DNA of 64,000 nucleotides. It comes from a virus. The stretch lies in the UHGV virus genome UHGV-0141727; one strand, written 5' to 3'. The notes below the pieces were generated by a model. It did no database searches and was not told where the DNA came from. It worked only from the letters and a program-made list of their open reading frames with translations. The position numbers were made by a program, and so were the translations under genes. Below are positions 1-64,000 of the stretch, piece after piece. Numbering within the stretch: position 1 is the first letter of the stretch; every line of letters starts with the position of its first letter.

Positions 1-1
1 C

Positions 2-115
2 GGAGAGTTTTTCGATATTGTCCGCAATGGTGATGAATTTTTCGAAACACAGAGTCGCAATGTAACCGACTGGATGCGGCTACCGGAACCGCCGCAGGAG
101 GTTAACCGTGGCTAA
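2..115 (+). CDS. 3' end of a gene running off the left edge (product unknown)
   Basis: Open frame from window edge to a stop near 113-115; followed by a 9-bp inverted repeat (about 138-170). Confidence 0.2.
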   Translation, partial: GEFFDIVRNGDEFFETQSRNVTDWMRLPEPPQEVNRG

Positions 116-291
116 CCTGCAACTTATCCTCAAAGGTGAAAAGATTTGAGGATTCGCATCATTAATAACACCGACAAGCATCCGGAAGATTATTTGGATT
201 GCTCGTTAGCAGAGCGCGTGGAATTGATATAAGAAAATCTCCGCACATCGGCAACACACAGCTAAATATGTTCGCAATAAAGGGTAAATCA

Positions 292-693
292 ATGGCTAAA
301 TTTCGGAGAACTATTATTTTTCTGGCAATGTTATCTGCCTGCCATTTATCACATGCATCGGTTATTGTTGCAACCGCCGCAACAACGGCAGCAATTAGCG
401 CCTCAGCCGCAAGCGAGCAGGAGCAACGCACTGCAATCAATGCATCCGCAAATACTACCACTGTAGCAGTCACGCAAGATAAGCCAAATATAGGCTTTGT
501 TACTTGCGGAAAACGGCATGGAGAGACGGTCGGTTCTCTTGGTTGCGCAGTGTGGCATGACGAACGAGCAGAAATTCCGTGGAAATCATGGCCTGGTTAC
601 ATTCTTGGCGAAAAGATACCCACCAGCTATGAAGTAAATGCTATTTCGTTCGATCAATATAACAGAGTCGCAACGGTCTACTTTTCTTATTAA
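292..693 (+). CDS. secreted hypothetical protein (N-terminal signal peptide)
   Basis: Internal start MAKFRRTIIFLAMLSACHLSHA is signal-peptide-like; purine-rich stretch upstream of the ATG. Confidence 0.4.
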   Translation: MAKFRRTIIFLAMLSACHLSHASVIVATAATTAAISASAASEQEQRTAINASANTTTVAVTQDKPNIGFVTCGKRHGETVGSLGCAVWHDERAEIPWKSWPGYILGEKIPTSYEVNAISFDQYNRVATVYFSY

Positions 694-705
694 CACGGAG
701 TGATT

Positions 706-999
706 ATGTGGCGCGGTAATAATCATGGCAGAAGCCATATGATACTTACCGAATATAAGCTAGACCACAAAACCAATAAATCGCGCTCAGTATATTTGCT
801 CCGGCACAATAGCCGCGTAAGGAATACCGTGCTGGAGCAAAATCTGACCGTTGAAATGGATAATTTCGGGAATTTCAGGCCAACAATATCGCTTGATGAT
901 TTCCCACGTGGTTTAAGCGAAAGAGAAGCAATGCTGAAATTAGCAGAATGGCTACAAAGATTGAGTATTGTTATTGAAGATAACTGGAGTCAACCATAA
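706..999 (+). CDS. hypothetical protein
   Basis: ORF with GGAG 7 nt upstream of ATG at 706; stop overlaps the next start (TAATG). Confidence 0.3.
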   Translation: MWRGNNHGRSHMILTEYKLDHKTNKSRSVYLLRHNSRVRNTVLEQNLTVEMDNFGNFRPTISLDDFPRGLSEREAMLKLAEWLQRLSIVIEDNWSQP

Positions 1000-1172
1000 T
1001 GAAAAACAGAAAGAAATTTTGGATTACTTTTTTGTTTGTATGCCTTTGCGGTTCATTTGTTTTGTTGGCTGGTGGTGTTGAATGGGGAACGATGGGATGT
1101 GGAGTTGGGAGTGGCTTTACGCTTCTTGCAGCCTGGGTTATCGCTGGCGTTCAGTCTGGAGGAGGGTATTAC
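999..1172 (+). CDS. small hydrophobic membrane protein (57 aa)
   Basis: Not in the ORF track (<60 aa); ATG overlaps the previous stop; translation MKNRKKFWITFLFVCLCGSFVLLAGG... is TM-like. Confidence 0.3.
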
Positions 1173-1195
1173 TAAGTAATTTTATTACCCCCTTC

Positions 1196-1251
1196 ATAAC
1201 GGATATCACTCTCGTGATAACGGATATTCCAATTTTGATAACGGATAAAGC
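1196..1251. promoter_or_regulatory. three direct repeats of ATAACGGATA spaced about 20 bp, just upstream of the 1255 ORF
   Basis: cATAACGGATAtcac / gATAACGGATAttcc / gATAACGGATAaagc at 1197, 1217, 1238. Confidence 0.4.
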
Positions 1252-1254
1252 CAA

Positions 1255-1464
1255 ATGAGGCATTTTTTAAGGCTGGTATTGGTTCTGGCGCTATTTGCTC
1301 CTCCGGCTGCGATGGCTGGAGAACAGCAACATTGCACAAAAGAGAATGAACACCCTTTCATCGTTATTCAATGTGATGACGGAACGGTGACAGTAGTTAA
1401 TGTAAGGGATAAACGTGCAGCCGTATGCCGTAAAGGCGAACCATGCAAGGAAATAAAACTATGA
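1255..1464 (+). CDS. small secreted protein (69 aa, signal peptide, 4 Cys)
   Basis: MRHFLRLVLVLALFAPPAAMA signal-like N-terminus; stop overlaps next start (ATGA). Confidence 0.4.
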   Translation: MRHFLRLVLVLALFAPPAAMAGEQQHCTKENEHPFIVIQCDDGTVTVVNVRDKRAAVCRKGEPCKEIKL

Positions 1465-2258
1465 CTAAAATCACTAAATTTCGCATATCAGAGATTATTG
1501 CACGCATCGAAATGTATGGACACGGCGCTGGATACACGGCAGATGAGGTATTGGAGCTTGCCCAAATAGCGTTAGCAACCTGCAAAGACGGTGAGAGTAT
1601 AAAGCTGATTGACTTGTTGGTGCTGGAGCTGCCAAAGCGTGGAGGGTGGCCTGATGATGTGCTCGATTGTCGCATGGTTAGAGAGGACTGCTGTGAACCA
1701 TCATATGGTTTCTTTGCTTTTGGCTCTGATCCAGCGAAAAGCCCGCGTGGGCGCAATTTTTGCCTTGAGGTCAGGCTTCCGATAAGTAACCTTGATCGCG
1801 AGGAATACACGGAAATAATTTCGCGCAAACAATACGAAGAGGCTCTTGAAGCATCCAATAAGTTAAATTTTGAGCAATGGCTGGGGCAACAACGCGAAAA
1901 AATCGACCTGGACTGCGGTTGTGTGTCTACTGAAACATTCATGCACTGGCTGCGGGTAGCCTATGAATCTGGCAACCGTCTGGATACTCATCCACAAGAG
2001 GTGCCGAAGCCAAGAGTAAGCACAACTCTGGAAAGGAGCTATCTTGAAACTGCATTAAAGATTAAGGCAGGCCATACGCTAGGCGTCATTGATGCCATGT
2101 TGGTTCATGAAATGGCGAAGGCTTTACTACCAGAAATTCCCGCGAATACGCCTACGCAAGTTCTGGCGCTAATGAACAAACACAATCTGCCCAGGGAAGC
2201 ATTCTGGTGCTTTGACCATGAACAGTGGAGATACTCATGCTATGAATGCCGGTATTAA
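1461..2258 (+). CDS. hypothetical protein (265 aa)
   Basis: In-frame ATG at 1461 overlapping the previous stop; long ORF with no recognised motif. Confidence 0.4.
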   Translation: MTKITKFRISEIIARIEMYGHGAGYTADEVLELAQIALATCKDGESIKLIDLLVLELPKRGGWPDDVLDCRMVREDCCEPSYGFFAFGSDPAKSPRGRNFCLEVRLPISNLDREEYTEIISRKQYEEALEASNKLNFEQWLGQQREKIDLDCGCVSTETFMHWLRVAYESGNRLDTHPQEVPKPRVSTTLERSYLETALKIKAGHTLGVIDAMLVHEMAKALLPEIPANTPTQVLALMNKHNLPREAFWCFDHEQWRYSCYECRY

Positions 2259-2697
2259 TGATGACTGGTGAGCTTGTAGTTCTGGCTACCCGCAGTACCC
2301 CTGGTTACTACAAATCATTGTAGTGGGTGGCATTTAACGAAATCGATCACCCTATCCTGAACTTCAGAAAGAAGGGCTTTTTCACGCGTCAGGACGTCAG
2401 GATATTGACGTTCTGGCCTTACCAGATGCCGGAGCTTCCCATTAAGCAGAATGGCCTCAGAAAACACTTTTACGCTGTGCTTTATCCCCTCTGTTTCACT
2501 TTTCAGCGTCAAAATAAAGCGCAATTGCTTATTAGCCTGATTCAGATTCAATACACGAATTTGCAGTTCGTCTATGCTGTTTCGCAATGGGATTGATGCC
2601 ACCACACTGGTGCAGTCTCTGATTGTCTGAATTGAACGGCTAACATTGAGAACGTTATTGTGCATGTGCCTGATCCACTAACTCCGGGAGGTTTCTT

Positions 2698-2949
2698 GTG
2701 TCAGATCGAAATATAGCAGCTAAAAGCCAGGAAGAGCGAGACAAGGTGAACGTAGACCTTGCCGCCAGCGGCGTTGCTTACAAAGAACGACTGAATATAC
2801 CGGTGATTGCAGAGCAGGTGGCCCGTGAGCAACCGGAAAACCTGCGCGCCTATTTCATGGAACGGCTACGGCACTACCGGCAGTTAAGCCTCCAGTTGCC
2901 AAAAGGGAGCGATCCGGTGTATCAGAACGAGGATGCACCAAAAAAATAA
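2698..2949 (+). CDS. hypothetical protein (83 aa)
   Basis: GGGAGG upstream of the ORF start at 2698. Confidence 0.3.
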
Positions 2950-2974
2950 CGGCAAGATGGGGGAGACATTAAAC

Positions 2975-3325
2975 ATGCTTAACTATCACGACAACACGCG
3001 TTCTATGCAGACAATCCGCACCAATACAGCGGTGGTTGATAGCTTTCCTGTACATACCCAAGGCCGTGAAGATACCGTGGAAGTGCGACGCATGTTGTGT
3101 CGCCGGTCACCAGGCCACCAGCACTTCATCGTAACGTTTAAAAGCGATGTAGAGCGCGCCGAGAAAATCTCTAACTCCACATCTCTGGTTAAGCCGTTGG
3201 CGGAGGTTATTGTGCGCAACAATAAGGCGCGCTTTGTCCTTGAGGAGCATCATTCTGATTTTAATGAAAAAATCGAGTCAAGCATTTTGCAATATATGAA
3301 TGGCACGTTCACGCCACCAATGTGA
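2975..3325 (+). CDS. hypothetical protein
   Basis: Internal ATG at 2975 preceded by GGGGGAG; ORF track gives 2933 as the longest start. Confidence 0.3.
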   Translation: MLNYHDNTRSMQTIRTNTAVVDSFPVHTQGREDTVEVRRMLCRRSPGHQHFIVTFKSDVERAEKISNSTSLVKPLAEVIVRNNKARFVLEEHHSDFNEKIESSILQYMNGTFTPPM

Positions 3326-3388
3326 TTAGCCCCCAGCGTGGCGCGCGTACAAACCCCGCTTTCACAAACTATGCCTTTTCAATGTATA

Positions 3389-3404
3389 CTGTATGAATAA
3401 ACAG
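3389..3404. promoter_or_regulatory. LexA (SOS) box CTGT-N8-ACAG upstream of humD
   Basis: tactgtatgaataaacagta matches the LexA consensus; 20 bp upstream of the humD start. Confidence 0.7.
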
Positions 3405-3424
3405 TATTATTGAGGTAAAACGCT

Positions 3425-3814
3425 ATGGGCTTCCCTTCTCCTGCGGCGGATTATGCAGAGAGCCGTATTTCTCTTGATCAGCAACTAATCAGACATCCTT
3501 CAGCAACCTACTTCATGCGGGCGGCAGACAGCCATCACCGTGAGGGAATATTGCAAGGTGCTTTGCTGGTGGTTGATTCCTCACTTACTCCGGTTGATGG
3601 TTCACTGCTTATATGCGCTATGGAGGGGGAATATCGCGTAAAAAGATACCGGAAGTATCCGCGCCAGCACCTGGAGGATTTAAGAACCGGGAAGAAAGAG
3701 GCGTTACCAGTAGATGACGATGGATACACGGGCAGTAATGCTGTTTTTGGTGTGATCACTCATGTCATCAATGATGCCCGAAGTGGGGAATTTGATGATT
3801 GTCCGGTGATTTAA
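3425..3814 (+). CDS. humD: UmuD'-like S24 peptidase / SOS mutagenesis protein (P1 HumD-type)
   Basis: 129 aa, LexA/UmuD-like C-terminal peptidase fold by pattern; LexA box immediately upstream; P1 has humD next to phd-doc. Confidence 0.8.
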   Translation: MGFPSPAADYAESRISLDQQLIRHPSATYFMRAADSHHREGILQGALLVVDSSLTPVDGSLLICAMEGEYRVKRYRKYPRQHLEDLRTGKKEALPVDDDGYTGSNAVFGVITHVINDARSGEFDDCPVI

Positions 3815-3856
3815 GCTGCAAAGTGCTGGTGCTTTATGCCTGTGAAGTTTATAGTT

Positions 3857-3880
3857 GTGTACACATAACGAGTACACGAG
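3857..3880. promoter_or_regulatory. palindromic GTGTACAC-type elements in the phd promoter region (putative Phd/Doc operator)
   Basis: tgTGTACAca and gaGTACACgag immediately upstream of the phd start. Confidence 0.4.
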
Positions 3881-3886
3881 GTGTTT

Positions 3887-4108
3887 ATGCAATCCATTAA
3901 CTTCCGTACCGCGCGCGGCAACCTTTCTGAAGTGCTCAACAATGTTGAAGCCGGGGAAGAGGTTGAAATCACCCGCAGAGGCCGTGAGCCAGCAGTAATT
4001 GTCAACAAGGCTACTTTTGAAGCCTACAAAAAAGCGGCGCTGGATGCCGAATTTGCATCCCTGTTTGACACTCTGGACTCCACCAACAAGGAACTGGTTA
4101 ACCGATAA
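3887..4108 (+). CDS. phd: Phd antitoxin
   Basis: 73-aa product [39 protein letters not shown]... matches P1 Phd as I recall it; stop overlaps the doc start. Confidence 0.95.
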
Positions 4109-4488
4109 TGAGGCATATATCACCGGAAGAACTTATTGCGCTTCATGATGCGAATATAAGCCGCTACGGCGGCCTGCCGGGAATGTCAGATCCGGGTAGG
4201 GCAGAGGCCATTATCGGGAGAGTTCAGGCCAGAGTTGCCTACGAAGAGATCACCGACCTTTTCGAAGTCTCCGCAACCTACCTGGTGGCTACTGCGAGAG
4301 GGCATATATTCAATGATGCCAATAAGCGTACCGCGCTAAACAGTGCGCTGCTATTTCTACGCCGTAACGGCATACAGGTATATGATTCTCCCGTGCTGGT
4401 GGAACTTGCGGTGGGGGCTGCAACTGGTGAAATCCCCGTATCTTCAGTAGCGGAAAAACTACGTGAACTATATGGTTCCAATATTTGA
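4108..4488 (+). CDS. doc: Doc toxin (Fic-fold kinase)
   Basis: 126 aa, [25 protein letters not shown]...; translationally coupled to phd. Confidence 0.95.
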
Positions 4489-4491
4489 AAA

Positions 4492-4517
4492 GAAGCCCGC
4501 TCAACCAGGCGGGCTTC
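4492..4517. terminator. hairpin between convergent doc (+) and the 4524 gene (-)
   Basis: GAAGCCCGC-tcaaccag-GCGGGCTTC; T-rich flank on the minus strand. Confidence 0.55.
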
Positions 4518-4523
4518 CTACTA

Positions 4524-5630
4524 TCACTCAATGATTTTTTCTGCTGTCAGCCAGCTAATTTCTTGCCTGTCTTTCGGCGGTTTTAGCATGTGGGCGTATT
4601 CAGCAACATTCTCCCACGGAATTGTTTTTGCCCACTCAACGATAGCATTGTGATCTGCAGTGAAGAGTGGAATGGTGTGCGATTTCAACCACTCCAATGT
4701 TGTAACGCCATGTTTTTTGGCGTGGTGCTGTGCATGATGCCGGGCTATCACTCGTAATGGCATTATCCATTCACTACCATCAGGCATCGAAAAGCGCATT
4801 GTCTTCGGCATATCTGATTCAAGAACAGCCTCCCTAATACCAGGAAACTCACCAAGAACCATACGACGGTAGTAATCGCTGTTTTTACCACCATATATTT
4901 CTGCAATGTTATCAAGATAACCTTGAGAAATAATGGGGGTATCTTCGGCGTTCAGCTTGATGGCTGTATAAATACCACATGGATTTTCTTCTGATTTAGC
5001 ACGACCATGATGGGAATCGTAAAAGTGTCCATGCTCCTCCTCTGAAGGAGCGGACATTAAAAGTATACGTGAATCGTCACTTACTAACGATGCTCTTAAC
5101 ATGCTGAATAGCCGATCGCCAGCAAGAGCCGCCTCCGTAACAATGATTAAAAGATGTTCAGCATAATATCCACCGAAACCTTCCTCATAATTTCGGTGAT
5201 ATGGCTTAATTTCGCAGCCCCAATATTCCCGGTAACGATGATTGATGCCGTTTCCATCGACTTTAAAATATTCTCTCAGCAATGGGATTCTGTTACTGAC
5301 TCTATCCCAATACGTACTTATGTATTGGATAACTTGCCTGCGACAATTATAGAACTTTGGGGAAACAATAACCGTTTTAGACTCAGGCATCAGGATTGTA
5401 TAAAGAATACTAATTATAGCGATAACCGTCTTTTGGCCTATCCCTTCAGGAGTGGTGACGCTGACTGCTGAACCTTTTTGTTGAATCGCCTCAACAATTA
5501 GCTTTTGCTGGTGGGTTAACTTAACACCCATCAACTCTTCTGCTGCTAATGCCCAGTCATGGCTATATTTGCTTACCAGCTCTCTCCACTCTGGTAATTC
5601 GGTGATGTTTTTAGGCGTCAGCATCAGCAT
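4524..5630 (-). CDS. terminase large-subunit (PacB-like) N-terminal ATPase-domain paralog, Walker motifs degenerate, no nuclease domain
   Basis: Aligns by eye to the N-terminal half of the 10979-12487 product (HQQKLIVEAIQQKG.. vs HQQQQIIQSVQETG..; AEHLLIIVTEAA vs AEHLLLILDEAS; YDSHHGRAKSEENP vs YESHHSRAKAEGNP); Walker A is PEGIGQKT in place of GHGTGKS. Confidence 0.6.
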   Translation of the reverse strand: MLMLTPKNITELPEWRELVSKYSHDWALAAEELMGVKLTHQQKLIVEAIQQKGSAVSVTTPEGIGQKTVIAIISILYTILMPESKTVIVSPKFYNCRRQVIQYISTYWDRVSNRIPLLREYFKVDGNGINHRYREYWGCEIKPYHRNYEEGFGGYYAEHLLIIVTEAALAGDRLFSMLRASLVSDDSRILLMSAPSEEEHGHFYDSHHGRAKSEENPCGIYTAIKLNAEDTPIISQGYLDNIAEIYGGKNSDYYRRMVLGEFPGIREAVLESDMPKTMRFSMPDGSEWIMPLRVIARHHAQHHAKKHGVTTLEWLKSHTIPLFTADHNAIVEWAKTIPWENVAEYAHMLKPPKDRQEISWLTAEKIIE

Positions 5631-6417
5631 CCTCCGCTACCTCTGCCTCCACATCTGCCGCGACTTCATCGGACTGTTCTTCTTTGGCCTGTTCTGCAAT
5701 CGCCGCACGGCATTTCGCCCTGGCTGTAGCGATGGCCTCAACTTTCACGTCATTAGGAATACTTGAGGTGACATACATATCCAGTTCTTCAGCACGGAAT
5801 ACTGTTTTGTCCAGGAATTCATCAAGCATCCAGGTTAAGGAAAAGTCGCAGGAAATCAGCTCTACTTCGCCTTCCGCGCCGTTTGGGAAATGGATAAACA
5901 TCTGCTTGCCCAGGCCAAGCACGCGACAAGCTGCCATCATTACTGCAAGTTCCAGGTCTTTGTTTTCACCTGCTACTGGTTGATCCACACCAGTAATAGT
6001 GCCGTTCAAATGGATATTATATGGCTGATATTTAGAGATGCGTTCTACACGCCATGTGCCGGTTAAGGTTCCCTGGCGGAAGATTATTGGCGTGACCGAA
6101 AGCGACAGCTCTCGAATGAGTTGTTGTGCTATGGCTGGGTCATACAGGGGATCTAACGCGATGCATCCATAAGACTGCGCCAGTTCAAACAATTCTTCCT
6201 GTGTGCACTGAATGCCTCTTGCCGTAATAAAACGTCTGACTCCCGTTTTTCCGTCACGCCAGATAGCAATGCCATTCTCACTATCTAACTCTTCGTCTAA
6301 GCCCAGGTATGTAAGGATGGTTCGCTCAATGGTGGCAAAGGGCAGGGACATATCATCGTTTACATCCACCAGCAGGCCGTTACGCAGGCGATATTGAATG
6401 TTTTTGGTATTTTCCAC
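5611..6417 (-). CDS. hypothetical protein with strongly acidic C-terminal tail
   Basis: 268 aa ending ...EEQSDEVAADVEAEVAEDADADA; co-directional and overlapping with flanking genes. Confidence 0.5.
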   Translation of the reverse strand: MENTKNIQYRLRNGLLVDVNDDMSLPFATIERTILTYLGLDEELDSENGIAIWRDGKTGVRRFITARGIQCTQEELFELAQSYGCIALDPLYDPAIAQQLIRELSLSVTPIIFRQGTLTGTWRVERISKYQPYNIHLNGTITGVDQPVAGENKDLELAVMMAACRVLGLGKQMFIHFPNGAEGEVELISCDFSLTWMLDEFLDKTVFRAEELDMYVTSSIPNDVKVEAIATARAKCRAAIAEQAKEEQSDEVAADVEAEVAEDADADA

Positions 6418-6423
6418 GTTAAA

Positions 6424-7086
6424 TCACTCCACAACAAACCAGTCACAGGCCAGCAGGTCGCCAACTGAAGGCACCCACGGAACAACTACACCTTGTGCAT
6501 TTTTTAAGGCGAAATAAGCACCATACGGAACGAAGTCGCCGGGGAAATATCCCTTAATGGCTTCCATTCGTGCCGGGTACTGTCCTTCAGGAACCAGCCA
6601 GCAGAATTGGTTTTCGCCGTTCCACCCGCGTCGAGCAACTTTCTTGCCATCCTTCAGCCACATCAGCGCGTCAGAAAAGTCGGCTGCTTCAAGGTCGATT
6701 TCTTCTTGTAGAGTAGCGATACCGCCAGCAGAAATAGTTACGTCCCTGGCTGTAATGAATGTCACCCCATTGTGACCTTCAATGCTGAGCAATGTCCCAT
6801 TTTCGAAGGCGTCGTTAACCCGGCTATAGCATTTTTCAAATGCTTTCTCTGGCACATAGACCAGATAGCCATTTTCAGCAGTGACGAGATATCCTCCTAT
6901 TTGCGGGCGGAATTTTTCCAAGAACACACCATCAACACGAAGCGTCATTCCTTTTGGCTCAACGACTTCGATACTGCCAAAAATGGGCGCATAATCTTCG
7001 CCGACAATAACAATATCTTTGATTTTCGATGCCCGAATGATGCTGTGGCATTTGTATTTGGGGAACACCTGAAAAGTGCTGACCAT
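6424..7086 (-). CDS. protein with C-terminal DUF2829-like domain (Tad2-like candidate)
   Basis: C-terminus ALMWLKDGKKVARRGWNG...DLLACDWFVVE resembles the DUF2829 hallmark as I recall it; about 130-aa N-terminal extension. Confidence 0.45.
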   Translation of the reverse strand: MVSTFQVFPKYKCHSIIRASKIKDIVIVGEDYAPIFGSIEVVEPKGMTLRVDGVFLEKFRPQIGGYLVTAENGYLVYVPEKAFEKCYSRVNDAFENGTLLSIEGHNGVTFITARDVTISAGGIATLQEEIDLEAADFSDALMWLKDGKKVARRGWNGENQFCWLVPEGQYPARMEAIKGYFPGDFVPYGAYFALKNAQGVVVPWVPSVGDLLACDWFVVE

Positions 7087-7100
7087 AATCCTTCCTCTAC

Positions 7101-7595
7101 TTAAAACTTTTCGTACTGAAGCGGTGTACGCTTGATTTCAACGCGGCCTTCCGATGTGCTACCAAAGCCACCAGCACCTCGCTCTGTTTCATCGAGTTCA
7201 TCAACTTCTACCAGCGATACCGGTTCAACACGCTCAAAAATGCCTTGCATGACCGCCATTCCAGGCTTGAGGCAAACACCTTCACCACCGGGATCTGTAA
7301 TCAGTTTTGCCATGATTTCACCGCGATAATCGGCGTCGATAATTCCTACGCAGTTAGCCAGGCGCGTATGCTTTTTGCAGCCCAATCCGGAACGAGGATA
7401 AAGTTTCAGACACCAGCCAGGAGGGATCGCCATAGCGAGGCCGGTATGCACCCACCAGCTTGAGGAAATAGCGCCGTTGCTATCGATACCAGGCGTTATT
7501 TCAACAGCAACAAAATCCATCGCCGCCGATCCGGCGGTGGCGTAAACGGGGAGTTTTGCCGCCGGATGAAGGCGTTTCACTTTCACGTTAATCAT
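7101..7595 (-). CDS. dut: dUTP diphosphatase (trimeric dUTPase)
   Basis: Motifs GIIDADYRGEI and RGAGGFGSTS. Confidence 0.9.
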   Translation of the reverse strand: MINVKVKRLHPAAKLPVYATAGSAAMDFVAVEITPGIDSNGAISSSWWVHTGLAMAIPPGWCLKLYPRSGLGCKKHTRLANCVGIIDADYRGEIMAKLITDPGGEGVCLKPGMAVMQGIFERVEPVSLVEVDELDETERGAGGFGSTSEGRVEIKRTPLQYEKF

Positions 7596-8080
7596 TGCTT
7601 TTTAGCTCTCCGGGTAAATGTATAAATCCGGCGTTTGATATGCGGAGCGGTCGGAACGGAGACGCAGGTATTCTCGATAACACCTTGTTCCTCCAGCGAT
7701 CGCACAGCACGCAAGAACTGTGATGCATCGCCACCGCCAGACAGCCAGAATTTGCGGGCATAGACGCTGCCATTACGGATAATTTCTGCGATCACCCGCG
7801 CTTGCGTCTGGCTTTCTCGATAGCCAAAGAGTTCTCTTGCCTCTCCTTGTGGGATAGCCAACTGGTAGCCTTTCCCGCTACGGTGACGGACAAAACCGTG
7901 AGCAATGAGGTTCTTCAGCTCATTTCGGGTGCGGATACACCCGTACTCAGGGAACTGTGTGTTGATATCACCAGGCTTATGCCATTCATCAGGACTATCA
8001 GCCAGGAGGGACAGAAGTTTCCCTGACAGCTCAGGATTAGTGGTTGGATAGCAGTTCAGGGATGGGTAGTAAGTTTTCAT
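7592..8080 (-). CDS. hypothetical protein (162 aa)
   Basis: ORF overlapping dut start and upstream gene stop by 4 nt. Confidence 0.45.
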   Translation of the reverse strand: MKTYYPSLNCYPTTNPELSGKLLSLLADSPDEWHKPGDINTQFPEYGCIRTRNELKNLIAHGFVRHRSGKGYQLAIPQGEARELFGYRESQTQARVIAEIIRNGSVYARKFWLSGGGDASQFLRAVRSLEEQGVIENTCVSVPTAPHIKRRIYTFTRRAKKQ

Positions 8081-8421
8081 TTGCGCCCCCTTGCCGGATA
8101 GCGCCCGGCATTTGCATCAGGGGCAATGAAGCCGCTGGTGGGGCGAGTGAAAACATGGTTAATTTTCTCGGTCATAGCGCGATAATTTTCCTGATAGTGG
8201 GCCAGGAGTTTTTCAGCAGCAATGACGGTTACTTTCCGGACGTAGCGTTCAGCTTCCTCCAGATTTCGCCAGTTTTTTTCGAGGGTAAACACGGGAACGG
8301 CATCAAGTCCGGTCATAACACCGAACACCACGACCGCCTGGTCGCGCTTAACGCCCGCAGTGAAGGTTATGGTGTAACCGTCAACAGTGAAGCGTTTTGA
8401 TTCCGTAATACGATTGTGCAA
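8077..8421 (-). CDS. hypothetical protein (first gene of the cre-downstream operon, TTG start as called)
   Basis: 4-nt overlap with the next gene; preceded by a 10-bp inverted repeat at 8421-8450. Confidence 0.4.
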   Translation of the reverse strand: MHNRITESKRFTVDGYTITFTAGVKRDQAVVVFGVMTGLDAVPVFTLEKNWRNLEEAERYVRKVTVIAAEKLLAHYQENYRAMTEKINHVFTRPTSGFIAPDANAGRYPARGRK

Positions 8422-8450
8422 AGTACCCTCCGCAATAGGCGAGGGTACTT
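8421..8450. promoter_or_regulatory. perfect 10-bp inverted repeat (AAGTACCCTC / GAGGGTACTT) between cre and the downstream operon
   Basis: Stem-loop directly 5' of the 8421 start; no U-tract. Confidence 0.4.
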
Positions 8451-8476
8451 TACATTAAAATGCACTGTCTAAAAAG

Positions 8477-8494
8477 ATTGTTAGAAAATTAATT
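8477..8494. promoter_or_regulatory. operator-like motif attgTTAGAAAATTAAtt
   Basis: One of at least 10 dispersed copies of the TTAGAAAAtTAA family. Confidence 0.45.
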
Positions 8495-9522
8495 CAGGAA
8501 TCCATCAGGCGACTATTTGCACCAACGGATGCCCCGCTACGGCGCAAATATCGCATAAGTGTTTCGGGCTTTTTCCATGTGCCTTCCTGCATGATCTCGA
8601 CCATTGACACCTGTTTCTCAGCCATATCAATTGCCGCACCAACACGCGCACTATGACCTGTCCACGTCCGGTATCTTCCTTTGTTCGGCGTGGCATCTCG
8701 CTTATTCAGCAATCCCCAGGCATCGCTGAATATTTTCTCCATCGCAGGAGCAGTAAGAGGCGTTGTCGTGATTCTGGCTTTATTACTGCGGTGTATTGGC
8801 GGGAATAGCACCGCGTCCGGATGTTCACGAAGTCCGGACACCTCCAGCCAGTCGTTTAGCACGGCGGTAGTGCAACGAGAAAGCACCTTATCAAGTCCGG
8901 CGGCGGTCGTGATGGTCTTCGTGTGTGAAATATGCAGCGTTACAGTGTCACCTGTTTGGTCCAGATCTCCGACACGGATGCGCGAGATTTCTGACATACG
9001 CATCAGGGTATTGTATGCCACGAAGAGAAACGCCCGATTGCGCAGGTCCACCAGCCGCTCGGAACGGGACAGCAATACGTCGAGCAATTTCAGATCATCC
9101 CACCGCAACGGTATAGCCTGGCCTGTACGCTCGCCTTTTTCCGTTGCCGCTTCGCGCCGGATGCGCCGCATGGCCAGAGATACACTTTTATCGTCTGACA
9201 GCGGCGGTAGGCCGCATTGCGAAAGCAGCATGTTAAGCATGGCATAGTGCTTATCAATGGTGGTCGAAGCCAGATCGGCTTCATGCAACTGGAGAAGATA
9301 CTCGCGGGCCATTTCCGGCGTAATCGGGAACCAGGGGCGCTGGCGCGAATTACACCACCGCGCCCAGGAATGAAAGACCAGACGGAGATCACGAAGTGTA
9401 TTTGGGGCATAAGCTCCCTGGTCGTTCATGAACTGCATAAAGTTTTTTGCAGCTTCCTGGTATTCGGTGCCAATATCGCGCAGAAAACCGCCAGAACCGC
9501 CGGAGATAACTAGTTCACCCAT
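8494..9522 (-). CDS. cre: Cre-family tyrosine recombinase
   Basis: Collinear similarity to P1 Cre as recalled (SWARWCNSRQRPWFP, VSLAMRRIRRE, GHSARVGAA). Confidence 0.9.
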   Translation of the reverse strand: MGELVISGGSGGFLRDIGTEYQEAAKNFMQFMNDQGAYAPNTLRDLRLVFHSWARWCNSRQRPWFPITPEMAREYLLQLHEADLASTTIDKHYAMLNMLLSQCGLPPLSDDKSVSLAMRRIRREAATEKGERTGQAIPLRWDDLKLLDVLLSRSERLVDLRNRAFLFVAYNTLMRMSEISRIRVGDLDQTGDTVTLHISHTKTITTAAGLDKVLSRCTTAVLNDWLEVSGLREHPDAVLFPPIHRSNKARITTTPLTAPAMEKIFSDAWGLLNKRDATPNKGRYRTWTGHSARVGAAIDMAEKQVSMVEIMQEGTWKKPETLMRYLRRSGASVGANSRLMDS

Positions 9523-9673
9523 GAAACTATTAAACCTCTATATACAGATGACGCTACGTGAAAAATAGAAAACTGACAGGGTAGTTATAAGTTAATTTTC
9601 AAAATTCAAGCCTTTGATTCGAGGCATGATTTTTCATCCTTGTCAATACTACCTGTTTACTGGAGATTATAGC

Positions 9674-9707
9674 CTAACTTTAAATAATGCCAATTATTTA
9701 AAGTTAG
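9674..9707. other. lox-like recombination site, 13-bp inverted arms around an 8-bp spacer
   Basis: CTAACTTTAAATA-ATGCCAAT-TATTTAAAGTTAG; arms share TAACTT..ATA with loxP; about 150 bp upstream of cre. Confidence 0.55.
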
Positions 9708-9874
9708 AAATCGGGACTTTTTTCCCAAAAAAACACCGACAAGATCACTTCGCAAATCTGTCAGCCATGCGGTAGCCGTTTCCTGGTTACATTTTCTAAT
9801 AGGAACAATCAAAAAAAAGCGGTTTTATCCTTTACTCACCTTGTTATTCAGCATAAATTTGTCACAGGACTTTT

Positions 9875-9890
9875 ATGTTAGAAAACTAAA
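9875..9890. promoter_or_regulatory. operator-like motif ATGTTAGAAAActaaa just upstream of the 9904 gene
   Basis: Same family as the other dispersed sites. Confidence 0.4.
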
Positions 9891-9903
9891 TCGAGTAGGA
9901 ATA

Positions 9904-10941
9904 ATGAGTAAGAAGTCGATCGAGAATGAGTACAAACGGTTCCTGCAAACCGCTGAACGGTGGAAAGAGCTGGTGGTCGCAAACTCTGTTTTCCATGATA
10001 CCAGTTACGTTGGCGAGGAATTTCGCCATGTTGCATTAACACATGATCCGGCTGTATTAGAAGAAGCTGAAAAATGCATAGCCGAATGGAAAGCCTTTGT
10101 TGATCTGTGTCGCAAGGATGATGACAAAGCCTCAAACATTGTTGAGTCGGTTTATTTACCGATCCCATTCATTGTTGAGGATACTAATCAGAGTACGCAT
10201 ATCGTTATGCAAAGCGCAACCACAACGAGAACATTTACGCGCGAAGACCTGCTGAAAAAATACGATAAAACTATAAAGAAAAGCATGAAAAACAGGATCT
10301 TTTCACAGGTTGTCGGTGCGCTTGAAGAAGAACGCAGATTCTTCGCCGCAGAACGTGAGGGCGAGGTATACCGCGCAAGAAAAGAAGGTTATACCGATGT
10401 GGTGATTACCACCAATATCGAGGGCAACAATGGACTTTCACGCTTCAGAGTGGGTACGCACGGTGCGCTGATCTTTGCAAAAAAAGCAAACACAGAGATT
10501 CCCGTTGTTAACAACGTTGGTGAGCGCCGCACCCTTACCATTTACACTGGCATTAAACCGCTTCCGTGCGGACTTCTCGGCGAATTTGACCTTTATCGGG
10601 TTCGTGACCTGGAAAAGCAGCAGCCAAGCTATGTCGTGAAGTCATATATCCTGAGAAACATTGATATCCGCAATCAGAGTTTAAAAAACAAATCAGAGAA
10701 AATGCTGTCCGAAGCTGATCCAGCCATACACCAGATCGTTAGCCGGAAAATTCAAGAAGCTAAAGATGCAATGGCAAGGCTGGATAAAATGGACCTGGAA
10801 CTACTGGAAGTTATGATTGCCTCCGGCGATGACCTGACAGGCATCCGCCTTACTGAAGCCAGGAAAAAATACGGTAAAAGCGTTGAAGAACGCTATGGGT
10901 ACACATTCACACAAACGATGTACGCGGCAAAACTCTGGTAA
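9904..10941 (+). CDS. hypothetical protein in the position P1 uses for c1 (candidate primary repressor)
   Basis: Start at 9904 preferred (AGGA 4 nt upstream); divergent from cre, convergent with pacB; operator-like motif in its leader. Confidence 0.5.
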   Translation: MSKKSIENEYKRFLQTAERWKELVVANSVFHDTSYVGEEFRHVALTHDPAVLEEAEKCIAEWKAFVDLCRKDDDKASNIVESVYLPIPFIVEDTNQSTHIVMQSATTTRTFTREDLLKKYDKTIKKSMKNRIFSQVVGALEEERRFFAAEREGEVYRARKEGYTDVVITTNIEGNNGLSRFRVGTHGALIFAKKANTEIPVVNNVGERRTLTIYTGIKPLPCGLLGEFDLYRVRDLEKQQPSYVVKSYILRNIDIRNQSLKNKSEKMLSEADPAIHQIVSRKIQEAKDAMARLDKMDLELLEVMIASGDDLTGIRLTEARKKYGKSVEERYGYTFTQTMYAAKLW

Positions 10942-10957
10942 TCGCAAGCCACCCACA

Positions 10958-10980
10958 AGCCCCGAATCGCCGGGGCTTTT
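10958..10980 (+). terminator. rho-independent terminator
   Basis: AGCCCCG-aatcgc-CGGGGCT followed by TTTT. Confidence 0.6.
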
Positions 10981-12487
10981 AAATGTCAATATCAGGAATA
11001 TCCACTTCTGCCAACACCTGATCGCGGAATGTTGCTAGTTCTGCACCAATGTCTTCATTAGCAGGCACGTAATCCACCAGCATAGTGAAGCAGTAGGTAT
11101 CCCATCTGTCCGGCGACTTGATGTTTAACTTCTGCCGCATGTGCTCCTTGCGCATCATCGCCACCTTCCCTTCTTCGTTAAGCATATACGGGATTTTTGA
11201 TGCCTGATCGGCAGTTTTGGGGTCACTATCGATACGCATACGCCCTGATTTAATGGCATCCCCTGCCATAATATTGGCGTAAGCACGCTGATTGACAAAG
11301 CGTTCTCTGTCTCTTAGCGCAAACATAGGTTTACCCCAACGGATGCGAACGGGATTAGCACCACGGCGGACAAGCTGCGCACACGTATCTGAACCAAAGC
11401 CATCAGCATCCACAGCAATGGTGATGTTCGGGTATTTATCAGGAGTGCATTCGTTATAGATAAAGTCGGCAAAAGCCAACGGGTCCATAGTGCCTGGCAT
11501 CTCCAGTATCTTAAAGTTCACAACACGTCGTTTCTCACGATAACCGGATACTTTGCATATATTGAGCACCGATTTGTCGCGACCATTACCGACGTCAGCG
11601 GTCGCTACCCAGCCCCAATCTTTCTCCAGCAACACTTTACGCCGTGCGGCGCGGTCGCACTCATCACGACCAAGCAAATACCCGTTAATTGCACGCGGGA
11701 ACTGGCCCAGCACCTTAACCATGTACTCCAGCGAATCCCTGCCGCCGTACTCCAGCAATTTCTCACGAATAAAGCTCGGTTCAACGAATGGAGATTCTTC
11801 AGAGTTAAGGACTATTGCCGTCCAGACTCCTTCCGGATTGCCTTCTGCCTTTGCCCTTGAATGGTGGGATTCATAAAAGTAACCGCTTGGACGCGTAGGC
11901 TGGGAAAGCATGAGCATACGGTTATCTTTCTGCGTTAACGCCCCCGTCATGACGTTAATCGCCTTATCGGATATGCCCGATGCTTCATCAAGGATTAGCA
12001 GTAAATGCTCCGCGTGCTCCCCCGCCAGTGCCTCTTCGTTACCGAGTCGATAACCTTTACAGAGCACTTCCCATATCCCTTTACGGGAACGCTCATAAAA
12101 CATGGTGTCAGACAGGACAAAATAGGTCTGTAACCAGCCGTGGCGCTTAACAGCATTCGCCCAAAACTGTTTCACGTATTTGAATACGCCTGTTTTTACC
12201 TGGCCTATTTTGTTCGCAACAATAATGACGCGGGCGTCGGGGAACAGGATCATAAAAATTAGTAGCAACATCGCGGTAAGGGACGACTTACCCGTTCCGT
12301 GTCCGGACGTAACGGTCGTCCTGCTCCCCGTCTCCTGCACTGACTGAATGATCTGCTGCTGCTGGTGGGAGGGGAACATCCCAAAAATATCGACAACCGC
12401 CTGGGTAAAGTTGTATCGATACCTGATAACCATATCGCGCCAACGTGGATCACTGGTCACGCACTTAATCTTACGACCACCAGCCAT
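10979..12487 (-). CDS. pacB: terminase large subunit (P1 PacB-type)
   Basis: 502 aa; Walker A GHGTGKS, Walker B LLLILDEASG, C-terminal nuclease-domain length; directly follows the small-subunit gene. Confidence 0.85.
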   Translation of the reverse strand: MAGGRKIKCVTSDPRWRDMVIRYRYNFTQAVVDIFGMFPSHQQQQIIQSVQETGSRTTVTSGHGTGKSSLTAMLLLIFMILFPDARVIIVANKIGQVKTGVFKYVKQFWANAVKRHGWLQTYFVLSDTMFYERSRKGIWEVLCKGYRLGNEEALAGEHAEHLLLILDEASGISDKAINVMTGALTQKDNRMLMLSQPTRPSGYFYESHHSRAKAEGNPEGVWTAIVLNSEESPFVEPSFIREKLLEYGGRDSLEYMVKVLGQFPRAINGYLLGRDECDRAARRKVLLEKDWGWVATADVGNGRDKSVLNICKVSGYREKRRVVNFKILEMPGTMDPLAFADFIYNECTPDKYPNITIAVDADGFGSDTCAQLVRRGANPVRIRWGKPMFALRDRERFVNQRAYANIMAGDAIKSGRMRIDSDPKTADQASKIPYMLNEEGKVAMMRKEHMRQKLNIKSPDRWDTYCFTMLVDYVPANEDIGAELATFRDQVLAEVDIPDIDI

Positions 12488-13851
12488 TAGTCATCCTCCG
12501 GCTGGTCTATCGCAATCTCGTCATCTACAGCATCAAAACCGGTATCCCCCGCGTCATAATCACCGTAGATATCAGCCGTGGCGGAAGGGTCTATATTCAG
12601 GTCTTCATCATTGGCCTCAAATTCACCGGCTTTACGTTCTCCGTTCCGGTCGTAATCCCCCATCCCAAGCCTATCAACGATTTTCGCTACTTCAGCCCGG
12701 CGTTGTGCAAGCCATTGTGGGAGTCCAGCTTGTTGCTCGGCAAACTGCTTCGCCTCTTTATCCAGTTGCTCATCATCAACATCGTTAACGTCAGAAACCG
12801 GAGGCTCCAGAAGTGAGATCGCTTTTGCCGCTCGTGCTGCCAGGATAGCCGGGACACTGACGCCCTGCCGCTCGATATATTCAGCAACGCCTATATCGTC
12901 CAGCTCCTCGCGCTCACGCATACGTATAGCGGCGGCGATAACTCTGGCGGCGCGTGCGTCAGCGCCAATGCGATACTCAATCTCTTTGCCACGCTGCTCG
13001 GCTTGCAGGCGAGTAATCGCCAGTTTTTCTCTGGCCTCAGCCTCTCTGAATGCCTGCTGGCGCGCGCCCTGCGCAAGTTTTTCATCCCCCTGGCGTAGCT
13101 TCTGCTCGGTCTGGTAGATGGCAGCCAACCTACTGATAAAGTCATTCATGTAGTAGGCCGCATCGCTTATTAGGCCGAGAAGACGCTGCCCTGGGTGCAT
13201 TCCCTCTGGCTGTGTATCGCCGAGGGCGTCAATCTCTTCCTGTAGTCGTTCCGCTTCCTGGTCAACGATGGCCTGATACTGAATTGCTCGTTCCTGCGCC
13301 ATCTGTATCGCAAGTCGTAAATGTTCTGTCGCGCCGTTCTTCATCATCTCACGGGCGACGTTGGTGGCAGGCAAAGTGGCGCTTTGAGCTGATGAGTCAG
13401 GGATCATTTGCAATGATCCCATGTTTCGTTGGGCTTTTTCGCTGCTTTTAGGGATCATTTCCCCCATTTCATCACAAAATGATCCCCTTACATCCTTGTG
13501 TATCTTGTTGTTATTACTTGACTTTTCTTTGTGATCCGCATTTTGTTTTTGCGGCATGGCGCGGAATCGTCCACCAGCTAACGATTTGTCAGTTTTTGTA
13601 AATTCTGTGCTTTTATCAGCCTTTTTTTGCTCTTTTTTTGGGCTTGCGGCGCTGCTTTTCGCGCGCTGTTTTGTGCTTTTCCCGGCAGCCTTAGCTTTCG
13701 CTTTAACCTCATTTTTTTTCATATTGAGATGCTTTCTGGCGGTGTTAAAGCTGAGGTCATGCTGCTCGCAATATTCCTTTATGGTGATCCCGGTTTCTTC
13801 TCTTAACTCCAGGAACTTAGCTCGATGCGCTTCCCAATTAATTAACGTCAT
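12487..13851 (-). CDS. pacA: terminase small subunit / pac-recognition protein (P1 PacA-type)
   Basis: N-terminal HTH, lysine-rich linker; coupled to pacB; GATC-rich pac-like repeats inside the gene. Confidence 0.6.
   Translation of the reverse strand: MTLINWEAHRAKFLELREETGITIKEYCEQHDLSFNTARKHLNMKKNEVKAKAKAAGKSTKQRAKSSAASPKKEQKKADKSTEFTKTDKSLAGGRFRAMPQKQNADHKEKSSNNNKIHKDVRGSFCDEMGEMIPKSSEKAQRNMGSLQMIPDSSAQSATLPATNVAREMMKNGATEHLRLAIQMAQERAIQYQAIVDQEAERLQEEIDALGDTQPEGMHPGQRLLGLISDAAYYMNDFISRLAAIYQTEQKLRQGDEKLAQGARQQAFREAEAREKLAITRLQAEQRGKEIEYRIGADARAARVIAAAIRMREREELDDIGVAEYIERQGVSVPAILAARAAKAISLLEPPVSDVNDVDDEQLDKEAKQFAEQQAGLPQWLAQRRAEVAKIVDRLGMGDYDRNGERKAGEFEANDEDLNIDPSATADIYGDYDAGDTGFDAVDDEIAIDQPEDD
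13400..13538. other. candidate pac site: five GATC-containing ATGATCC/GGATCAT elements within about 140 bp inside pacA
   Basis: GATC at 13403, 13415, 13454, 13481, 13534 in a repeated flank context. Confidence 0.45.
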
Positions 13852-14240
13852 AGGGAAGCCTCACGTTTTTTCACGGCGGCGTTCCATAGCTGGTTAGTCA
13901 TCGCCACCAACTGACGCTGCTCCTTTCGTAATTGAGCTTCTATCTTTCGGTTGGTGTTTTTCACCAACAGCCGACCGAATTCAGGAGTGCGCCCGCGCAC
14001 CTTGAACTGGTATCCATTCAGGCCATGTAGCCAATATTTCCGGGGGTATACGCGGTCGTCTATTTCGCAAATGGCACGACTGGAACGAACAAAAAAACGT
14101 ATGATGTTATTTACGTTTACGCGCGACACATGAAGGTGAGGATATTGTGCTTTTGCACGGCTGGTGATTTCGGTGACCGTCAGATAGCAGTCAGCCCTGA
14201 TCATGATATCCGCTATTTCGGCGCTACTGATTTGCTCCAT
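13848..14240 (-). CDS. hypothetical protein, possibly late promoter activator (Lpa-like) by position
   Basis: 130 aa directly upstream of pacA with a 4-nt overlap; operator-like site in its leader. Confidence 0.3.
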   Translation of the reverse strand: MEQISSAEIADIMIRADCYLTVTEITSRAKAQYPHLHVSRVNVNNIIRFFVRSSRAICEIDDRVYPRKYWLHGLNGYQFKVRGRTPEFGRLLVKNTNRKIEAQLRKEQRQLVAMTNQLWNAAVKKREASL

Positions 14241-14314
14241 TTATCCCCCGGATAGAAAAAGACCGAGGGGATGATAATCAGCTTGTTAATACTGAGAAGA
14301 CTGTCAAAAACATG

Positions 14315-14335
14315 ATGTATTAGAAAATTAATATT
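14315..14335. promoter_or_regulatory. operator-like motif atgtaTTAGAAAATTAAtatt
   Basis: About 80 bp upstream of the 14240 start. Confidence 0.45.
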
Positions 14336-14347
14336 AACTTACTAACA

Positions 14348-14731
14348 CTACCAGCGGGATAAACGAACAACATGCTTAACTTTTGCCTCCCACTTCCCTT
14401 TATGTTTGTTGATCACCGCCTGCGCCATCTTCAGACTGGCTTCAAAATCGGCTTTTCGACCACTATTGCCCACCAGCAACGCTCCGTCTATTTCGGGTAA
14501 GCATAAGTAATCCTGCTCGACGGTAAGCGGCATTGATGATGTAACCTGGCAGGCTTTCCATCTGAAGCGTATGCGCACACTCCTGACTGACATCACGACA
14601 TAACCTGATATTGTGCTCTTGTGTCCGGCGTCTGTGCGTGTAGCCTTGCATGATGTTATCTTGCAGGTGATGATGTCCCAACCAATGTGCATTGCATCCT
14701 CAATGCGTAATTTAGTAGCCTCGTACATCAA
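14348..14731 (-). CDS. hypothetical protein (127 aa)
   Basis: 4-nt overlap with the upstream gene. Confidence 0.35.
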   Translation of the reverse strand: MMYEATKLRIEDAMHIGWDIITCKITSCKATRTDAGHKSTISGYVVMSVRSVRIRFRWKACQVTSSMPLTVEQDYLCLPEIDGALLVGNSGRKADFEASLKMAQAVINKHKGKWEAKVKHVVRLSRW

Positions 14732-15303
14732 AAAACCTCCCAGTCAGTAGCGATAATATCGACACCAGTTGCAAACCAGTCTGTCTGCGCCTGTAAATCC
14801 CCATTCATCATTACCAGGCGAGGCATAACCATCACATCACAACCTTCAACAATATCGAATGCCTCTTCCGGCAGGAATTCGACGAGCTTTTCTTTGCTGC
14901 CAACACTGCCACGGAGCATCGATATATAGCTCCCTTTAGGCCATGATGTTCGCCGGGCATCAAGCCCCTTCATCATCCAGTAAAAGGCCGATGAGAACGG
15001 GATGTTCTTTTTGGCGATGAGCACGTTATTCGCTTCTGTGTACTTCAGGAACTTAACTAACCTTACCATCGACTCGGATAACGCAATGTACGGCTCATGA
15101 TTGATTGCTGACACGCTTACGCCGTGCAGTCCAACACTTACCACTGTCATATCACCGTTCTGTGCGGTTTCGATGTTGACGCCTTTACGAACTAACGCTG
15201 CATAAAGCTCCTCGCGCTTTTGCGTCCAGCATTCTCGTCGCCCTATAAAGTCACTCAAAACGAGATCATCTTCTGAATACGCGTTATCGTTCGCCGTTAA
15301 CAT
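14728..15303 (-). CDS. protein with C-terminal DUF2829-like domain (paralog of the 6424-7086 C-terminus)
   Basis: AFYWMMKGLDARRTSWPKG...DIIATDWEVF parallels ALMWLKDGKKVARRGWNG...DLLACDWFVVE. Confidence 0.4.
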   Translation of the reverse strand: MLTANDNAYSEDDLVLSDFIGRRECWTQKREELYAALVRKGVNIETAQNGDMTVVSVGLHGVSVSAINHEPYIALSESMVRLVKFLKYTEANNVLIAKKNIPFSSAFYWMMKGLDARRTSWPKGSYISMLRGSVGSKEKLVEFLPEEAFDIVEGCDVMVMPRLVMMNGDLQAQTDWFATGVDIIATDWEVF

Positions 15304-15756
15304 AACGTCTCCTTTTTTACACGCGCGACTATCCCCCGGCTGAACCGGTAGTGACGTCGTAACTTCGTATTAATTAAGGGTTACAGCCTGAGCGGCTATA
15401 TGATGAATTGAAAGGAGTTGTGGCGGTGGTGCCTCCACCTGCCAGGTTAGCCACGCCCGGCGACGACACTTATCAGAACGTAGTGAATGAAAATGGCTTC
15501 GTCACGAGCGCATAGCCGCAATTACCACAACGGAGAAGGCGCTCGTATTAATTAAACACCTTTTCCTGTTGTACGCCGTGCTATTCCGGCTGTCACACCG
15601 AATCGCCAGGATGGTGAGTCCCTGAGTCCGCTATCCTACCAACGGTGACTTGCACATTCCGGCTACCTGATGTGCCCATGCAGTGTTAGTAAGGCACCTA
15701 ACAGCTACACCAGACCGCTAACGACGCATGTGCCATACGCCGTGTTACAACCAAAT

Positions 15757-15832
15757 GTGGTGGCCCCTACCGGACTTGAACCGGTGACCGTGCGATTATG
15801 AGTCGCCCGCTCTAACCACTGAGCTAAAGGGC
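15757..15832 (-). tRNA. tRNA with CAU anticodon, ileX-like (tRNA-Ile2 lysidine type; tRNA-Met by anticodon alone)
   Basis: GGCCCTTTAGCTCAGTGGTTAGAGCGGGCGACTCATAATCGC...GGTTCAAGTCC...CCA; close to E. coli ileX as recalled. Confidence 0.8.
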
Positions 15833-16261
15833 CAGATTACTGTTAATTACGCTTACGCTTTTTGCCAGAACCGCGTAAGGCTTTTGCCGCTTGCTCTACC
15901 CCGTATGCAACCACCAGCAGAAACAATAATGTCCACTCCGGGTTTTTATCGGCAAACGCCCAAAAATCCATCACTTGCAGCCACCTTTTAAGACAAACAC
16001 CATTGCTGTTAGGTTGCGGTGCCGGGTGCCTCCCGGTGACGTTAACCAGTTAACAATTAACGCCGGATCACTTATGGATTCTCGTTACGCCAGTAAAAAG
16101 ACCACCTTTACTGTTTTAACTGTACCGCGTGCGCTTAGCCGCATTCACCGCAATGGTAAGAGCACTTGGCTGGCTGGGCGGCGATGACGCCTGTACGCAT
16201 TTGGTGATCCGGTTCTGCTTCCGGCATTCGCTTAATTAGCCAAATACTCTTAACGTTGCGA

Positions 16262-16348
16262 TGGCGGAGAGTAATGGAATCGAACCATCATCGCTTGCGC
16301 GACGGGACGGATTTCAAGACCGCTTGAGCACCATGCTCCCTACTCTCC
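16262..16348 (-). tRNA. class II tRNA, probably tRNA-Ser(UGA)
   Basis: 87 nt, acceptor GGAGAGT/ACTCTCC, loop CUUGAAA, long variable arm, T-loop GGTTCGATTCC, encoded CCA; anticodon stem is imperfect. Confidence 0.55.
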
Positions 16349-16500
16349 AGTGATTGTGGTGGTCGGTGCTGATCTCCGACTGCGCCTCTTTTTTTCATAG
16401 CCCATAAGGCCGGTCAGTGCGCTTGATGACTGAGGCATCGATATTTACTACGCCGCGTCGTTGCCATAGGGCGGACTTGCGCGCCAGCAACGCGCATTCA

Positions 16501-16588
16501 CCACAACGGTAAGGGTACTTCGTAGGGATTCGAACCCTCTGCCAAGCACGGCGATCTCCGACGTCGCAAAATACCCTTACCTGTTGTG
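16501..16588. other. tRNA-like element: T-arm-like palindrome between 16-17-bp inverted repeats
   Basis: CACAACGGTAAGGGTA ... AGGGATTCGAACCCT ... TACCCTTACCTGTTGTG; no canonical cloverleaf found. Confidence 0.3.
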
Positions 16589-16589
16589 T

Positions 16590-16665
16590 TGGTGCCGGTT
16601 AACGGACTCGAACCGCTGACATCCTGCTTACAAGGCAGGCGCTCTACCAACTGAGCTAAACCGGC
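16590..16665 (-). tRNA. tRNA-Thr(UGU)
   Basis: GCCGGTTTAGCTCAGTTGGTAGAGCGCCTGCCTTGTAAGCAGG...GGTTCGAGTCC...ACCA. Confidence 0.85.
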
Positions 16666-16669
16666 AATT

Positions 16670-16756
16670 TGGTGGGGAGTGATGGAGTCGAACCATCCGA
16701 GTCGCAATGACAGTAGATTTACAGTCTACCCCGCTACCCCTACGGACTAACTCCCC
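16670..16756 (-). tRNA. tRNA-Tyr(GUA), class II
   Basis: GGGGAGT acceptor, loop CTGTAAA, long variable arm, GGTTCGACTCC, CCA. Confidence 0.8.
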
Positions 16757-16761
16757 TAAAT

Positions 16762-16838
16762 TGGCGATGGTGGGTGGATTCGAACCACCGACCGACAGCT
16801 TAGAAGGCTGCTGCTCTATCCTACTGAGCTACACCATC
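16762..16838 (-). tRNA. tRNA-Arg(UCU)
   Basis: GATGGTGTAGCTCAGTAGGATAGAGCAGCAGCCTTCTAAGCTGT...GGTTCGAATCC...GCCA. Confidence 0.8.
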
Positions 16839-18151
16839 ACTTGCCGGGTACGTCTCCGGCGAGGGCTTCCACCTCCGTATGCTTTTCGGCGCACCGCGCC
16901 CTGGCTGCAATTCGGTAACAGGGGATGCACAACCCTGGCTTCCAGCGTGATTAGCGCCTTCAGCATGACGGGATATACCCGTTACAAGACATTATTCCAG
17001 AAAGCCATTAACCAATGGCTGTTACGCGGGAAGGACGTAACAGGTAAGGGCGCTGACCAGAAAGACCTGACCCTTCTCATTCATCTGGTTAATCACACCA
17101 GCGCCCTTGCCTGTTATGCCTCCCCGTTCCCTAATACACAGACGGGGACACTCTGCGGTCGATTTTTTGACGGGGGACGACTCATACCCCGTGGCGTCAG
17201 GCTTCTTAGGCCGCTACCATCATCAGATCATCGTTTGCATTTACTTTAATGGTCGGGTTCTAAACCGCCGCAAAGTCGCTAACCATGACGAAAACACTGA
17301 AAAAACACCCACCCGAAGGTGGGCAAATATCCCACTCGCGGTATTGCCACTTAGGCGTATGGTCAACCTGGCAACTCGGTGTCCTCAACGGGGAAGGAAT
17401 AACCCCGCCATACTTACCGCCGCGCCTGTCGCGGTTATCGCTACGTATCAACATAAAAGCCGACTGCCTGAGCAAGATTCACTTTCAAAGGCCCGCAGAA
17501 AGGAATCCATAGTCGGCTTTTATCTTGAAGCGGCTCTCTCTCCGCCCGTCACCGTCCTATCCCGGTTGTCGCGTTTGCCACGCCAGCCGTAACGAGGTTT
17601 AAAGTCTTTTCACGTTTTCATCACTCGACTGCCGTCTATGGCTGTTCGTTGCAGCGGGGGTGCCTCCCCCTGGGGATATCCCCGGCCTTACCCCCATTCT
17701 TTCAAAACACAATGCAAGGCCACATCCGCATAGGTGCATTACCGCAACGTTAAGGAGACTCAGAGTCAGCAAAATAAGAGGAAAACCCAACTCTGCGCCT
17801 CCTTAACGTTGAGGATGTGCACTGATGATGACCCGATGCAGCCTGGCCCACTTAACATACTCACTGCCAGATCATCATCAATGAACACCTTAAAAAGACC
17901 TTCCGTGGCTCAAGTCACTGTCGTTTACTCCGTAAAATGCTCTCGCTGAAACCACTTTACGCACTAAACCTGCCGGGCATGTATTTGCACGGTGCCGGAG
18001 CTTTCCCTTACCTTAAAATTTACTTTCTAACACTTAAATTTGTTTTATGCTGGTGGGGAAAGACAATGAAGTGACTATCAAACCCGCAAGCGACATGGGA
18101 AGCTCCCCACCAGCACGAAAAATTCTATGTTAAGTTAACCCCATAATCAAT

Positions 18152-18184
18152 ATGTTAGAAAAACAAATTTAATTTTCTAACATG
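18152..18184. promoter_or_regulatory. palindromic operator pair ATGTTAGAAAA-N10-TTTTCTAACAT
   Basis: Perfect 11-bp inverted arms; abuts the 3' end of the 18185 gene. Confidence 0.5.
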
Positions 18185-19393
18185 TTATTTCCAGTAAAGA
18201 TTTTCAACTCCACCGTTCTTCTTATCCCACTCGTTCGCCCATACCCGGCAAGCATCAATTATTTCCTGACGGCGATCGCCCTGCATGAACGGAATGCTTT
18301 CATGAAAGCTGCTTGGAATGCAGGCCACACTGAACACTGTATCAAACTCAGTCTGCTTGATTGCCTCCAACGTCTCTGGACGCATTTTCAATTCGTCGAT
18401 CGGTGCATCCTTAGAGTCCATAATCCGGCGATGCAAGCGTGGAAAATCCGTTTCAAGGTACGCCATAATTTTATCTGCCAGACATTCGTCTATGTCGGTA
18501 TTCCAGTCAGTTTCGAAGCCAGGAATTCGGTAGTAAAGCGGCGTTCCCCATACTGACGGGATCACATCCATCGTCAGCAGGCGGCTGGTTCTGATTTGCT
18601 GATGGTAATTTGCCGTCAGCAACGCTTCGCCACGTTGCCCAGTCTCCGCGACCAGACCATGCGGAAACTCATGGATATAGGCAATAGCTTCTCTTCCGTC
18701 ATACATTAGCGGGAATGTCTCTGGCCTTTGCCCCATGCCACAGGCGCGATTCAGATCATGACCAAGCTCTGAGCACTCTCGTTTCAATGTTTCAATAATG
18801 CTCTGCGCCGCTGCTAACTTTTTACGCAGTGTGACGAGTTCGCCTTGATACTCAACGCATTGCTGATTTAGCTTGGTTAAACGCTCTTTTAGTTCCCGAC
18901 GCTCTCTTTTCAGCGTGCGGTTATCTTTCTCCGCAACATCCAGTCGTTTTGTCAGGCTTGGCGGATAGTCTTTTTTGTAACGACTCAAATCGACTTCAGC
19001 AGATTTGCGCAGTGTATTTGCCTGCTCAAGACGCGCCTCCAGATTGCCGATCTCATTACGCATATTCGCGGCAAATTGATTAACTGCATCCCCCAGGCTT
19101 TCAACTGTCGCTGATACACCAGTGACTTGAGAAAAACGGATCAAGCCATCATTAACGGCTTGCTGATATTCCTCAAACTGATCCACCAGCTTATTGTAAT
19201 CAACTGCCCCATCATCAAGGAGCTGGTTGATTTCCGCCACCAGGTTATCTGTAGTGGCAATGACGCTCTCATGCAGTCGCTTTGACAGGTCATCGCCCGG
19301 ATTTCGTTTCTGTATAAGCGCGATTTGTGTCCGCAGCGTTTCAATTGCGGTTGAGATGATCTCCAGGCTTGATGATTCTACTTGCTGACTCAT
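18185..19393 (-). CDS. hypothetical protein (402 aa), central coiled-coil plus C-terminal domain of unknown function
   Basis: Heptad-rich charged segment about residues 100-220; operator-like motifs at both ends. Confidence 0.55.
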   Translation of the reverse strand: MSQQVESSSLEIISTAIETLRTQIALIQKRNPGDDLSKRLHESVIATTDNLVAEINQLLDDGAVDYNKLVDQFEEYQQAVNDGLIRFSQVTGVSATVESLGDAVNQFAANMRNEIGNLEARLEQANTLRKSAEVDLSRYKKDYPPSLTKRLDVAEKDNRTLKRERRELKERLTKLNQQCVEYQGELVTLRKKLAAAQSIIETLKRECSELGHDLNRACGMGQRPETFPLMYDGREAIAYIHEFPHGLVAETGQRGEALLTANYHQQIRTSRLLTMDVIPSVWGTPLYYRIPGFETDWNTDIDECLADKIMAYLETDFPRLHRRIMDSKDAPIDELKMRPETLEAIKQTEFDTVFSVACIPSSFHESIPFMQGDRRQEIIDACRVWANEWDKKNGGVENLYWK

Positions 19394-19417
19394 GTTTGTT
19401 CCCTTTCTTGAAATTAG

Positions 19418-19428
19418 TTTTCTAACAT
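19418..19428. promoter_or_regulatory. operator-like motif TTTTCTAACAT
   Basis: About 25 bp upstream of the 19393 start. Confidence 0.45.
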
Positions 19429-19502
19429 ATTTTATTAGTATGCAATTTCAATAAAAAGACTCAGGCAACAAAAAACCCGCCAACTGGCGGGTTTATGACC
19501 GT

Positions 19503-19829
19503 TTAGACGTGTTGGAGTAGCATGTATGCCATATAAATCAAAGCTATCAGTACGACAACTACCTCTGAAATTCTAAGCGCGCGCTTTACTATCTGCCGCT
19601 CACCGTGGGGTATACCATCCGAGTATTCCTGATCCGTCATTTTCCCCAGCCAGCTTACCGATAACAGAGCTGCATTCTCACTCATCTCAAGTTCACTTAC
19701 GGCCTCTCGTATAAGTGGAGCGGTTACTTTCCTGGAAGCAACTTTCATGGTTATGCTTCTGGTTCTTCCGGCGTCATCAGCAAACGTCAGATTTACGTGG
19801 TGTTTTCTGCTCAATGAACAAACTCCCAA
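19503..19829 (-). CDS. hypothetical protein with C-terminal transmembrane helix
   Basis: C-terminus VVVVLIALIYMAYMLL; start uncertain. Confidence 0.3.
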   Translation of the reverse strand: MGVCSLSRKHHVNLTFADDAGRTRSITMKVASRKVTAPLIREAVSELEMSENAALLSVSWLGKMTDQEYSDGIPHGERQIVKRALRISEVVVVLIALIYMAYMLLQHV

Positions 19830-20011
19830 TCATTGGCTTTCGCGCTTTCCGGGGTAATGCATACCTTGTCGCCGGTAACTATGTTTCGGGCTTCTAATGC
19901 CCCATCATCCATCTTTTTAAGCTCTATACAGAAAGAATGAGGCCATGAGCAGCGACGAGCAACAACGTTAGCACCGGCAGGGATAAGTTCAGCCACGTTA
20001 AGTAAACGCAA
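19811..20011 (-). CDS. hypothetical small protein (66 aa)
   Basis: ORF between flanking genes on the same strand. Confidence 0.25.
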   Translation of the reverse strand: MRLLNVAELIPAGANVVARRCSWPHSFCIELKKMDDGALEARNIVTGDKVCITPESAKANDWEFVH

Positions 20012-20025
20012 AACGATTTCTCCGT

Positions 20026-20472
20026 TTAATCAAGATTTACATATTCCGTGATAGCTTTTATGGCTTCATCGGCACTGCGCGCCTCAAAGCAGTAATAGCC
20101 TGCTTCCGTGAGGCGGGTCATCCAGACGAGCTGTTCGGGAGTCAGACGGTTTCTCCCGTGCTTCATCTCAATGCGCATTCCGTGATACCCACCACGAGCA
20201 AGGTCAATAGAAAGGTCCGGATAGCCCTTCTTCTGACCTTCTGCCACCATCTTAATGGCTGTCCTTTTGCCTCTCAGGCCGCCGTTCGGTGTTGAGTGTG
20301 TGTGTTCATACACGTATCGCATGTTGCGATACAGCCAATCCAGAACGCGAACCTGTTCGTAATGTTCGTAATTCCGTTTTAGTAAGTCAGGATTTCTTTC
20401 TAACTCTCTCAGTGCAGCAGCGTGCGGGGATATTTCAGAATACGCACTATGATGCCTGCGTCTTCGCATCAA
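20026..20472 (-). CDS. VRR-NUC domain nuclease-like protein
   Basis: Motif string VLDWL...PNGG...GYPDLSID...IEMK...LTPEQLVWMTRL fits the VRR-NUC / PD-(D/E)xK pattern. Confidence 0.6.
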   Translation of the reverse strand: MMRRRRHHSAYSEISPHAAALRELERNPDLLKRNYEHYEQVRVLDWLYRNMRYVYEHTHSTPNGGLRGKRTAIKMVAEGQKKGYPDLSIDLARGGYHGMRIEMKHGRNRLTPEQLVWMTRLTEAGYYCFEARSADEAIKAITEYVNLD

Positions 20473-20483
20473 ATTTCTAACAC
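20473..20483. promoter_or_regulatory. operator-like motif ATTTCTAACAC at the VRR-NUC gene start
   Basis: Family member immediately 5' of the start codon. Confidence 0.4.
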
Positions 20484-20658
20484 ATACTTCCTGAAATCAT
20501 GAACACGATAATAACAAGAGCGTTAGTTTTATCAAAACCGGGGGGAATACTACTAAAGAGATAGGCGGATGCAACAGGTCGGACTTGTTTTTAGAGTAAA
20601 TGGTGATGCGGGTCAACAAGCCGGGTAAATTGTATGTCATTTACCCAACTTGTTATTT

Positions 20659-20919
20659 TTAATGGTTTATTTTATCCGGTTCGTTAATTTCTGTAACCGC
20701 CTTGTCGATAGCGATCATCCATCCTTCATAGGATAAATCATCAACAAGGCCCACCAGCTTATCGTCAGTGTGCGGAAAATAAATCCATCCCCATTTCGAA
20801 GGGTTTTCTATATGCCGCAGCGTAAATACCCGCTTATAACGGTGGTATTCAAGGGCGTATCCCTTCCCTTGTGAGTACGCTTTTAAGTCGTCGATCGTAA
20901 ACCTACGATTCTTTCGCAT
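20659..20919 (-). CDS. hypothetical protein (86 aa; P1 has lxc/ulx near here)
   Basis: ORF abutting the upstream gene (stop 20922, start 20919, no gap). Confidence 0.4.
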   Translation of the reverse strand: MRKNRRFTIDDLKAYSQGKGYALEYHRYKRVFTLRHIENPSKWGWIYFPHTDDKLVGLVDDLSYEGWMIAIDKAVTEINEPDKINH

Positions 20920-20921
20920 AG

Positions 20922-21356
20922 CTACCCCATGATTCGATATTTCTCTATCGACTCGTCGTAACTTGTGTACACGTATGGCTCTGTATCATCAGCATAAGGC
21001 GCGACTTCCAGAGCATGAACGGGATTGTATACCGCGTCATTTTCCAGGCGATCGCTCGAATACAGATGCCCGGCTAAAACCGTAAGCGCCGGGCGACTCA
21101 TTTTGTAGATCTCTGCCACATCACTATCTACAACTTGTCCAAATGATATGTCGCCGCGCTCCAGCAATAACGTTTTAAGCGCAGGCCACCACGGCCCATA
21201 AAGGTGATAAAGCTGTGGATCTCTTTTCAGCCTTTCCACCATGCCATCCAGATATGCATCCAGAAACGCCTCTTCACTCCTGCCATTGAGCGCCTGCGGC
21301 AAAATGTCCTCAAGGTAGGATTCCGTCGGTTTTACAGTGTCAATTAATGTCGTCAT
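20922..21356 (-). CDS. hypothetical protein (144 aa) immediately downstream of the DarB-like gene
   Basis: ORF 37 bp after the giant gene. Confidence 0.4.
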   Translation of the reverse strand: MTTLIDTVKPTESYLEDILPQALNGRSEEAFLDAYLDGMVERLKRDPQLYHLYGPWWPALKTLLLERGDISFGQVVDSDVAEIYKMSRPALTVLAGHLYSSDRLENDAVYNPVHALEVAPYADDTEPYVYTSYDESIEKYRIMG

Positions 21357-21392
21357 TCAAATTCGGCCCCGGATGGGGCCGCTCCTTATCTG

Positions 21393-24300
21393 TTAGGCCG
21401 CATCGGCGATTATTTTACGCAGTTCATCTACCGAGTAACGCGTAGATACCATCCATGCCGGACGGTCAAAGTTCACATCAGCAACCGGGTTTGCTTCAAA
21501 ATTCCAGAAACGCCCGCCAATCTTCTTAATCGCGTCTTTGGCGTTCCGTATTGTCGAGGAACCAGGTTGGTCGGCAATGAGATAAACCGCACCGACGTCC
21601 TCGCTGACGCTCCACCAGCGCCCGCGAACACGCGCCTTAGCGCGAATCGGCTTATCATTGACCACAATGATATAGTCATCATTCGCCGCTTCATCAGCTC
21701 TGGCTTCAGCCACTGCCGCCTGCTCTTCTCTTTTGCTTTCAGCCTGTTCAAGCCTTTCCGCGATCTCTGATTCGGTGGCCCCGCCGTTTTTCAGCGATAC
21801 AAAGTCTTGCCACGTTGCTGATTTGAGCGCATCCGGCAACTCATTCACATAGTCACCGTCTTTCAACTCACGGGCGCGGCGGGTAGCCATTTCTACCAGG
21901 CGATTAACAGAAACAGCATCAGCAAAATCGTCCTTACTAATGTGTTTTTCATCAAATGCATTGATGACAGCCCCCACCTTAATCCACTGTGCTGCCGGTG
22001 ATTCCAGGGGGTTATCAGCCTGGACAATGGCGAGTTTCGCTCCATCTACCCCATTATTCGCCAACTGTTCCAGTGCCGCCCATCCATCTGCATCACTGAG
22101 TGATTTATATTGCTCAAACAATGCATCGCGCCAGGCCACCAGCGCAGAACGTGTTTTTTCGATCTTCGTCTTAATTTTCGCGATCTTGACCTGATTAAAC
22201 ATCCGTTCAATATCATCGATATTGCTAAAGGCTTTCATCCTGCCCTTGAATAAACGGTATGCCAGCACGGTCCTCCAGAATGATTCCAGACCTTCTCCGG
22301 ACGGTTTGCGGAACAAGCTAAGAATATCTTCAGAAGTGACTTTATTAAGCGAACGACCTGACAGACCACGCCCAGCCATCCAGTTTTCGAACTCCTGGGC
22401 AACATCATCCATCGTTGCCTGTGCGCCCCATGCCTGCATTCCCTGGATGTAATCATACCCATACAATGCCTGGAGGAATCCCTCACCGTCCACGATATTC
22501 AGCGGGTTATCACTGGCTTGTATTTTTGCCACTTCACGCTTCAGCGCCTCATCGTTGCCATCTGGATATATCCATCGTTCAGGTGCTATATCCGATGCTC
22601 GCCCGATTTTTTGGCCTATCACGCCATCATAGGCCGATGACAGCGCGATCTGACCATCATCTGTGCGATATGCCCAGTATTTAATAGCTGACCCACCGCC
22701 CCATGCATTACCAGGTTTACCAGCAATAACATTCATTACCCCATTGCGAATAGCATCATAGAACTGATCGCGAGTAAGTATTGTTGATAGCTGGTGGCAC
22801 TGAACACCACGCGCAGCCGTTGCGCGCGATTCAGCTACCCCCTCTTCAAAAGTTACCGCTTCAATCACAGAGTCAAACGGCAATGTAACGATTGACCCCG
22901 GTGATCGAGCGTAACGACTTGCTCTATCCAGCCAGGCGATACGGCAGAGGTATTGTGCTTTTTCACCGTCAATTTTTTCCACCCGGACAATCGCTGTTGT
23001 TTCGCGATCATCAATGACTGCACGGTAATAACTACCTTTATGCAACAGGATATTCTTGTCAGTGCGCATATATTCCTGTGGGTTCTGAATAACATCGATA
23101 CTGATATCCAGCACACCAGACTTAATAGCGCGCTCCACATCACCACGAGAGCGTTTCATTATGGTATCCGCGTCTTTTGCCCTGGTGATCGCAAACCGCA
23201 GCACCCGCGCACGTTTTCTGTAGCTACTCAACTGCTCAAGCGCGAATTTTTGCCCATTCCTGTTCGTACCCGCTTTTATCAGGTCGTCAAGATTTCGCTG
23301 GTAATACTCTATCTGTTCCATCGCGCTTTTCAGTTCTGTCTCCATCATGCCGATATCTTTTCCAGCGGCGTTTGCCGCTTTCAGGTAGATATCGAGTGCA
23401 TTGTTGGCCTCGCGCTGTGCTTTCAGTTTCAGACGTTCTTCACGCTCTTGCGCCTGGCGAGCCATGATTGCGCGGCGTTCTTCCGGGTTTGCCGCCAGCA
23501 TAATGGCGCGTTCATCAGCATCATCCGCATCACCATTGGCGATCTCTGACATGTCGGAGGTCATCACCATCTTGATCCAGTCTTTCTTACGTTTCAGCGT
23601 ATCCAGACGGAAGTCGTCGAATGTGCCTTTGCCACAATAGTAGTGAACATTGACCTTCTCTTGCGGTGAACCTACGCGCGCACCGCGCCCATTTCGTTGG
23701 TCGATACTGGCTGGTGTCCAGGGTAGTGTCAGGTGGTGGATATCGGTTGTCCCGATATGCAGGTTAATACCTACTTCAGCCTTCTTGTTACAGATAATGA
23801 TACGCGTGCGCCCTTCGTTATAGTCGGCGGCAATGCCTTCCATACCCTCAAGGCCAGCATCATTTTTAGCTGAGAGATAATCCTCATATTGGGCAAGTTT
23901 GCTGTAGTAGGTTTCCCATGCCCCTTCTTTGTATTCACCGTTTTTATTCGGAGTAGGTTCAGTCGGCTTATTCACCTTCTTCAGCTTGATGCCGCCAGCC
24001 TGGCTAACGGTCGTCGCATTGATAATGCCTATCTCCTGCTCCGGCATTTGCAGTGCACTGGCGATAATACGGCGCAGCTTCTGGTGCTGGGCTTTTTCAT
24101 CAATGAAGACAATTTGTTTACCGTTCTTCAGACCTTCACGAAGGTTTTCGATCAGCGCGGCATACTTCGGCGGGATGGGGTGTGATACCTGCTGCAGATC
24201 AATCCCGGCGGCAGCAATGGCCTTCAGTATTTCAGCTTCCAGTTCAATGCTGGCACGTATTTCAACATGCGCCGGATGTTCACTAAAGGTGGTCTTCACT

Positions 24301-27300
24301 ACCTTACTGGTGCGCGTACTAACCAGCCCACCAGCGCCGTCTTCTTCGGCCTCGTCTGCATCATCTGCCACTTTACCGCCAGCTACTTTTGGCAGGGCAT
24401 CAGCAATAGCTTTTACCTTGTCTGCAAGCTCAACGGGGAACTGGAATGTAATCGCACTGGCATACAGATCCGGATCTATAGCAACCTTATCCATGTCGCG
24501 GATGATGGAGAAGATGAAATCATCCGGTTTTTCGTTTGTGATATGCCCGTTTTCATCAACCGTCAGCGCATCTTTACTACTTAACTCCTGTGCACGCTTA
24601 CGAAGCTCTTCATAAGCAGCCTCCTGCTCCCCTGTCATCGGGATCTGCAAGGTATTCTCGACAATATCAGGGATTTTAACCGTCGCCCCGACGTCCGCAG
24701 CAGTCTTCAGAGTAGTCCAGCGATGGAAAATACCACGCAGGCCATCAAGGTTCTGGAAGCCAACCAGCCCCTGCTTCTCTTCCACTTCCCCGGAAATTTT
24801 CTGGACCTGAACTGTGGCTGTTTTACCAAACACACGAACGAAATCATCAGGCGTAATGATGCCCATGCGCATCCACTCTTCCTGCGGAATGACAGTAGAC
24901 AGCATGTTGAAGGCATCAATCGGACTGTTCACCAGCGGTGTTGCTGTCAGCATGACTACACCACGCCCGTTGTTGCGTTTCATCATGTACGCAGCTTTTA
25001 CAGCCATGTCGCGGGCCATCTTGGATACTGCCGGGTTAGGCAAATATGCCAGTTGTCCCGCTTCACGCCCGGCATTAAAGGAGTTGCGGTAGTTATGCCC
25101 CTCGTCGGCAATCACGCTATCGAAGTTCATATCCTCAAAGTACGGGATATTCTGCTTCTTCGTTGTACCGGTATTCGCGGCCTGATCCTTAATCTTGTTC
25201 TTCTTCTGCGCATCACGGTGTTTACCGGACGCCAGATCAAGACGCCCCATTTCCACAGCATTAAAGACAGCTTGCTGTGAGTTCTCCTCGATAGTTTTTT
25301 CTCGTAGCGGGATAGACGCGAATTGTTCTTTTGTCATGATGACCGTTCGCCAATTTGACGACGGGATCATGTTCATGCGCTGAACGATAACGGCGCTGGC
25401 GGACTCTTTCACAACATTTCTGGTAAGAGGCTGCCCGTTACTGTCGAGGCGGGGTTCGCCATTTTCATCAAGCACCGGCGCGGTCAGAATATTGCCGTCT
25501 TCATCACGAACTTCATCCAGACCGATAAACATCATATTTGCGAAGGCATCAGCACTGTAGAAGCTCTGTGCCTCGTGATACCAGTTCTGATAAACCGCCT
25601 TCGGAACAACAATACACGTGCGTTTAGTGCGACCTGTTTCGAAGTTATACGCCTCAAGCGCAAGCGCGGTCGTGGTTTTACCCAGCCCGGTACCTAATCC
25701 CATAATGCCGCGACCATCTTCTGACAGGCGACGAACTTCCTCATTCTGATAAGTCAGAGGAATGCGCTTTCCACTAATCCCTTCCAGGCCAAGCGGTGCG
25801 TTAGAGTGCGTGAACGGAATGAAGCCATTGAATGCGTCGTTATACTCGCGGGCTATCTGATCAGCCTGCGGGTGAGTGCGTAACCAGTCGTTAAAACTAA
25901 CTTCCAGTTGAGCAATTTTATCCAGGTACTCGTTAGCGTTCTGCCCACGCGGTTTAACACCGTTCAGGTAGTTTTCTAACTGGTTCAGGAAGCCGTCTTT
26001 ATTGTTGGCCTTCTTGAACTCATTCCCGTTTTTGCCGTTTACGGTTCGTAGCTGATAGCCGGTAAATACCCCGTCCTTACCTTCGTAATCGTCCGGAGAT
26101 ACCAGAATGCCATCGACGACTTTCAGGTCAGGTTCAGTGTACTTAAACTCGTCATAGCCCTGCTCTGCCAGGAACTCTTTTATCAAGCGGCGATCCAGCC
26201 AGCGGGCGTTCAGATTAACGGTGACTTTATTTAGTGGCGTGAAAATGCGTTTCTCTTCGATTTTCGCCAACTGACGCTCAAAGTTCGATTTCTGCTCACC
26301 TGTTGACGCATCACGCCAGCCCATCAGCAATGCTGTTTTGGTTGCAATATCGCCGCTGGTGGCGCGGTCCATCGGCAGCAGGCAGCCATACCCATCAATA
26401 GCGATATCATCAAATTTCGCCAGGTATTCAAGGGCCGCGTCGTCGTCCTCTGGCAGTTCACCAGCAAACGCCTCACGAAAGTCGCCCAGCGTTATAGGAT
26501 TAAGGGCTACATCACTGAAAAGATGTGCTATCACTTGTTCCGGACGTGTAAAGTCAATACCGGCAGCACCATCCGTTACATCAAGTCGCCCTGCCAGAAG
26601 GTCAGAAGTGGAACCATCCTGTTTCACGTTGCCAGTGAACGTCATCCAGTTTTTAGCTCCAGCTTCTGCAAGCCCATTCAGCTTAATCGCGTGCGGTGGT
26701 CCATACTTCGCAACTTCTGCTGCCGCCAGGCGGGATACATCTGCCAGTTTGGCATCAACGTTCACCCCCAGGTTACGCAAATCAAGTGCCTTGTTGATCA
26801 ACTGCCCTATCAACGCACCGCGCATAACGCGCTCCCTGTCTTTTTCTCGCTGTTTGCCAGCAAAGCGAATCATTGCTGCCACTTCATCACTGACAACCGA
26901 TGGATAGTCAGACGCGATCGCCGATATCTGGTCCCATGACAAAGCCAGAATCCCGTTTGTTGACTGGAACGCGATCTGCAGATCGCCAAACGTCGAAACA
27001 CCATATCGACTTACATCAAGCGCGGAGGATTTGGTTGTCGTGTCCTTAACCCATTTCAGGCCATCAAACTCATGCCAGATACCGCCTACAAGGCGCTTAT
27101 CCCCTACTTTTGCGCCCTGCCATGCCTGGGTAGTTACTCCGAGCAAATCCCAATTAATACGGCTTTCAAAACGGCGTGATAGAGCGGTTTTCATCGACTC
27201 ATTGGATACACGGCCATCCTTTTTCACCACCAGGGTATTGCGGAAGCTGGTGCGTTCCATGTCGCCATAAACAAATCGCTTCCCTTCGGTTGTAAACCAT

Positions 27301-28244
27301 TTCCCTTTGAGGAAGGTATCCCAAAGGACGTTTGCCGATTTGAGCGTTGCATCATCCGTGTCGGGGATCATCTCCAGGAAGGTTTCCGGGTGTTTACGCA
27401 ATACCCATACGTCCACCACGGTATCTGTACCGGATTCGCTGAACGTACCAGAAGGCATACGATGTGCGCCCAAAAATTCCGCTTTACGGCTGACTTTATC
27501 GCGCAATTTTTTGTATTTCGTACCATCAGTCATGCCATTCGGCACCACCAATACAATTAGTCCACCAGGCTTAACCTTGTCGATCGTGCGCAGCACAAAA
27601 TAATTGCCAACGTTCTTCTCGTTTGCATATGCCGGATCAAGCCCGGCGACGCCGGAACGCCCTTCGCCAAACGGTACGTTACCAACTGCGTGGTCATACA
27701 TTGCATCTTTCGCCGCCAGCGCCTCAAACGCCCCGATATTCACATCATCTTCCGGGTGCAAAAGCTGGTTTATTCGACCGGAGATCGGAGACAGTTCGGC
27801 GCTGGTCATTATCATGCCCTGCCGTTTTGTCTCCTGGAAAATACCTGTGCCTGCTGACGGTTCCAGTACGTGACCGCTATCAATACCGTAGTCGCCGAAG
27901 AGATCCCATATACCTTCTGCCATAAACTGTGGCGTATAGTATTCGTATTGGCTGCCCTCACCATCTGTCAGGCCGCCTTCACCGGTATACCCGGCAAGAA
28001 TCTGACGCTGTTCGTCAGTTAATTTCGCCCCATCGAAGCCGGGCGGAAGGGAATTAAGAAGATCTACTGCGGCGTTGTTTGCTGCCCGGCGTGTTTTCTG
28101 AATACTGACGCCATCGACTTTCTTAACGCCAAAGGTCACTACAGCTCGCGGTTTATGCAACCGACTAACAATTTCAATCAGCGCCCCAATGCTGGTGGCC
28201 TGGCTAATTGAATCAATTATTTTGTCCAAAGGAAGCCCCCTCAA
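21393..28244 (-). CDS. darB: DarB-like giant protein: N6-adenine methyltransferase domain fused to a DExH (SF2) helicase
   Basis: 2283 aa; SAM motif VLEPSAGTGIF, NVPFG (NPPF-like), helicase motif I GLGTGLGKTT, motif II DEGHNY, motif VI QRNGRGAR. Confidence 0.7.
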   Translation of the reverse strand: MRGLPLDKIIDSISQATSIGALIEIVSRLHKPRAVVTFGVKKVDGVSIQKTRRAANNAAVDLLNSLPPGFDGAKLTDEQRQILAGYTGEGGLTDGEGSQYEYYTPQFMAEGIWDLFGDYGIDSGHVLEPSAGTGIFQETKRQGMIMTSAELSPISGRINQLLHPEDDVNIGAFEALAAKDAMYDHAVGNVPFGEGRSGVAGLDPAYANEKNVGNYFVLRTIDKVKPGGLIVLVVPNGMTDGTKYKKLRDKVSRKAEFLGAHRMPSGTFSESGTDTVVDVWVLRKHPETFLEMIPDTDDATLKSANVLWDTFLKGKWFTTEGKRFVYGDMERTSFRNTLVVKKDGRVSNESMKTALSRRFESRINWDLLGVTTQAWQGAKVGDKRLVGGIWHEFDGLKWVKDTTTKSSALDVSRYGVSTFGDLQIAFQSTNGILALSWDQISAIASDYPSVVSDEVAAMIRFAGKQREKDRERVMRGALIGQLINKALDLRNLGVNVDAKLADVSRLAAAEVAKYGPPHAIKLNGLAEAGAKNWMTFTGNVKQDGSTSDLLAGRLDVTDGAAGIDFTRPEQVIAHLFSDVALNPITLGDFREAFAGELPEDDDAALEYLAKFDDIAIDGYGCLLPMDRATSGDIATKTALLMGWRDASTGEQKSNFERQLAKIEEKRIFTPLNKVTVNLNARWLDRRLIKEFLAEQGYDEFKYTEPDLKVVDGILVSPDDYEGKDGVFTGYQLRTVNGKNGNEFKKANNKDGFLNQLENYLNGVKPRGQNANEYLDKIAQLEVSFNDWLRTHPQADQIAREYNDAFNGFIPFTHSNAPLGLEGISGKRIPLTYQNEEVRRLSEDGRGIMGLGTGLGKTTTALALEAYNFETGRTKRTCIVVPKAVYQNWYHEAQSFYSADAFANMMFIGLDEVRDEDGNILTAPVLDENGEPRLDSNGQPLTRNVVKESASAVIVQRMNMIPSSNWRTVIMTKEQFASIPLREKTIEENSQQAVFNAVEMGRLDLASGKHRDAQKKNKIKDQAANTGTTKKQNIPYFEDMNFDSVIADEGHNYRNSFNAGREAGQLAYLPNPAVSKMARDMAVKAAYMMKRNNGRGVVMLTATPLVNSPIDAFNMLSTVIPQEEWMRMGIITPDDFVRVFGKTATVQVQKISGEVEEKQGLVGFQNLDGLRGIFHRWTTLKTAADVGATVKIPDIVENTLQIPMTGEQEAAYEELRKRAQELSSKDALTVDENGHITNEKPDDFIFSIIRDMDKVAIDPDLYASAITFQFPVELADKVKAIADALPKVAGGKVADDADEAEEDGAGGLVSTRTSKVVKTTFSEHPAHVEIRASIELEAEILKAIAAAGIDLQQVSHPIPPKYAALIENLREGLKNGKQIVFIDEKAQHQKLRRIIASALQMPEQEIGIINATTVSQAGGIKLKKVNKPTEPTPNKNGEYKEGAWETYYSKLAQYEDYLSAKNDAGLEGMEGIAADYNEGRTRIIICNKKAEVGINLHIGTTDIHHLTLPWTPASIDQRNGRGARVGSPQEKVNVHYYCGKGTFDDFRLDTLKRKKDWIKMVMTSDMSEIANGDADDADERAIMLAANPEERRAIMARQAQEREERLKLKAQREANNALDIYLKAANAAGKDIGMMETELKSAMEQIEYYQRNLDDLIKAGTNRNGQKFALEQLSSYRKRARVLRFAITRAKDADTIMKRSRGDVERAIKSGVLDISIDVIQNPQEYMRTDKNILLHKGSYYRAVIDDRETTAIVRVEKIDGEKAQYLCRIAWLDRASRYARSPGSIVTLPFDSVIEAVTFEEGVAESRATAARGVQCHQLSTILTRDQFYDAIRNGVMNVIAGKPGNAWGGGSAIKYWAYRTDDGQIALSSAYDGVIGQKIGRASDIAPERWIYPDGNDEALKREVAKIQASDNPLNIVDGEGFLQALYGYDYIQGMQAWGAQATMDDVAQEFENWMAGRGLSGRSLNKVTSEDILSLFRKPSGEGLESFWRTVLAYRLFKGRMKAFSNIDDIERMFNQVKIAKIKTKIEKTRSALVAWRDALFEQYKSLSDADGWAALEQLANNGVDGAKLAIVQADNPLESPAAQWIKVGAVINAFDEKHISKDDFADAVSVNRLVEMATRRARELKDGDYVNELPDALKSATWQDFVSLKNGGATESEIAERLEQAESKREEQAAVAEARADEAANDDYIIVVNDKPIRAKARVRGRWWSVSEDVGAVYLIADQPGSSTIRNAKDAIKKIGGRFWNFEANPVADVNFDRPAWMVSTRYSVDELRKIIADAA

Positions 28245-28340
28245 AACCGTTAAATCCGCCTTAAGCGGTACGGTTTGAGAGGGTATGGAGTGTGTTAATT
28301 TCGCAGAATCACACCCCGAAGGTTCTTACTCAAAAGGGGA

Positions 28341-28838
28341 TCATGGTTGAACCTGGATAACATCACCGTTCTTAACGGTAATGATTTTGTTCAGAAGAAC
28401 GATTTGCGGGAAATTTCCAGCATACCAACTGAACGAACCAATCACTTCATACTGGCCTGGTGGTACGTTTTCGAACTCAAATTTGCCTTGAGCATCTGTC
28501 AGGACAGTTCTGTCATATTCCGCAACCCTGCCGTCGATTATTTCTAAGGTCTGAGTGTCGTAATCAATTTTGGGGGTATTTTTGATATATGAAGTATACG
28601 GACGCAGTATGATATTGGAGCCAGCACCAATCTTCACATCCCCTCCGCGAGTTACTCCAAATAATTCCCCCTTAACCTTACCTGTGCCTTTTTTCGGCAA
28701 TGCCTGATATTCCTCGACAGGGAATGCCGGGCGTTTAACAAACTGTTTTACTTGCTGAGGCTTGTTGTATGTCTGAACCGGAGCACATCCTGATAATGCA
28801 AATGCACAAACAATAGTCGCTAATATTGCTTTTTTCAT
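28341..28838 (-). CDS. lipoprotein with carboxypeptidase-regulatory-like beta domain
   Basis: Start at MKKAILATIVCAFALSGC (lipobox LSGC); GKFEFENVPPGQYEV motif. Confidence 0.55.
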   Translation of the reverse strand: MKKAILATIVCAFALSGCAPVQTYNKPQQVKQFVKRPAFPVEEYQALPKKGTGKVKGELFGVTRGGDVKIGAGSNIILRPYTSYIKNTPKIDYDTQTLEIIDGRVAEYDRTVLTDAQGKFEFENVPPGQYEVIGSFSWYAGNFPQIVLLNKIITVKNGDVIQVQP

Positions 28839-29025
28839 AACTTTCTCTTTTCTCAAATAAATAACGCAAACCAATAATAACTAGTGTTATCATTAACTTA
28901 GCGCAACTTAACTTTTCTGTTAGATAATACATTGAATAAAGTTAAAGATGAATGCCGTTTAATAATGTTTGGTGTAATAGAAATCACATTCTCAACATAG
29001 TTATTGCTCTTTTTTCATTCGGAGC

Positions 29026-29517
29026 ATGATTATGATCAATAATGAACCTCGCTGGCTTATTGAAGCCCGTAAAAATATTGGAGTCACCGAAATAAAAGGA
29101 GCGAAACACAATCCTGAGATCGTCCAGTTCTGGCGGGATATTAAGCGCAGCGGAATTAAAGACGACGAAACGCCGTGGTGCGCTGCATTTGTTGGTGCAA
29201 TGCTGGAACGTGTAGGTATCCGCTCAACAAGATTTGAGTCGGCAAAATCCTATCTGGATTGGGGCGAGAAATTAGATACACCGGCATACGGATGTATCGT
29301 TGTATTTACTCGCGCAGGCGGTGGGCATGTAGGCTTTGTTGTCGGACGCCGCGCCAATGGCGATCTGCTTGTCTTGGGTGGGAACCAGGGGGATGCTGTT
29401 AATATTCGCGCATTCCCAACATCAAGAGTGTCTGGCTATCGCTGGCCTGCTGGCGAACCACGCAATACAGCTCTGTTACCAGTCGGAGACGCAGCAACCT
29501 CAACTAATGAGGCATAA
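29026..29517 (+). CDS. CHAP/NlpC-P60-like peptidoglycan hydrolase (TIGR02594-like)
   Basis: Cys motif TPWCAAFVGAM and His motif GGHVGFVVG; true start may be the ATG at 29032. Confidence 0.55.
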   Translation: MIMINNEPRWLIEARKNIGVTEIKGAKHNPEIVQFWRDIKRSGIKDDETPWCAAFVGAMLERVGIRSTRFESAKSYLDWGEKLDTPAYGCIVVFTRAGGGHVGFVVGRRANGDLLVLGGNQGDAVNIRAFPTSRVSGYRWPAGEPRNTALLPVGDAATSTNEA

Positions 29518-29521
29518 AAAA

Positions 29522-29540
29522 GCCCCGGCCAGGCCGGGGC
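29522..29540. terminator. GC-rich hairpin with T-tract on the minus strand (ends the antirepressor operon)
   Basis: GCCCCGGCC a GGCCGGGGC preceded by AAAAAA on the plus strand. Confidence 0.5.
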
Positions 29541-29548
29541 ATCACACT

Positions 29549-29761
29549 TCAAGTTACGATCCAATCATTACCGACTGCATCCGCCGTCGATAAATCGACT
29601 TCCCGGATCTGGTATCCATTAATACAAAACCATCCAGTGGTAGAGCTATTATCAGGCCAGACCCATACACCAACACTCCATGCTTTACGGCGGCACACTT
29701 CAGCCTGTCCTTCCCTGATTTTTTTTACCGCCTGCATGATGTCCATCACTCGCCTCCCCAA
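29549..29761 (-). CDS. hypothetical protein (70 aa), last gene of the immI-like operon
   Basis: ORF overlapping the upstream gene end. Confidence 0.35.
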   Translation of the reverse strand: MGRRVMDIMQAVKKIREGQAEVCRRKAWSVGVWVWPDNSSTTGWFCINGYQIREVDLSTADAVGNDWIVT

Positions 29762-30453
29762 CCGATTACCTGGAATTGCCCCATCCTTGGGTGATACCAG
29801 CGTTTTCCTCGGTGTTCAGCCTCCGACATCATCAGGGTAAAGGCATTCATGAAGGGAGATAAGGCCACAATAGTACGACGCGACAATACCCCCTCTGGCG
29901 TCAAAAACTCATGCGTATCTGTGGGGATCCGGTAAGCGTTGACCAAGTTACGGCATTTGGCTTCAGTCAGGCCGCATTTCGCCGCTAACTGGCGATAGCC
30001 AATGTAACCTTCCGGCATGTTGCCCTTCTTGATCTGCTCGACGGTTTCAGCGACCTGGCTAACCTTTGACTCAACAGCATGAAGCCGCTTTTGCTGCTGA
30101 ACTGCATTCGCAGCCATTGCAGCGATCATCTCTATTTCGGTCAACGGCTGGCGTACTTGTTCTTCCAGTTCGCGCCAGCGGTCCACCAGCCGGGCGGTAA
30201 ATTCGGGAGAAAGCTGCGCAACGACAATGATACTGTCACGCTTGCCTTGCTCGCCTTCGAAGAAATAGGCTTTTGTGTATTTATTAGGGCTAAGTGATTG
30301 ATTATTCTCAACTGTAGCCAATGGCGTATGTTGGATAACTCCTTTAGCAACAAGTCTTTCGATGCTGCGTTTAACATCAGAGTGACGACTTCCCACCAGT
30401 TCCGCGATCTCAATGCTGGTCATTGATGGCTTTTCGAGAATGCAGATATCCAT
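29746..30453 (-). CDS. Rha-family phage regulatory protein / antirepressor-like
   Basis: N-terminal MTSIEIAELVGSRHSDVKRSIERL is Rha-like; start overlaps the upstream stop. Confidence 0.5.
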   Translation of the reverse strand: MDICILEKPSMTSIEIAELVGSRHSDVKRSIERLVAKGVIQHTPLATVENNQSLSPNKYTKAYFFEGEQGKRDSIIVVAQLSPEFTARLVDRWRELEEQVRQPLTEIEMIAAMAANAVQQQKRLHAVESKVSQVAETVEQIKKGNMPEGYIGYRQLAAKCGLTEAKCRNLVNAYRIPTDTHEFLTPEGVLSRRTIVALSPFMNAFTLMMSEAEHRGKRWYHPRMGQFQVIGWGGE

Positions 30454-31001
30454 CAGTGAGCCTCCGCAATGCCGGGATTGGTAATATTGCGATACCAGGG
30501 ATTAGTGTTTGGTTGTGGGGAAGTAGAGAAACGACCAGTGAGAACGCCATACTGATCAGGGATCAGAGAACGGGCTTCTTTTTCAGTTGCGGCAATTGCG
30601 AAGTGATCACAATGTTTTTGCAGGGAGTGGAAACGCCAGATGAATTCTGGACGTGAGCAAGGATTGGCATTAACCATAGTTACGGCCTCATGTACAGGTT
30701 TAACAACCTGCAACCCGCTGCTAAACGGGTGGCAGGACGTGACGGGGTTAGCAGACTGGCGTACATGAAACCAGCAGGCCGAAGCCTCCCCATCACGCCC
30801 CACCATAATTTGGGCGTAACGTGGTTTACGGACACAAAAATACCGCAATATCGGATATCTGCGGTTGTCCGCATGTACATTCAGGCTGCTAAACCCGGTC
30901 GCAGAATTTGCTACGACGGCATGAATATAAGCCTGAACATTAGAAAGATCAACAGAATTTTTATCAGATGCTGTTTTTTTGTGACGATGTAAATCATACA
31001 T
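30453..31001 (-). CDS. hypothetical protein (182 aa), first gene of the immI-like operon
   Basis: Cys/His-rich ORF; operator-like motifs directly upstream. Confidence 0.4.
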   Translation of the reverse strand: MYDLHRHKKTASDKNSVDLSNVQAYIHAVVANSATGFSSLNVHADNRRYPILRYFCVRKPRYAQIMVGRDGEASACWFHVRQSANPVTSCHPFSSGLQVVKPVHEAVTMVNANPCSRPEFIWRFHSLQKHCDHFAIAATEKEARSLIPDQYGVLTGRFSTSPQPNTNPWYRNITNPGIAEAH

Positions 31002-31006
31002 TCCTG

Positions 31007-31037
31007 ATTAGAAACATCAATTTAATTTTCTAACACA
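31007..31037. promoter_or_regulatory. operator pair ATTAGAAAC-N10-TTTTCTAACAC
   Basis: Inverted pair immediately upstream of the 31001 start. Confidence 0.5.
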
Positions 31038-31092
31038 CAATTACGAGCGATGATTTTTCCGCCGCACGGTTATTGTACAGTCAATCGCAACA

Positions 31093-32052
31093 TCATCCCC
31101 GAAAGCCCTCCGGAATTGACCAGTCTTCCCGGTCAAATTCAGACCGATAGCCACGCTGTTTCATCTGGTCAAATGCTTCATTGATGGTTGCACATCCCTG
31201 GGAACCAGAATAATCCATAGAGAAATCCAGGGCGCTGGATCGTTTGGGCTTATTCACCGTGGTAGCACTACGTATCCATGCAAATTTTTTTGCCAGTTTT
31301 TCAGCGGTACGATACAGAGCCTGCCGTTTTGCGTACCCCTCGTCTGAACGACGCTTTGCAGCTCTCGCTTTTGCCGCCGCCAAACAGTGGTTGGTATGTT
31401 CTTCCCTGATTACTGTTTTTTTATCCAGCAAGCCATTATCCGCTTGAGAACTATCTGCTGGTGAAGCCTTTGGCTGAACCGCGCATGATCTTTCTCTTCT
31501 TTTGGCTATAGAGTGACTCTTATTTTCTATTGGCTGTTCATTTTGAACATGGGGGGACTTGTTCAATTTGAACAGGGGGTGCCCAGTTTCAAAAAAATAA
31601 CGAACCTTTGAAATCAACTGCTTAACCAGTTTTGTGGCGTTGGCAAATTTGATGCCCTGCTTACTCCCTATCTCCATTGCTACATGAATGAAGTGGAGAA
31701 ATTGTGTTGTAAACCGGTACACGTTACACACCTGAGCATTGTTATTCGCTACCTGATGCTGCTTAACAAGCATTCCGCACTTCGTCGCTTCGGTAAATGC
31801 CCGGCGCACAGTAGAAATACTGCGTCCTGTAATCTCGGACATATCAGCATATGAGCGACGGATCATGTATTCATCGGTAGCTCCTGCCAGGTTGGCGAAC
31901 TCGGCAATAATGGCGCTATGTGAAGGGGAAAGAAAACCGCTATGACGAGCAAAAAAACTCAACTGATGACCTTTGATTTTTTTGTGGTATTCAGTGTTGT
32001 TTTTATACTCAGAAGTGTTGAAAGTTACTGGAACTGAATTTAAAATACTCAT
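31093..32052 (-). CDS. hypothetical DNA-binding protein (winged-helix-like); regulator or replication protein
   Basis: 319 aa; MSEITGRSISTVRRAFTEATKCGML is HTH-like; basic C-terminal half. Confidence 0.35.
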   Translation of the reverse strand: MSILNSVPVTFNTSEYKNNTEYHKKIKGHQLSFFARHSGFLSPSHSAIIAEFANLAGATDEYMIRRSYADMSEITGRSISTVRRAFTEATKCGMLVKQHQVANNNAQVCNVYRFTTQFLHFIHVAMEIGSKQGIKFANATKLVKQLISKVRYFFETGHPLFKLNKSPHVQNEQPIENKSHSIAKRRERSCAVQPKASPADSSQADNGLLDKKTVIREEHTNHCLAAAKARAAKRRSDEGYAKRQALYRTAEKLAKKFAWIRSATTVNKPKRSSALDFSMDYSGSQGCATINEAFDQMKQRGYRSEFDREDWSIPEGFRG

Positions 32053-32114
32053 CAGATAGTTCCGTGAAAAATCTATCTACCGTATAAATCTATGCCAGTG
32101 GATTTATACACCCA

Positions 32115-32146
32115 AAAGCCGCTACTCAGCGGCTTTTGCTTTTTTG
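32115..32146. terminator. bidirectional intrinsic terminator
   Basis: AAAGCCGCT-actca-AGCGGCTTT followed by TGCTTTTTT. Confidence 0.55.
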
Positions 32147-32222
32147 GCAGTCGCTACCGGAGCAGTGACCGCGATCCTACTCGATCACGTGCCGTCGGAT
32201 CAACAGTGTATAAAAACACACT

Positions 32223-32238
32223 GTGTTAGAAAATTAAG
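32223..32238. promoter_or_regulatory. operator-like motif GTGTTAGAAAATTAAG
   Basis: Between the 32251 gene end and the terminator. Confidence 0.45.
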
Positions 32239-32250
32239 CTAGCTTTTAGC

Positions 32251-33249
32251 TCACATCCTCTTAGACACAAAGATCAGCGGAGTCACCGTCTTGTTCTCTT
32301 TCACCGGTATTTCTTGTTGTTTATTGGCTGATATTGGCAGACCATAAGTGGCATTAGCCCCTAGGGATTCAAGCATCGCTGCGACAATGCGTGCATCATC
32401 CTCTGACTGCATACGGCAGAGCGCCCGGCGCTGTTCTGCGCTGATAAAAACAGGCATTTCCTGGATAGCATCACGCAAAATACGGCGGCATTTCTTCGCG
32501 TTCTCCCCCTGGCTTTCCATCATCGCGGCCTGGTCGCGTAGTTTGTCGCGAAGCTGCATATTTTCCACTTCAAGATGTATCAGTTCCGATTCCAGAGCTT
32601 CACGCTGTGCTGATTCAATCATTGCTTGTTGACTTTGCATTTGTGCAAAGTGATGAACAATATCTGTAGCCTGATTGTCAGTGAAACCTTGATCCATCAG
32701 CGACGTGTGCATAACAGCTTCACGCTCTTCAACGGACTCCATCATCGGTATCTGTTTATCGAGGCTGATATAGTTCGGCACGGTAACGTAATCAAATCCA
32801 TGAAAGGAGTTTACTATTGACACGAAAGAATCAGGTCCAATAGTCGCCCATGACCAACCGCCAGCATTTGAGTTGATCAATCCTTGAACAATATGCCCTG
32901 TATATGAATCAAGAATTTCTTGGGTGTGCGTAATGACACCATTATCGTCAATAGAAATATCAACTGTTCTGTTAGATGGCACATTTTCCAGAAGAAGAGG
33001 CTTACCATCCATCATAACAACGCAAACCTCTGGCAAATCTAGTGATTTAGTTTTGTTGTAATACATCGAGCGGCGACCATGACCGTAATATCCAAATAGC
33101 TCACCAAGAGCCATGCGCTCTTTAACTAGCGGTGATGTTATGGTTTTTCGCACAGCCTCAATAATGTATTTTCGGTTGTTCTGCGGTGTATGTTTGCGGA
33201 TTTTCTCTACCAGGGAGAAGCGATCCGTAACGGTATTCAGTGATTGCAT
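32251..33249 (-). CDS. putative head-processing protein (Pro-like) by position after portal
   Basis: 332 aa immediately downstream of the portal-like gene; no catalytic motif confirmed. Confidence 0.3.
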   Translation of the reverse strand: MQSLNTVTDRFSLVEKIRKHTPQNNRKYIIEAVRKTITSPLVKERMALGELFGYYGHGRRSMYYNKTKSLDLPEVCVVMMDGKPLLLENVPSNRTVDISIDDNGVITHTQEILDSYTGHIVQGLINSNAGGWSWATIGPDSFVSIVNSFHGFDYVTVPNYISLDKQIPMMESVEEREAVMHTSLMDQGFTDNQATDIVHHFAQMQSQQAMIESAQREALESELIHLEVENMQLRDKLRDQAAMMESQGENAKKCRRILRDAIQEMPVFISAEQRRALCRMQSEDDARIVAAMLESLGANATYGLPISANKQQEIPVKENKTVTPLIFVSKRM

Positions 33250-33262
33250 TATTTCCCTCCGG

Positions 33263-34948
33263 TTAATTATTGCTCATCACAAATTTTGCAAAGTTGATTA
33301 ATTGTTCTTGCGTCCAGTTTTCCGGATCGTCACCGGACGACAACGGCGCGGATTCGTACATACCATGCTCGTTGTTTTGCTCTGATTCATTCGCCTTAAA
33401 CTCTTTGATCATTACGTTGAGAGTGTCATCGTCGATACGAAGCTGTTCGGTGAACAGATAGCGCATAAACGCGTCGCTACCCGCCAGTTTCGGGTTGTTC
33501 TGGATCTGGTCCATTATTTGCGAGATGACAGCTACGAAGTTGGCGCGCGCATCCAGCTCTCGGTTTTCCTCTTCCTGGATAGCTGTGTTCATTGAGTTGA
33601 ATTGCACGTCATAAGGACGGTTTTTTTCGGTGTAAACCTTCCCGTATTTATAAGCGAGGTGAATGTCATGAAGCCGATAAATAGTCCGCTGGGCGGCCTG
33701 TCTGATCCAGTTCGCGCGTAATGCGGCCTGGATAGCTGTTTGCTGCCAACCGCCTTCTCCAAGCCCCCCACTCATCTGATCAGCCCAGCCAAGCATTGTT
33801 GCGTCAATGCCGAGGCTTGCCGCGAGCTGTCGGAGATGAAACATAACGTCTTCGATACCACTGATATCTGCGGGTATAGATTGCGTATCAATGGTGATCC
33901 CGTTCTTCCCATCCCCCATGACAGGTATCAGATGGTTAAGTACAGATGGGAGAGCATTAGAATTAATTGACCGTTGCGCTACGAGGTCGCTATGGCGCTT
34001 CAGTGCCTGGCTGACCCCGCGCGTATAATTCGCCGCGTTTACCGGATCTATCGTGTTCGTTGTGAGTGCAATCAGGCGATCAATTTTTGCAGCGTTGTTT
34101 CGCGTTGCTTTCAGCGCAGCAAGCGCGGCACATAAATTCAGGTAGGGTTCATAACTGTATTCAAGAAACGACGTACCGTAGTTCTGTGTCTCCATTAACG
34201 GCTTGTCCTGCTGTTCACTAAGCAAGGAATAGCCTGTAGTGCCGTAAGTTACTGGCATTACTTTATGCTGAGGCGTCCAGTACGGGTTTTTCATGGAAAC
34301 CAGATTCCACGGCTCGGTTATAACTCTGCGCAAAGTATGCGTGTCCAGAATGTAATCACCGCTGAATCCGACAAGTTGGCTACCGCGATAAAACTCCTGA
34401 ACGAAATGAGGGAGCGTGTAATAGCTCGACTCAATTCCAGTTATCCCCTTCCCTTGCTCTGCATATGGACGGATATACGACACACCGAAAATAGCCATGA
34501 TCATGGCCCACGATGGAAGGCCATCATTAATCATTGAGCTTAAATCAGCGGTCAATTCCTCACATCGACTTACAGCCTCCTTATCCGCCCCATTTTTCGG
34601 AGCGAGAATAAATGCGAGGCCTGTTTTTTTTGATGGAGCCAGAGAATGCGCAATGTGAATGTTTAATGCTGTGGAGATAGTCGGACTTTTCGCCATCGTC
34701 TCCAGTATGTTGTATTTTTGCAGGCGGTCACTCGGTAATTCTGCCGATATAGATACTGTATCCGCCGCGCTTGTCATTCCATCGCTATTGCTCCCCAGGA
34801 TGCCTGGACGCAAGGCGGACAGGCCAGAACGAGCAACGACGCTATGCCCGCTCGCAAATACGACCGGATCGGCAGGCGTAACATCACCACCGCTGAAGGC
34901 TTTCTTCAATGCCGACAGAAAGCCCTTGTTTTTGTCTTTCGTTGCCAT
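33263..34948 (-). CDS. putative portal protein (Prt-like)
   Basis: 561 aa, size and position consistent with a portal; no motif confirmed. Confidence 0.4.
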   Translation of the reverse strand: MATKDKNKGFLSALKKAFSGGDVTPADPVVFASGHSVVARSGLSALRPGILGSNSDGMTSAADTVSISAELPSDRLQKYNILETMAKSPTISTALNIHIAHSLAPSKKTGLAFILAPKNGADKEAVSRCEELTADLSSMINDGLPSWAMIMAIFGVSYIRPYAEQGKGITGIESSYYTLPHFVQEFYRGSQLVGFSGDYILDTHTLRRVITEPWNLVSMKNPYWTPQHKVMPVTYGTTGYSLLSEQQDKPLMETQNYGTSFLEYSYEPYLNLCAALAALKATRNNAAKIDRLIALTTNTIDPVNAANYTRGVSQALKRHSDLVAQRSINSNALPSVLNHLIPVMGDGKNGITIDTQSIPADISGIEDVMFHLRQLAASLGIDATMLGWADQMSGGLGEGGWQQTAIQAALRANWIRQAAQRTIYRLHDIHLAYKYGKVYTEKNRPYDVQFNSMNTAIQEEENRELDARANFVAVISQIMDQIQNNPKLAGSDAFMRYLFTEQLRIDDDTLNVMIKEFKANESEQNNEHGMYESAPLSSGDDPENWTQEQLINFAKFVMSNN

Positions 34949-35180
34949 GATTCACCGCAAAAGGTTTCCGATTTCGTGGCAGCTTATCCAGTGTGTGATT
35001 TCATCAGTAATTTTTCGTTGTTTTCACTATATGCTGATGTTTTTTCATATGCGGAAATGCTTTTCCAAAAACGCAACCGCCAAACAAAGAAGTTATGTTT
35101 ATAAACATTTTTGTTGTGTTTTATATCTTTTGTGTTATTATTCTTGTCGCCCATGATGGATAAATTGCATAAGGAAACTT

Positions 35181-35363
35181 GTGAAGTATTCAGAGTTCAA
35201 ACGCTGGTTAATCCAGCAAGGGGCAGAGTTCAGGAAAGCGCCAGGTGGCGGCAGTCATCAGAAAGTGAACCTGAACGGAAAGCGGTCGGTTTTCCCGGAC
35301 CACGGTTCAAAGGAAATGCCTGAACCGCTACGCAAGAAAATAATGAAGGACCTGGGGCTTTAA
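35181..35363 (+). CDS. hicA: HicA-family toxin (mRNA interferase), GTG start
   Basis: 60 aa, ...GGGSHQKV...FPDHGSKEMPEPLRKKIMKDLGL matches the HicA pattern. Confidence 0.8.
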   Translation: MKYSEFKRWLIQQGAEFRKAPGGGSHQKVNLNGKRSVFPDHGSKEMPEPLRKKIMKDLGL

Positions 35364-35393
35364 GCCCCAGCCTTTTTCACTAGGAGCTTCTCT

Positions 35394-35825
35394 ATGTTTA
35401 ACTATCCGGTAAAACTGGAGCGCGACGACAATACCGGCGCGTATGTCGTATCATGCCGCGACCTACCATTGTTTAATTCCGTGGGTGACTCAGTTGAAGA
35501 AGCGTTGCTTGAGGCTGGTTATGGATTGGTCGCAGCGGTTGCGATTGAGATTGAAGAACGCCGACCTGTTCCCACTGGTAGCGAGCCAAAAGAAGGTGAG
35601 TACGTTGTCTCTTTGCCAGTGCTACCAGCAATGAAGGCTGCACTCCACAACGCGATGATAGAAACCGGCACACGCAAAGCAGAGTTGGCGCGCAAACTCG
35701 GAAAAAATGGAACACAGATTGATCGGCTTCTCGACGTCGAACATTCATCGAAAGTTGAAACTGTCGAGTTGGCACTGCATCAACTGAATAAAAATATCGC
35801 CGTATCTGTCACACCAATGCGGTGA
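35394..35825 (+). CDS. hicB: HicB-family antitoxin with C-terminal HTH
   Basis: 143 aa; C-terminal GTRKAELARKLGKNGTQIDRLL; immediately downstream of hicA. Confidence 0.75.
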   Translation: MFNYPVKLERDDNTGAYVVSCRDLPLFNSVGDSVEEALLEAGYGLVAAVAIEIEERRPVPTGSEPKEGEYVVSLPVLPAMKAALHNAMIETGTRKAELARKLGKNGTQIDRLLDVEHSSKVETVELALHQLNKNIAVSVTPMR

Positions 35826-35937
35826 CTGCTCCCCGCCCTGGCTGGGCGAGGATTTACGGGGTATTTGTTAAAAACGCTCTATTCAAAGAAGAAATACCGA
35901 ATCCCCCGGAGGTTATCCGGGGTGTCCGGTCGCCAGG

Positions 35938-37323
35938 TCAGGTTTCCAGCCCAAAATCGCTTTGTTCTGTTTTGGCTTCGAACATCGTGAAGTTAAGCCC
36001 TTTCCCCTCTCCATGTTCCAGTTCAATCTCATTAGAAACAGCGGTCAAAATACTACGTAGATCGACATCTCCACCGCCGAACATATCGCCCAACGCCTGC
36101 TGTTTATGAATCAGTTCGTCGTTGATTTTTTGTGCCATTTTTTTGAATGCAGCCCCCATGCGCTTCGCGCTTCGATTATTTGCCACGATGAATAGCGCCA
36201 ACGCCTCAGCTTCCGGCGTGCTATCACCGAAGAGTCCGCGCTGGGCTATCACCTCTTCCACTGCCTGACCGTTGTCTTTGGCTTCACGAACAAGGTTAAT
36301 CGCGTCCTGGAGTGCTGCTATAGCCTGTTTATCCAGACCGTTCACCTGCTCTATACCATCAACCAGACCAGTTACAGCATCATGATGTGCATCGCCAGAA
36401 ATCGACTGCATTTGCGCAAAGTCACTGGCTGCTGTATTAAGCGCGGTCAGGATATTGCGCATTTCCGGATCCGGTTCTTCCGCCACAAGCCGAACAAGTC
36501 GCTCATCCTTATAGGCTTTGGCAAAAATCGCATTCTGAATGCGATCGATAAGCTGTTTCGTTGGACGTCCATCGGCTGTAAGCAAACCTGCCGTCGCGGT
36601 ATCGCCTATTTCGTGCAAAAACGCACGAATAAACGCATCATTGGACCGCGCCAGTAGATTGCCATCATCTGAAGGATTAAATAGCGCCATGACGCTCTCA
36701 GTGAGAAATTGCGCATCCGCATACGCTTTCTCACTTGCAGCCATCTCTTGCAGATCGCTGATGTTTGAGTCGCGTGCAAATTGAGCACGATCAACGTCAG
36801 TGAGGCGCTCGCGAACCAGTACAGGCATCACCATTGCCCTGACGTCTTCGGGATTAAGGCCAAACTCTTTAGCGTGATCGATAAGATATTGTCGGTAATC
36901 TTCAGCCTGCCCTTGTTCATAAGCACGCCAGATTCCCATGCTTCGACCATTACCAGACTCAACGACATTATCCGGACCAACAATCGGGGAACCATGACTA
37001 CTCATACCCGAATCAGTGAGTTGTGCCGGGCGTAAATTGGCGGCGATACGGTTAACCTGGAGCTTACTTGACAGTCGGGTGCGATCGCGAGGCTGGAGTT
37101 CCTCCGGAAATGACGGATTTATACTTCCGTCCAGGTTGTTAGAAATGATGAGCTTTTTGGCATCAATAACCTTGAACGCTGTTTTAACTTCGTCGCCTTT
37201 GCTGGTGACGACATAGCTGCTACGCCCCAACTTCGTCTCTTGCTTTTCAAGAGATGACACCACAGCGATAACCCCCTCAATGTTCGCTGCGGCTAGAAGT
37301 GCTGATGTTACGTTTTGAGTCAC
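35938..37323 (-). CDS. hypothetical protein (461 aa) in the DarA-like operon
   Basis: Long ORF co-directional with the holin/DarA-like genes. Confidence 0.3.
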   Translation of the reverse strand: MTQNVTSALLAAANIEGVIAVVSSLEKQETKLGRSSYVVTSKGDEVKTAFKVIDAKKLIISNNLDGSINPSFPEELQPRDRTRLSSKLQVNRIAANLRPAQLTDSGMSSHGSPIVGPDNVVESGNGRSMGIWRAYEQGQAEDYRQYLIDHAKEFGLNPEDVRAMVMPVLVRERLTDVDRAQFARDSNISDLQEMAASEKAYADAQFLTESVMALFNPSDDGNLLARSNDAFIRAFLHEIGDTATAGLLTADGRPTKQLIDRIQNAIFAKAYKDERLVRLVAEEPDPEMRNILTALNTAASDFAQMQSISGDAHHDAVTGLVDGIEQVNGLDKQAIAALQDAINLVREAKDNGQAVEEVIAQRGLFGDSTPEAEALALFIVANNRSAKRMGAAFKKMAQKINDELIHKQQALGDMFGGGDVDLRSILTAVSNEIELEHGEGKGLNFTMFEAKTEQSDFGLET

Positions 37324-37414
37324 AATTAACCACCTTTCTGTAAAAAAGGCAGTGTAAAAAGTGTGTTATTTCGCTGACTATTTTAAGAAGAAAGGGGCAT
37401 TCTGCCCCTCTCTT

Positions 37415-37786
37415 TTACGCTGCATACCCGTTAGCTGAAACCCAGTTTACGGTCTGTTCTTTGGCCTGGTCGAGTGTCAAAAATTCACCAATATATTGAG
37501 ATATGCCTCTCAAAGCATCGATGAACTCCATTTGTGATGATTTAGTAAATGCACCACTAAGGAAGTCAACAACAATTTTAGGCGTTTCTTGTGCCGCCGG
37601 TTGCACTTCCTCTTCTTGCTGTTGCGCTGGATTATTCGATGAACCAAGCCCCAGCTTCATCATCACTTCAACTATCCGCACGCCAATAGTGACACGTTGT
37701 ACCGCAGTCGCGCTTTTTTGCGCTGACATCAGCTCAGACAGTTCTTTGCCTAAGCTAAGGCGCTCCGTTACTGATATTTTCACCAC
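37415..37786 (-). CDS. hypothetical protein (123 aa)
   Basis: ORF overlapping the upstream gene end. Confidence 0.3.
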   Translation of the reverse strand: MVKISVTERLSLGKELSELMSAQKSATAVQRVTIGVRIVEVMMKLGLGSSNNPAQQQEEEVQPAAQETPKIVVDFLSGAFTKSSQMEFIDALRGISQYIGEFLTLDQAKEQTVNWVSANGYAA

Positions 37787-39732
37787 ACGCCCCCTTGTTG
37801 TATCTCTGCCAAAATGTTGATCAGGTGATCGGCTGCCGCACCAACAAGTGACTCGTTCTCATCATATCGACCTGCGTTGATAAGAACATTAGCTGCCTCC
37901 TGAATGCGATCAAACTCCGCTCTAATCACCGTCAAATCACGGGACGTAAACTGCAACGGCACGGATTTCAGATATTCCAGCGCACTGTCCGCCTCCTGAT
38001 CAGCCTCACTAACGACTGGCCCATCTGAACCTGTATCAGACTCTTGGGGGGATTCAGGTTCAGACTCAGGTACTGGTACTGGTACTGCTTCCGGTGCCTG
38101 ATCTAATGTCTGTTCAGCTTCGACTACTTCTGATTGATTCTGAAGCGCGTCATAGATATCCATTATAAAAAGGTTCTCCCCATCTCCAAGTGGATAAGCG
38201 ACGTTAGGAAATGCTTTGCGGAAGAGGATTTTTATCTGCGCCTTAAAGGTTTTCAAGTCGCTTCCAAACAGATCAACATAGCCATCAATATGGTTCGACA
38301 TACTGGACGCAACCAATTCGCCTGCAATCTCTTTCAATTCATCGTCACCAGGGAGATATAGCAACTCGTACTGACTGACTTCTTCGTCTGTCAGTTTGCG
38401 GTCATACGTAATGATTCCGTGACGAGCATATTCGTAATACGGATCAGCCTGATCAGGACGGTCAAGTACAGCTTTATTTCCTTCAGGAACCGCACCAACA
38501 CCCGCCGGGCGAGATTGGAGCGCATAGCGATATTTACCAACCTCCAGGGGATCAGGATGTGATTCTGGTTGTGGCTCCTGTTCAGGCTGCGGCTGATCAG
38601 TTGGCTCAGGCTGGCCCGGCAACACATCCACTTTGTATTGATCAGCATTATGTTCACGATAGGCTTTAAGTAATTTGGTTGCAGCGTCCGCTGAACTCCC
38701 ACCTTTAACAGCACTGACATCAATACTGAAATTGCCTTCTGGTGCCTCAATCGTGACAAAGCTATCACTGCCTGACGTGACATACTTAACTACAGCACCA
38801 TTATCCAGCGTTGTTTGGCCTTCTGTAGCAAGATTATGTTTTATGTGTCGCAGTTGATCATTGAAGGCACGCTCTTTAGTTCCTTGGCTCTTAGCTGACA
38901 ATAAATTATCGCGTTTAGCCTGCAATTCCGCGTTAAGGGCTTTTTGTGCGTCTAATTTATTCTGCATATCATTGAGTGTTGAGCGTTTCTCTGCCAGCCC
39001 CCGCTGTGCGTCTTCAACCTGCTCAATCAGCACAGAACGTTCTTCTGCCAGCTTGTCGGCTTCATTGAGATACCCCTCAATATCAGCCTTCATTTTGTCT
39101 TGGCGCTCCTTTGCTTTTTTGAATTTTGCACTATTACGCTCAATGAGGTTAGAAAGCGCCTGGCATACCTGGCTCAGAGATACATCACGCCCACCGATTG
39201 GCGCAACAACATGCGTAACGTTTCTTTTGTTAAGAAGAAACTGAAACGCAACCAGCTCGTCATCCCCTTTAATTCTTGTGCCGTCTGCGGTTGGAGAATG
39301 GAAAATTATGCTTGTCGTTTGCCCATCGGTTAGAGGTATTTGTGCTGTTACAACAGGGATATTAGCAACCCGGCGCACGCGCCCAATGATTGCCCCACCG
39401 ATACTATTACGTCCGTCTTCATATTCACCTGCCTCATCCGTACCCGCAGCAATGTCAGTGCCATTCAGGCCGCGATTAAGCGCCCGGACAAATGCTCGCA
39501 TTGTTTGCGCTAACCGCAATTTTGTTGTGGTTATAGCTTCGAACATTGCCTCATTGGTAGTTACCAAAATTTCGTTGCCCATATAGGCCAGCTCGATATC
39601 TTCCAGCGTCGCAGGCTCGATAAGTAAATCATCCTCGGTGATATCTTCCGCCACCCAACGATTAGGCGTATATCCAGTGAGCGTATCTGCAAAAGTGGAC
39701 TGGATATTTATTCGAATAGGTTTCTTTATCAT
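37780..39732 (-). CDS. DarA-like protein (size and position match P1 DarA)
   Basis: 650 aa downstream of holin/antiholin-like genes, as in the P1 lydA-lydB-darA operon; proline/acidic linkers. Confidence 0.35.
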   Translation of the reverse strand: MIKKPIRINIQSTFADTLTGYTPNRWVAEDITEDDLLIEPATLEDIELAYMGNEILVTTNEAMFEAITTTKLRLAQTMRAFVRALNRGLNGTDIAAGTDEAGEYEDGRNSIGGAIIGRVRRVANIPVVTAQIPLTDGQTTSIIFHSPTADGTRIKGDDELVAFQFLLNKRNVTHVVAPIGGRDVSLSQVCQALSNLIERNSAKFKKAKERQDKMKADIEGYLNEADKLAEERSVLIEQVEDAQRGLAEKRSTLNDMQNKLDAQKALNAELQAKRDNLLSAKSQGTKERAFNDQLRHIKHNLATEGQTTLDNGAVVKYVTSGSDSFVTIEAPEGNFSIDVSAVKGGSSADAATKLLKAYREHNADQYKVDVLPGQPEPTDQPQPEQEPQPESHPDPLEVGKYRYALQSRPAGVGAVPEGNKAVLDRPDQADPYYEYARHGIITYDRKLTDEEVSQYELLYLPGDDELKEIAGELVASSMSNHIDGYVDLFGSDLKTFKAQIKILFRKAFPNVAYPLGDGENLFIMDIYDALQNQSEVVEAEQTLDQAPEAVPVPVPESEPESPQESDTGSDGPVVSEADQEADSALEYLKSVPLQFTSRDLTVIRAEFDRIQEAANVLINAGRYDENESLVGAAADHLINILAEIQQGGVW

Positions 39733-40370
39733 GCATCTTCCTCCAGGCGCGCTATTTCTTCTTTCAATACGCGAGTTTTCGCCAGTTCCTGCGCCATCTC
39801 GGTTCTAATGATTTCAGTTTCTCTTGTTGCGCGGTCTGAATTACCTTGCACCTGATTTAATTTTTCTTTGGCCCTTTCAATATCCTCGCGGATCGCATCG
39901 CGAGATTCCTTTGCCTCTGCTAGTTTCTGCGCATTGGACTTAACGCCTTTTATTTTCTTATTCCCATCATCAATATCTTTCGCCGCACGAGCTAACTTAC
40001 GCGCCAATGATTTCTGAAATGATGATGCGCCTTTATTAAATAAAGCAGCCAGTGATTGCCCTAAAGCCGTCAGCGTTTTAACAGGCTTGAAAGGAACAAT
40101 TTTTCCGTTCAGTTTTACACCAGAAATATCACCAGTATCATTAACCTGAACGTCCATCGTCTGCTCATCGATTCCGATAAGGGTAAACGTGCGCGTCATG
40201 ATCCCGTCTTTCTTCCTGCCATTACTGGCGGGGATCACCCTCGCTATCTTGTAGCCTCCTTTACCGATTTCTTTGACGAGTTTTGCCAGCCCCTTTTCGT
40301 TTAACTCATCATAATTAAGAAGAACATAATTAGACTTATTTGACATTCCAGTCTCCTTCACACTTTTCAA
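39729..40370 (-). CDS. hypothetical protein (213 aa), coiled-coil C-terminus
   Basis: ORF between the membrane-protein gene and the DarA-like gene. Confidence 0.3.
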   Translation of the reverse strand: MKSVKETGMSNKSNYVLLNYDELNEKGLAKLVKEIGKGGYKIARVIPASNGRKKDGIMTRTFTLIGIDEQTMDVQVNDTGDISGVKLNGKIVPFKPVKTLTALGQSLAALFNKGASSFQKSLARKLARAAKDIDDGNKKIKGVKSNAQKLAEAKESRDAIREDIERAKEKLNQVQGNSDRATRETEIIRTEMAQELAKTRVLKEEIARLEEDA

Positions 40371-40782
40371 TCATAAACTGGCGTTCTATGCAGTCATTGA
40401 TAGGGAAAATGCGATAAAGCGGATTCAGGCGGCAATTACCGTTAGTCAATGTGACCTTTAGATCCCACTTCGCTGGCTCAAGATATTTCGTGTCGATGAG
40501 CAAATATTCTTCTCTCTCACCGCGTTTTGATGCGTCAACTGGTCTTGTTTTCCCCGAAATAACCACAGATGGATTTTTCAAGTCCTGCAACCAATATTCG
40601 ATTTGTGCATTGCTTACCCAGCTTCGCTTAACGCGAAGCGACACAGGAAACGCTATAGCAGACTCTTTCACTACAGCTTCGCCAATGCTCAAAATATCAA
40701 CACTCTTGCGACGAAATAAGAAACGGTCAATAACGGCAACAAATGCCATGATAAAAATGAAATAATTTCCAAAGTCACCCAT
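40336..40782 (-). CDS. membrane protein, possibly antiholin (LydB-like by size and position)
   Basis: N-terminal TM FIFIMAFVAVI; 148 aa; abuts the holin-like gene. Confidence 0.3.
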   Translation of the reverse strand: MGDFGNYFIFIMAFVAVIDRFLFRRKSVDILSIGEAVVKESAIAFPVSLRVKRSWVSNAQIEYWLQDLKNPSVVISGKTRPVDASKRGEREEYLLIDTKYLEPAKWDLKVTLTNGNCRLNPLYRIFPINDCIERQFMIEKCEGDWNVK

Positions 40783-41108
40783 TACTTCTCTCCACCTTTT
40801 CCCCCACTCGCTATTACGCTTAAGAGATTCAAGACGTTACTAGCTCTGGACTTCAAGCCCTGTAAAATTTCACTTCCGTTGTTACTGGCAATCAGAACAA
40901 CGCAGTAAATGATGCCTTCCGGCCATTCATAGCTATCAGCCACCCAAAATCCCGCAAGCCCAGCAGTTACCGCAGTAAACAATTCACTCGCGAGGTTGAG
41001 CAGTGACGCAGAAATGCGCCCGTCTCTAACTCCGAGAAGGAATACGCCGGTTCCACTCAGCAGGGATGTTATGACTGCTACAGCCAGATTTTCATAATCT
41101 GCAAACAT
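40782..41108 (-). CDS. holin-like small membrane protein
   Basis: 108 aa with 2-3 predicted TM helices and a charged C-terminus. Confidence 0.4.
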   Translation of the reverse strand: MFADYENLAVAVITSLLSGTGVFLLGVRDGRISASLLNLASELFTAVTAGLAGFWVADSYEWPEGIIYCVVLIASNNGSEILQGLKSRASNVLNLLSVIASGGKGGEK

Positions 41109-41572
41109 ACCCCTCCAGAAATGACGTTTAACGCGGCTTCAACTTATCCAGTTTGTTATTTCCCGACTAAATGCCATTCACACAAAATGGATGCATATGA
41201 TGGCCCGGTGGTCCGTAAACCTCGTCACTCAGAGCGTGGAGGATGCCAAATTCGCGTATCAACAAAATGGTCCAAACACGGCTTTAAAGAGAAATACGCT
41301 TGAATGCGCAAGATGTGAGCTGATTCTTGAGGACAAAATGATGACATGTGAGTCTTCACAAGCGTCATTCAGTGAATATAATACCGACTCTCTCAGATAC
41401 TACTAACTGGGTGTTCATTATGCCCGCCGTCATTGACTAGACGGCGGGCTTTTTTTGTGCCGAAGGATAGCGTTGCTCAAAAAAAACACAAAACCGCACG
41501 CTAATGAAGCCCTCAACAAAAGAGGGCTTGAAATATCAAAAAAAATAGTGCTGATTGGATTGTTATGATTGT

Positions 41573-41995
41573 TTATGCAGGCATCTCAGGCCATGAGATA
41601 TCTGCATCAACAGAAGTGTCAACTCTATTAAGAAGAACTCTATACCTCTTTAACTTTGTCAACATTTCTATTTCCTCATCAGTGGCAATATCCATATCAA
41701 CAGCATCCTGAAGCGTTGATATTTTTATGCTCACATCATTCATAAGACTACTTTTGGTGTTTTCAGCAATGCTGACTCTCTCCTCTAAGCTCATAGGTTG
41801 TGGGTCAGATAACATTGGATAACCATCGCCATTTGCAATTATTATTTTCCCATTGCCATACCCTGATAACAGTTCATCATATAAGTCATCAGGTATATGT
41901 ACAGCATCGGACGGCCATGAACCGTTTTTATCGTAATCTTCTTTTAGTCTATCGTCGTAGAAACCACCAGTCTCTTTGCTGTAATACTTTGCCAT
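41573..41995 (-). CDS. tail fiber assembly protein (Tfa/gpU-like)
   Basis: 140 aa directly downstream of the tail fiber gene; typical Tfa layout. Confidence 0.7.
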   Translation of the reverse strand: MAKYYSKETGGFYDDRLKEDYDKNGSWPSDAVHIPDDLYDELLSGYGNGKIIIANGDGYPMLSDPQPMSLEERVSIAENTKSSLMNDVSIKISTLQDAVDMDIATDEEIEMLTKLKRYRVLLNRVDTSVDADISWPEMPA

Positions 41996-42026
41996 TTAAA
42001 AACCTTCATTCTAATTAGCTATATTT

Positions 42027-45000
42027 TTAATACCCATAAGCAACATACTGTGCATATATTTTATCAGTGGAGCTACTTTTTACTGTAAAACCAGTGGCAG
42101 AGTTGTTGTATGTATAAAGAATTGCATTAACAGCATTCCCGCTATGAGGTGAAATCACAACTGCCGCACACGACTCAGGAAAAGAAGTCGGAAATTTAAC
42201 TACGCTTCCTGGAGTAACAGCCGCTATAGTCCCCCACTGCATCATCACCTTAGTTGATGTATCCTTATGCCATCCATGAATGTTGGCATATGCAGTATTT
42301 TTAGCCTGATATTTCGTGTTGAAATTACTATAGTTACCAGGGGTAATCTGACCAGCGGCAGATAAATTCCCCATAACCCTTACATGACCATCAGCACGTC
42401 CTAATTCTACGCGACCATCACCGCCATCTATCTTTAATGGAGTGTAAACGACATCACCATTAACATTTTGCCCAGTGGTTGATATCTGGAAACTATATCC
42501 AGTATTAGTTATTAGGAATCCATAGTTATTATTATAAGTTAGGCGTATAGCATTTTGGCTGCTGGATATAATTTCACCGGTAACAGTACCACCTGTTGTT
42601 GGTAACGCACCAACATGACTTGCCGTTAATGTGATATCTGCAGAACCATCAAAAGCCACGCCACTTATTTTTCTGGCAGTTTTTAACTTTGTAGCTGTAG
42701 CTGCATTGCCACTTGTATTTTGATTCCCGGCAATATTAACGCCCGGAAGATTGATGTTTGCTGAACCATCAAACGAAACCCCGCCTATTGTGCGTGCTGT
42801 TTGCAGTTTTGTGGCAGTTGCAGCATTGCCGGTAGTGCTCTGATTGCCTGTTTTATTCACGCCCGGCAGGTCGATGTTTGCGGTGCCATTAAATGAAACA
42901 CCACCAATAGTTCTTGCCGTTTGTAATTTCGTTGCAGACGCCGCGTTTCCGGTTGTGTTCTGGTTGCCCGTGGTATTTACACCAGGGATGGAATCTTTCG
43001 ATGTGTAGACCTGCGCCCACTCAGACCAACTAGCTGTATCAGTATCTCGTCGCGAACGTACATGTACAGGCGCATGAGCACCACTTGTACCGCTCCAACC
43101 TATGAACAACTCGCCTTCACCAGCGGCTGTTGCGCCCTTAAGATGAAGCACATTCCCGTAAGCAGAAGGATAGCCGTTGTTGTACGCCTCATACATCTGC
43201 AATCCAGTGGTAGCACCTTGCGTTGTACTGGTGAGCGCAGTAACACGCCCTCTGGACGTAATTGTTGGTATCGAAATGTTCGCAGAACCATCAAACTTAA
43301 CACCGTTGATTGTGCGGGCTGTTTGCAGTTTTGTAGCGGTTGCCGCATTACCTGTTGTGTTCTGGTTACCGGCAATGTTCACACCCGGCAGGTTGATATT
43401 GGCGCTGCCATCAAATGCCACCCCGCCGATTGTGCGGGCCGTCTGAAGTTTCGTTGCGGTTGCCGCATTACCGGTTGTGCTCTGATTACCCGTTTTATTC
43501 ACGCCAGGCAGGTCGATATTAGCACTGCCATCAAATGACACTCCACCGATCGTTCGAGCTGTCTTGAGCTTTGTGGCAGTATCGGCGTTCCCGGTCAGCG
43601 TACCAGTAATCCCACCGCCAACTTTTACGCCGTTACCGATGGACACCAACCCAGTTCTTAAGTTTATAGAAAATGGTCTTAATGGCCCGATGTCACCATT
43701 TTCACCCTCCCCTTCATTTGTCGGGATAAGATGAAGATATTCCTCGGATCTCCTGAAGATAAGGCCAAAGGCCTGGTTAAATATTCGAAGGGCATTTATT
43801 GTGCCAATTTTTAGCTGCCCCCCCATTGTGTCGCCAGAACGCTGAACGGCGTTACCAGCTTGAGAAGCAATATCCGTTAAGCCAAGATCTTCAGGGGTCA
43901 GAGTAATATCTGCCGAACCGTCAAATGCCACACCGTTAATCTTTCTGGCTGTTTTTAATTTCGTCGCAGTATCGGCGTTCCCGGTCAGCGTACCAGTGAT
44001 CCCCGCGCTGAAAGTCTGGCGTGCACTCCATGTGTTAGCCGTGCTCAACAGGGGGATTTTTTCACCGCTGGTACCGAGTTCTCTTAAACCAAGGTATTGG
44101 ATAACAGCCAGAGTGCTTGTTTTAGCCAGAATATCGCGACCGACTGACGTTAAATCAGTCTGGGCTACAGTGTCTGTTCCGGTAAAGTACGGTAATTTAT
44201 TTGCCCCCGTCGCCAGGCCAGCGAGCGCGGTTAAGGTTGCGTCGAGAGGCTGCTTACCTGCAAGGGCATTTGTCATTGTAGTCGCAAAGTTCGGGTCATT
44301 GCCCAGTGCTGCGGCAAGCTCATTCAGGGTATCAAGAGCTTCTGGTGATGAGCCGACCAATGCAGAAATAGCGGCACGAACATAAGCGGTTGTTGCAATC
44401 TGAGTGTTGTTCGTACCTTGTGACGCCGTAGGAGCTGTTGGAACCCCCGTAAATGCCGGGCTTAATAACGGCGCTTTAAGAGCTAACGCATCATTAATCG
44501 TCTGGCTAAACTGGGGATCATTGTTTATTGCATCTGCAATTTTTTTCAGCGTATCCAACGCTGAAGGAGAACCATCAATAAGGGCGGTTATTGCGGCCTG
44601 AACAAAGGCAGTGTTTGCGATTTGTGTACTGTTTGTACCTTGTTCCGGAGTTGGAGATTTAGGTATACCAATAAACTCCGGGCTATCAACCGGAGCTTTT
44701 AGTTTGTTTAACGTGCTGATAGCAAGAGGTGTTGCGGCTTTATATTCTTCGTCACTATCCAAAGCACTGGAAAACTCAACACCAACAGCACGATTAGCAC
44801 GATATTCAGTGCTAATCATATCTGCGGTAACGGCTTGAGCATTGTCAGGCACGATCACGCGGCATAGCTCAATCTGGTTAGATGCTATTTCCTCATCAAC
44901 GAGAGCAATAATTCTCGCTGCGCTAATATCCGATGAACTATCTACCTGGCTGGTTTTCACTCCATGTTCGTAATTAGCTTCAAGAACGATGATTGTCGTT

Positions 45001-45296
45001 ACACCAGCTTCTACAGGAACAAGAACATCACTGACTTGCTGCACGGATATCTGACATTTACCCACGTCAATTGAAGCCGCCCCTTTTCCCTCTGTTTTCT
45101 CGGATGTAATCCGCACAAACAGACCATCCCCTGGCACCGGGTCAAACCCACAGTACACTCCGGGCAGAACGATATTTTTCATCTTCCTGTTTAGAGCTTC
45201 GGTGCTATACAGCTCAAAGTATTGCATGTCTGCAATTAGTGGAGCGGAAATGTCCGAAGATAAGGTGACAATATTCTTTACTTTATCTGCGCACAT
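42027..45296 (-). CDS. tail fiber protein with tandem repeats
   Basis: 1089 aa; at least 8 tandem 29-aa units TGNA(A/D)TATKL(K/Q)TAR(T/K)I(G/N)GV.FDGSA(N/D)I. Confidence 0.8.
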   Translation of the reverse strand: MCADKVKNIVTLSSDISAPLIADMQYFELYSTEALNRKMKNIVLPGVYCGFDPVPGDGLFVRITSEKTEGKGAASIDVGKCQISVQQVSDVLVPVEAGVTTIIVLEANYEHGVKTSQVDSSSDISAARIIALVDEEIASNQIELCRVIVPDNAQAVTADMISTEYRANRAVGVEFSSALDSDEEYKAATPLAISTLNKLKAPVDSPEFIGIPKSPTPEQGTNSTQIANTAFVQAAITALIDGSPSALDTLKKIADAINNDPQFSQTINDALALKAPLLSPAFTGVPTAPTASQGTNNTQIATTAYVRAAISALVGSSPEALDTLNELAAALGNDPNFATTMTNALAGKQPLDATLTALAGLATGANKLPYFTGTDTVAQTDLTSVGRDILAKTSTLAVIQYLGLRELGTSGEKIPLLSTANTWSARQTFSAGITGTLTGNADTATKLKTARKINGVAFDGSADITLTPEDLGLTDIASQAGNAVQRSGDTMGGQLKIGTINALRIFNQAFGLIFRRSEEYLHLIPTNEGEGENGDIGPLRPFSINLRTGLVSIGNGVKVGGGITGTLTGNADTATKLKTARTIGGVSFDGSANIDLPGVNKTGNQSTTGNAATATKLQTARTIGGVAFDGSANINLPGVNIAGNQNTTGNAATATKLQTARTINGVKFDGSANISIPTITSRGRVTALTSTTQGATTGLQMYEAYNNGYPSAYGNVLHLKGATAAGEGELFIGWSGTSGAHAPVHVRSRRDTDTASWSEWAQVYTSKDSIPGVNTTGNQNTTGNAASATKLQTARTIGGVSFNGTANIDLPGVNKTGNQSTTGNAATATKLQTARTIGGVSFDGSANINLPGVNIAGNQNTSGNAATATKLKTARKISGVAFDGSADITLTASHVGALPTTGGTVTGEIISSSQNAIRLTYNNNYGFLITNTGYSFQISTTGQNVNGDVVYTPLKIDGGDGRVELGRADGHVRVMGNLSAAGQITPGNYSNFNTKYQAKNTAYANIHGWHKDTSTKVMMQWGTIAAVTPGSVVKFPTSFPESCAAVVISPHSGNAVNAILYTYNNSATGFTVKSSSTDKIYAQYVAYGY
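42640..43990. repeat. tandem coding repeats inside the tail fiber gene
   Basis: Near-identical 87-nt units visible in DNA and protein; spurious ORFs in other frames. Confidence 0.6.
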
Positions 45297-45298
45297 AA

Positions 45299-45745
45299 TT
45301 ATCCCTCGACCTGTTCAATGGTCATGAGCAAGCTGTATCGCTTACCTTTGAATAAGGTGTCCTGTTGAGTGCAAACAACCCCAAAAGCCTGATCCTCTGC
45401 ATCTACGAGAACCAGCGTATTGAAATCGTAAGGTGTATCGTCCGGCATCGTTTCTTGTGGAAAAGCGGCATTAATCGTAATGACACCATCGAGGCTGGAA
45501 AGAATGAGATTGGATTCAGCAAAATGCTGTGCATCACTTAACTTGAAGTCGAGCGGAATATCAGAAATAGTCCAGCCACCAGCACTATTTACCGTCACAA
45601 GATCTGACTTGCACCAATAAGCCTTTGTCATAACAAAACGCTCACCCCTGCCGATTGCAGACTCTGCACGGCGAGAGTAGTAGTAAGAAAGGAGTTGCGC
45701 CTTGTAAATACTTGAATCGCTTTGAGATTTTAAAGTTTCAGCCAT
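45299..45745 (-). CDS. tail/baseplate-associated protein (148 aa)
   Basis: Adjacent upstream of the tail fiber gene. Confidence 0.3.
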   Translation of the reverse strand: MAETLKSQSDSSIYKAQLLSYYYSRRAESAIGRGERFVMTKAYWCKSDLVTVNSAGGWTISDIPLDFKLSDAQHFAESNLILSSLDGVITINAAFPQETMPDDTPYDFNTLVLVDAEDQAFGVVCTQQDTLFKGKRYSLLMTIEQVEG

Positions 45746-45861
45746 AAGAACATAGCCCCTTTAACAAGCAATAAATCGAAGGGCAGTATGTTCAGTTTGT
45801 GATTTCCGGTGGTCTTCTGTTTTAAGAAATGGCCCCACCCAGTTTGGCGGGGCCTGGTTTG

Positions 45862-46704
45862 CTAAGGTGCAAAATTATAATCCAGCGCCCAGGCGTCGAG
45901 CGGGAGTTCATCGAGATGAAGCACTCTTTCCGTCGTCCGGTCTGGCCTTCCTGCGAACTGGATGCCGTCTAATTGAATGATCGTATCGCTAATAGATAGT
46001 TCATCGACCATCTCTTGCGTCGTGTACACCCCCTCAATAAAGGACACTTCCGCAGATAAGCAATTCAGGATCTCCGCCATTTCCGGCAATGTTGCGCTCA
46101 ACTGGAAAGAAACACCATCAAACACGATATGCAATGGCAATAGCGGCGCTATAACCGTATCAAAATCAGCAAGTAGCTTCTGTACAGCAACGTCTCGGTC
46201 ATCGCTATCATAAGCTCGATACAGCTTATTTTGGTTGACGACAACCAGCCCTCTGGATGTCAGGAAAAACTCACCATATTGTGCCTGAGCGGTCGGTATT
46301 TCATTTGCGGTCGCGAAGAATGAACCATAGGGATGTTTTTCTGTATCGACAGGCGCATACAAAGGTTCCCATGAGACGGGGATTGTGCCAAATTCACGCC
46401 AGAACGTTTGCTCTATCGGCCTTACTGTTCCTTTGAAGTGCACCTCATCCAGTCGTTGAGCTAATAGCATTGGCCTGCGTGTTTTGTCCGTTTCTGTGAT
46501 AACAAAGAAACGACCATATTCAGCAATGCGAGTGTCCATATCCTCGCTTGCCATTGTGAAAAACGATTTACGGTTGCTTATTCGCGTGAGAATAGGTTCA
46601 ACCGATTCATTCCACACGTCCTGAATCGTATCAACAAAGGCGGCCCACAATTTAGAATCCTGTTTAAATTGCGTCAGACGCTCTTTTAGCCAGTTATTCT
46701 GCAT
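45862..46704 (-). CDS. baseplate protein (280 aa)
   Basis: Synteny in the baseplate cluster. Confidence 0.3.
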   Translation of the reverse strand: MQNNWLKERLTQFKQDSKLWAAFVDTIQDVWNESVEPILTRISNRKSFFTMASEDMDTRIAEYGRFFVITETDKTRRPMLLAQRLDEVHFKGTVRPIEQTFWREFGTIPVSWEPLYAPVDTEKHPYGSFFATANEIPTAQAQYGEFFLTSRGLVVVNQNKLYRAYDSDDRDVAVQKLLADFDTVIAPLLPLHIVFDGVSFQLSATLPEMAEILNCLSAEVSFIEGVYTTQEMVDELSISDTIIQLDGIQFAGRPDRTTERVLHLDELPLDAWALDYNFAP

Positions 46705-46713
46705 TGTGACCTC

Positions 46714-48144
46714 TTACGGATAGGTTATGCTGAACGTTGATGATTCCACGTCCAGATAAACAAAATCATTAAAGTACACAGCTTCTTTCATGTTCTGCGT
46801 AGCCACGTCATAAGACAGGAACATATCCAGCGATTCGATTACTCGCCAGATATCTTTTACTTTGACCTGTGCATAACATTGCTGTGAGTCGTCATCACTC
46901 TGCAATAGCTGGCTAAATGACATGGAGTCTTTACCGAAGTTCTCCTCCAGTGCCGCTTTAATTGCAGTTAGCGCGTCATCCACCAGCACACTCTTTTTTA
47001 CGATACCGGTAAATTTGATGTTGAACGGCTGTTCATTGGTGGCGACGTATTCGAACTTCTTATTCAGCTCATTAGGGATACTCTCAAGGGCTGATAATAT
47101 CTCTGTTTTCAGAGCTTCCTGTGTTACGCCGGGCTTATGCCCACAAAAGAAAATTTTGTTGATATTACGCACATCAAAGCCCGTTATTTTCTCCTGTAGC
47201 GCCTCCCCCCACACGTTAAGCCATGACGTGCCACTGACCACGTTCTGAATGAACTGGCGGTAATCACCGCCCCAAACAACCTGCTCATCGTAGGCCACAT
47301 AATACTGCGCCCTGTTTCGGGTTTCCTCGGTAGTTTCCATGCCACCACCGCCAGAAATGATCGAATCGGTTTTTACTTCCAGTGATTCGACATACCCGGA
47401 GATGTTCCCTGCTGGTTCAAGTTTCTGGCCTTCAGCCAGCGTGTAATCACCGAGGCTTGCCATAATATCAATGCGTACCTGACTCCCTGCCGCTGGCATC
47501 ATCCCCATTGATCCATCACCGAAGCGCACGCCGATCTGTTCTGTCGGCTTATAAACCAACACATAATGTTTACTGTTATCCCTGGACATGCGGAATAGGG
47601 GGTTATGTGTCCATTTTTCCTCGACACCATTAGTTATCACGACAACTTCCAGGCTGGCGACTTCTGCTGTTAACTCACGGGAAAGTAACAACGTCAGGAA
47701 TGGTGTTTCTTGCACCACGTCGAACGTTATGCTGACTGCTTCATGCTGTTTTACTTCTATGCCGGATACTGTTTCACCAGCAGGGATAACAACACTACTG
47801 CTTGTTGCAATTGGTGTCTGGTCGCTTGTCAGTAATTCAGCCCCTCCGGGTAGCGTAATATCCCTGTCGGTTTTGTTGGTGATGGAAACAGTGCCGTATG
47901 ACGCATCGACCAAACGACCGACATAGCCACGGTCTTCCGCTGCCGCGAGAATACTTGCTCTGCGCGTCGCGGTGGAAATGAATCCTTCTGTAAGTGCACG
48001 GCTTGCAAATGTACGCGCAATATAAACAATCTGCGCGCCCAAAACGGACTGCATTTGAATAAACTGGCTGTTTACAAATCGCGCCCACCAGGGGTTTTCG
48101 TTCAGCTTGGCATTAAACTTGTCCAGTAATTCGGTAATACTCAC
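46714..48144 (-). CDS. baseplate J-like protein (476 aa)
   Basis: Size and position between a gp25-like gene and tail fiber genes. Confidence 0.35.
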   Translation of the reverse strand: MSITELLDKFNAKLNENPWWARFVNSQFIQMQSVLGAQIVYIARTFASRALTEGFISTATRRASILAAAEDRGYVGRLVDASYGTVSITNKTDRDITLPGGAELLTSDQTPIATSSSVVIPAGETVSGIEVKQHEAVSITFDVVQETPFLTLLLSRELTAEVASLEVVVITNGVEEKWTHNPLFRMSRDNSKHYVLVYKPTEQIGVRFGDGSMGMMPAAGSQVRIDIMASLGDYTLAEGQKLEPAGNISGYVESLEVKTDSIISGGGGMETTEETRNRAQYYVAYDEQVVWGGDYRQFIQNVVSGTSWLNVWGEALQEKITGFDVRNINKIFFCGHKPGVTQEALKTEILSALESIPNELNKKFEYVATNEQPFNIKFTGIVKKSVLVDDALTAIKAALEENFGKDSMSFSQLLQSDDDSQQCYAQVKVKDIWRVIESLDMFLSYDVATQNMKEAVYFNDFVYLDVESSTFSITYP

Positions 48145-48515
48145 GCTGTATCTCCGCTATCTTTCTGCATAACAACATTCACGGTGCCTCCTTTTGCCTG
48201 GAAGCTAATTAGTAACTGGTCTTCAGAGACAGTCGCGCAGCGGATCGCCTGGAGTCCAAGCCCTGGTAAGTCCTGCTGTAGCTTCGTCATCATTCGCGCT
48301 TCAATCGCCACTTCAACAATGTGTGACGTATCAGAACCGAAGGGTTCGTGTTTGAACTCCTCCATCGGATTCCCCCATGACGGCAATCCGTAAACGCTGC
48401 CATTTGGTGTCCGTAGCCATTCATCGAGTCGGGCTATCCAGGCGTTTGTGTCGCCTTCAGCGATCACCACCCCGCTCTCGTTTGTCTGAAGGCGGGCATC
48501 AATCTCATAAAGCAT
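48141..48515 (-). CDS. baseplate wedge W/gp25-like protein (124 aa)
   Basis: Size and position after the tape-measure-like gene; 4-nt overlap with the next gene. Confidence 0.35.
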   Translation of the reverse strand: MLYEIDARLQTNESGVVIAEGDTNAWIARLDEWLRTPNGSVYGLPSWGNPMEEFKHEPFGSDTSHIVEVAIEARMMTKLQQDLPGLGLQAIRCATVSEDQLLISFQAKGGTVNVVMQKDSGDTA

Positions 48516-48520
48516 CGGTC

Positions 48521-51500
48521 TTAATCCTCCAGTAATTTGTCAAGAGATGGGTCATTGATAGTCGTGCTGGCACGCTGACGAGGTTGTGGTTGTGATGTGT
48601 TCACAACTTTGTCCTGATCGCCTTTGCGGTTGTCTTTGCTTACGCCAAGAATCTCTTTGAGAACGGAATAAACGTTCTCCAGTGCTTTCAACATAGCCGG
48701 ATCGTTATTTGCGGTATCTGTTGTTAGCATCTGCCTTATTCCGCTTCGAGCGAGGTCCGTGACGGTTGGTAGCTGAGGAGGCATTGCAAGGAACGGTTCT
48801 TTAGCAGCCACGCCCGAAGCAAACAGGCTTTGATTGATTGCGCCAGTCGTGTCCCTGATCGTATCCGCCGTTTTCTGTATGCCACCATTCAGCCAGCCGC
48901 CAACACTTCTTGTTAACGGACTAATAGCGCGAGCAACATCGGTATTCTGTCCAGAGGACTGCAATACAAAGTCATTTAACATTCCGGTGCTATCGATACC
49001 GCCAACAAGTCGCGAGAGGTTATCTCCAACGGCGGGGAGGACGGCGGAGCCTACCTGTTTAAGCCCTGACACCGTTGAATCAAATAGCGAGCCAAAGAAG
49101 CCCCTGTCCTCACCTTCAACCACCTTGTAGCCGTTGTCGTAAATCTGCACACCCGCCGGTGTCGATGTGGCACGCTTCCCGCTGATGGTTGCCGGACTCT
49201 CCGGAAGCAGGTCAATGGTTTCTGTATCGCGGTTAACGTTGCGCTTTTGCTGTATAGCCGTAGTGATATCGGCGATCTGTTCCGCCTTCTGGAAACTAAA
49301 GTTTTTGCCCGTTGCTCTGGATATTTTTTCAACAAGGAACTTATCCAATTGCTTGGCTTTTGCTGCTAACGAGGACATCTCTTCCGGAGAACTGACAGGG
49401 CCGAGATTTAGCCCCATATTGGGATCTCCCCCAACTATCCCGGCGATGACGCCCCCAACACCGTCTGCACTCATTAACCGATCCGTCAATCCGGCTGCGG
49501 CGGAAGAGTTGCCACTAGCTTTCGCGTGGCTGATCGCCTGGGCATTTTCCTGTTGAGCCGCCTTCGGTTTTTTAGCTGCCTGTGCGTGTTGAACCACATC
49601 AGTAGGGGTAGGCATTACAGCCTGGGCTACGCTTGACGCAGGAATAGCAGAAGATGAGCCATTGGCGTATTTGACTTTGCTACCGACACTATATTGGGAG
49701 TTGCGAGCGATTAGAGGACCGCCCTTTTCCTTCTGGATTTTATTAATGTGTTCCAGCGTTTCATCATTGAATTGCCCTTCCCAACGCCCAGTTTTAGCGT
49801 TGAATGAACCAAGAGCTGTTTTGATGAAATTGTTGTTAACCGCCGGGTTCCCCCCCTCCTTCGTCGCAATAGCGCGAACAAGGTGCGTCATAACTTCAGG
49901 GTTACTAACGTCTATTTTATCGTTGGGGGATACCCCTAGATATTTGCTGACGTTTTCAATGTACTGATTGGTGTTGTTCTCTGTTGGTGGTGCCCATTTT
50001 GAAATGATGCTGGATACTGTTTGCAGCTTCTGATACCCGGCGGCAGCACTTGTACCGTTGTAATAACTCGATACCTGGTTTGCCAATGCCCGAATCCCTT
50101 CTTCGGGCGTATTAAACCGCGCAAAACGCTGTTCGCCTTTCGCGTTCGGCGCTTCCAGTACCGCCCCCTCCTGATTTGCAAAAACCAGGTTCCCCAGGTT
50201 GTTATTCCGGTAATTCCTGTTCTTGGCGTTGCTTCCGCCTATATTCAGATCAGCCGTTATTGTATTTTTTTCAGGCGCTTTAAATTCGTCTGGCGATTTG
50301 TAGCCGTGTTCACCCACGCCATCCTCACCTCTGCGCCCGCCCTGTAGCTGTCGGGCCAGATCATTAATTGCGGCTACCGTTTGCTTGGTGCCATCTTCAA
50401 CGGCTTTCTTAACCTGCGCAGTGCCTTCGCTGCTTGATGAGAACGATTCTTTTAGGCTGCTGAATGCGTTCTTCGACGCGTCGATAGAACTATTTATGCC
50501 GCGAGCGATATTGCTGGTATCAAGACTCTGAAGTTTTTGTCCGACACCTTCAAAGCCTAGCGCGGACATCCCCTCGCCAATGAGGTTAGCCGCTCCCGTC
50601 ACCAGACCGCCCATATCCAGGACGTTAGCAGCGGCGTAGGCGCTCTTTTGCTGTGTTGTAACGTCCTGCCCTTCCTTCAGGTTATAAGTCGCCCTCTGCG
50701 CTTCTGTGTCGCTGTAGCCGTCTACGGCATCATAACCAACCATAGCCACCTGGCCGATGACTGGAATCGCCCTGAATCCGGCCCTTGCGGCAACACCTCC
50801 GGCAGCTTTGAGAGCCACTTTTCCAGCTTCTTTTTTCGCGATGTTTTCACCAGTGGCAACGGCAACCTTACCCGCCTCTTTCCTGGTAAGGCTTTCCCCA
50901 GCGGAAGTTGCCGCTTTACCAGCGTCTTTCCCTGCCGCTCCACCAGCCGCCGTTTTGGCTACGCTTTCTTCAGTGACCTTACCTGCTCTGGTTTTAACTG
51001 AAGATTTATCACCCGATGATTTTGGTGAGGTACTACCCTCGTTCCCACCAGCATTTTTTGTCCGATTTTTTTCCTCGCCCGCACTGTTGTTTTTGCCTGG
51101 CTGATTTTTTTTCCCCTCTTTGCCTTCCTGACTCCTGCCCGTCTCAGTAGGTTTGCTGGTGTTTTTTCCCTTCTTGCCCTTGTTTTCTTTACTGTCTCCA
51201 GTGCGGCCCGTGTTGCCACCACGTGCACTGCTACGACCGCGTGTAGGGGATATTTTGGAACGTAATCTGCCACCGCCGAGGAGGTCGCTCAGTTTTAGCC
51301 CACTCTCCTGCGACTTTCGTAGTTTCCGGATCTCTTCGGATACAGTTTCCAGCTCATCAATTATCTGGCTGTCGTTGCGTTGAAGAACTTTCGTTTGTTC
51401 TTCGATCGCACGTACAGATTTTTCTTTAACGGCTTCAGTAAATGCCTTTGCTGAACCGGGCGCGTTATCTGGAGTCTTCCTTTCATTGTCAGGTGCCGGG

Positions 51501-52384
51501 TAAGTAATGGCGGGGGCTTTTGCGACCACCGGTGCGCCAGCCGCCTTGTCGTTGCCATTATCTATCCATTCTTTCAATGATTTAGCCTTACCAGTAATCT
51601 CGCGGCTGATATCAAATACGCCCCGTGCTGCCATCCATAGTGGACCACCAGCCCCTACCCCGGCAGCATCGGTTACAGCTCCATCGTCGGCTTTCCCTGA
51701 ACCATCAACCCCCATAATGGAACCGAGTTTTCGCAGGAACCCAACCTGTAGTTTTGCCTGTGCGCGTAGCTCATTCTGGCGTGCGAGATCCTCGTTTTTT
51801 TTCTGAGAGGCAAATCGTCCGTTGCTATCCCGTAACGGTGCACCAGAGGTGCTCTGGCTTTCTCTAACTGGTTGTTCTTGCCTTGCAGGCTGAATGTCAG
51901 GAGTGAGCAACTGAATGCGCTCTGGCGATGACTTCGTGGCTTTGCCTTCAGCCAGTGGTGCTGTTTTTGATTCCGAATGAGCGGTGCGGTGATCTGCTGC
52001 TGCTTTTTGCGGATTATCTATCTCGCTAGTGTTGTTTATACGTAATCTCTGTTTCCTGGTAGGGAGCCGGTCTTTATACGGCCCCTGTGTGAAACTGTTG
52101 CGTTGCGCCCCTGCTTTCCCTGTTCGGGCCAAGCGACGACTTACGCGTCCTTGTGGTGCGTCGCTGGTATCAGGATTGCGTCCGTAAGACTCAAGTGCTT
52201 TTTTTATTTCTGAAAGCGCAGCTAGCTCTTTCGCGTTTGCCGTTTGTATTGCGTCGATTATCGCTATTCGGTCTTTTTTATCGTTCAAAATAACCTCACT
52301 TACATCGGCGGTGATCACCCTGTTTTTTTGGCGTGGGCTTTGTATTTCTCTTCCAGTGCTTTTTCCATATGGAGTGCCCGCCAC
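48521..52384 (-). CDS. tail tape-measure / injection (Sit-like) protein
   Basis: 1287 aa, lysine/alanine-rich low-complexity N-terminal third; position matches P1 sit. Confidence 0.5.
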   Translation of the reverse strand: MAGTPYGKSTGREIQSPRQKNRVITADVSEVILNDKKDRIAIIDAIQTANAKELAALSEIKKALESYGRNPDTSDAPQGRVSRRLARTGKAGAQRNSFTQGPYKDRLPTRKQRLRINNTSEIDNPQKAAADHRTAHSESKTAPLAEGKATKSSPERIQLLTPDIQPARQEQPVRESQSTSGAPLRDSNGRFASQKKNEDLARQNELRAQAKLQVGFLRKLGSIMGVDGSGKADDGAVTDAAGVGAGGPLWMAARGVFDISREITGKAKSLKEWIDNGNDKAAGAPVVAKAPAITYPAPDNERKTPDNAPGSAKAFTEAVKEKSVRAIEEQTKVLQRNDSQIIDELETVSEEIRKLRKSQESGLKLSDLLGGGRLRSKISPTRGRSSARGGNTGRTGDSKENKGKKGKNTSKPTETGRSQEGKEGKKNQPGKNNSAGEEKNRTKNAGGNEGSTSPKSSGDKSSVKTRAGKVTEESVAKTAAGGAAGKDAGKAATSAGESLTRKEAGKVAVATGENIAKKEAGKVALKAAGGVAARAGFRAIPVIGQVAMVGYDAVDGYSDTEAQRATYNLKEGQDVTTQQKSAYAAANVLDMGGLVTGAANLIGEGMSALGFEGVGQKLQSLDTSNIARGINSSIDASKNAFSSLKESFSSSSEGTAQVKKAVEDGTKQTVAAINDLARQLQGGRRGEDGVGEHGYKSPDEFKAPEKNTITADLNIGGSNAKNRNYRNNNLGNLVFANQEGAVLEAPNAKGEQRFARFNTPEEGIRALANQVSSYYNGTSAAAGYQKLQTVSSIISKWAPPTENNTNQYIENVSKYLGVSPNDKIDVSNPEVMTHLVRAIATKEGGNPAVNNNFIKTALGSFNAKTGRWEGQFNDETLEHINKIQKEKGGPLIARNSQYSVGSKVKYANGSSSAIPASSVAQAVMPTPTDVVQHAQAAKKPKAAQQENAQAISHAKASGNSSAAAGLTDRLMSADGVGGVIAGIVGGDPNMGLNLGPVSSPEEMSSLAAKAKQLDKFLVEKISRATGKNFSFQKAEQIADITTAIQQKRNVNRDTETIDLLPESPATISGKRATSTPAGVQIYDNGYKVVEGEDRGFFGSLFDSTVSGLKQVGSAVLPAVGDNLSRLVGGIDSTGMLNDFVLQSSGQNTDVARAISPLTRSVGGWLNGGIQKTADTIRDTTGAINQSLFASGVAAKEPFLAMPPQLPTVTDLARSGIRQMLTTDTANNDPAMLKALENVYSVLKEILGVSKDNRKGDQDKVVNTSQPQPRQRASTTINDPSLDKLLED

Positions 52385-52438
52385 TGCGGTAATTGTTCAA
52401 CGTCACTAACTGGCTGGTAGCCGTATAACGTCAGGTTA

Positions 52439-53260
52439 TTAATAATGGTTAGCCATCCATTCAGATCTAATTGATGGGATAAACTCTCTATTGAGAAATG
52501 GGGCGTACAGCGTGGTAGTCACGTCTGCACCCTCCTTAGCGTTTTTGCAGCGTTGTGGCGGTAGGATCAGGCGGCTTGTGCCTCGTTCAATAGCCATTTT
52601 TAAGCCGTGGCGAAGGTCTTTCTGCATGAGCTGAATGCGAGCTACCAGAGGGGTAAACTCGGTTTCCAGTGCCATGTTTTCAATGATATCGAATCGTCTG
52701 TTTGCAGCTTGTGTGAAGTCTTCTGGATCGTCGTTCAGAGATGTACACAAGGCCAACTCAGCTATGCGGAGACGAGCAACCTCAGCACTGTACTCTGGAG
52801 TTTTCATATCAGGCAAAGTGGCGCGCATACGTTCAAGCAATTCAGCGCCTTTCCCTGTTAATGGTTTAAGCGTCCACTCGGTTGGTACTCCGTTTATAGG
52901 GACCATAGTTTTAATAAACGGCGGGACAGTCAGGATTTCTACCGTTTCGGCAAGGTCTGAAAGGTTAATATCTGCGTGATGAACGTTTCCACAGTGACCA
53001 CACTCGTATGAGTAAGTCATTACGGCATCTGGTCTGGAATTGACAAAGATCCACCAAAGCGCGGTTCTGCGATCCTGAACTGTCCAGTTTGAGCTGTCGT
53101 TAATTTCGCCGTCTTGCATGGCGTTGAGGTATTCTGTTGTGGTTGCCTCGTCTTCTGCCGGATTGATGTCTGAATATTTCAGGGCATCTTTCACAGTAGG
53201 TGCATGAAACTGAATTTCTATTTCAGGCTGTGAAGGCAATGGGAATTTGGGAATGTTCAA
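52439..53260 (-). CDS. hypothetical tail-region protein with CGHCG motif; start reassigned to TTG at 53260
   Basis: GGAGGA 4 nt upstream of TTG at 53260; the longer TTG-initiated ORF to 53386 would overlap origin motifs. Confidence 0.35.
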   Translation of the reverse strand: MNIPKFPLPSQPEIEIQFHAPTVKDALKYSDINPAEDEATTTEYLNAMQDGEINDSSNWTVQDRRTALWWIFVNSRPDAVMTYSYECGHCGNVHHADINLSDLAETVEILTVPPFIKTMVPINGVPTEWTLKPLTGKGAELLERMRATLPDMKTPEYSAEVARLRIAELALCTSLNDDPEDFTQAANRRFDIIENMALETEFTPLVARIQLMQKDLRHGLKMAIERGTSRLILPPQRCKNAKEGADVTTTLYAPFLNREFIPSIRSEWMANHY

Positions 53261-53331
53261 GGATTCCTCCAGAAAAGTCGGTACTCGTTTGGCTGGAGGA
53301 TAGGGAGTGTGTGATTTTGACTTTAACCTAT

Positions 53332-53401
53332 TTATCCACAGGGTAGATCCAATAAATAGATCCCAAAGAGAACCAGTAAGATCCAAAGAAGATCCCGGAT
53401 C
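53332..53401. other. origin elements: DnaA box TTATCCACA plus five GATC sites
   Basis: TTATCCACA at 53332-53340; GATC at 53346, 53359, 53381, 53391, 53398. Confidence 0.6.
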
Positions 53402-53438
53402 GCTGCGAGCCGCGCCATCACTGGCCTAAATGGAGATC

Positions 53439-53544
53439 AACATTGACTATGTGCGATTTAATGTTGACTATGTGCGATTTTATGTTGACTGTACGCGATT
53501 TAATGTTGACTATATGCGATATAAACATTGACTGTATGCGATAA
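53439..53544 (+). repeat. five contiguous 21-bp direct iterons (consensus ATGTTGACTATGTGCGATTTA)
   Basis: Head-to-tail units at 53439, 53461, 53482, 53503, 53524; second DnaA box TGTGGATAA at 53566-53574. Confidence 0.75.
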
Positions 53545-53622
53545 TTCTCTCAGCCCTCAGACGGCTGTGGATAAGTATCTTTCATTTGGCTATAAAGCCC
53601 CGTCAATCAAGGAAATAACAGG

Positions 53623-54507
53623 ATGGTAGATGACAAAAAAGGCTTTCTGAACGTTGAGGAAATATCAGGGAATACCGGAGAAATCCACAGCTTAAAGCCT
53701 AACAATAATAGCACTATTCAGCCGATAGCTTTGTTGCGGCTTGGGGTGTTTGTTCCCACATTGAAATCTACCAGTGTTGCTTTACGTCGCAAGAACGCCG
53801 GTTTAACTAACTCCACTGATGCGACAGAAGAACTGTCCAGCCTGAAGATTGTAGAGCAGGAAGGGTATCAGGGTATTGAGATTCATGGGCCACGTCTGGA
53901 TATGGATACTGATTTTAAGGTGTGGATAGGCATTACATCTGCATTGTTTGACTATAAACCAGATAATGATGGTGTGATCACCCTGACATTCTCTGAATTT
54001 GTGGATCGTTGCGGTTATCCAAGGAAGCGGCTGTCCAAGGCTTTTCGCAAGAGCATTGGCGACTCTCTAACGCGTATTCAGCAGACGTTGCTGAAGTTCA
54101 ACTTGCCCACCAGCAAAGAACATGTTCGTTATATCCAGATGAATTTATTGGCATTTAGTGAACTTGATACTGAAAATGACATTATAAGAATCCAACCGCA
54201 GAAGCAGTTGTCTGAGTTGTATTACGTTGACTATAAGCGAATATTGAAGCTCAAAATGCTCGATAAACTTGGCAGGAAAGAGACAGCCAAGGTGCTTTAT
54301 ACGTTTTTCGAAGCGTTACCTTCAAACCCTGCGCCAGTGAGTATTGAGCGCCTTCGCGCCAGATTGAACCTCAAATCATCGGTTAGCGTTCAGAACAGTG
54401 TGATTCGTAAAGCCATGAAAGACTTGGAAGCTGTTGAATATCTTAAATTTTCAGAGATAAAGAATGGTCGGAAAATAGGTTTCCAGATCCATAAACGAAA
54501 TCCATAA
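53623..54507 (+). CDS. repA: iteron-binding replication initiator (RepA-like)
   Basis: 294 aa flanked by iteron clusters; segments such as IQPIALLRLGVFVP and GPRLDMDTDFKVWIG resemble P1 RepA as recalled. Confidence 0.7.
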   Translation: MVDDKKGFLNVEEISGNTGEIHSLKPNNNSTIQPIALLRLGVFVPTLKSTSVALRRKNAGLTNSTDATEELSSLKIVEQEGYQGIEIHGPRLDMDTDFKVWIGITSALFDYKPDNDGVITLTFSEFVDRCGYPRKRLSKAFRKSIGDSLTRIQQTLLKFNLPTSKEHVRYIQMNLLAFSELDTENDIIRIQPQKQLSELYYVDYKRILKLKMLDKLGRKETAKVLYTFFEALPSNPAPVSIERLRARLNLKSSVSVQNSVIRKAMKDLEAVEYLKFSEIKNGRKIGFQIHKRNP

Positions 54508-54737
54508 CATTGACTGTGTGCGATTCCAAGCGTTGACTATACGCGACAAACATTGACGCTGGCGGATTTAGTTATTAACTTTTTCACATGATCAATGGAT
54601 AAACCAGCTATTTCATTGAGTATTTGTCGCTTATAGTCAATCTTTCCTCATTTCTTGTCGTGTGTAGTCAATGTTTTGTGATCGGGATCGAGTACAGTCA
54701 ACATTAGTTGTAAGCCATTTCGCCTATAGTCAACATT
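54507..54737. repeat. downstream iteron cluster (incA-like), mixed orientation
   Basis: Direct units at 54507, 54529, 54550; inverted units near 54627, 54658, 54689, 54721. Confidence 0.65.
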
Positions 54738-54754
54738 TCTCCATCAGCAGTCTT

Positions 54755-55044
54755 AAGGGCAATTTCTACACCTCTCTGTAGGTGTAGGATTTGCCCTTAA
54801 AGATGGGAGATTGAGGGCAATTCTTACACCATTAGTGAGTTGGTTGGAGCTTTAACGGCTAACATCATTTGTAATTTATTGATTAATAAGTAATGTGTAA
54901 AAATCACCCTCAGATAGCATCGTATGTTATAGCTATTTTTATAGCACACCTGTTAAGTGTTTTTTGAATGTAACTCATTGATTTTGTTGTGATGTGTAAA
55001 AAATGCCATCATTGACGTAAACAGCAGGTGTAGAAATTGCCCTC
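54755..55044. repeat. second repeat family (A/G)AGGGCAATTTCTACACC, four copies around an AT-rich core
   Basis: Copies at 54755, 54781 (inverted, imperfect), 54813, 55027 (inverted); TGTGTAAAAA twice in the core. Confidence 0.5.
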
Positions 55045-55087
55045 AAGTTTGCCCCTTCCCCACCTTCTCGCACTTTAATATTGCATT

Positions 55088-55825
55088 TCAAAACTTGATC
55101 ACGTTGCTGGCGGCGCTTTTAAGTGCGCTTGTTGCTAAACCAGCAGCTCCATTGACTAATGCGGACAGGCCGGAACCAGCAGATGTGTATCGCTGGAACG
55201 TGATCGGATAGGACAAGAATTCGGACACCTGATCACGTGAGCGGCTGATCTCTCCTATCTGAGTAGGAAATACACGCATTTCCTCTTCCAGCTCTTTCCC
55301 GCCTTCCTGTGTAACGCGGTATAGCCTGATATTCATGAGATAATCTGGCGGCAGGTTTAGCGTACCATCGCTATTGGTTACACGGGCGCGGCGCTCCTTG
55401 AACCAATTCATTATTTTGCCGTCTTCTGTGTCTCTGACCGTCATTGTTACCGGTCCGGCGGTTACGTGCGTTGGCTTATTGAACTCGACGCTACCAATGA
55501 TTTTGCTTTCTGTTTCAATATTCCCGCTACTGTAAGTTATGTCCTTAACGAACATATCAAAGCCGCTTAATCCGTCTACATCTACCGTCCACTGCCAGCC
55601 CTGGGCATAGCGGATACGCATAGCCGTAGCAACTACGTTCTTTCCGTAAGCGATGTCATTGCCATAGCTCCCACTAACGCCACTGCCAGACACCGCTCTA
55701 TCCAGAATGTCGCTGATAAGGTTGCTGGTGAATGATTTCGCGCTAAACGATACCGCACTGGCTAGCGTTTGCGTTGCAGCACTAAAAATACTCACGTAGC
55801 CCTCCGTGTTAAAAAATGGTAGCAC
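55088..55825 (-). CDS. phage structural (tail) protein, 245 aa
   Basis: Synteny in the tail/sheath cluster. Confidence 0.3.
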   Translation of the reverse strand: MLPFFNTEGYVSIFSAATQTLASAVSFSAKSFTSNLISDILDRAVSGSGVSGSYGNDIAYGKNVVATAMRIRYAQGWQWTVDVDGLSGFDMFVKDITYSSGNIETESKIIGSVEFNKPTHVTAGPVTMTVRDTEDGKIMNWFKERRARVTNSDGTLNLPPDYLMNIRLYRVTQEGGKELEEEMRVFPTQIGEISRSRDQVSEFLSYPITFQRYTSAGSGLSALVNGAAGLATSALKSAASNVIKF

Positions 55826-56360
55826 CAGGGATAATGGCCCGGTTGGCTGCCATTTTTTCTTCTATCTCCTGAACACGCGCGTAGAGCGTCGCCTCATCAG
55901 GAAGATCGGAGTAATCAAACTTGCCATCAATTGACGCCCTTCGCTGGCGGGCAACGTTGCGGACATTGATAAGTGCTTCAAGATATTCCTCAAGCATTCC
56001 GATAATCGCAGGTGGCACTTGCCACTCATCCAGGTTGCGATCGCGGAGATTTACAAGGTATTGCATCTTGAAAGGCCAGCGTTCAGAACCGGTAAGCTCA
56101 AGTTCGACAAAACCGGCAATCTCGTCGGCGTAAACCAGAAGTCCGTTGTGGTCAGTGACGTGGACCAGAGACAGATAATCATCCGGAACAGGGATCGCCG
56201 TACCGTCTGCTTTCTCCAGCTTTAATGCCTTCACTACTCCCGCTCTGTCCTGGTAAGTAGTCAATGCTTTGATCAGGAATGCTTTCAGTGTCTCCTCTTC
56301 CCGTACAAGAAGAGGATTGAATCGCGCTTTAACGCTTTCTAATAGTTCAGAAGGTGTCAT
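55809..56360 (-). CDS. phage structural protein, 183 aa
   Basis: Overlaps the downstream gene start. Confidence 0.3.
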   Translation of the reverse strand: MTPSELLESVKARFNPLLVREEETLKAFLIKALTTYQDRAGVVKALKLEKADGTAIPVPDDYLSLVHVTDHNGLLVYADEIAGFVELELTGSERWPFKMQYLVNLRDRNLDEWQVPPAIIGMLEEYLEALINVRNVARQRRASIDGKFDYSDLPDEATLYARVQEIEEKMAANRAIIPGATIF

Positions 56361-56411
56361 AGATGCTCCGGACGGAGGGGGATAACCCCGCTCTTTTGAG
56401 CGGGATCGGTA

Positions 56412-56903
56412 TTACTCAACCCAGTTGTACACAATACGCAGGGTCGGTCTGACAACCGCCGTTACATCTTCTGATGAGAAATCAACGGCATCGGAATACA
56501 CTTTGCAGTGTGAGTAAGTACGTGACAGACCTTTGCTGTCACCGCTGTTAGATTCAGCGGCAGCCTGGAAAGAGATATCCAGATATTTCTTCTCATAAAC
56601 CATCTCTTTGACGGCAGCGAGTACAACACCTTCAATCGTCTCCGCACAGGTAACCTGAAATTCACCTGAGTTACGCAGCGGACCGTGTTGGTTGAACTTC
56701 ATACCGCCTGGTGCGTAGTCTTCTACGTCTTCACGCGTCATTTCCGGTAACTGCGCAGTGCGGATCAGCACTGACAGATTTTCGTATCCCTTAATGGTCA
56801 TCCAGTATTCAGTGCCAATTAATTTTTCGCCTGCTGCCAGGTTCTTGTTGAATCTGGCTTTCAGGAAGGCGAGATCGGCTTTTGTGTTTGAAAAACCGGC
56901 CAT
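56412..56903 (-). CDS. phage structural protein, possibly tail tube (163 aa)
   Basis: Size and position in the block downstream of the sheath-like gene. Confidence 0.3.
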   Translation of the reverse strand: MAGFSNTKADLAFLKARFNKNLAAGEKLIGTEYWMTIKGYENLSVLIRTAQLPEMTREDVEDYAPGGMKFNQHGPLRNSGEFQVTCAETIEGVVLAAVKEMVYEKKYLDISFQAAAESNSGDSKGLSRTYSHCKVYSDAVDFSSEDVTAVVRPTLRIVYNWVE

Positions 56904-56911
56904 AATTACTC

Positions 56912-57529
56912 CTAAACAAAAACAGATGAGATATTGCTGCGGTTAATAGATGTGTTACCACTGCATTGCAGAGTGACCGTGTTGTGGGTGAAATAGCCTT
57001 CCGATGTGCGCGGGGCGTCAAGCTGATAGCTGACGCTTTTGATCACAACGTTCGTTAACATCACGTTTCTGCCGATATTTATCGTTACGGCTTCCGGGAT
57101 TCGACCAAAAAGAGCAACGTCGTTTAGTTCTGGCGATGCCATTTTCAGCAACGTCGTTATGGCGTCGTTTACCTCAGTTTTTGCGTTGGACATCGCTAAA
57201 AAATCCAGCACCAGGGTAAACTCCGGCGGCTGCTGCCCTTCCCACACAAGGGTGGAGTTGAGGCGGCTTTTGGTTGTGCGCCCGCTTATCACCTGTGCCA
57301 CGCCAGTAAGAGCTGACGTCGCCTCGCTGATAGCGCCTAACACACTGCCCATTGCCTTATCTTCGAACGGCGACTGCCACAGAGACGTTAATTCGGCAGA
57401 GGAACCTTCGCCGATATATCCGATGACCATATCCTCGCTTGATATGATGTATGCTTTCATTAGCGGACTGATTCCGTCCGCAACGTTAGCGCCGCAAATC
57501 ACTGCTATTTCTCCCAAACAGGCCACCAT
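56912..57529 (-). CDS. phage structural protein, 205 aa
   Basis: Synteny. Confidence 0.3.
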   Translation of the reverse strand: MVACLGEIAVICGANVADGISPLMKAYIISSEDMVIGYIGEGSSAELTSLWQSPFEDKAMGSVLGAISEATSALTGVAQVISGRTTKSRLNSTLVWEGQQPPEFTLVLDFLAMSNAKTEVNDAITTLLKMASPELNDVALFGRIPEAVTINIGRNVMLTNVVIKSVSYQLDAPRTSEGYFTHNTVTLQCSGNTSINRSNISSVFV

Positions 57530-57547
57530 TACAGGTGGCTTACATCA

Positions 57548-58294
57548 TTACAGACCGCGTTTTTTGCGAATGCGGATAGACTTACGGCGGCGAGTGTTAG
57601 CTATCGACGTATGTGCCTTACGGCGAGCTTTTTTCAGCGCCTGCTTTTGTAAGGACGTCATGCGACGCGGGCGCGGGCGTTTGCGGATGATAGTAACCTT
57701 GCCATCACGAACGACTTTTTTGCTGACAGCTTCGAGCATTGCGGCATTGCCACCAGCAACGGTGTAAATCGCAATGGCTTCTTCCATCATTTCACTATCG
57801 CTTTCTGACAGTGCGTCAAATACGCGTTCTGCTGCCGCGTCATCTTCGTCATCGATCATCTCGGTGACGTCGTCCTGATCAGCGCCCAGGGCCACAGCCG
57901 CGTTAGCCAACGCCGCGAGTGCGTCGTTATATGCGTCAACCTGTTCGTCGGTCAGTTCCGTGTCTTCGTCAATGTCGGCCAGGCCAGCCATTGTGATTGC
58001 CAGCGCATCAAATGAATCCGCTTCAGGGTCGCCATCTTCTACCCAGCTCGCCAGCATTGAAGCTGCCAGACTGCGGATGTCACTTAGTGCACGGGATTCC
58101 ACCGCTTCCATCATTGCGGCTTCGATATCCGCGCCATCGGTTCCATTCTTGGCACTTTCCAGGATGGCGTTATCGCCACTTTCAAAACAACCAGAATCTT
58201 TGGCGCTTTCCAGTATGGCTGTATCTGCGTTACCGGCTGTTTTGCCTGCAAATAGCGCGCGCATGAATGGATCAACAACAGAATAGTTTTTCAT
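57548..58294 (-). CDS. phage protein with acidic core and highly basic C-terminus (248 aa)
   Basis: D/E-rich middle; C-terminal RKRPRPRRM...RRRKSIRIRKKRGL. Confidence 0.3.
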   Translation of the reverse strand: MKNYSVVDPFMRALFAGKTAGNADTAILESAKDSGCFESGDNAILESAKNGTDGADIEAAMMEAVESRALSDIRSLAASMLASWVEDGDPEADSFDALAITMAGLADIDEDTELTDEQVDAYNDALAALANAAVALGADQDDVTEMIDDEDDAAAERVFDALSESDSEMMEEAIAIYTVAGGNAAMLEAVSKKVVRDGKVTIIRKRPRPRRMTSLQKQALKKARRKAHTSIANTRRRKSIRIRKKRGL

Positions 58295-58337
58295 TAGGAA
58301 ACCTCATTCATCCCCGCGTTTCAGCGGGGAAGATAAA

Positions 58338-59993
58338 TCAACGCATCAGGATTGGTTTGCCGAGGATTCGACGAGCAGTGCCTGTTGGACACACGGACCA
58401 TTCCACTTCCCACAAGTCGATGTCTTTTTGAGTTACCTTGACCACATAAGGGTCAGAACCTTGAGATTCATCGCGTGGTGTAACCAGCGCACCAGCCGCA
58501 TAAAAACGGTCCAGAAGATCTGTCAGTGCGTTAGTCAGACTTTCCTGCGTTACGCCATCAGGTTCATGCTTGATTGCCTGAGCAACTTCATAGAAATTGC
58601 GGGCAATTGCATTCATCAGTGATGAAACGTGCTGGAATCGCAGATAGTTATTTTTGCTGTATGTCGTCAGGGAGTCGTCGATGTAGACAGAACCATCCGC
58701 TGCAACGCTTACTGGGTTAATACGAGCGGTCACATACGCTTCACGATCGATTGTGCCAATCCCGGAGAGTCTGGTGATGTTCTGGCGATCAATGATTGCG
58801 CGAGACAGACCAGCCGGGGCGTAATGCCAGCCGCCTACATCAGACACAAGCGCAACGCCTTTAGCTTTTGCCACAAATGCGTCGCAACTGATTCCGTAAA
58901 CCACATTCATACCGCTGAAAGTGTCACGGCATGAGTACGGGAAGTGATAACGTGCAGCCTGGTGGGATTTGCCGAAACCATGTGATTTAGCTTCCGCGAT
59001 AGCGTTATCACCAGTCTGAGCACATTTCAGGTCGTAGAACATATCCACGCGAACGTCTTCTGCCAGCGAATTAATTTTTGCCAGCACGGATGCGTCGTAG
59101 CAGCCCATAGAAAGCAGCGCGGTATAATTAACTTCTGACGCTTCGAGAACCTCTAACGCTTTCAGATAATCATCAGTGTCAATTGAGGACAGATCGCCAT
59201 CTGTACCGCCTTCAAACGCTACATCTTCGAAAGTCAGCAAGTGAGCGGAGTCTTCGGCACCATCAGCCAGTACAGCTCCAAGCCTGGTGGACTGACTTTC
59301 TAACAACGCAGGAATCCATGCTGGCTGGCCCATATCGTTCGTTGCATCCGGATCGAAAGAAACCTGGTAGCTTTCCAGCGTTTCTACAGAACCATCGGTC
59401 TGTGTCTCTTTCAGTTCCAGAGTGAACAGGTCATTTTCTTCGTCCTCACGGGTCAGTGATAACGTGCGGTTTGTCGAAGCATCACCGTCCTTTATGTAGA
59501 AAATAGCCAGTTCACTGCCGGAAATTTCAGGTGTTTCGCTTGCAGCGAAAGTTACCGGAGAAGTGGCTCCAGAAACGGCACGAACGGTCAGTGTATCGCC
59601 GATATTTACCGTTGCTTCGGTCGGAGCAATTTGCAGAGTTTTTGCTGACTTGGTGCTTTTCGACCTGGCCTGAACAGAAACGGCAATGCCCGGTACTTTC
59701 ATGTCTTTTGCGCATACGCGAACCACATAACCGGTGCCGCCTTTTACTGCGCGTTCAACGTGGCGATATGGTTCAAATGCGGCCCCGGTGCGCGGGTGAA
59801 GAGGTGAACCTAACACGCTCTGATAGTTGGCTGCTGTAACCTGCAAAACCTTGCCTGGTGCCCCTCTGCGGGAAATAACCAACCCGGCAAAGACGGAAGC
59901 ACCGCCAGATGTGTTGGACAGGGTAGCATCGGCATTTACGTCCGCTACCGCAACGCCCGCCGCCTGACCAACAGAAAAACCAATTTTATTCAT
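58338..59993 (-). CDS. putative tail sheath protein
   Basis: 551 aa, size and position as P1 gene 22 relative to the capsid-like gene. Confidence 0.4.
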   Translation of the reverse strand: MNKIGFSVGQAAGVAVADVNADATLSNTSGGASVFAGLVISRRGAPGKVLQVTAANYQSVLGSPLHPRTGAAFEPYRHVERAVKGGTGYVVRVCAKDMKVPGIAVSVQARSKSTKSAKTLQIAPTEATVNIGDTLTVRAVSGATSPVTFAASETPEISGSELAIFYIKDGDASTNRTLSLTREDEENDLFTLELKETQTDGSVETLESYQVSFDPDATNDMGQPAWIPALLESQSTRLGAVLADGAEDSAHLLTFEDVAFEGGTDGDLSSIDTDDYLKALEVLEASEVNYTALLSMGCYDASVLAKINSLAEDVRVDMFYDLKCAQTGDNAIAEAKSHGFGKSHQAARYHFPYSCRDTFSGMNVVYGISCDAFVAKAKGVALVSDVGGWHYAPAGLSRAIIDRQNITRLSGIGTIDREAYVTARINPVSVAADGSVYIDDSLTTYSKNNYLRFQHVSSLMNAIARNFYEVAQAIKHEPDGVTQESLTNALTDLLDRFYAAGALVTPRDESQGSDPYVVKVTQKDIDLWEVEWSVCPTGTARRILGKPILMR

Positions 59994-60027
59994 GCTGCTC
60001 TTTTCCTCTTTATCGAGCGGATTAGAG

Positions 60028-60055
60028 AAGTCTCCCCATTTGCATGGGGAGACTT
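60028..60055. other. stable intergenic stem-loop
   Basis: AAGTCTCCCCAT-ttgc-ATGGGGAGACTT; U-tract only on the plus strand. Confidence 0.4.
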
Positions 60056-60058
60056 TTA

Positions 60059-60337
60059 TCAGGCTTCGCCGACCGTGAAGCTGTCACCTACCGTCACTTC
60101 TTTGGTTGACGGTTCAACGCTGACGGCGCTTACGCTCTTTGGGGCTTCATTAACCGTTACGGTGCATGTTGCCGTTTTATTGCCATCGGTGGTTTTGATA
60201 GTGAGCACTGCCTGACCTGCTTTAAGTGCGGTACAGGTTTTGCCATCTACGCTCACAATTTCCGGATGATCTGACTCGATAGTGAAAGATTTATCTGTCG
60301 CATCGGAAGGTGTAATAGTTACCTGAATATCAGCCAT
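60059..60337 (-). CDS. bacterial Ig-like (Big_2) domain protein
   Basis: GGAGG 5 nt upstream of ATG at 60337; ...KAGQAVLTIKTTDGNKTATCTVTV is Big_2-like; ORF track start 60349 is probably the RBS. Confidence 0.6.
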   Translation of the reverse strand: MADIQVTITPSDATDKSFTIESDHPEIVSVDGKTCTALKAGQAVLTIKTTDGNKTATCTVTVNEAPKSVSAVSVEPSTKEVTVGDSFTVGEA

Positions 60338-60478
60338 TTTTTCCTCCATATAGCCCCTTATTCAGGGGCTGGTCTTACTTCTTTTTGGGTGTTTTTCGTG
60401 TCTTTGAAGTGCTCGCGGCGATAGTTTCACCTTCGTTTACTTCAATTGCCGTTGGTGAAACTGACACGTTCGCCACTG

Positions 60479-62176
60479 CTACTTTTTTTCGTTGATTTGC
60501 CCGCTCAACATGTCAATCGCACCTTCTTTCGAACGTGTCAGGCGAAGGCGAGTGAAATAGTTCTCACCGTTGCGCGGATGCACATCGTTGATTGCTTTGC
60601 CCCAAAAAGTGGTGCGGTTCACTAGGGCTGGATTTGTTTCGTGGACATACGGAATAGCAGGCACAGCATCACCTGCGACCAGGCCTGCTTTACCAATGCC
60701 TTCGCCACGACCATAGAAATAGATGTCGTCCAGGCCGAAGTCGTAGCCATATTTCTGGAATTGTTTGCAGATAGGCTTCGGCACTTCGTAGATACGAATG
60801 GAACCAAACAGGGTGCCGATGTATTGAATGTACGGCGACTGTACATAGCCCGGTGCCAACTGGAAGTGCTGCGGCGGTAAGGAACGCAGGAAGTTAGCAG
60901 CATCGCCACCAGCAAAGCCACCACGGATACCGGTGGTCAGGGTGCGGTCAGCCATCTCCTGTGACAGCGCGTTCACAACATGGCGAATTAAACCAACCCA
61001 CGACTCGTAGTTCTGCGCTTCTGGCAGTGCCACATCAAATTCACGACCGTAAACGGTGTGGAATACCAGAGTGCGCAGGCGCATCATATCGATTTCGTGG
61101 GAAATCCAGTTGCGCATTGCAGAGAATTGCAATGCTGCCAGTTCGAGTCCGTGTTCACGGCTCAGGTCAGATGCAGCCATAACCGTATGTTCGGATGCGA
61201 TCACGTACTCCGACGGGCGCAGGGCGTAATTGCGCATGGACTGGTTAATGACTGGTATCAGGTTCGGATTGCGTTCAATGTTGATTTCAACCTGAACAGC
61301 GATTTCAGTGCCTTCTGCTGGTGCTTCATTAAAGGTGATATCGATAACGCCGGTATCGTATCGAACCTTTGCCGTCACAGAGAAAGAGTTGCCGTTGACG
61401 TCTTTGTCGTTGAAATACAGGTTGCCGTCACCATCATCTACTTTGGACGGTTTGCGGTTAATCAGCAGTTTGTTGTAGCCCTGGCGCAGCGGGCAGGCCT
61501 GGCCTTCGAAGTTCTGGATATCAAACTGGAAGGTGGTTTTTCTGCCATCGCCTTTTTCGGTCAGGATGTACAGGCGTTTCATCTGCGAATACACGCCAGC
61601 AGACTGCATGTTCAGTTCATCGCCCTGCTCGAATGTACCGAATTTTGTACCAGCAACGTTGGTCAGCTCGTAAATATTGGTTTCATCACGATCACAAGGG
61701 ATAAACGTACATGCGTCGCTGGTGGCTGCGCCGAGAGAAGCAGGCAGGATCAGTGCGGCATATTGTGCAACCTTCATTACACCATCGGAGGTGCGCATGT
61801 CCTTGGCTACTGATTCAAACATGGCTTTGCCAGCGCCTTCATGCGTCTCTTTAGCGGACTCCATCATCAGGCGCTCAAGTGCCACATGGGCGTTGGCTAA
61901 TACATCGCTTGCCGGATAATGCCCATACTGGCGTTTGTATTCATGAATAGACATGGCCCAGCTACCAATGATCTGGCGAGCTGCTTCTGGTTCAACGCCT
62001 TCAAACATAGGCTCTTTCTGGATAGCTTTTTCCAGGTTAGCCATCATCACTTCGTTGTCGGCAATCATGTTACCGGCAGCATCAGTGGTTGGATCGACGG
62101 TCATAGCCATGACGCTTGCCGCCCGATTCATAATCTCGCGCTCGCGCTTACGAGCTGGCTCAATGTTCTTGTTCAC
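60479..62176 (-). CDS. putative major capsid protein with N-terminal scaffold-like region
   Basis: 565 aa, charged/helical N-terminal 100 aa; ends in slippery A_AAA_AAG; Ig-like gene downstream. Confidence 0.45.
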   Translation of the reverse strand: MNKNIEPARKREREIMNRAASVMAMTVDPTTDAAGNMIADNEVMMANLEKAIQKEPMFEGVEPEAARQIIGSWAMSIHEYKRQYGHYPASDVLANAHVALERLMMESAKETHEGAGKAMFESVAKDMRTSDGVMKVAQYAALILPASLGAATSDACTFIPCDRDETNIYELTNVAGTKFGTFEQGDELNMQSAGVYSQMKRLYILTEKGDGRKTTFQFDIQNFEGQACPLRQGYNKLLINRKPSKVDDGDGNLYFNDKDVNGNSFSVTAKVRYDTGVIDITFNEAPAEGTEIAVQVEINIERNPNLIPVINQSMRNYALRPSEYVIASEHTVMAASDLSREHGLELAALQFSAMRNWISHEIDMMRLRTLVFHTVYGREFDVALPEAQNYESWVGLIRHVVNALSQEMADRTLTTGIRGGFAGGDAANFLRSLPPQHFQLAPGYVQSPYIQYIGTLFGSIRIYEVPKPICKQFQKYGYDFGLDDIYFYGRGEGIGKAGLVAGDAVPAIPYVHETNPALVNRTTFWGKAINDVHPRNGENYFTRLRLTRSKEGAIDMLSGQINEKK

Positions 62177-62266
62177 GGTTAAACCCTAAATTCGGGCGCG
62201 GCGTGAAGATTCTTTTGACGAGGTGACAATACTCACTTTGTTATTTAGTCAATAGCATTAGAAAAA

Positions 62267-62334
62267 TAATTTTCGTTAACAATCTTGTGTTAGTATGGTT
62301 TAATCTTAATTTTCTAACATAAAACATTAGAACA
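62267..62334. promoter_or_regulatory. cluster of four operator-like motifs in the divergent region
   Basis: cATTAGAAAAAtaa, gtGTTAGTA, TTTTCTAACAT, cATTAGAAC. Confidence 0.5.
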
Positions 62335-62727
62335 ATGGCGTACAAGATCTTCGTTTCATACAAAAATGGTGCTAAAAGCCATTCTCTGAACACAAGCAGC
62401 AGATGCCTTGTAGAAGCTCAACTGTCATCAATCCTTACTGAAAGAGACATTCTTTCCTTGGCTGAACGAATCGTGATTCTCCATTCAGGTAAGGCTATTC
62501 TTAATGTTCCTGCGCTTACCCCGCCTTCTGACGTTTTGGCATCTGTTAAGTGGCCTCAAATCGGCACACCTGTAAGAGTGGAAGATCCTGTAACCACCAC
62601 TCTTTATATGCCGAAGTCAGTAAGGGATTGGCTTGCTGCGGTTGGTAATGGGAAGGTCAGCGCGGGGCTTCGGAAGTTAGTGGAAATGGCTGATATTCCG
62701 GAGCTGAAAAATGCATGGAGACAGTGA
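62335..62727 (+). CDS. hypothetical protein (130 aa)
   Basis: ORF directly after the operator cluster. Confidence 0.4.
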   Translation: MAYKIFVSYKNGAKSHSLNTSSRCLVEAQLSSILTERDILSLAERIVILHSGKAILNVPALTPPSDVLASVKWPQIGTPVRVEDPVTTTLYMPKSVRDWLAAVGNGKVSAGLRKLVEMADIPELKNAWRQ

Positions 62728-63197
62728 GCAGAGGACACATGAGTCACGCGAACCCATCGAAAACACAATATCGTTTAATGCTGGCTATCGCGTCAGCTAT
62801 ACCAACCAGCCTGAATCCACCCGCTGGCTATCCCGCTATTGTTGATGATTGTTTTCAGTATTACGGAGAAGACATCCTGAGCCAGTCCAAAGCGCTCAAG
62901 CAGTTATGTAAGGCAGGTATTCTTCACTGTATCGGAGATCCGGACGATTTTGTTGTTATGCTGGCGGATCGTGACTCTTTTCTGCTGTCATGGAAAGCCG
63001 GGGCGCGCGAAGCGCGTTTGGGCAATGGTATTGGCTACATCGACTATAGCGATTGTCCGCTGGCATTTGCTGGTGGATATATGCATTGGCATGAGCGAAA
63101 TAGAGGCCGTCAGCGCCAGTATCGCTTGAGTGACTTTAACGTCTGTCACGGTTTCGAAGAAGCTGACAGCCAGGACATCTGGCTTCAGGAGCCTTAA
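62715..63197 (+). CDS. hypothetical protein (160 aa)
   Basis: Overlaps the previous gene end. Confidence 0.4.
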   Translation: METVSRGHMSHANPSKTQYRLMLAIASAIPTSLNPPAGYPAIVDDCFQYYGEDILSQSKALKQLCKAGILHCIGDPDDFVVMLADRDSFLLSWKAGAREARLGNGIGYIDYSDCPLAFAGGYMHWHERNRGRQRQYRLSDFNVCHGFEEADSQDIWLQEP

Positions 63198-63517
63198 CCC
63201 CCCTTCCCTTCCCAAATCTCCCTATTCCTTTGGTTATTCAGTACGTTTCGTTGGTTGCATTCATCGATAGTGCTGAATAACTGTTCAGTGTATGCCGGAT
63301 ACTTGTTTAACAGCACAGGCGTGTCCTCTGGCACTATGCAAGGGGTATAATCAATCAGATTTCCCTGCGGTTTGCTGGTGGCTTCTACGGTAATTTGCAT
63401 TGGCACGCTGATTGATTTCTTTTGCCCGTTCCCGCTGCATCCTGATAACGTCATCAGGCACACGCACATCATTAACCCCAGCATTGCGTAAAGCAGTTTC
63501 AAGACGAGTAATTTCAT
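63194..63517 (-). CDS. o-spanin-like lipoprotein (Rz1-like)
   Basis: Lipobox LSGC; starts inside the i-spanin gene in another frame and extends past its stop. Confidence 0.5.
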   Translation of the reverse strand: MKLLVLKLLYAMLGLMMCVCLMTLSGCSGNGQKKSISVPMQITVEATSKPQGNLIDYTPCIVPEDTPVLLNKYPAYTEQLFSTIDECNQRNVLNNQRNREIWEGKGG

Positions 63518-63809
63518 TCTGGCTTTCCTCCCGTTGTTTGATCAGGCTGGTATTCAGTTCTGCTGTTTTGCGCTGGTACTCCTTCTCCAGTGTTTTAATT
63601 CTTTCGTTTTCAGCCATCATGGCAGATCGCGATTTTTCACTTAACTGCAATGCGGTAGAAAGCGTGTTGTTCTCGCTTTCAAGTTGTGATTTTGAGTCTT
63701 CCAGGGAACGGATATACCTGATGTGATCGATAACTGCCGCCGTAGTACGGTAAATTCCATAAATGGCTAAAAGCGCAACTACTATCAAAATTATCTTTTT
63801 CAAAACCAT
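63351..63809 (-). CDS. i-spanin-like protein (Rz-like)
   Basis: N-terminal TM IILIVVALLAIYGIY then coiled-coil; embedded lipoprotein ORF. Confidence 0.55.
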   Translation of the reverse strand: MVLKKIILIVVALLAIYGIYRTTAAVIDHIRYIRSLEDSKSQLESENNTLSTALQLSEKSRSAMMAENERIKTLEKEYQRKTAELNTSLIKQREESQNEITRLETALRNAGVNDVRVPDDVIRMQRERAKEINQRANANYRRSHQQTAGKSD

Positions 63810-63881
63810 CCTCTTCAGATTTTTTGTTGGTGTGATATGTGTACCAATTTGTAACCATTTATGGGCTTAAATGGTGTGGTT

Positions 63882-64000
63882 ATGGTTCCTTTTTAGTGTT
63901 GCTTTGGAGCGCATCGATTACACCTTGTGGCATGATCAAACTGATTGCCGGACTCATTACTTCATCGCCCAGTAGAGAACCGGTTAACGTAATAGCTACA
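63882..64000 (-). CDS. 3' end of a gene entering from the right edge (possibly a lysis gene)
   Basis: Open frame from the window edge to a stop near 63882, just upstream of the spanin pair. Confidence 0.25.

What the first reader, a model, noticed from the sequence alone, without database searches (positions are those of the whole stretch)
53332..54737. oriR-type replicon (DnaA boxes, GATC cluster, iterons, repA, iterons) embedded in the tail-gene block
The architecture TTATCCACA, five GATC sites, five 21-bp iterons, a second DnaA box, repA, then a mixed-orientation iteron cluster mirrors the P1 oriR/incC/repA/incA layout. The iteron sequence differs from P1 as I recall it, and the module sits between tail genes rather than beside par genes. 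No parA/parB was found in the window.
Basis: partly seen in the sequence, partly recalled or inferred. Interest (0 to 1): 0.45.

Follow-up and report, generated by a model that had tools for sequence, protein, structure and literature searches.

The report
Swapped-in P1-type plasmid replicon cassette
This is the low-copy plasmid replication module of a D6-like phage-plasmid of E. coli: an ordinary P1-family origin, initiator gene and copy-control repeats that replaced the lineage's usual replicon at the same spot between two tail genes and left some of the old replicon's binding sites behind.

Summary
The only two perfect DnaA boxes in the 64 kb flank an array of five 21-bp-phased iterons. Beside them is the densest GATC cluster in the window. 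An intact 294-aa repA follows, then 3 direct and 4 inverted iterons. The geometry matches P1 oriR/incC/repA/incA almost base for base.

RepA is 41% identical to P1 RepA and 85% identical to the p0111/RCS47-type RepA of P1-like phage-plasmids. It uses the p0111-type iteron consensus, not the IncY one.

The position between tail genes is not odd. The window is a D6-like phage-plasmid, and D6 and its relatives keep their plasmid replicon in this same slot, between the pmgB and tub homologues. The ParM-type partition genes lie about 1.2 kb beyond the window's end.

The modestly new part is the history. Positions 53318-54742 are a 1,425-bp cassette that replaced the lineage's usual RepE-like replicon. 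The last four codons of the old rep gene and six orphan RepE-type iterons (54753-55046) remain.

Across D6-like elements the slot holds three alternative replicons: RepE-like (most common), IncY-like and this one (rarest).

Verdict: a real, almost certainly functional, known kind of replicon; a catalogued but uncharacterised subtype. Interest is low to moderate.

The parts
52439..53263 (-). Left flank: pmgB-like tail morphogenesis gene (TTG start), part of the D6-type backbone.
   Evidence: 81% nt identity to D6 orf41, annotated 'similar to P1 gene pmgB'. 98.2% nt identity to pEC361_3 up to 53317.
53318..54742 (+). Replicon cassette of 1,425 bp (origin, repA and control iterons) that replaces the 1,070-bp RepE-type replicon found in close relatives.
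   Evidence: Homology to pEC361_3 stops at 53317 and resumes at 54743, at 98.2% and 99.8% identity in the two flanks. Homology to RCS47 oriR-repA-incA runs 53332-54569 at 77%, and the iterons continue to 54738.
53332..53340 (+). DnaA box 1 (TTATCCACA) at the left end of the origin.
   Evidence: One of only two perfect boxes in the window. It aligns with the second of P1's two tandem left-hand boxes.
53346..53401 (.). Five GATC (Dam) sites in AGATCC[A/C]-type heptamers. Presumed methylation-dependent opening and SeqA-sequestration region.
   Evidence: Densest GATC cluster in the window. The heptamers match P1 and RCS47 in sequence and order. P1 annotates its counterparts as Dam sites 1-5 of oriR.
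53439..53545 (+). Five origin iterons (incC-like), with cores at 53443, 53464, 53485, 53506 and 53528.
   Evidence: Spacing of 21, 21, 21 and 22 bp, identical to P1.
53566..53574 (-). DnaA box 2 (perfect, inverted) between the iterons and repA.
53623..54507 (+). repA, a 294-aa iteron-binding initiator with tandem winged-helix domains.
   Evidence: 85% aa identity to RCS47/SJ46 RepA, 45% to SSU5 and 41% to P1/P7. Pfam Rep3_C scores 26.5, above its 21.1 cutoff. The AF2 model has its best PDB fold matches to RctB domains 2-3, RepE, pi, pPS10 RepA WH1 and TrfA.
54227..54240 (+). Iteron-like site inside repA (TTGACTATAAGCGA).
   Evidence: One mismatch to the consensus. Identical at the same codons in RCS47 repA. 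Its function is unknown.
54505..54566 (+). Three direct control iterons (proximal part of the incA-like locus). The first overlaps the repA stop codon.
   Evidence: Cores at 54510, 54533 and 54553, the last degenerate. P1 and RCS47 have the same arrangement.
54627..54738 (-). Four inverted control iterons (distal part of the incA-like locus), spaced 30-32 bp.
   Evidence: Cores at 54627, 54658, 54688 and 54720. P1 has six and RCS47 five inverted copies at about 31-bp spacing.
54743..54757 (+). Remnant of the displaced RepE-type rep gene: its last four codons plus the stop (CAT CAG CAG TCT TAA).
   Evidence: Aligns with the 3' end of the rep gene of D6 and pEC361_3. CP042620 has the same junction.
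54753..55046 (.). Six orphan RepE/D6-type iterons (GGTGTARRATTTGCCCTYAA): 54753(-), 54781(+), 54811(-), 54894(+, weak), 54993(+, weak) and 55027(+).
   Evidence: Same set and layout as the iterons downstream of rep in pEC361_3 and D6. Nowhere else in the window is there a match with 5 or fewer mismatches.
55088..55795 (-). Right flank: tub-like major tail tube gene, part of the D6-type backbone.
   Evidence: Corresponds to D6 orf43, annotated 'major tail tube structural protein, similar to P1 tub'. 99.8% nt identity to pEC361_3.

Best explanation
The segment is the plasmid-prophage maintenance replicon of a D6-like (P1-g2) phage-plasmid. It is an iteron replicon of the P1 oriR class and a diverged relative of the p0111/RCS47 subtype.

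Inferred mechanism, by homology with P1:
1. RepA monomers load on the five in-phase origin iterons.
2. Host DnaA binds the two flanking boxes.
3. The adjacent Dam-methylated AGATCC heptamer region opens for DnaB loading. Hemimethylated sites are sequestered after firing.
4. RepA bound to the iterons also represses its own promoter.
5. The seven downstream iterons titrate RepA and 'handcuff' the origin, keeping copy number near one.
6. Segregation is done by an unlinked ParM/StbA-type system about 10.5 kb away, outside the window.

History, shown by sequence: the 1,425-bp cassette at 53318-54742 replaced the RepE-like origin and rep gene that normally occupy this slot. The last four codons of the old rep gene and its downstream iterons were left as decaying relics.
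For: - Anatomy and statistics.
- Homology to P1-family replicons: DNA; protein at 85%, 45% and 41% identity; family-wide invariant residues.
- Match to P1's experimentally annotated oriR features: DnaA site, Dam sites 1-5, incC iterons 14-10 and incA iterons 9-1. The spacings are the same and the GATC heptamers are conserved in order.
- Fold: tandem winged-helix initiators are the only significant PDB matches.
- Replacement: the flanks are 98.2% and 99.8% identical to pEC361_3, which carries a RepE-like rep (NCBIfam RepE, 5e-84) in the slot.
- Likely functional: the ORF is intact. The same cassette at 98.7-98.9% identity is on six circular 93-95.5 kb plasmids among 5,426 complete E. coli genomes. 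The fully inspected one, NZ_CP085065, has no other plasmid initiator, only a separate repL lytic gene.
- Likely origin in a P1-like element: a 76%-identical RepA sits in a P1-type repA-parA-parB-gp23 context.
Against: - There is no experimental evidence for this subtype. As far as I know, not even the p0111 type has been dissected.
- The simple sigma-70 scan found no promoter upstream of repA. Autorepression through iterons is therefore inferred from P1. The only candidate is an extended -10 (TGcGATAAT, 53537-53545) inside iteron 5.
- The control locus has 7 iterons, against 9 in P1.
- Pfam Rep3_N is just below its cutoff (20.4 against 22.4). NCBIfam and the PDB sequence searches gave nothing.
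- Dependence on Dam, DnaA and DnaK/DnaJ/GrpE is extrapolated from P1.
Confidence: 0.85

Rival explanations
1. Reverse history: the P1-family cassette is ancestral to the D6 lineage, and the RepE-like replicon replaced it in the other elements.
For: D6 is a distant P1 relative. D6 itself keeps one IncY-type iteron relic next to tub (L003:18949-18967). So a P1-family replicon probably did occupy the slot earlier in the D6 clade.
Against: The relic in D6 is IncY-type, not the window's iteron type. The window carries the last four codons and six downstream iterons of the RepE-type replicon to the right of its own cassette. That is only explicable if the RepE type was there first. The flanks are 98-99.8% identical to RepE-type carriers, and the window type is by far the rarest: 2 PLSDB records against 110.
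Confidence: 0.04
2. The cassette is a non-functional relic or passenger. The element is maintained by another replicon, by repL or by integration.
For: There is no experimental proof of function, and no consensus promoter was found for repA.
Against: The ORF is intact. All 12 iterons and both DnaA boxes are preserved, and the cassette is conserved at 94.6-98.9% in independent isolates, all on circular plasmids. No other plasmid-type initiator is annotated on the whole 94-kb relative. The displaced RepE-type rep gene is gone.
Confidence: 0.05
3. The retained RepE-type iterons are not mere relics. They are kept as a one-sided incompatibility determinant that titrates the Rep of incoming ancestral-type D6 phage-plasmids and so excludes competitors.
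For: Cloned control iterons of P1 (incA) and F (incC) exert incompatibility; this is established plasmid biology, cited from memory. All carriers of the cassette examined retain at least two or three such iterons.
Against: The orphan array is being eroded by different iteron-to-iteron deletions in different carriers. An 88-bp deletion is found in NZ_CP085065, L009, L010 and L012. A roughly 40-bp deletion is found in L013, and a roughly 58-bp deletion in CP042620. In contrast, RepE-type elements all keep 10 iterons. This looks like neutral decay after a recent swap.
Confidence: 0.15

Closest known systems
p0111-type replicon of P1-like phage-plasmids (RCS47, SJ46, pO111_2; PlasmidFinder 'p0111')
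   Same: - RepA is 85% identical over its full 294 aa.
- The DNA is 77-78% identical from the DnaA box through the third downstream iteron.
- The iteron consensus is the same, WWAYRTTGACTRTRYGCGAT.
- The layout is the same: 5 origin iterons and 3 direct downstream iterons, and even the same intragenic iteron-like site.
- The GATC heptamers are the same.
   Different: - At 78% nt identity it would not be typed as p0111 at the usual thresholds; MOB-suite calls it rep_cluster_2164.
- It has 4 rather than 5 inverted control iterons.
- The right-hand DnaA box is perfect here and has one mismatch in RCS47.
- It sits in a D6-type backbone between tail genes, not next to parA/parB and gene 23.
Bacteriophage P1 plasmid replicon oriR/incC-repA-incA (IncY)
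   Same: - The architecture and geometry are nearly base for base the same: DnaA box, five Dam heptamers, five iterons at 21, 21, 21 and 22 bp, repA, a control locus that begins at the repA stop, then 3 direct followed by inverted iterons at about 31 bp.
- RepA is 41% identical.
- The DnaA box through GATC heptamer stretch is 76.5% identical.
   Different: - The iteron sequence is unrelated, TTGACTRTRYGCGA against ATGTGTGCTGGAGGG, so it is not IncY.
- It has one left DnaA box rather than two tandem ones.
- It has 7 control iterons rather than 9.
- It is not linked to parABS.
Phage D6 orf42 replicon (RepE-like Rep with GGTGTAAGATTTGCCCTCAA iterons) in the pmgB-tub slot
   Same: It occupies exactly the same genomic slot in the same orientation. 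The window still carries that replicon's downstream iterons and the last codons of its rep gene.
   Different: The initiator and iterons are unrelated at sequence level. D6 did not appear in the tblastn search with the window's RepA at E up to 1e-3. The D6-type Rep matches NCBIfam RepE at 5e-84.
RepFIB / SSU5-type RepA replicons of enterobacterial plasmids
   Same: They belong to the same wider RepA family, at about 45% identity over about 96% of the length, with hundreds of homologues.
   Different: They are much more distant than the p0111 type, and those proteins are longer (about 336 aa). Their iterons were not compared here.

Membership tests
P1 oriR-class iteron replicon (RepA, DnaA and Dam dependent) | The initiator is homologous to P1 RepA. 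| tested here: met
   tblastn gives 41.3% identity over residues 24-294 with E = 1e-58 to P1 and P7 RepA. 55 residues are invariant across the 32-sequence RepA-family alignment used for the structure model; P1 RepA was in the parallel 34-sequence alignment.
P1 oriR-class iteron replicon (RepA, DnaA and Dam dependent) | Five directly repeated iterons, phased at two helical turns, lie immediately upstream of repA. | tested here: met
   Cores at 53443, 53464, 53485, 53506 and 53528. The spacing of 21, 21, 21 and 22 bp equals P1's.
P1 oriR-class iteron replicon (RepA, DnaA and Dam dependent) | DnaA boxes lie at the ends of the origin. | tested here: met
   The two perfect TTATCCACA boxes at 53332 (+) and 53566 (-) are the only ones in 64 kb.
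P1 oriR-class iteron replicon (RepA, DnaA and Dam dependent) | A cluster of five GATC heptamer repeats lies between the DnaA box and the iterons. | tested here: met
   53346-53401. The heptamers are conserved in order with P1's annotated Dam sites 1-5.
P1 oriR-class iteron replicon (RepA, DnaA and Dam dependent) | A downstream control locus (incA) has iterons in both orientations and starts at the repA stop codon. | tested here: met
   3 direct and 4 inverted iterons at 54505-54738. P1 has 3 + 6 and RCS47 has 3 + 5.
P1 oriR-class iteron replicon (RepA, DnaA and Dam dependent) | The repA promoter is embedded in the origin iterons (autorepression). | tested here: inconclusive
   The consensus scan found no + strand promoter upstream of repA. 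The only candidate is an extended -10 (TGcGATAAT, 53537-53545) inside iteron 5, read by eye.
P1 oriR-class iteron replicon (RepA, DnaA and Dam dependent) | Autonomous replication that depends on RepA, DnaA, Dam and the DnaK/DnaJ/GrpE chaperones, at a copy number of about 1. | not testable with these tools
   This needs mini-replicon experiments.
IncY incompatibility group (classical P1/P7) | Iterons of the ATGTGTGCTGGAGGG type, recognised by P1 RepA. | tested here: not met
   No P1-type iteron with 4 or fewer mismatches occurs anywhere in the window. The window's iteron consensus is unrelated.
p0111 replicon type (PlasmidFinder) | High nucleotide identity of the rep gene to the pO111_2 / RCS47-type reference. 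The typing threshold of about 95% is quoted from memory. | tested here: not met
   77-78% nt and 85% aa identity to RCS47, SJ46 and 400-odd P1-like plasmids. Nothing fell between 80% and 95% in complete E. coli genomes.
p0111 replicon type (PlasmidFinder) | Shared iteron specificity, which would mean functional incompatibility. | tested here: inconclusive
   The iteron consensus is indistinguishable from RCS47's, which predicts cross-reaction. No genome carried both types, but only about 0.45 co-occurrences are expected by chance.
Rep3/RepE-like winged-helix (WH1-WH2) iteron initiators | A tandem winged-helix fold and the Pfam Rep3 domains. | tested here: met
   Rep3_C scores 26.5, above its 21.1 cutoff. 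Rep3_N scores 20.4, just under its 22.4 cutoff. The AF2 model has pLDDT 74.8 and is good for residues 85-294. Foldseek hits with probability 1.00 are RctB domains 2-3, RepE, pi and pPS10 RepA WH1 (TM 0.6 on WH1).
D6-type (RepE-like) replicon | Presence of the RepE-like rep gene together with its origin iterons. | tested here: not met
   Only the last four codons and the six downstream iterons remain. The gene and the five origin iterons are absent.

The most novel reading that the evidence does not exclude
The pmgB-tub intergenic slot of D6-like phage-plasmids may be a dedicated replicon-exchange site. At least three unrelated or diverged iteron replicons (RepE-like, IncY-like, p0111-like) have successively displaced one another there, each leaving right-hand iterons of its predecessor. 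All share a left boundary within a few bp.

On this reading the retained orphan iterons still act, exerting one-way incompatibility against ancestral-type competitors. Replicon swapping would then be both an escape from incompatibility and a weapon.
Probability: 0.15. Interest if true: 0.55.

Novelty: new member of a known kind. Interest (0 to 1): 0.3.

Why it matters
- Typing: D6-like phage-plasmids are screened in surveillance with the D6 repB and repL genes, and the D6 rep gene is absent from plasmid-typing databases (bioRxiv 10.1101/2025.09.12.675607). Elements like this one carry neither the D6 rep nor a rep gene close enough to be typed as p0111. They can therefore be mis-typed or missed.
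- Compatibility: the iterons predict replication incompatibility with the very common p0111-type P1-like phage-plasmids, and compatibility with IncY P1 and with ordinary D6-type elements. That would shape which phage-plasmids can co-reside.
- Evolution: published work shows IncY/p0111 switching at one position in P1-like elements (PMC7969092, PMC11165635). This case extends it to the D6 subgroup and to transfer between subgroups, with unusually clear junctions and relics that give the direction of the event.
- It does not reveal a new mechanism.

Tried and rejected
- The D6 genome paper (Gilcrease & Casjens 2018) could not be read by DOI or PMC id. I therefore cannot say whether it already describes alternative replicons or relic iterons at this slot.
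- A sequence search of the PDB with RepA gave only noise. NCBIfam gave no hit for RepA.
- The promoter scan found no repA promoter.
- The genome-contig scan with pmgB returned a single locus, a RepE-type element in a mis-binned MAG, and added nothing.
- I looked for a second copy of the cassette or its iterons elsewhere in the window or in the whole relative plasmid, because BLAST reported '2 places'. There is none.
- I looked for an IncY-type iteron relic next to tub in the window, like the one in D6. There is only a weak, unconvincing resemblance at about 55055-55080, with no match at 4 or fewer mismatches, so I do not claim it.
- Co-occurrence of this cassette with p0111-type plasmids in complete E. 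coli genomes was none observed. This is uninformative, because only about 0.45 co-occurrences are expected.
- I considered a lytic origin and rejected it: a repL-like gene lies elsewhere, at 31093-32052 on the - strand.
Full report
**1. Observation**

I read 52.8-55.4 kb directly.

- TTATCCACA occurs only twice in the 64-kb window, at 53332 (+) and 53566 (-).
- Five GATC sites fall within 56 bp (53346-53401). This is the densest GATC cluster in the window.
- Five iterons with core TTGACTRTRYGCGA start at 53443, 53464, 53485, 53506 and 53528.
- An intact 294-codon ORF runs 53623-54507.
- Downstream lie three direct iterons (54510, 54533 and a degenerate one at 54553) and four inverted ones (54627, 54658, 54688, 54720).
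- Twelve of the 13 matches to the iteron pattern in the whole window lie in 53443-54733. About 3.1 are expected by chance, and 0 of 100 shuffles reached 13.

The feature is real and far beyond chance.

**2. What the element is**

The window is a D6-like phage-plasmid.

- 40-64 kb matches Escherichia phage D6 across the tail and head block at about 80% identity.
- It is collinear at 96-99% with the 94-kb circular E. coli plasmid NZ_CP085065.
- The two genes flanking the finding are the homologues of D6 orf41 ('similar to P1 pmgB') and orf43 ('major tail tube, similar to P1 tub').
- D6 has its own putative plasmid initiator, orf42, between these same two genes in the same orientation. So do pEC361_3 and a plasmid of E. 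marmotae.

The 'odd' position inside the tail block is therefore the standard replicon slot of this lineage. Pfeifer et al. already noted that replication and partition genes are separated in the D6 subgroup, P1-g2 (PMC7969092).

The missing par genes are explained. In NZ_CP085065 a ParM/StbA-type pair lies 10.5 kb to the right of repA, which maps about 1.2 kb beyond the window's end.

**3. What kind of replicon it is**

- RepA is 85% identical over its full length to the RepA of RCS47, SJ46 and other P1-like phage-plasmids (the 'p0111' type). It is 45% identical to SSU5-type RepA and 41% to classical P1/P7 RepA.
- In a 5.8-billion-protein search its own 90% cluster has only 16 members. The next relatives are at 85% (381 members), 80% and 76% identity, then about 53% and the broad RepFIB-like family at about 45%.
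- Pfam Rep3_C passes its threshold and Rep3_N just misses.
- An AlphaFold model (pLDDT 74.8; residues 85-294 confident) matches only tandem winged-helix iteron initiators in the PDB: RctB domains 2-3, RepE, pi, pPS10 RepA WH1 and TrfA.

At DNA level the segment 53332-54569 aligns with RCS47 oriR-repA-incA at 77% identity. The stretch from the DnaA box through the GATC heptamers aligns even with P1 oriR, at 76.5%.

I compared the layout with P1's richly annotated record.

| Feature | Window | P1 |
|---|---|---|
| DnaA box to first iteron core | 111 bp | 110 bp |
| Origin iteron spacing | 21, 21, 21, 22 bp | 21, 21, 21, 22 bp |
| First control iteron | overlaps the repA stop codon | overlaps the repA stop codon |
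| Control locus | 3 direct + 4 inverted, about 31 bp apart | 3 direct + 6 inverted, about 31 bp apart |

- RCS47 has 3 direct and 5 inverted control iterons.
- The five AGATCC[A/C]-type heptamers occur in the same order as P1's annotated Dam sites 1-5.
- The iteron sequence is the p0111/RCS47 one and is unrelated to P1's ATGTGTGCTGGAGGG.

**4. How it most likely works**

This is inferred from P1, whose oriR features are annotated. The chaperone, handcuffing and SeqA details are from my own knowledge of the P1 literature.

1. RepA monomers bind the five phased iterons.
2. DnaA binds the boxes at each end.
3. The methylated GATC heptamer region melts.
4. Hemimethylation and SeqA delay re-initiation.
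5. RepA on the iterons represses repA transcription.
6. The seven downstream iterons titrate RepA and pair with the origin to hold copy number near one.

What the sequence shows directly is the full set of cis elements in the right geometry and an intact initiator. What it does not show is the promoter, since the consensus scan found none, and any functional dependence.

Function is nevertheless likely.

- The cassette is conserved at 94.6-98.9% on independent circular plasmids from humans, a wild bird, a monkey and pigs.
- The one such plasmid inspected in full, NZ_CP085065, has no other plasmid-type initiator. It has only a separate lytic repL, which lies at 31093-32052 in the window.

**5. 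The cassette replacement**

pEC361_3 is 98.2% identical to the window up to 53317 and 99.8% identical from 54743 onward. Between those points it has 1,070 bp holding a RepE-like rep (NCBIfam RepE, 5e-84) with its own iterons (GGTGTAAGATTTGCCCTCAA). The window has 1,425 bp of P1-family replicon instead.

The junctions are sharp.

- Left junction: D6-type homology ends at ...AGTGTGTGATTT. After 14 bp of unassigned sequence, RCS47-type homology starts at the DnaA box.
- Right junction: RCS47-type homology ends with the last inverted iterons. D6-type homology resumes with the last four codons and stop of the RepE-type rep gene (CAT CAG CAG TCT TAA).
- To the right, all six downstream RepE-type iterons of pEC361_3 are still present at 54753-55046.

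The direction of the event is therefore clear: the RepE-type replicon was there first.

CP042620 has a much more divergent backbone (tub about 75% nt identity) but the same right junction. This indicates one replacement event followed by spread among D6-like backbones by homologous recombination.

A 76%-identical RepA sits in a P1-type repA-parA-parB-gene 23 context. That is consistent with a P1-like element as the donor lineage.

**6. The slot is polymorphic**

| Collection | RepE-type | Window type | IncY-like type |
|---|---|---|---|
| 22 D6-like IMG/VR contigs found with pmgB | 17 | 2 | 3 |
| PLSDB records | 110 | 2 | 9 (at 95% identity or more) |

- The third type is an IncY-like P1 replicon. 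It is 71% nt identical to P1 oriR-repA and has P1-type iterons arranged as 5 origin, 3 direct and 4 inverted copies.
- D6 and its close relatives keep a single IncY-type iteron next to tub. It aligns with the last control iteron of the IncY-like elements.
- This suggests an earlier IncY-like to RepE-like replacement in that clade.
- In the window's own backbone clade I could not find a convincing IncY relic.

**7. Are the orphan iterons functional?**

Probably not. Carriers of the cassette show three different iteron-to-iteron deletions in this array:
- an 88-bp deletion in NZ_CP085065, L009, L010 and L012;
- a roughly 40-bp deletion in L013;
- a roughly 58-bp deletion in CP042620.

All RepE-type elements, by contrast, keep 10 good iterons. 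This is what neutral decay after a recent swap looks like. A residual one-way incompatibility effect cannot be excluded without experiment.

**8. Comparison with what is known, and novelty**

- The replicon class (P1 oriR) is a textbook system.
- The p0111 and IncY alternatives occupying one position in P1-like elements, with frequent switching between them, are published (PMC7969092; PMC11165635).
- Exchange of rep and par genes between plasmids and phage-plasmids is a published generalisation (PMC10879196).
- A repB gene with iterons in a D6-like plasmid has been noted (PMC6799933).
- This subtype already exists in RefSeq as a 'RepB family' protein and as MOB-suite rep_cluster_2164.

In the literature I could read, I did not find a statement that D6-like elements carry three alternative replicons at the slot, two of them P1-family. 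Nor did I find a description of the junctions and relics that order the events. I could not read the D6 genome paper.

I rate it a new member of a known kind, and interest as low to moderate.

**9. Practical consequence**

By iteron identity the element is predicted to be incompatible with p0111-type P1-like phage-plasmids, and compatible with IncY P1 and with ordinary D6-type elements. Screens that use the D6 repB gene, or p0111 at high identity, would not recognise its replicon.

Noticed in passing
window 54753-55046: Six orphan iterons of the displaced RepE/D6-type replicon remain, four good and two degenerate, in both orientations. The array is complete in this window. Every other carrier of the cassette that I examined has lost part of it through one of three different iteron-to-iteron deletions.
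   Followed up: yes
L003 (phage D6, MF356679) 18949-18967; also L014, L016-L025, L027, L028, L030, L032, L036: D6 and its close relatives keep one P1/IncY-type iteron (CCCTCCAGCACACAT) between their RepE-type iterons and tub. It aligns with the last control iteron of D6-like elements that carry an IncY-like replicon in the slot (L015, L026, L029). This looks like a relic of an earlier replacement.
   Followed up: partly
window 54227-54240: An iteron-like sequence (TTGACTATAAGCGA) lies inside repA. It is identical at the corresponding codons of RCS47 repA, although the genes differ by 22% overall. It could be an internal RepA-binding site or simply a coding constraint.
   Followed up: no
window 13402-13481: This is the second-densest GATC cluster in the window. 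It has four copies of GGGATCATT arranged as two inverted pairs, inside the homologue of the gene annotated 'DNA pacase A subunit' in NZ_CP085065. It may be a Dam-regulated pac-like site, but it differs from the P1 pac hexamers as I recall them.
   Followed up: no
window 31093-32052 (- strand): A 319-aa ORF corresponds to the 'lytic replication protein' (repL-like) of NZ_CP085065. The element therefore has separate lytic and plasmid replicons, as P1 does.
   Followed up: partly
window 53264-53331 and the equivalent positions in L006, L003 and L015: All three alternative cassettes share a left boundary within a few bp, just after AGTGTGTGA(TTT), about 55-75 nt upstream of the TTG start of pmgB. 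This could be a recombination hot spot, or a limit set by the need to keep the pmgB promoter region.
   Followed up: partly
window 35000-37400 compared with NZ_CP085065 56.2-61.3 kb (L033): The window and its closest plasmid relative differ here by a rearrangement or insertion. The relative carries a TnpB-family gene, a HicA toxin gene and neighbouring genes that are only partly matched in the window.
   Followed up: no

What the first reader, a model, noticed from the sequence alone, without database searches (positions are those of the whole stretch)
60337..60491. Slippery A_AAA_AAG heptamer at the capsid stop with a split Ig-like domain
The capsid-like ORF ends ...GAA AAA AAG TAG. A -1 slip on A_AAA_AAG (60482-60488) would append 35 residues (VAVANVSVSPTAIEVNEGETIAASTSKTRKTPKKK) whose start resembles the first strand of a Big_2 Ig-like domain. 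The rest of a Big_2 domain is encoded by the downstream gene (60059-60337), which has its own strong RBS and is in the capsid zero frame. Between them lies a GC hairpin (60352-60370). This is either an active frameshift producing a tagged capsid variant plus a separate Ig-like decoration protein, or the remnant of a frameshift-dependent capsid-Ig fusion.
Basis: seen in the sequence. Interest (0 to 1): 0.55.

Follow-up and report, generated by a model that had tools for sequence, protein, structure and literature searches.

The report
Capsid frameshift adds split Ig tag
The major capsid gene of this D6/P1-like phage-plasmid almost certainly uses a programmed -1 ribosomal frameshift to give some capsid subunits a 35-residue tail; that tail is the missing first strands of an Ig-like domain whose remainder is a separate small protein, and this split layout is conserved, so it may be a way of docking a decoration protein.

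Summary
All genes are on the minus strand. The 565-aa capsid gene (a P1 gp23 homologue) ends GAA AAA AAG TAG. The heptamer A_AAA_AAG (60482-60488) is in the right phase, and a 35-codon -1 ORF follows it.

Comparative data strongly support a real programmed frameshift:
- All 24 D6-like relatives keep the heptamer and the -1 ORF.
- Four more diverged lineages, with different flanking codons, keep the same heptamer in front of a homologous -1 peptide. One of these ORFs has no start codon at all.
- A sister lineage encodes the same peptide in frame.
- Predicted hairpins begin 1-11 nt downstream in most lineages.

It is the conserved stem-loop that follows the capsid gene across the family.

The "remnant" reading is rejected. 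The split Big_2 layout is conserved and under purifying selection: strands A-A'-half B sit on the capsid tail, and the rest is a 92-aa protein. That protein carries a second such fragment at its own C-terminus. A third copy lies in the tail sheath.

My inference, untested, is that these fragments are docking peptides completed in trans by the strand-deficient Ig protein.

Frameshift-appended Ig domains are a known kind. The conserved split is a new variant.

The parts
60479..62176 (-). Major capsid protein gene (565 aa), homologue of P1 gp23 and D6 orf51; the zero-frame stop TAG is at 60479-60481
   Evidence: ORF list. It is 87% aa identical to the phage D6 major capsid protein and 44% to P1 gp23 over 98% of its length.
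60482..60488 (-). Slippery heptamer A_AAA_AAG, covering the last two sense codons plus the preceding A, directly followed by the stop codon
   Evidence: Sequence and phase check. It is invariant in 24 D6-like loci. It is also present in four further diverged lineages, L051, L111, L113 and L114, despite different flanking codons.
60378..60482 (-). -1 frame extension of 35 codons (VAVANVSVSPTAIEVNEGETIAASTSKTRKTPKKK), with stop TAA at 60375-60377. It comprises Big_2 strands A, A' and the first half of B, plus a Lys-rich tail
   Evidence: The ORF is open in all 24 D6-like relatives and 35 codons long in 23 of them; L013 carries a 1-nt deletion that changes the tail. Spliced to the Ig core, it completes Pfam Big_2 positions 1-79. 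Homologous peptides occur in frame in L029, L030 and L112. Variable columns by codon position are 10/4/15, and pN/pS is 0.4-0.55.
60415..60476 (-). Predicted frameshift-stimulating stem-loop: a 7-bp GUGGCGA/UCGCCGC stem plus a 9-bp inner stem, starting 5 nt after the heptamer
   Evidence: RNAfold z = -2.8 and -2.7 on downstream sequence only. The RNAalifold consensus over D6-like sequences shows one pair as AU/GU/GC, while the outer stem never varies. Synonymous divergence here is about half that of the flanks. This is a prediction only.
60352..60370 (-). Intergenic hairpin AGCCCCU-GAAUA-AGGGGCU between the -1 stop and the Ig gene's ribosome-binding site. It is not a frameshift stimulator
   Evidence: The position is conserved while the sequence differs: CCCCCG-GCUAA-CGGGGG in L029 and a longer stem in D6. 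An equivalent hairpin follows the capsid gene in P1 and in lineages without the Ig module. There is no U-tract, and the terminator scan does not call it on this strand.
60343..60347 (-). Shine-Dalgarno GGAGG, 5 nt upstream of the Ig gene's ATG
   Evidence: Sequence. Homologues start MADIQ, MANIQ or MPDI at this ATG.
60059..60337 (-). Ig-like protein gene (92 aa): a Big_2 domain lacking strands A and A' and the first half of B, followed by a second A-A'-B fragment
   Evidence: Pfam Big_2 at 29.9 bits, covering HMM 22-79 only. The family has 21 members of 91-96 aa, all with the same N- and C-terminal boundaries. The AlphaFold model has pLDDT 88, with beta strands assigned only at residues 18-62. 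The core matches Big_2 structures and the lambda gpV Ig domain. pN/pS is 0.11-0.15.
60062..60145 (-). C-terminal tail of the Ig protein (residues 65-92, APKSVSAVSVEPSTKEVTVGDSFTVGEA): a second Big_2 A-A'-B fragment, cut at the same point as the capsid extension
   Evidence: Conserved in all 21 family members, with G84 and V89 invariant. pN/pS is 0.10-0.24, apart from 0.62 in the close window-L002 pair. Spliced to the core, it also gives Big_2 positions 2-79. No strands are assigned here in the monomer model.
60030..60053 (-). 10-bp hairpin (GUCUCCCCAU-GCAA-AUGGGGAGAC) followed by UUCUCU, after the Ig gene; terminator-like
   Evidence: Sequence. Stem changes between the window and D6 groups look compensatory by eye in the alignment. 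The simple terminator scan does not call it.
58338..59993 (-). Tail sheath gene (551 aa, P1 gp22 homologue), the next gene downstream
   Evidence: 44% identity to P1 gp22 and 80% to the D6 sheath.
59574..59642 (-). Motif inside a sheath insertion (residues 118-140, KTLQIAPTEATVNIGDTLTVRAV) that resembles the A-A'-B fragments
   Evidence: The insertion of about 35 aa is absent from P1 gp22 and from every sheath examined in lineages without the free Ig gene. An HMM built from the fragments scores 17.3 bits on D6, 15.0 on L017 and 9.4 on the window, and below 0 on sheaths lacking the insertion. It is the best non-training hit in the six-frame window, E = 0.067. Pfam Big_2 does not detect it.

Best explanation
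What it is. The window is a D6-like P1-family phage-plasmid. Most ribosomes translating its major capsid gene stop at TAG and make the 565-aa protein. A fraction slip back one base on A_AAA_AAG, aided by the adjacent stop codon and probably by a stem-loop that starts 5 nt downstream. Those ribosomes continue for 35 codons and make a 600-aa capsid variant.

What the tail is. The added tail is not a whole Ig domain. It carries only the first ~22 residues of a Big_2 domain (strands A, A' and half of B) plus a Lys-rich end.

Where the rest is. The remainder of that domain is a separate, well-expressed 92-aa protein encoded immediately downstream. That protein ends in a second copy of the same fragment.

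What is shown:
- The signal, the ORF and the split are all present.
- All three are conserved across lineages.
- The same peptide is fused in frame in sister lineages.

What is inferred:
- The capsid tail is a docking peptide that the strand-deficient Ig protein completes in trans by beta-strand complementation.
- Frameshift frequency would then set how many capsid subunits can be decorated.
- The Ig protein's own C-terminal fragment, and the similar loop in the sheath, would offer further docking sites.

My confidence in the frameshift itself is about 0.85-0.9. My confidence in the docking mechanism is about 0.35-0.4.
For: Frameshift:
- The heptamer is in phase and invariant in 24 D6-like loci that differ by about 21% in DNA, while the stop codon varies among TAG, TGA and TAA.
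- A_AAA_AAG is also kept in L051, L111, L113 and L114, where the preceding residues differ (EEEKK, DTGKK, GDEKK, GEAKK). In three of these the zero-frame stop lies two codons further on. Each time a -1 ORF follows that encodes a homologous V.V.G.S....G[DE] peptide.
- The L051 -1 ORF has no ATG, GTG or TTG at all. In L114 the first start-like codon is at position 16.
- L029, L030, L050 and L112 encode the homologous peptide in frame with the capsid and lack the heptamer at that position.
- Two lineages have only six A's before the G, which is the minimal ribosomal heptamer rather than a long slippage run.
- Predicted hairpins start 1-11 nt downstream in most lineages. A related Rosenbergiella-like lineage has G_GGA_AAG, a 4-nt spacer, an 11-bp stem and an ~80-codon -1 ORF.
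- A_AAA_AAG is the most shift-prone heptamer in E. coli and is absent from its most highly expressed genes (PMC5009743).

Function of the split:
- Pfam coverage is 22-79 for the core alone and 1-79 when the tail is spliced on.
- The N- and C-terminal boundaries are identical in 21 Ig proteins down to ~35% identity.
- pN/pS is 0.11-0.15 for the core and 0.10-0.24 for its C-terminal fragment.
- AlphaFold gives the in-frame tail of P0026 pLDDT ~33 with no secondary structure, so it does not pack on the capsid protein in cis.
- AlphaFold assigns no strands to the Ig protein's N-terminal 17 or C-terminal 30 residues, so there is no cis completion.
- A donor-like motif occurs in the sheath only in lineages that have the free Ig gene.
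- Complete in-frame Big_2 fusions in P0060, P0061, P0071 and P0075 show that the capsid C-terminus can display an Ig domain.
Against: - No protein-level data exist. Neither the 600-aa species nor its abundance has been observed.
- The stimulatory hairpin is only predicted. Its main stem never varies, so covariation cannot be tested. Two lineages, L017 and L111, show no significant fold.
- Protein-level constraint on the tail is modest: pN/pS is 0.4-0.55, and only 29 columns vary, split 10/4/15 by codon position.
- In D6-type sequences an ATG overlaps the stop (TGATG), so coupled re-initiation is conceivable there.
- For docking, nothing was tested physically.
- The tail and the Ig C-fragment show no lineage-specific co-variation (same-lineage identity 0.37 vs 0.36, p = 0.35).
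- The lineages with a sheath insertion form one clade, so co-occurrence with the Ig gene may be shared ancestry.
- High pLDDT (91-94) for the Ig protein's C-terminal fragment, with no assigned strands, is unexplained.
Confidence: 0.55

Rival explanations
1. The frameshift is real, but the tail does not dock the Ig protein. It would act on its own, for example as a flexible Lys-rich tail, or as a strand that augments a neighbouring capsid subunit. The 92-aa protein would bind elsewhere or not be part of the virion. The half-domain fragments would then be scars of out-of-register recombination in a tandem Big_2 array, kept for some other reason.
For: - No lineage-specific co-variation between the tail and the Ig C-fragment.
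- Tail constraint is weaker than on the Ig protein (pN/pS 0.4-0.55).
- Ig modules are known to move by non-homologous recombination and to land in or out of frame (PMC5009743).
- The Ig ORF aligns over 93% of its length to tandem Big_2 proteins, as an out-of-register window would.
- Other lineages carry unrelated acidic or Ala-rich C-terminal tails, so the capsid C-terminus tolerates many appendages.
Against: - The truncation points of tail, Ig N-terminus and Ig C-terminus are complementary, and they are conserved down to ~35% identity.
- The C-terminal fragment is under purifying selection.
- Every lineage with the tail fragment also has the strand-deficient Ig gene directly downstream, and no lineage has one without the other.
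Confidence: 0.3
2. The 33-35-codon ORF is an independent small gene (as annotated for D6 orf50). It would be translated by termination-reinitiation at the GTG or ATG beside the capsid stop and would not be fused to the capsid protein.
For: - D6-type sequences have ATG overlapping the stop (TGATG), and window-type sequences have GTG at codon 3.
- The D6 record annotates orf50 as a separate CDS.
Against: - L051's homologous -1 ORF has no start codon. L114's first start-like codon is mid-peptide.
- There is no Shine-Dalgarno sequence before the window's GTG.
- The heptamer is invariant in five lineages although synonymous alternatives exist.
- Sister lineages have the peptide covalently fused in frame to the capsid.
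Confidence: 0.06
3. The same extended product arises mainly by transcriptional slippage: RNA polymerase adds one A in the A7 run, rather than the ribosome slipping.
For: The window has a run of seven A's. An added A gives exactly the same protein sequence (read).
Against: - L111 and L114 have only six A's before the G, yet keep the exact A_AAA_AAG phase.
- The 3' G and the reading phase are conserved, which matters for tRNA-Lys re-pairing but not for polymerase slippage.
- Hairpins lie at frameshift-typical spacing.
- By general knowledge, efficient bacterial slippage needs runs of about nine or more.
Confidence: 0.06
4. The layout is a decaying remnant of a former capsid-Ig frameshift fusion, or an assembly or sequencing indel, with no present function.
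For: - The Big_2 domain is interrupted by a stop, a hairpin and a new start.
- Some relatives have an uninterrupted in-frame Big_2.
- One E. coli record annotates a 599-aa capsid.
Against: - The heptamer and an open -1 ORF are kept in all 24 D6-like loci examined, and the module is present in 121 plasmid records and 101 complete E. coli genomes.
- The split is conserved in diverged lineages and is under purifying selection.
- The 599-aa annotation comes from an assembly with many homopolymer deletions: A5 instead of A7, plus others nearby.
Confidence: 0.03

Closest known systems
Phage T3 gene 10 (10A/10B) and Lactobacillus phage A2 major head protein: -1 frameshift near the end of the capsid gene adds a C-terminal Ig-like extension (PMC5009743; Fraser et al. 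2006, from memory)
   Same: - A -1 frameshift at the 3' end of the major capsid gene gives two capsid species from one gene.
- The extension is Ig-related.
- Relatives show the same appendage in frame.
   Different: - Here the extension is only the first ~22 residues of a Big_2 domain, not a whole one.
- The rest of the domain is a separate gene product.
- The slip site abuts the stop codon.
E. coli dnaX gamma/tau frameshift cassette
   Same: - The same heptamer, A_AAA_AAG, is decoded by the single tRNA-Lys.
- A stem-loop follows a 5-6-nt spacer.
- The host is the same.
   Different: - No consistent upstream Shine-Dalgarno-like stimulator.
- dnaX shifting truncates the product, whereas here it extends it.
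- A stop codon directly follows the heptamer in the window.
Ig-bearing phage decoration proteins (T4 Hoc, T5 pb10, N4 decoration protein)
   Same: A small, separately encoded protein with an Ig-like fold that presumably sits on the outside of the capsid.
   Different: - Those proteins carry a dedicated capsid-binding domain and complete Ig domains (PMC5292684, PMC10385173, listed).
- The protein here has no other domain and its Ig fold is incomplete.
- P1 itself is reported to lack decoration proteins (PMC9024508).
Donor-strand complementation in chaperone-usher pilins, and engineered split Ig-like pairs such as SpyTag/SpyCatcher (both from memory)
   Same: On the inferred model, an Ig-like fold missing edge strands is completed by a short peptide supplied by another polypeptide. 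A subunit that carries both an acceptor and a donor could form chains.
   Different: - The missing part is N-terminal (A, A', half of B), not the C-terminal G strand.
- No chaperone or isopeptide chemistry is evident.
- Complementation is not demonstrated here.
Phage D6 orf51, orf50 and orf49 (NC_050154) and PGAP-annotated D6-like plasmids
   Same: The same genes in the same order, at 79% DNA identity.
   Different: Those records annotate orf50 as an independent hypothetical protein, or leave it out. None marks a frameshift or notes the split domain.

Membership tests
-1 programmed ribosomal frameshift site (bacterial, dnaX type) | Slippery heptamer X_XXY_YYZ in phase with the upstream frame | tested here: met
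   A_AAA_AAG at 60482-60488 is in phase. The same holds in 8 lineage representatives.
-1 programmed ribosomal frameshift site (bacterial, dnaX type) | An open -1 frame that is conserved and encodes a conserved peptide, reachable only through the shift | tested here: met
   The -1 ORF is open in all 24 D6-like loci, at 35 codons in 23 of them (L013 has a 1-nt deletion in the tail). Homologous -1 ORFs occur in L051, L111, L113 and L114. L051 has no start codon. In-frame equivalents occur in L029, L030 and L112.
-1 programmed ribosomal frameshift site (bacterial, dnaX type) | Downstream stimulatory RNA structure 5-9 nt from the heptamer | tested here: inconclusive
   A stem-loop is predicted in the window (z = -2.7 to -2.8), with the strong stem 5 nt downstream, and in L113, L114, L051 and L075. 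It is not significant in L017 or L111. The main stem never varies, so there is almost no covariation to test.
-1 programmed ribosomal frameshift site (bacterial, dnaX type) | Upstream Shine-Dalgarno-like stimulator | tested here: not met
   The 12 nt upstream in the window are GCAAATCAACGA. SD-like strings appear only in some lineages. This feature is optional for the class.
-1 programmed ribosomal frameshift site (bacterial, dnaX type) | Trans-frame protein detected | not testable with these tools
   Needs virion mass spectrometry or a reporter assay.
Frameshift-appended C-terminal Ig-like domains on phage structural proteins | The extension encodes a complete Ig-like domain | tested here: not met
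   The 35-aa tail alone gives no Pfam hit. It corresponds to Big_2 HMM positions 1-21 only.
Frameshift-appended C-terminal Ig-like domains on phage structural proteins | The appendage sits at the C-terminus of a major structural protein, with in-frame versions in relatives | tested here: met
   It follows the capsid protein's C-terminus. In-frame short versions are P0026 and P0028, and complete Big_2 versions are P0060, P0061, P0071 and P0075.
Pfam Big_2 (PF02368) | Score above the gathering threshold | tested here: met
   The Ig ORF scores 29.9-31.2 bits against a cut-off of 22.8. The model's core matches Big_2 structures.
Pfam Big_2 (PF02368) | A complete domain within one polypeptide | tested here: not met
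   Only HMM positions 22-79 lie in the Ig ORF. Positions 1-79 are covered only after splicing on the capsid tail or the ORF's own C-terminal fragment.
Donor-strand complementation systems | The acceptor subunit has an incomplete Ig-like fold that it cannot complete by itself | tested here: inconclusive
   The sequence lacks strands A and A'. The AlphaFold monomer shows strands only at residues 18-62 and no pairing of the C-terminal fragment. The linker from the last strand to the fragment is only ~6 residues, which by inference is too short to reach back. No coordinates were available to inspect.
Donor-strand complementation systems | The donor peptide physically completes the acceptor fold in trans | not testable with these tools
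P1 gp23-type major capsid protein | Full-length homology to P1 gp23, and synteny with the sheath gene (gp22) | tested here: met
   44% identity over 98% of the length. The order capsid, sheath, gp21 homologue, pmgG homologue matches P1 and D6.

The most novel reading that the evidence does not exclude
D6-like phages would use a natural split Ig-domain docking system. Short A-A'-half-B peptides are displayed on the capsid (dosed by the frameshift), on the tail sheath (as an inserted loop) and on the C-terminus of the Ig protein itself. Each would be completed in trans by the strand-deficient 92-aa Big_2 protein. That would attach the protein non-covalently to head and tail, and possibly let it form head-to-tail chains. 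This would be a phage counterpart of pilus donor-strand exchange.
Probability: 0.3. Interest if true: 0.85.

Novelty: new variant of a known kind. Interest (0 to 1): 0.6.

Why it matters
- Annotation. The frameshift is unannotated in phage D6 and in the plasmid and RefSeq records sampled. The module is found in 121 plasmid records, and 101 of 5,426 complete E. coli genomes carry it. A virion protein species is therefore probably missing from current annotation.
- Evolution. One capsid family contains, side by side, in-frame and frameshifted versions of the same appendage, plus a second frameshifted appendage of another type. That makes it a good natural series for studying how programmed frameshifts arise and set stoichiometry.
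- Mechanism. If the conserved split Big_2 works by trans complementation, it would be a new way of attaching decoration proteins. It could also serve as a ready-made peptide/partner pair for display on P1-type particles.

Tried and rejected
I rejected the hairpin at 60352-60370. It lies after the -1 stop, and equivalent hairpins follow the capsid gene in P1 and in lineages without the module.
- Relative with an uninterrupted D6-like junction. None was found among 121 plasmids. The two low-identity Salmonella hits (NZ_MK356557/8) and the E. coli FWSEC0003 '599-aa capsid' are assemblies with many homopolymer indels.
- Chimeric tail-plus-Ig AlphaFold job.
- Cis circular permutation of the Ig protein. 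The model assigns no strands to residues 63-92 and the linker is only ~6 residues, so this is judged unlikely, though without coordinates.
- Co-variation between the capsid tail and the Ig C-fragment across 9 lineages. No signal (p = 0.35).
- Pfam on the sheath insertion. No Big_2 hit. Only the purpose-built fragment HMM detects it.
- Rfam on 59900-60700. Nothing near a gathering score.
- Upstream SD-like stimulator. Inconsistent between lineages.
- Literature. The D6 genome paper (PMC5800970) is not held. Searches for a D6 frameshift, or for split or strand-complemented Ig decoration in phages, found nothing.
Full report
**What is in the sequence**

All genes here are on the minus strand. The ORF at 60479-62176 encodes a 565-aa protein ending ...LSGQINEKK, with codons GAA AAA AAG TAG. 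The heptamer A_AAA_AAG lies at 60482-60488, in X_XXY_YYZ phase. A -1 shift reads 35 further codons, VAVANVSVSPTAIEVNEGETIAASTSKTRKTPKKK, and stops at TAA 60375-60377.

Downstream come, in order:
- a hairpin at 60352-60370;
- a GGAGG ribosome-binding site;
- a 92-aa ORF at 60059-60337;
- a terminator-like hairpin at 60030-60053;
- the next gene, at 58338-59993.

The heptamer alone is unremarkable: 27 copies in the window against 19 +/- 4 expected.

**Identity of the locus**

The region is 79% identical in DNA to phage D6, a P1-like plasmid prophage of E. coli. D6 has the same gene order: major capsid protein (orf51), a 34-aa 'hypothetical' orf50, a 'structural protein with Ig domain' (orf49), then the tail sheath.

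The region is 98% identical to several E. coli and E. marmotae plasmids of about 90 kb. The module occurs in 121 PLSDB plasmids and in 101 of 5,426 complete E. coli genomes, always on plasmids.

The capsid protein is 44% identical to P1 gp23 over its full length. P1 itself has only a 60-nt spacer between genes 23 and 22 and no Ig gene. It is reported to lack decoration proteins (PMC9024508).

**Is the split Ig domain real?**

Yes, on the Pfam evidence:
- The 92-aa ORF passes the Big_2 gathering score, but the match covers only HMM positions 22-79.
- Splicing the first 21 residues of the -1 peptide onto the core gives a gap-free 1-79 match, and the score rises from 31.2 to 39.4 bits.
- The ORF's own last 28 residues (APKSVSAVSVEPSTKEVTVGDSFTVGEA) are a second copy of the same A-A'-half-B fragment. 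Spliced on, they also restore positions 2-79.

An AlphaFold model of the ORF (21-sequence alignment, pLDDT 88) has a Big_2-like core. Its best structural matches are Big_2 domains and the Ig domain of lambda gpV. DSSP assigns strands only to residues 18-62 and none to the N-terminal 17 or C-terminal 30 residues.

**Evidence that the frameshift is programmed**

1. All 24 D6-like loci retrieved keep the heptamer and an open -1 ORF, 35 codons long in 23 of them. This holds although the DNA differs by about 21% and the stop codon varies among TAG, TGA and TAA.

2. A search with the capsid protein gave a graded series of relatives. Their genomic contexts show four further lineages in which the capsid C-terminus is quite different but A_AAA_AAG is retained in phase:

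   | Lineage | Capsid C-terminus (zero frame) | -1 peptide |
   |---|---|---|
   | L051 | ...TTDEEEKKSE* | VGVTGVSVSSDGQELSEGDSFAIE |
   | L111 | ...DTGKKSE* | VRVTGLSVLPTSLAVAVGDTIAFV... |
   | L114 | ...GEAKKSE* | VRVTGVIAEPAENVEVSVGEKLAT... |
   | L113 | ...GDEKK* | VSVTGISVSQATLECSPGDNVLFVD |

   Each -1 ORF encodes a homologous peptide.

3. L051's -1 ORF has no ATG, GTG or TTG, so it can only be reached by shifting. L114's first start-like codon is at position 16.

4. In the sister lineage (L029, L050, L030, L112; capsids P0026 and P0028) the same peptide is fused in frame...GTSGTVVEGVTLSPASITVSAGDEITAGNTKKDS*. It is followed by the same stop, hairpin and separate Ig gene.

5. Two lineages have only six A's before the G. 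That fits ribosomal slippage rather than polymerase slippage.

6. RNA folding predicts a stem-loop starting 5 nt after the heptamer in the window (z about -2.7). Comparable structures appear in most other lineages. The main stem never varies, so covariation is uninformative. Synonymous divergence in this stretch is about half that of the flanks (pS 0.29 vs 0.55-0.70).

7. A Rosenbergiella-like relative (L075) has G_GGA_AAG at its capsid stop, then a 4-nt spacer, a perfect 11-bp hairpin and an ~80-codon Ala/Gln/Lys-rich -1 ORF. That ORF resembles the in-frame Ala-rich tails of other members. Frameshifting at the capsid C-terminus therefore seems to recur in this family.

A_AAA_AAG is the most shift-prone heptamer in E. 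coli and is avoided in its highly expressed genes (PMC5009743). From general knowledge, a stop codon directly after a slippery site also promotes shifting.

**Why it is not a remnant or an error**

- The Ig protein family (21 members, 91-96 aa, down to ~35% identity) always starts in the middle of strand B. It always ends 7-9 residues after the conserved Gly of the second fragment.
- pN/pS is 0.11-0.15 for the core and 0.10-0.24 for the C-terminal fragment, apart from 0.62 in the close window-L002 pair. The capsid tail is less constrained, at 0.4-0.55 with variable columns 10/4/15 by codon position.
- No lineage has the tail fragment without the strand-deficient Ig gene, or the reverse.
- The only 'uninterrupted' D6-like record, a 599-aa capsid in E. 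coli FWSEC0003, is an assembly with many homopolymer deletions. Two Salmonella records are similarly degraded.

**How it probably works**

Shown:
- The signal, the two products implied by it, and the conserved complementary truncation points.
- That the capsid C-terminus can carry a whole Big_2 domain, since P0060, P0061, P0071 and P0075 have one in frame.

Inferred: the tail is a docking peptide that the 92-aa protein completes in trans. Five observations support this.
- In the AlphaFold model of P0026, the in-frame tail is disordered (pLDDT ~33) while the capsid core is confident. The tail therefore does not pack in cis.
- The Ig protein's C-terminal fragment follows the last core strand after only ~6 residues. 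By my reasoning that is too short to fold back to the A-strand position, so it would have to act on another molecule.
- L113 encodes two acceptor proteins, one of them without a C-terminal fragment.
- The tail sheath of D6-like phages has a ~35-aa insertion, absent from P1 and from every examined lineage without the Ig gene, that contains a motif matching the fragments.
- An HMM of the fragments scores that motif at 17.3, 15.0 and 9.4 bits in D6, L017 and the window. It scores sheaths without the insertion below zero.

Against:
- There are no physical data.
- There is no lineage-specific co-variation.
- Pfam does not recognise the sheath motif.
- The lineages concerned form one clade, so co-occurrence could be inheritance.

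**Other elements**

The hairpin at 60352-60370 is conserved in position, with different stem sequences between lineages. It corresponds to the hairpin that follows the capsid gene in P1 and in relatives without the module. It is most likely a transcript-end or attenuator structure that sets capsid expression relative to downstream genes, but this was not tested. It has no U-tract. Rfam finds nothing relevant.

**Comparison with what is known**

Frameshift-appended Ig-like extensions on phage capsid and tail proteins are established, for example in T3 and A2 (reviewed in PMC5009743). The slip site is the dnaX heptamer. This locus is a new, unannotated example of that kind.

It differs in three ways:
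- The frameshift adds only the first strands of the domain.
- The rest of the domain is a free protein.
- The arrangement is conserved, with further copies of the fragment on the Ig protein and in the sheath.

Searches of the held literature found no description of a D6 capsid frameshift, or of split or strand-complemented Ig decoration in phages. The D6 genome paper itself could not be read.

**Verdict**

| Item | Assessment |
|---|---|
| Observation | Confirmed |
| Programmed -1 frameshift | Very likely (about 0.85-0.9) |
| 'Remnant' reading | Rejected |
| Docking by trans complementation | Attractive but untested (about 0.3-0.4) |
| Novelty | New variant of a known kind |
| Interest | 0.6 |

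Noticed in passing
window 59538-59666 (-), sheath residues ~110-152; motif at 59574-59642: The D6-like tail sheath has a ~35-aa insertion relative to P1 gp22. It contains a motif (KTLQIAPTEATVNIGDTLTVRAV) like the Big_2 A-A'-B fragments on the capsid tail and on the Ig protein. Sheaths of lineages without the free Ig gene lack it.
   Followed up: partly
L075:5190-5480 (IMG/VR UViG_2890906962_000004, Rosenbergiella-like): This capsid gene ends ...ACG GGA AAG TGA. That gives a G_GGA_AAG heptamer, a 4-nt spacer, a perfect 11-bp hairpin and an ~80-codon -1 ORF rich in Ala, Gln and Lys. It looks like a second, independent frameshifted capsid appendage in the same family. Other members carry similar Ala-rich tails in frame (P0038, L078).
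   Followed up: partly
L113:2142-2776 (Logan SRR11077323_23890): This lineage has two strand-deficient Big_2 genes after the frameshift tail: a 68-aa core-only protein with no C-terminal fragment, and a 91-aa protein (P0116) that has one.
   Followed up: no
window 60347-60349 (-): An in-frame ATG lies four codons upstream of the Ig gene's start and would give MEEKMADIQ... (96 aa). It overlaps the GGAGG site, and homologues start at the downstream ATG, so it is probably not used.
   Followed up: partly
L115 (NZ_CP031917.1, E. coli FWSEC0003 plasmid); also L027 and L028 (NZ_MK356558/7): Public assemblies with many homopolymer deletions. In FWSEC0003 the slippery run reads A5 instead of A7, which creates an artefactual 599-aa 'capsid protein' annotation and breaks the Ig and sheath genes.
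   Followed up: yes
L013:4686-4800 (IMG/VR UViG_2531839449_000024): A one-base deletion in the A-run inside the tail's Lys-rich end changes it to ...KKQSRSKAKTRP* while keeping the A-A'-B part. This is either a real variant or a sequencing error.
   Followed up: no
window 57628-57634 and 57715-57721 (-), inside the gp21-like gene 57548-58294: Two more AAAAAAG heptamers lie close together in the next structural gene. By my arithmetic neither is in X_XXY_YYZ phase with that ORF.
   Followed up: partly
window 21396-28325 (-): A very long open frame (about 2,310 aa stop to stop) turned up in the six-frame translation. It was not examined.
   Followed up: no
model mc8b23a287de7 (Ig protein residues 71-90): AlphaFold gives the C-terminal half-domain fragment high confidence (pLDDT 91-94), yet DSSP assigns it no strand. 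Coordinates could not be inspected, so its predicted conformation is unexplained.
   Followed up: no
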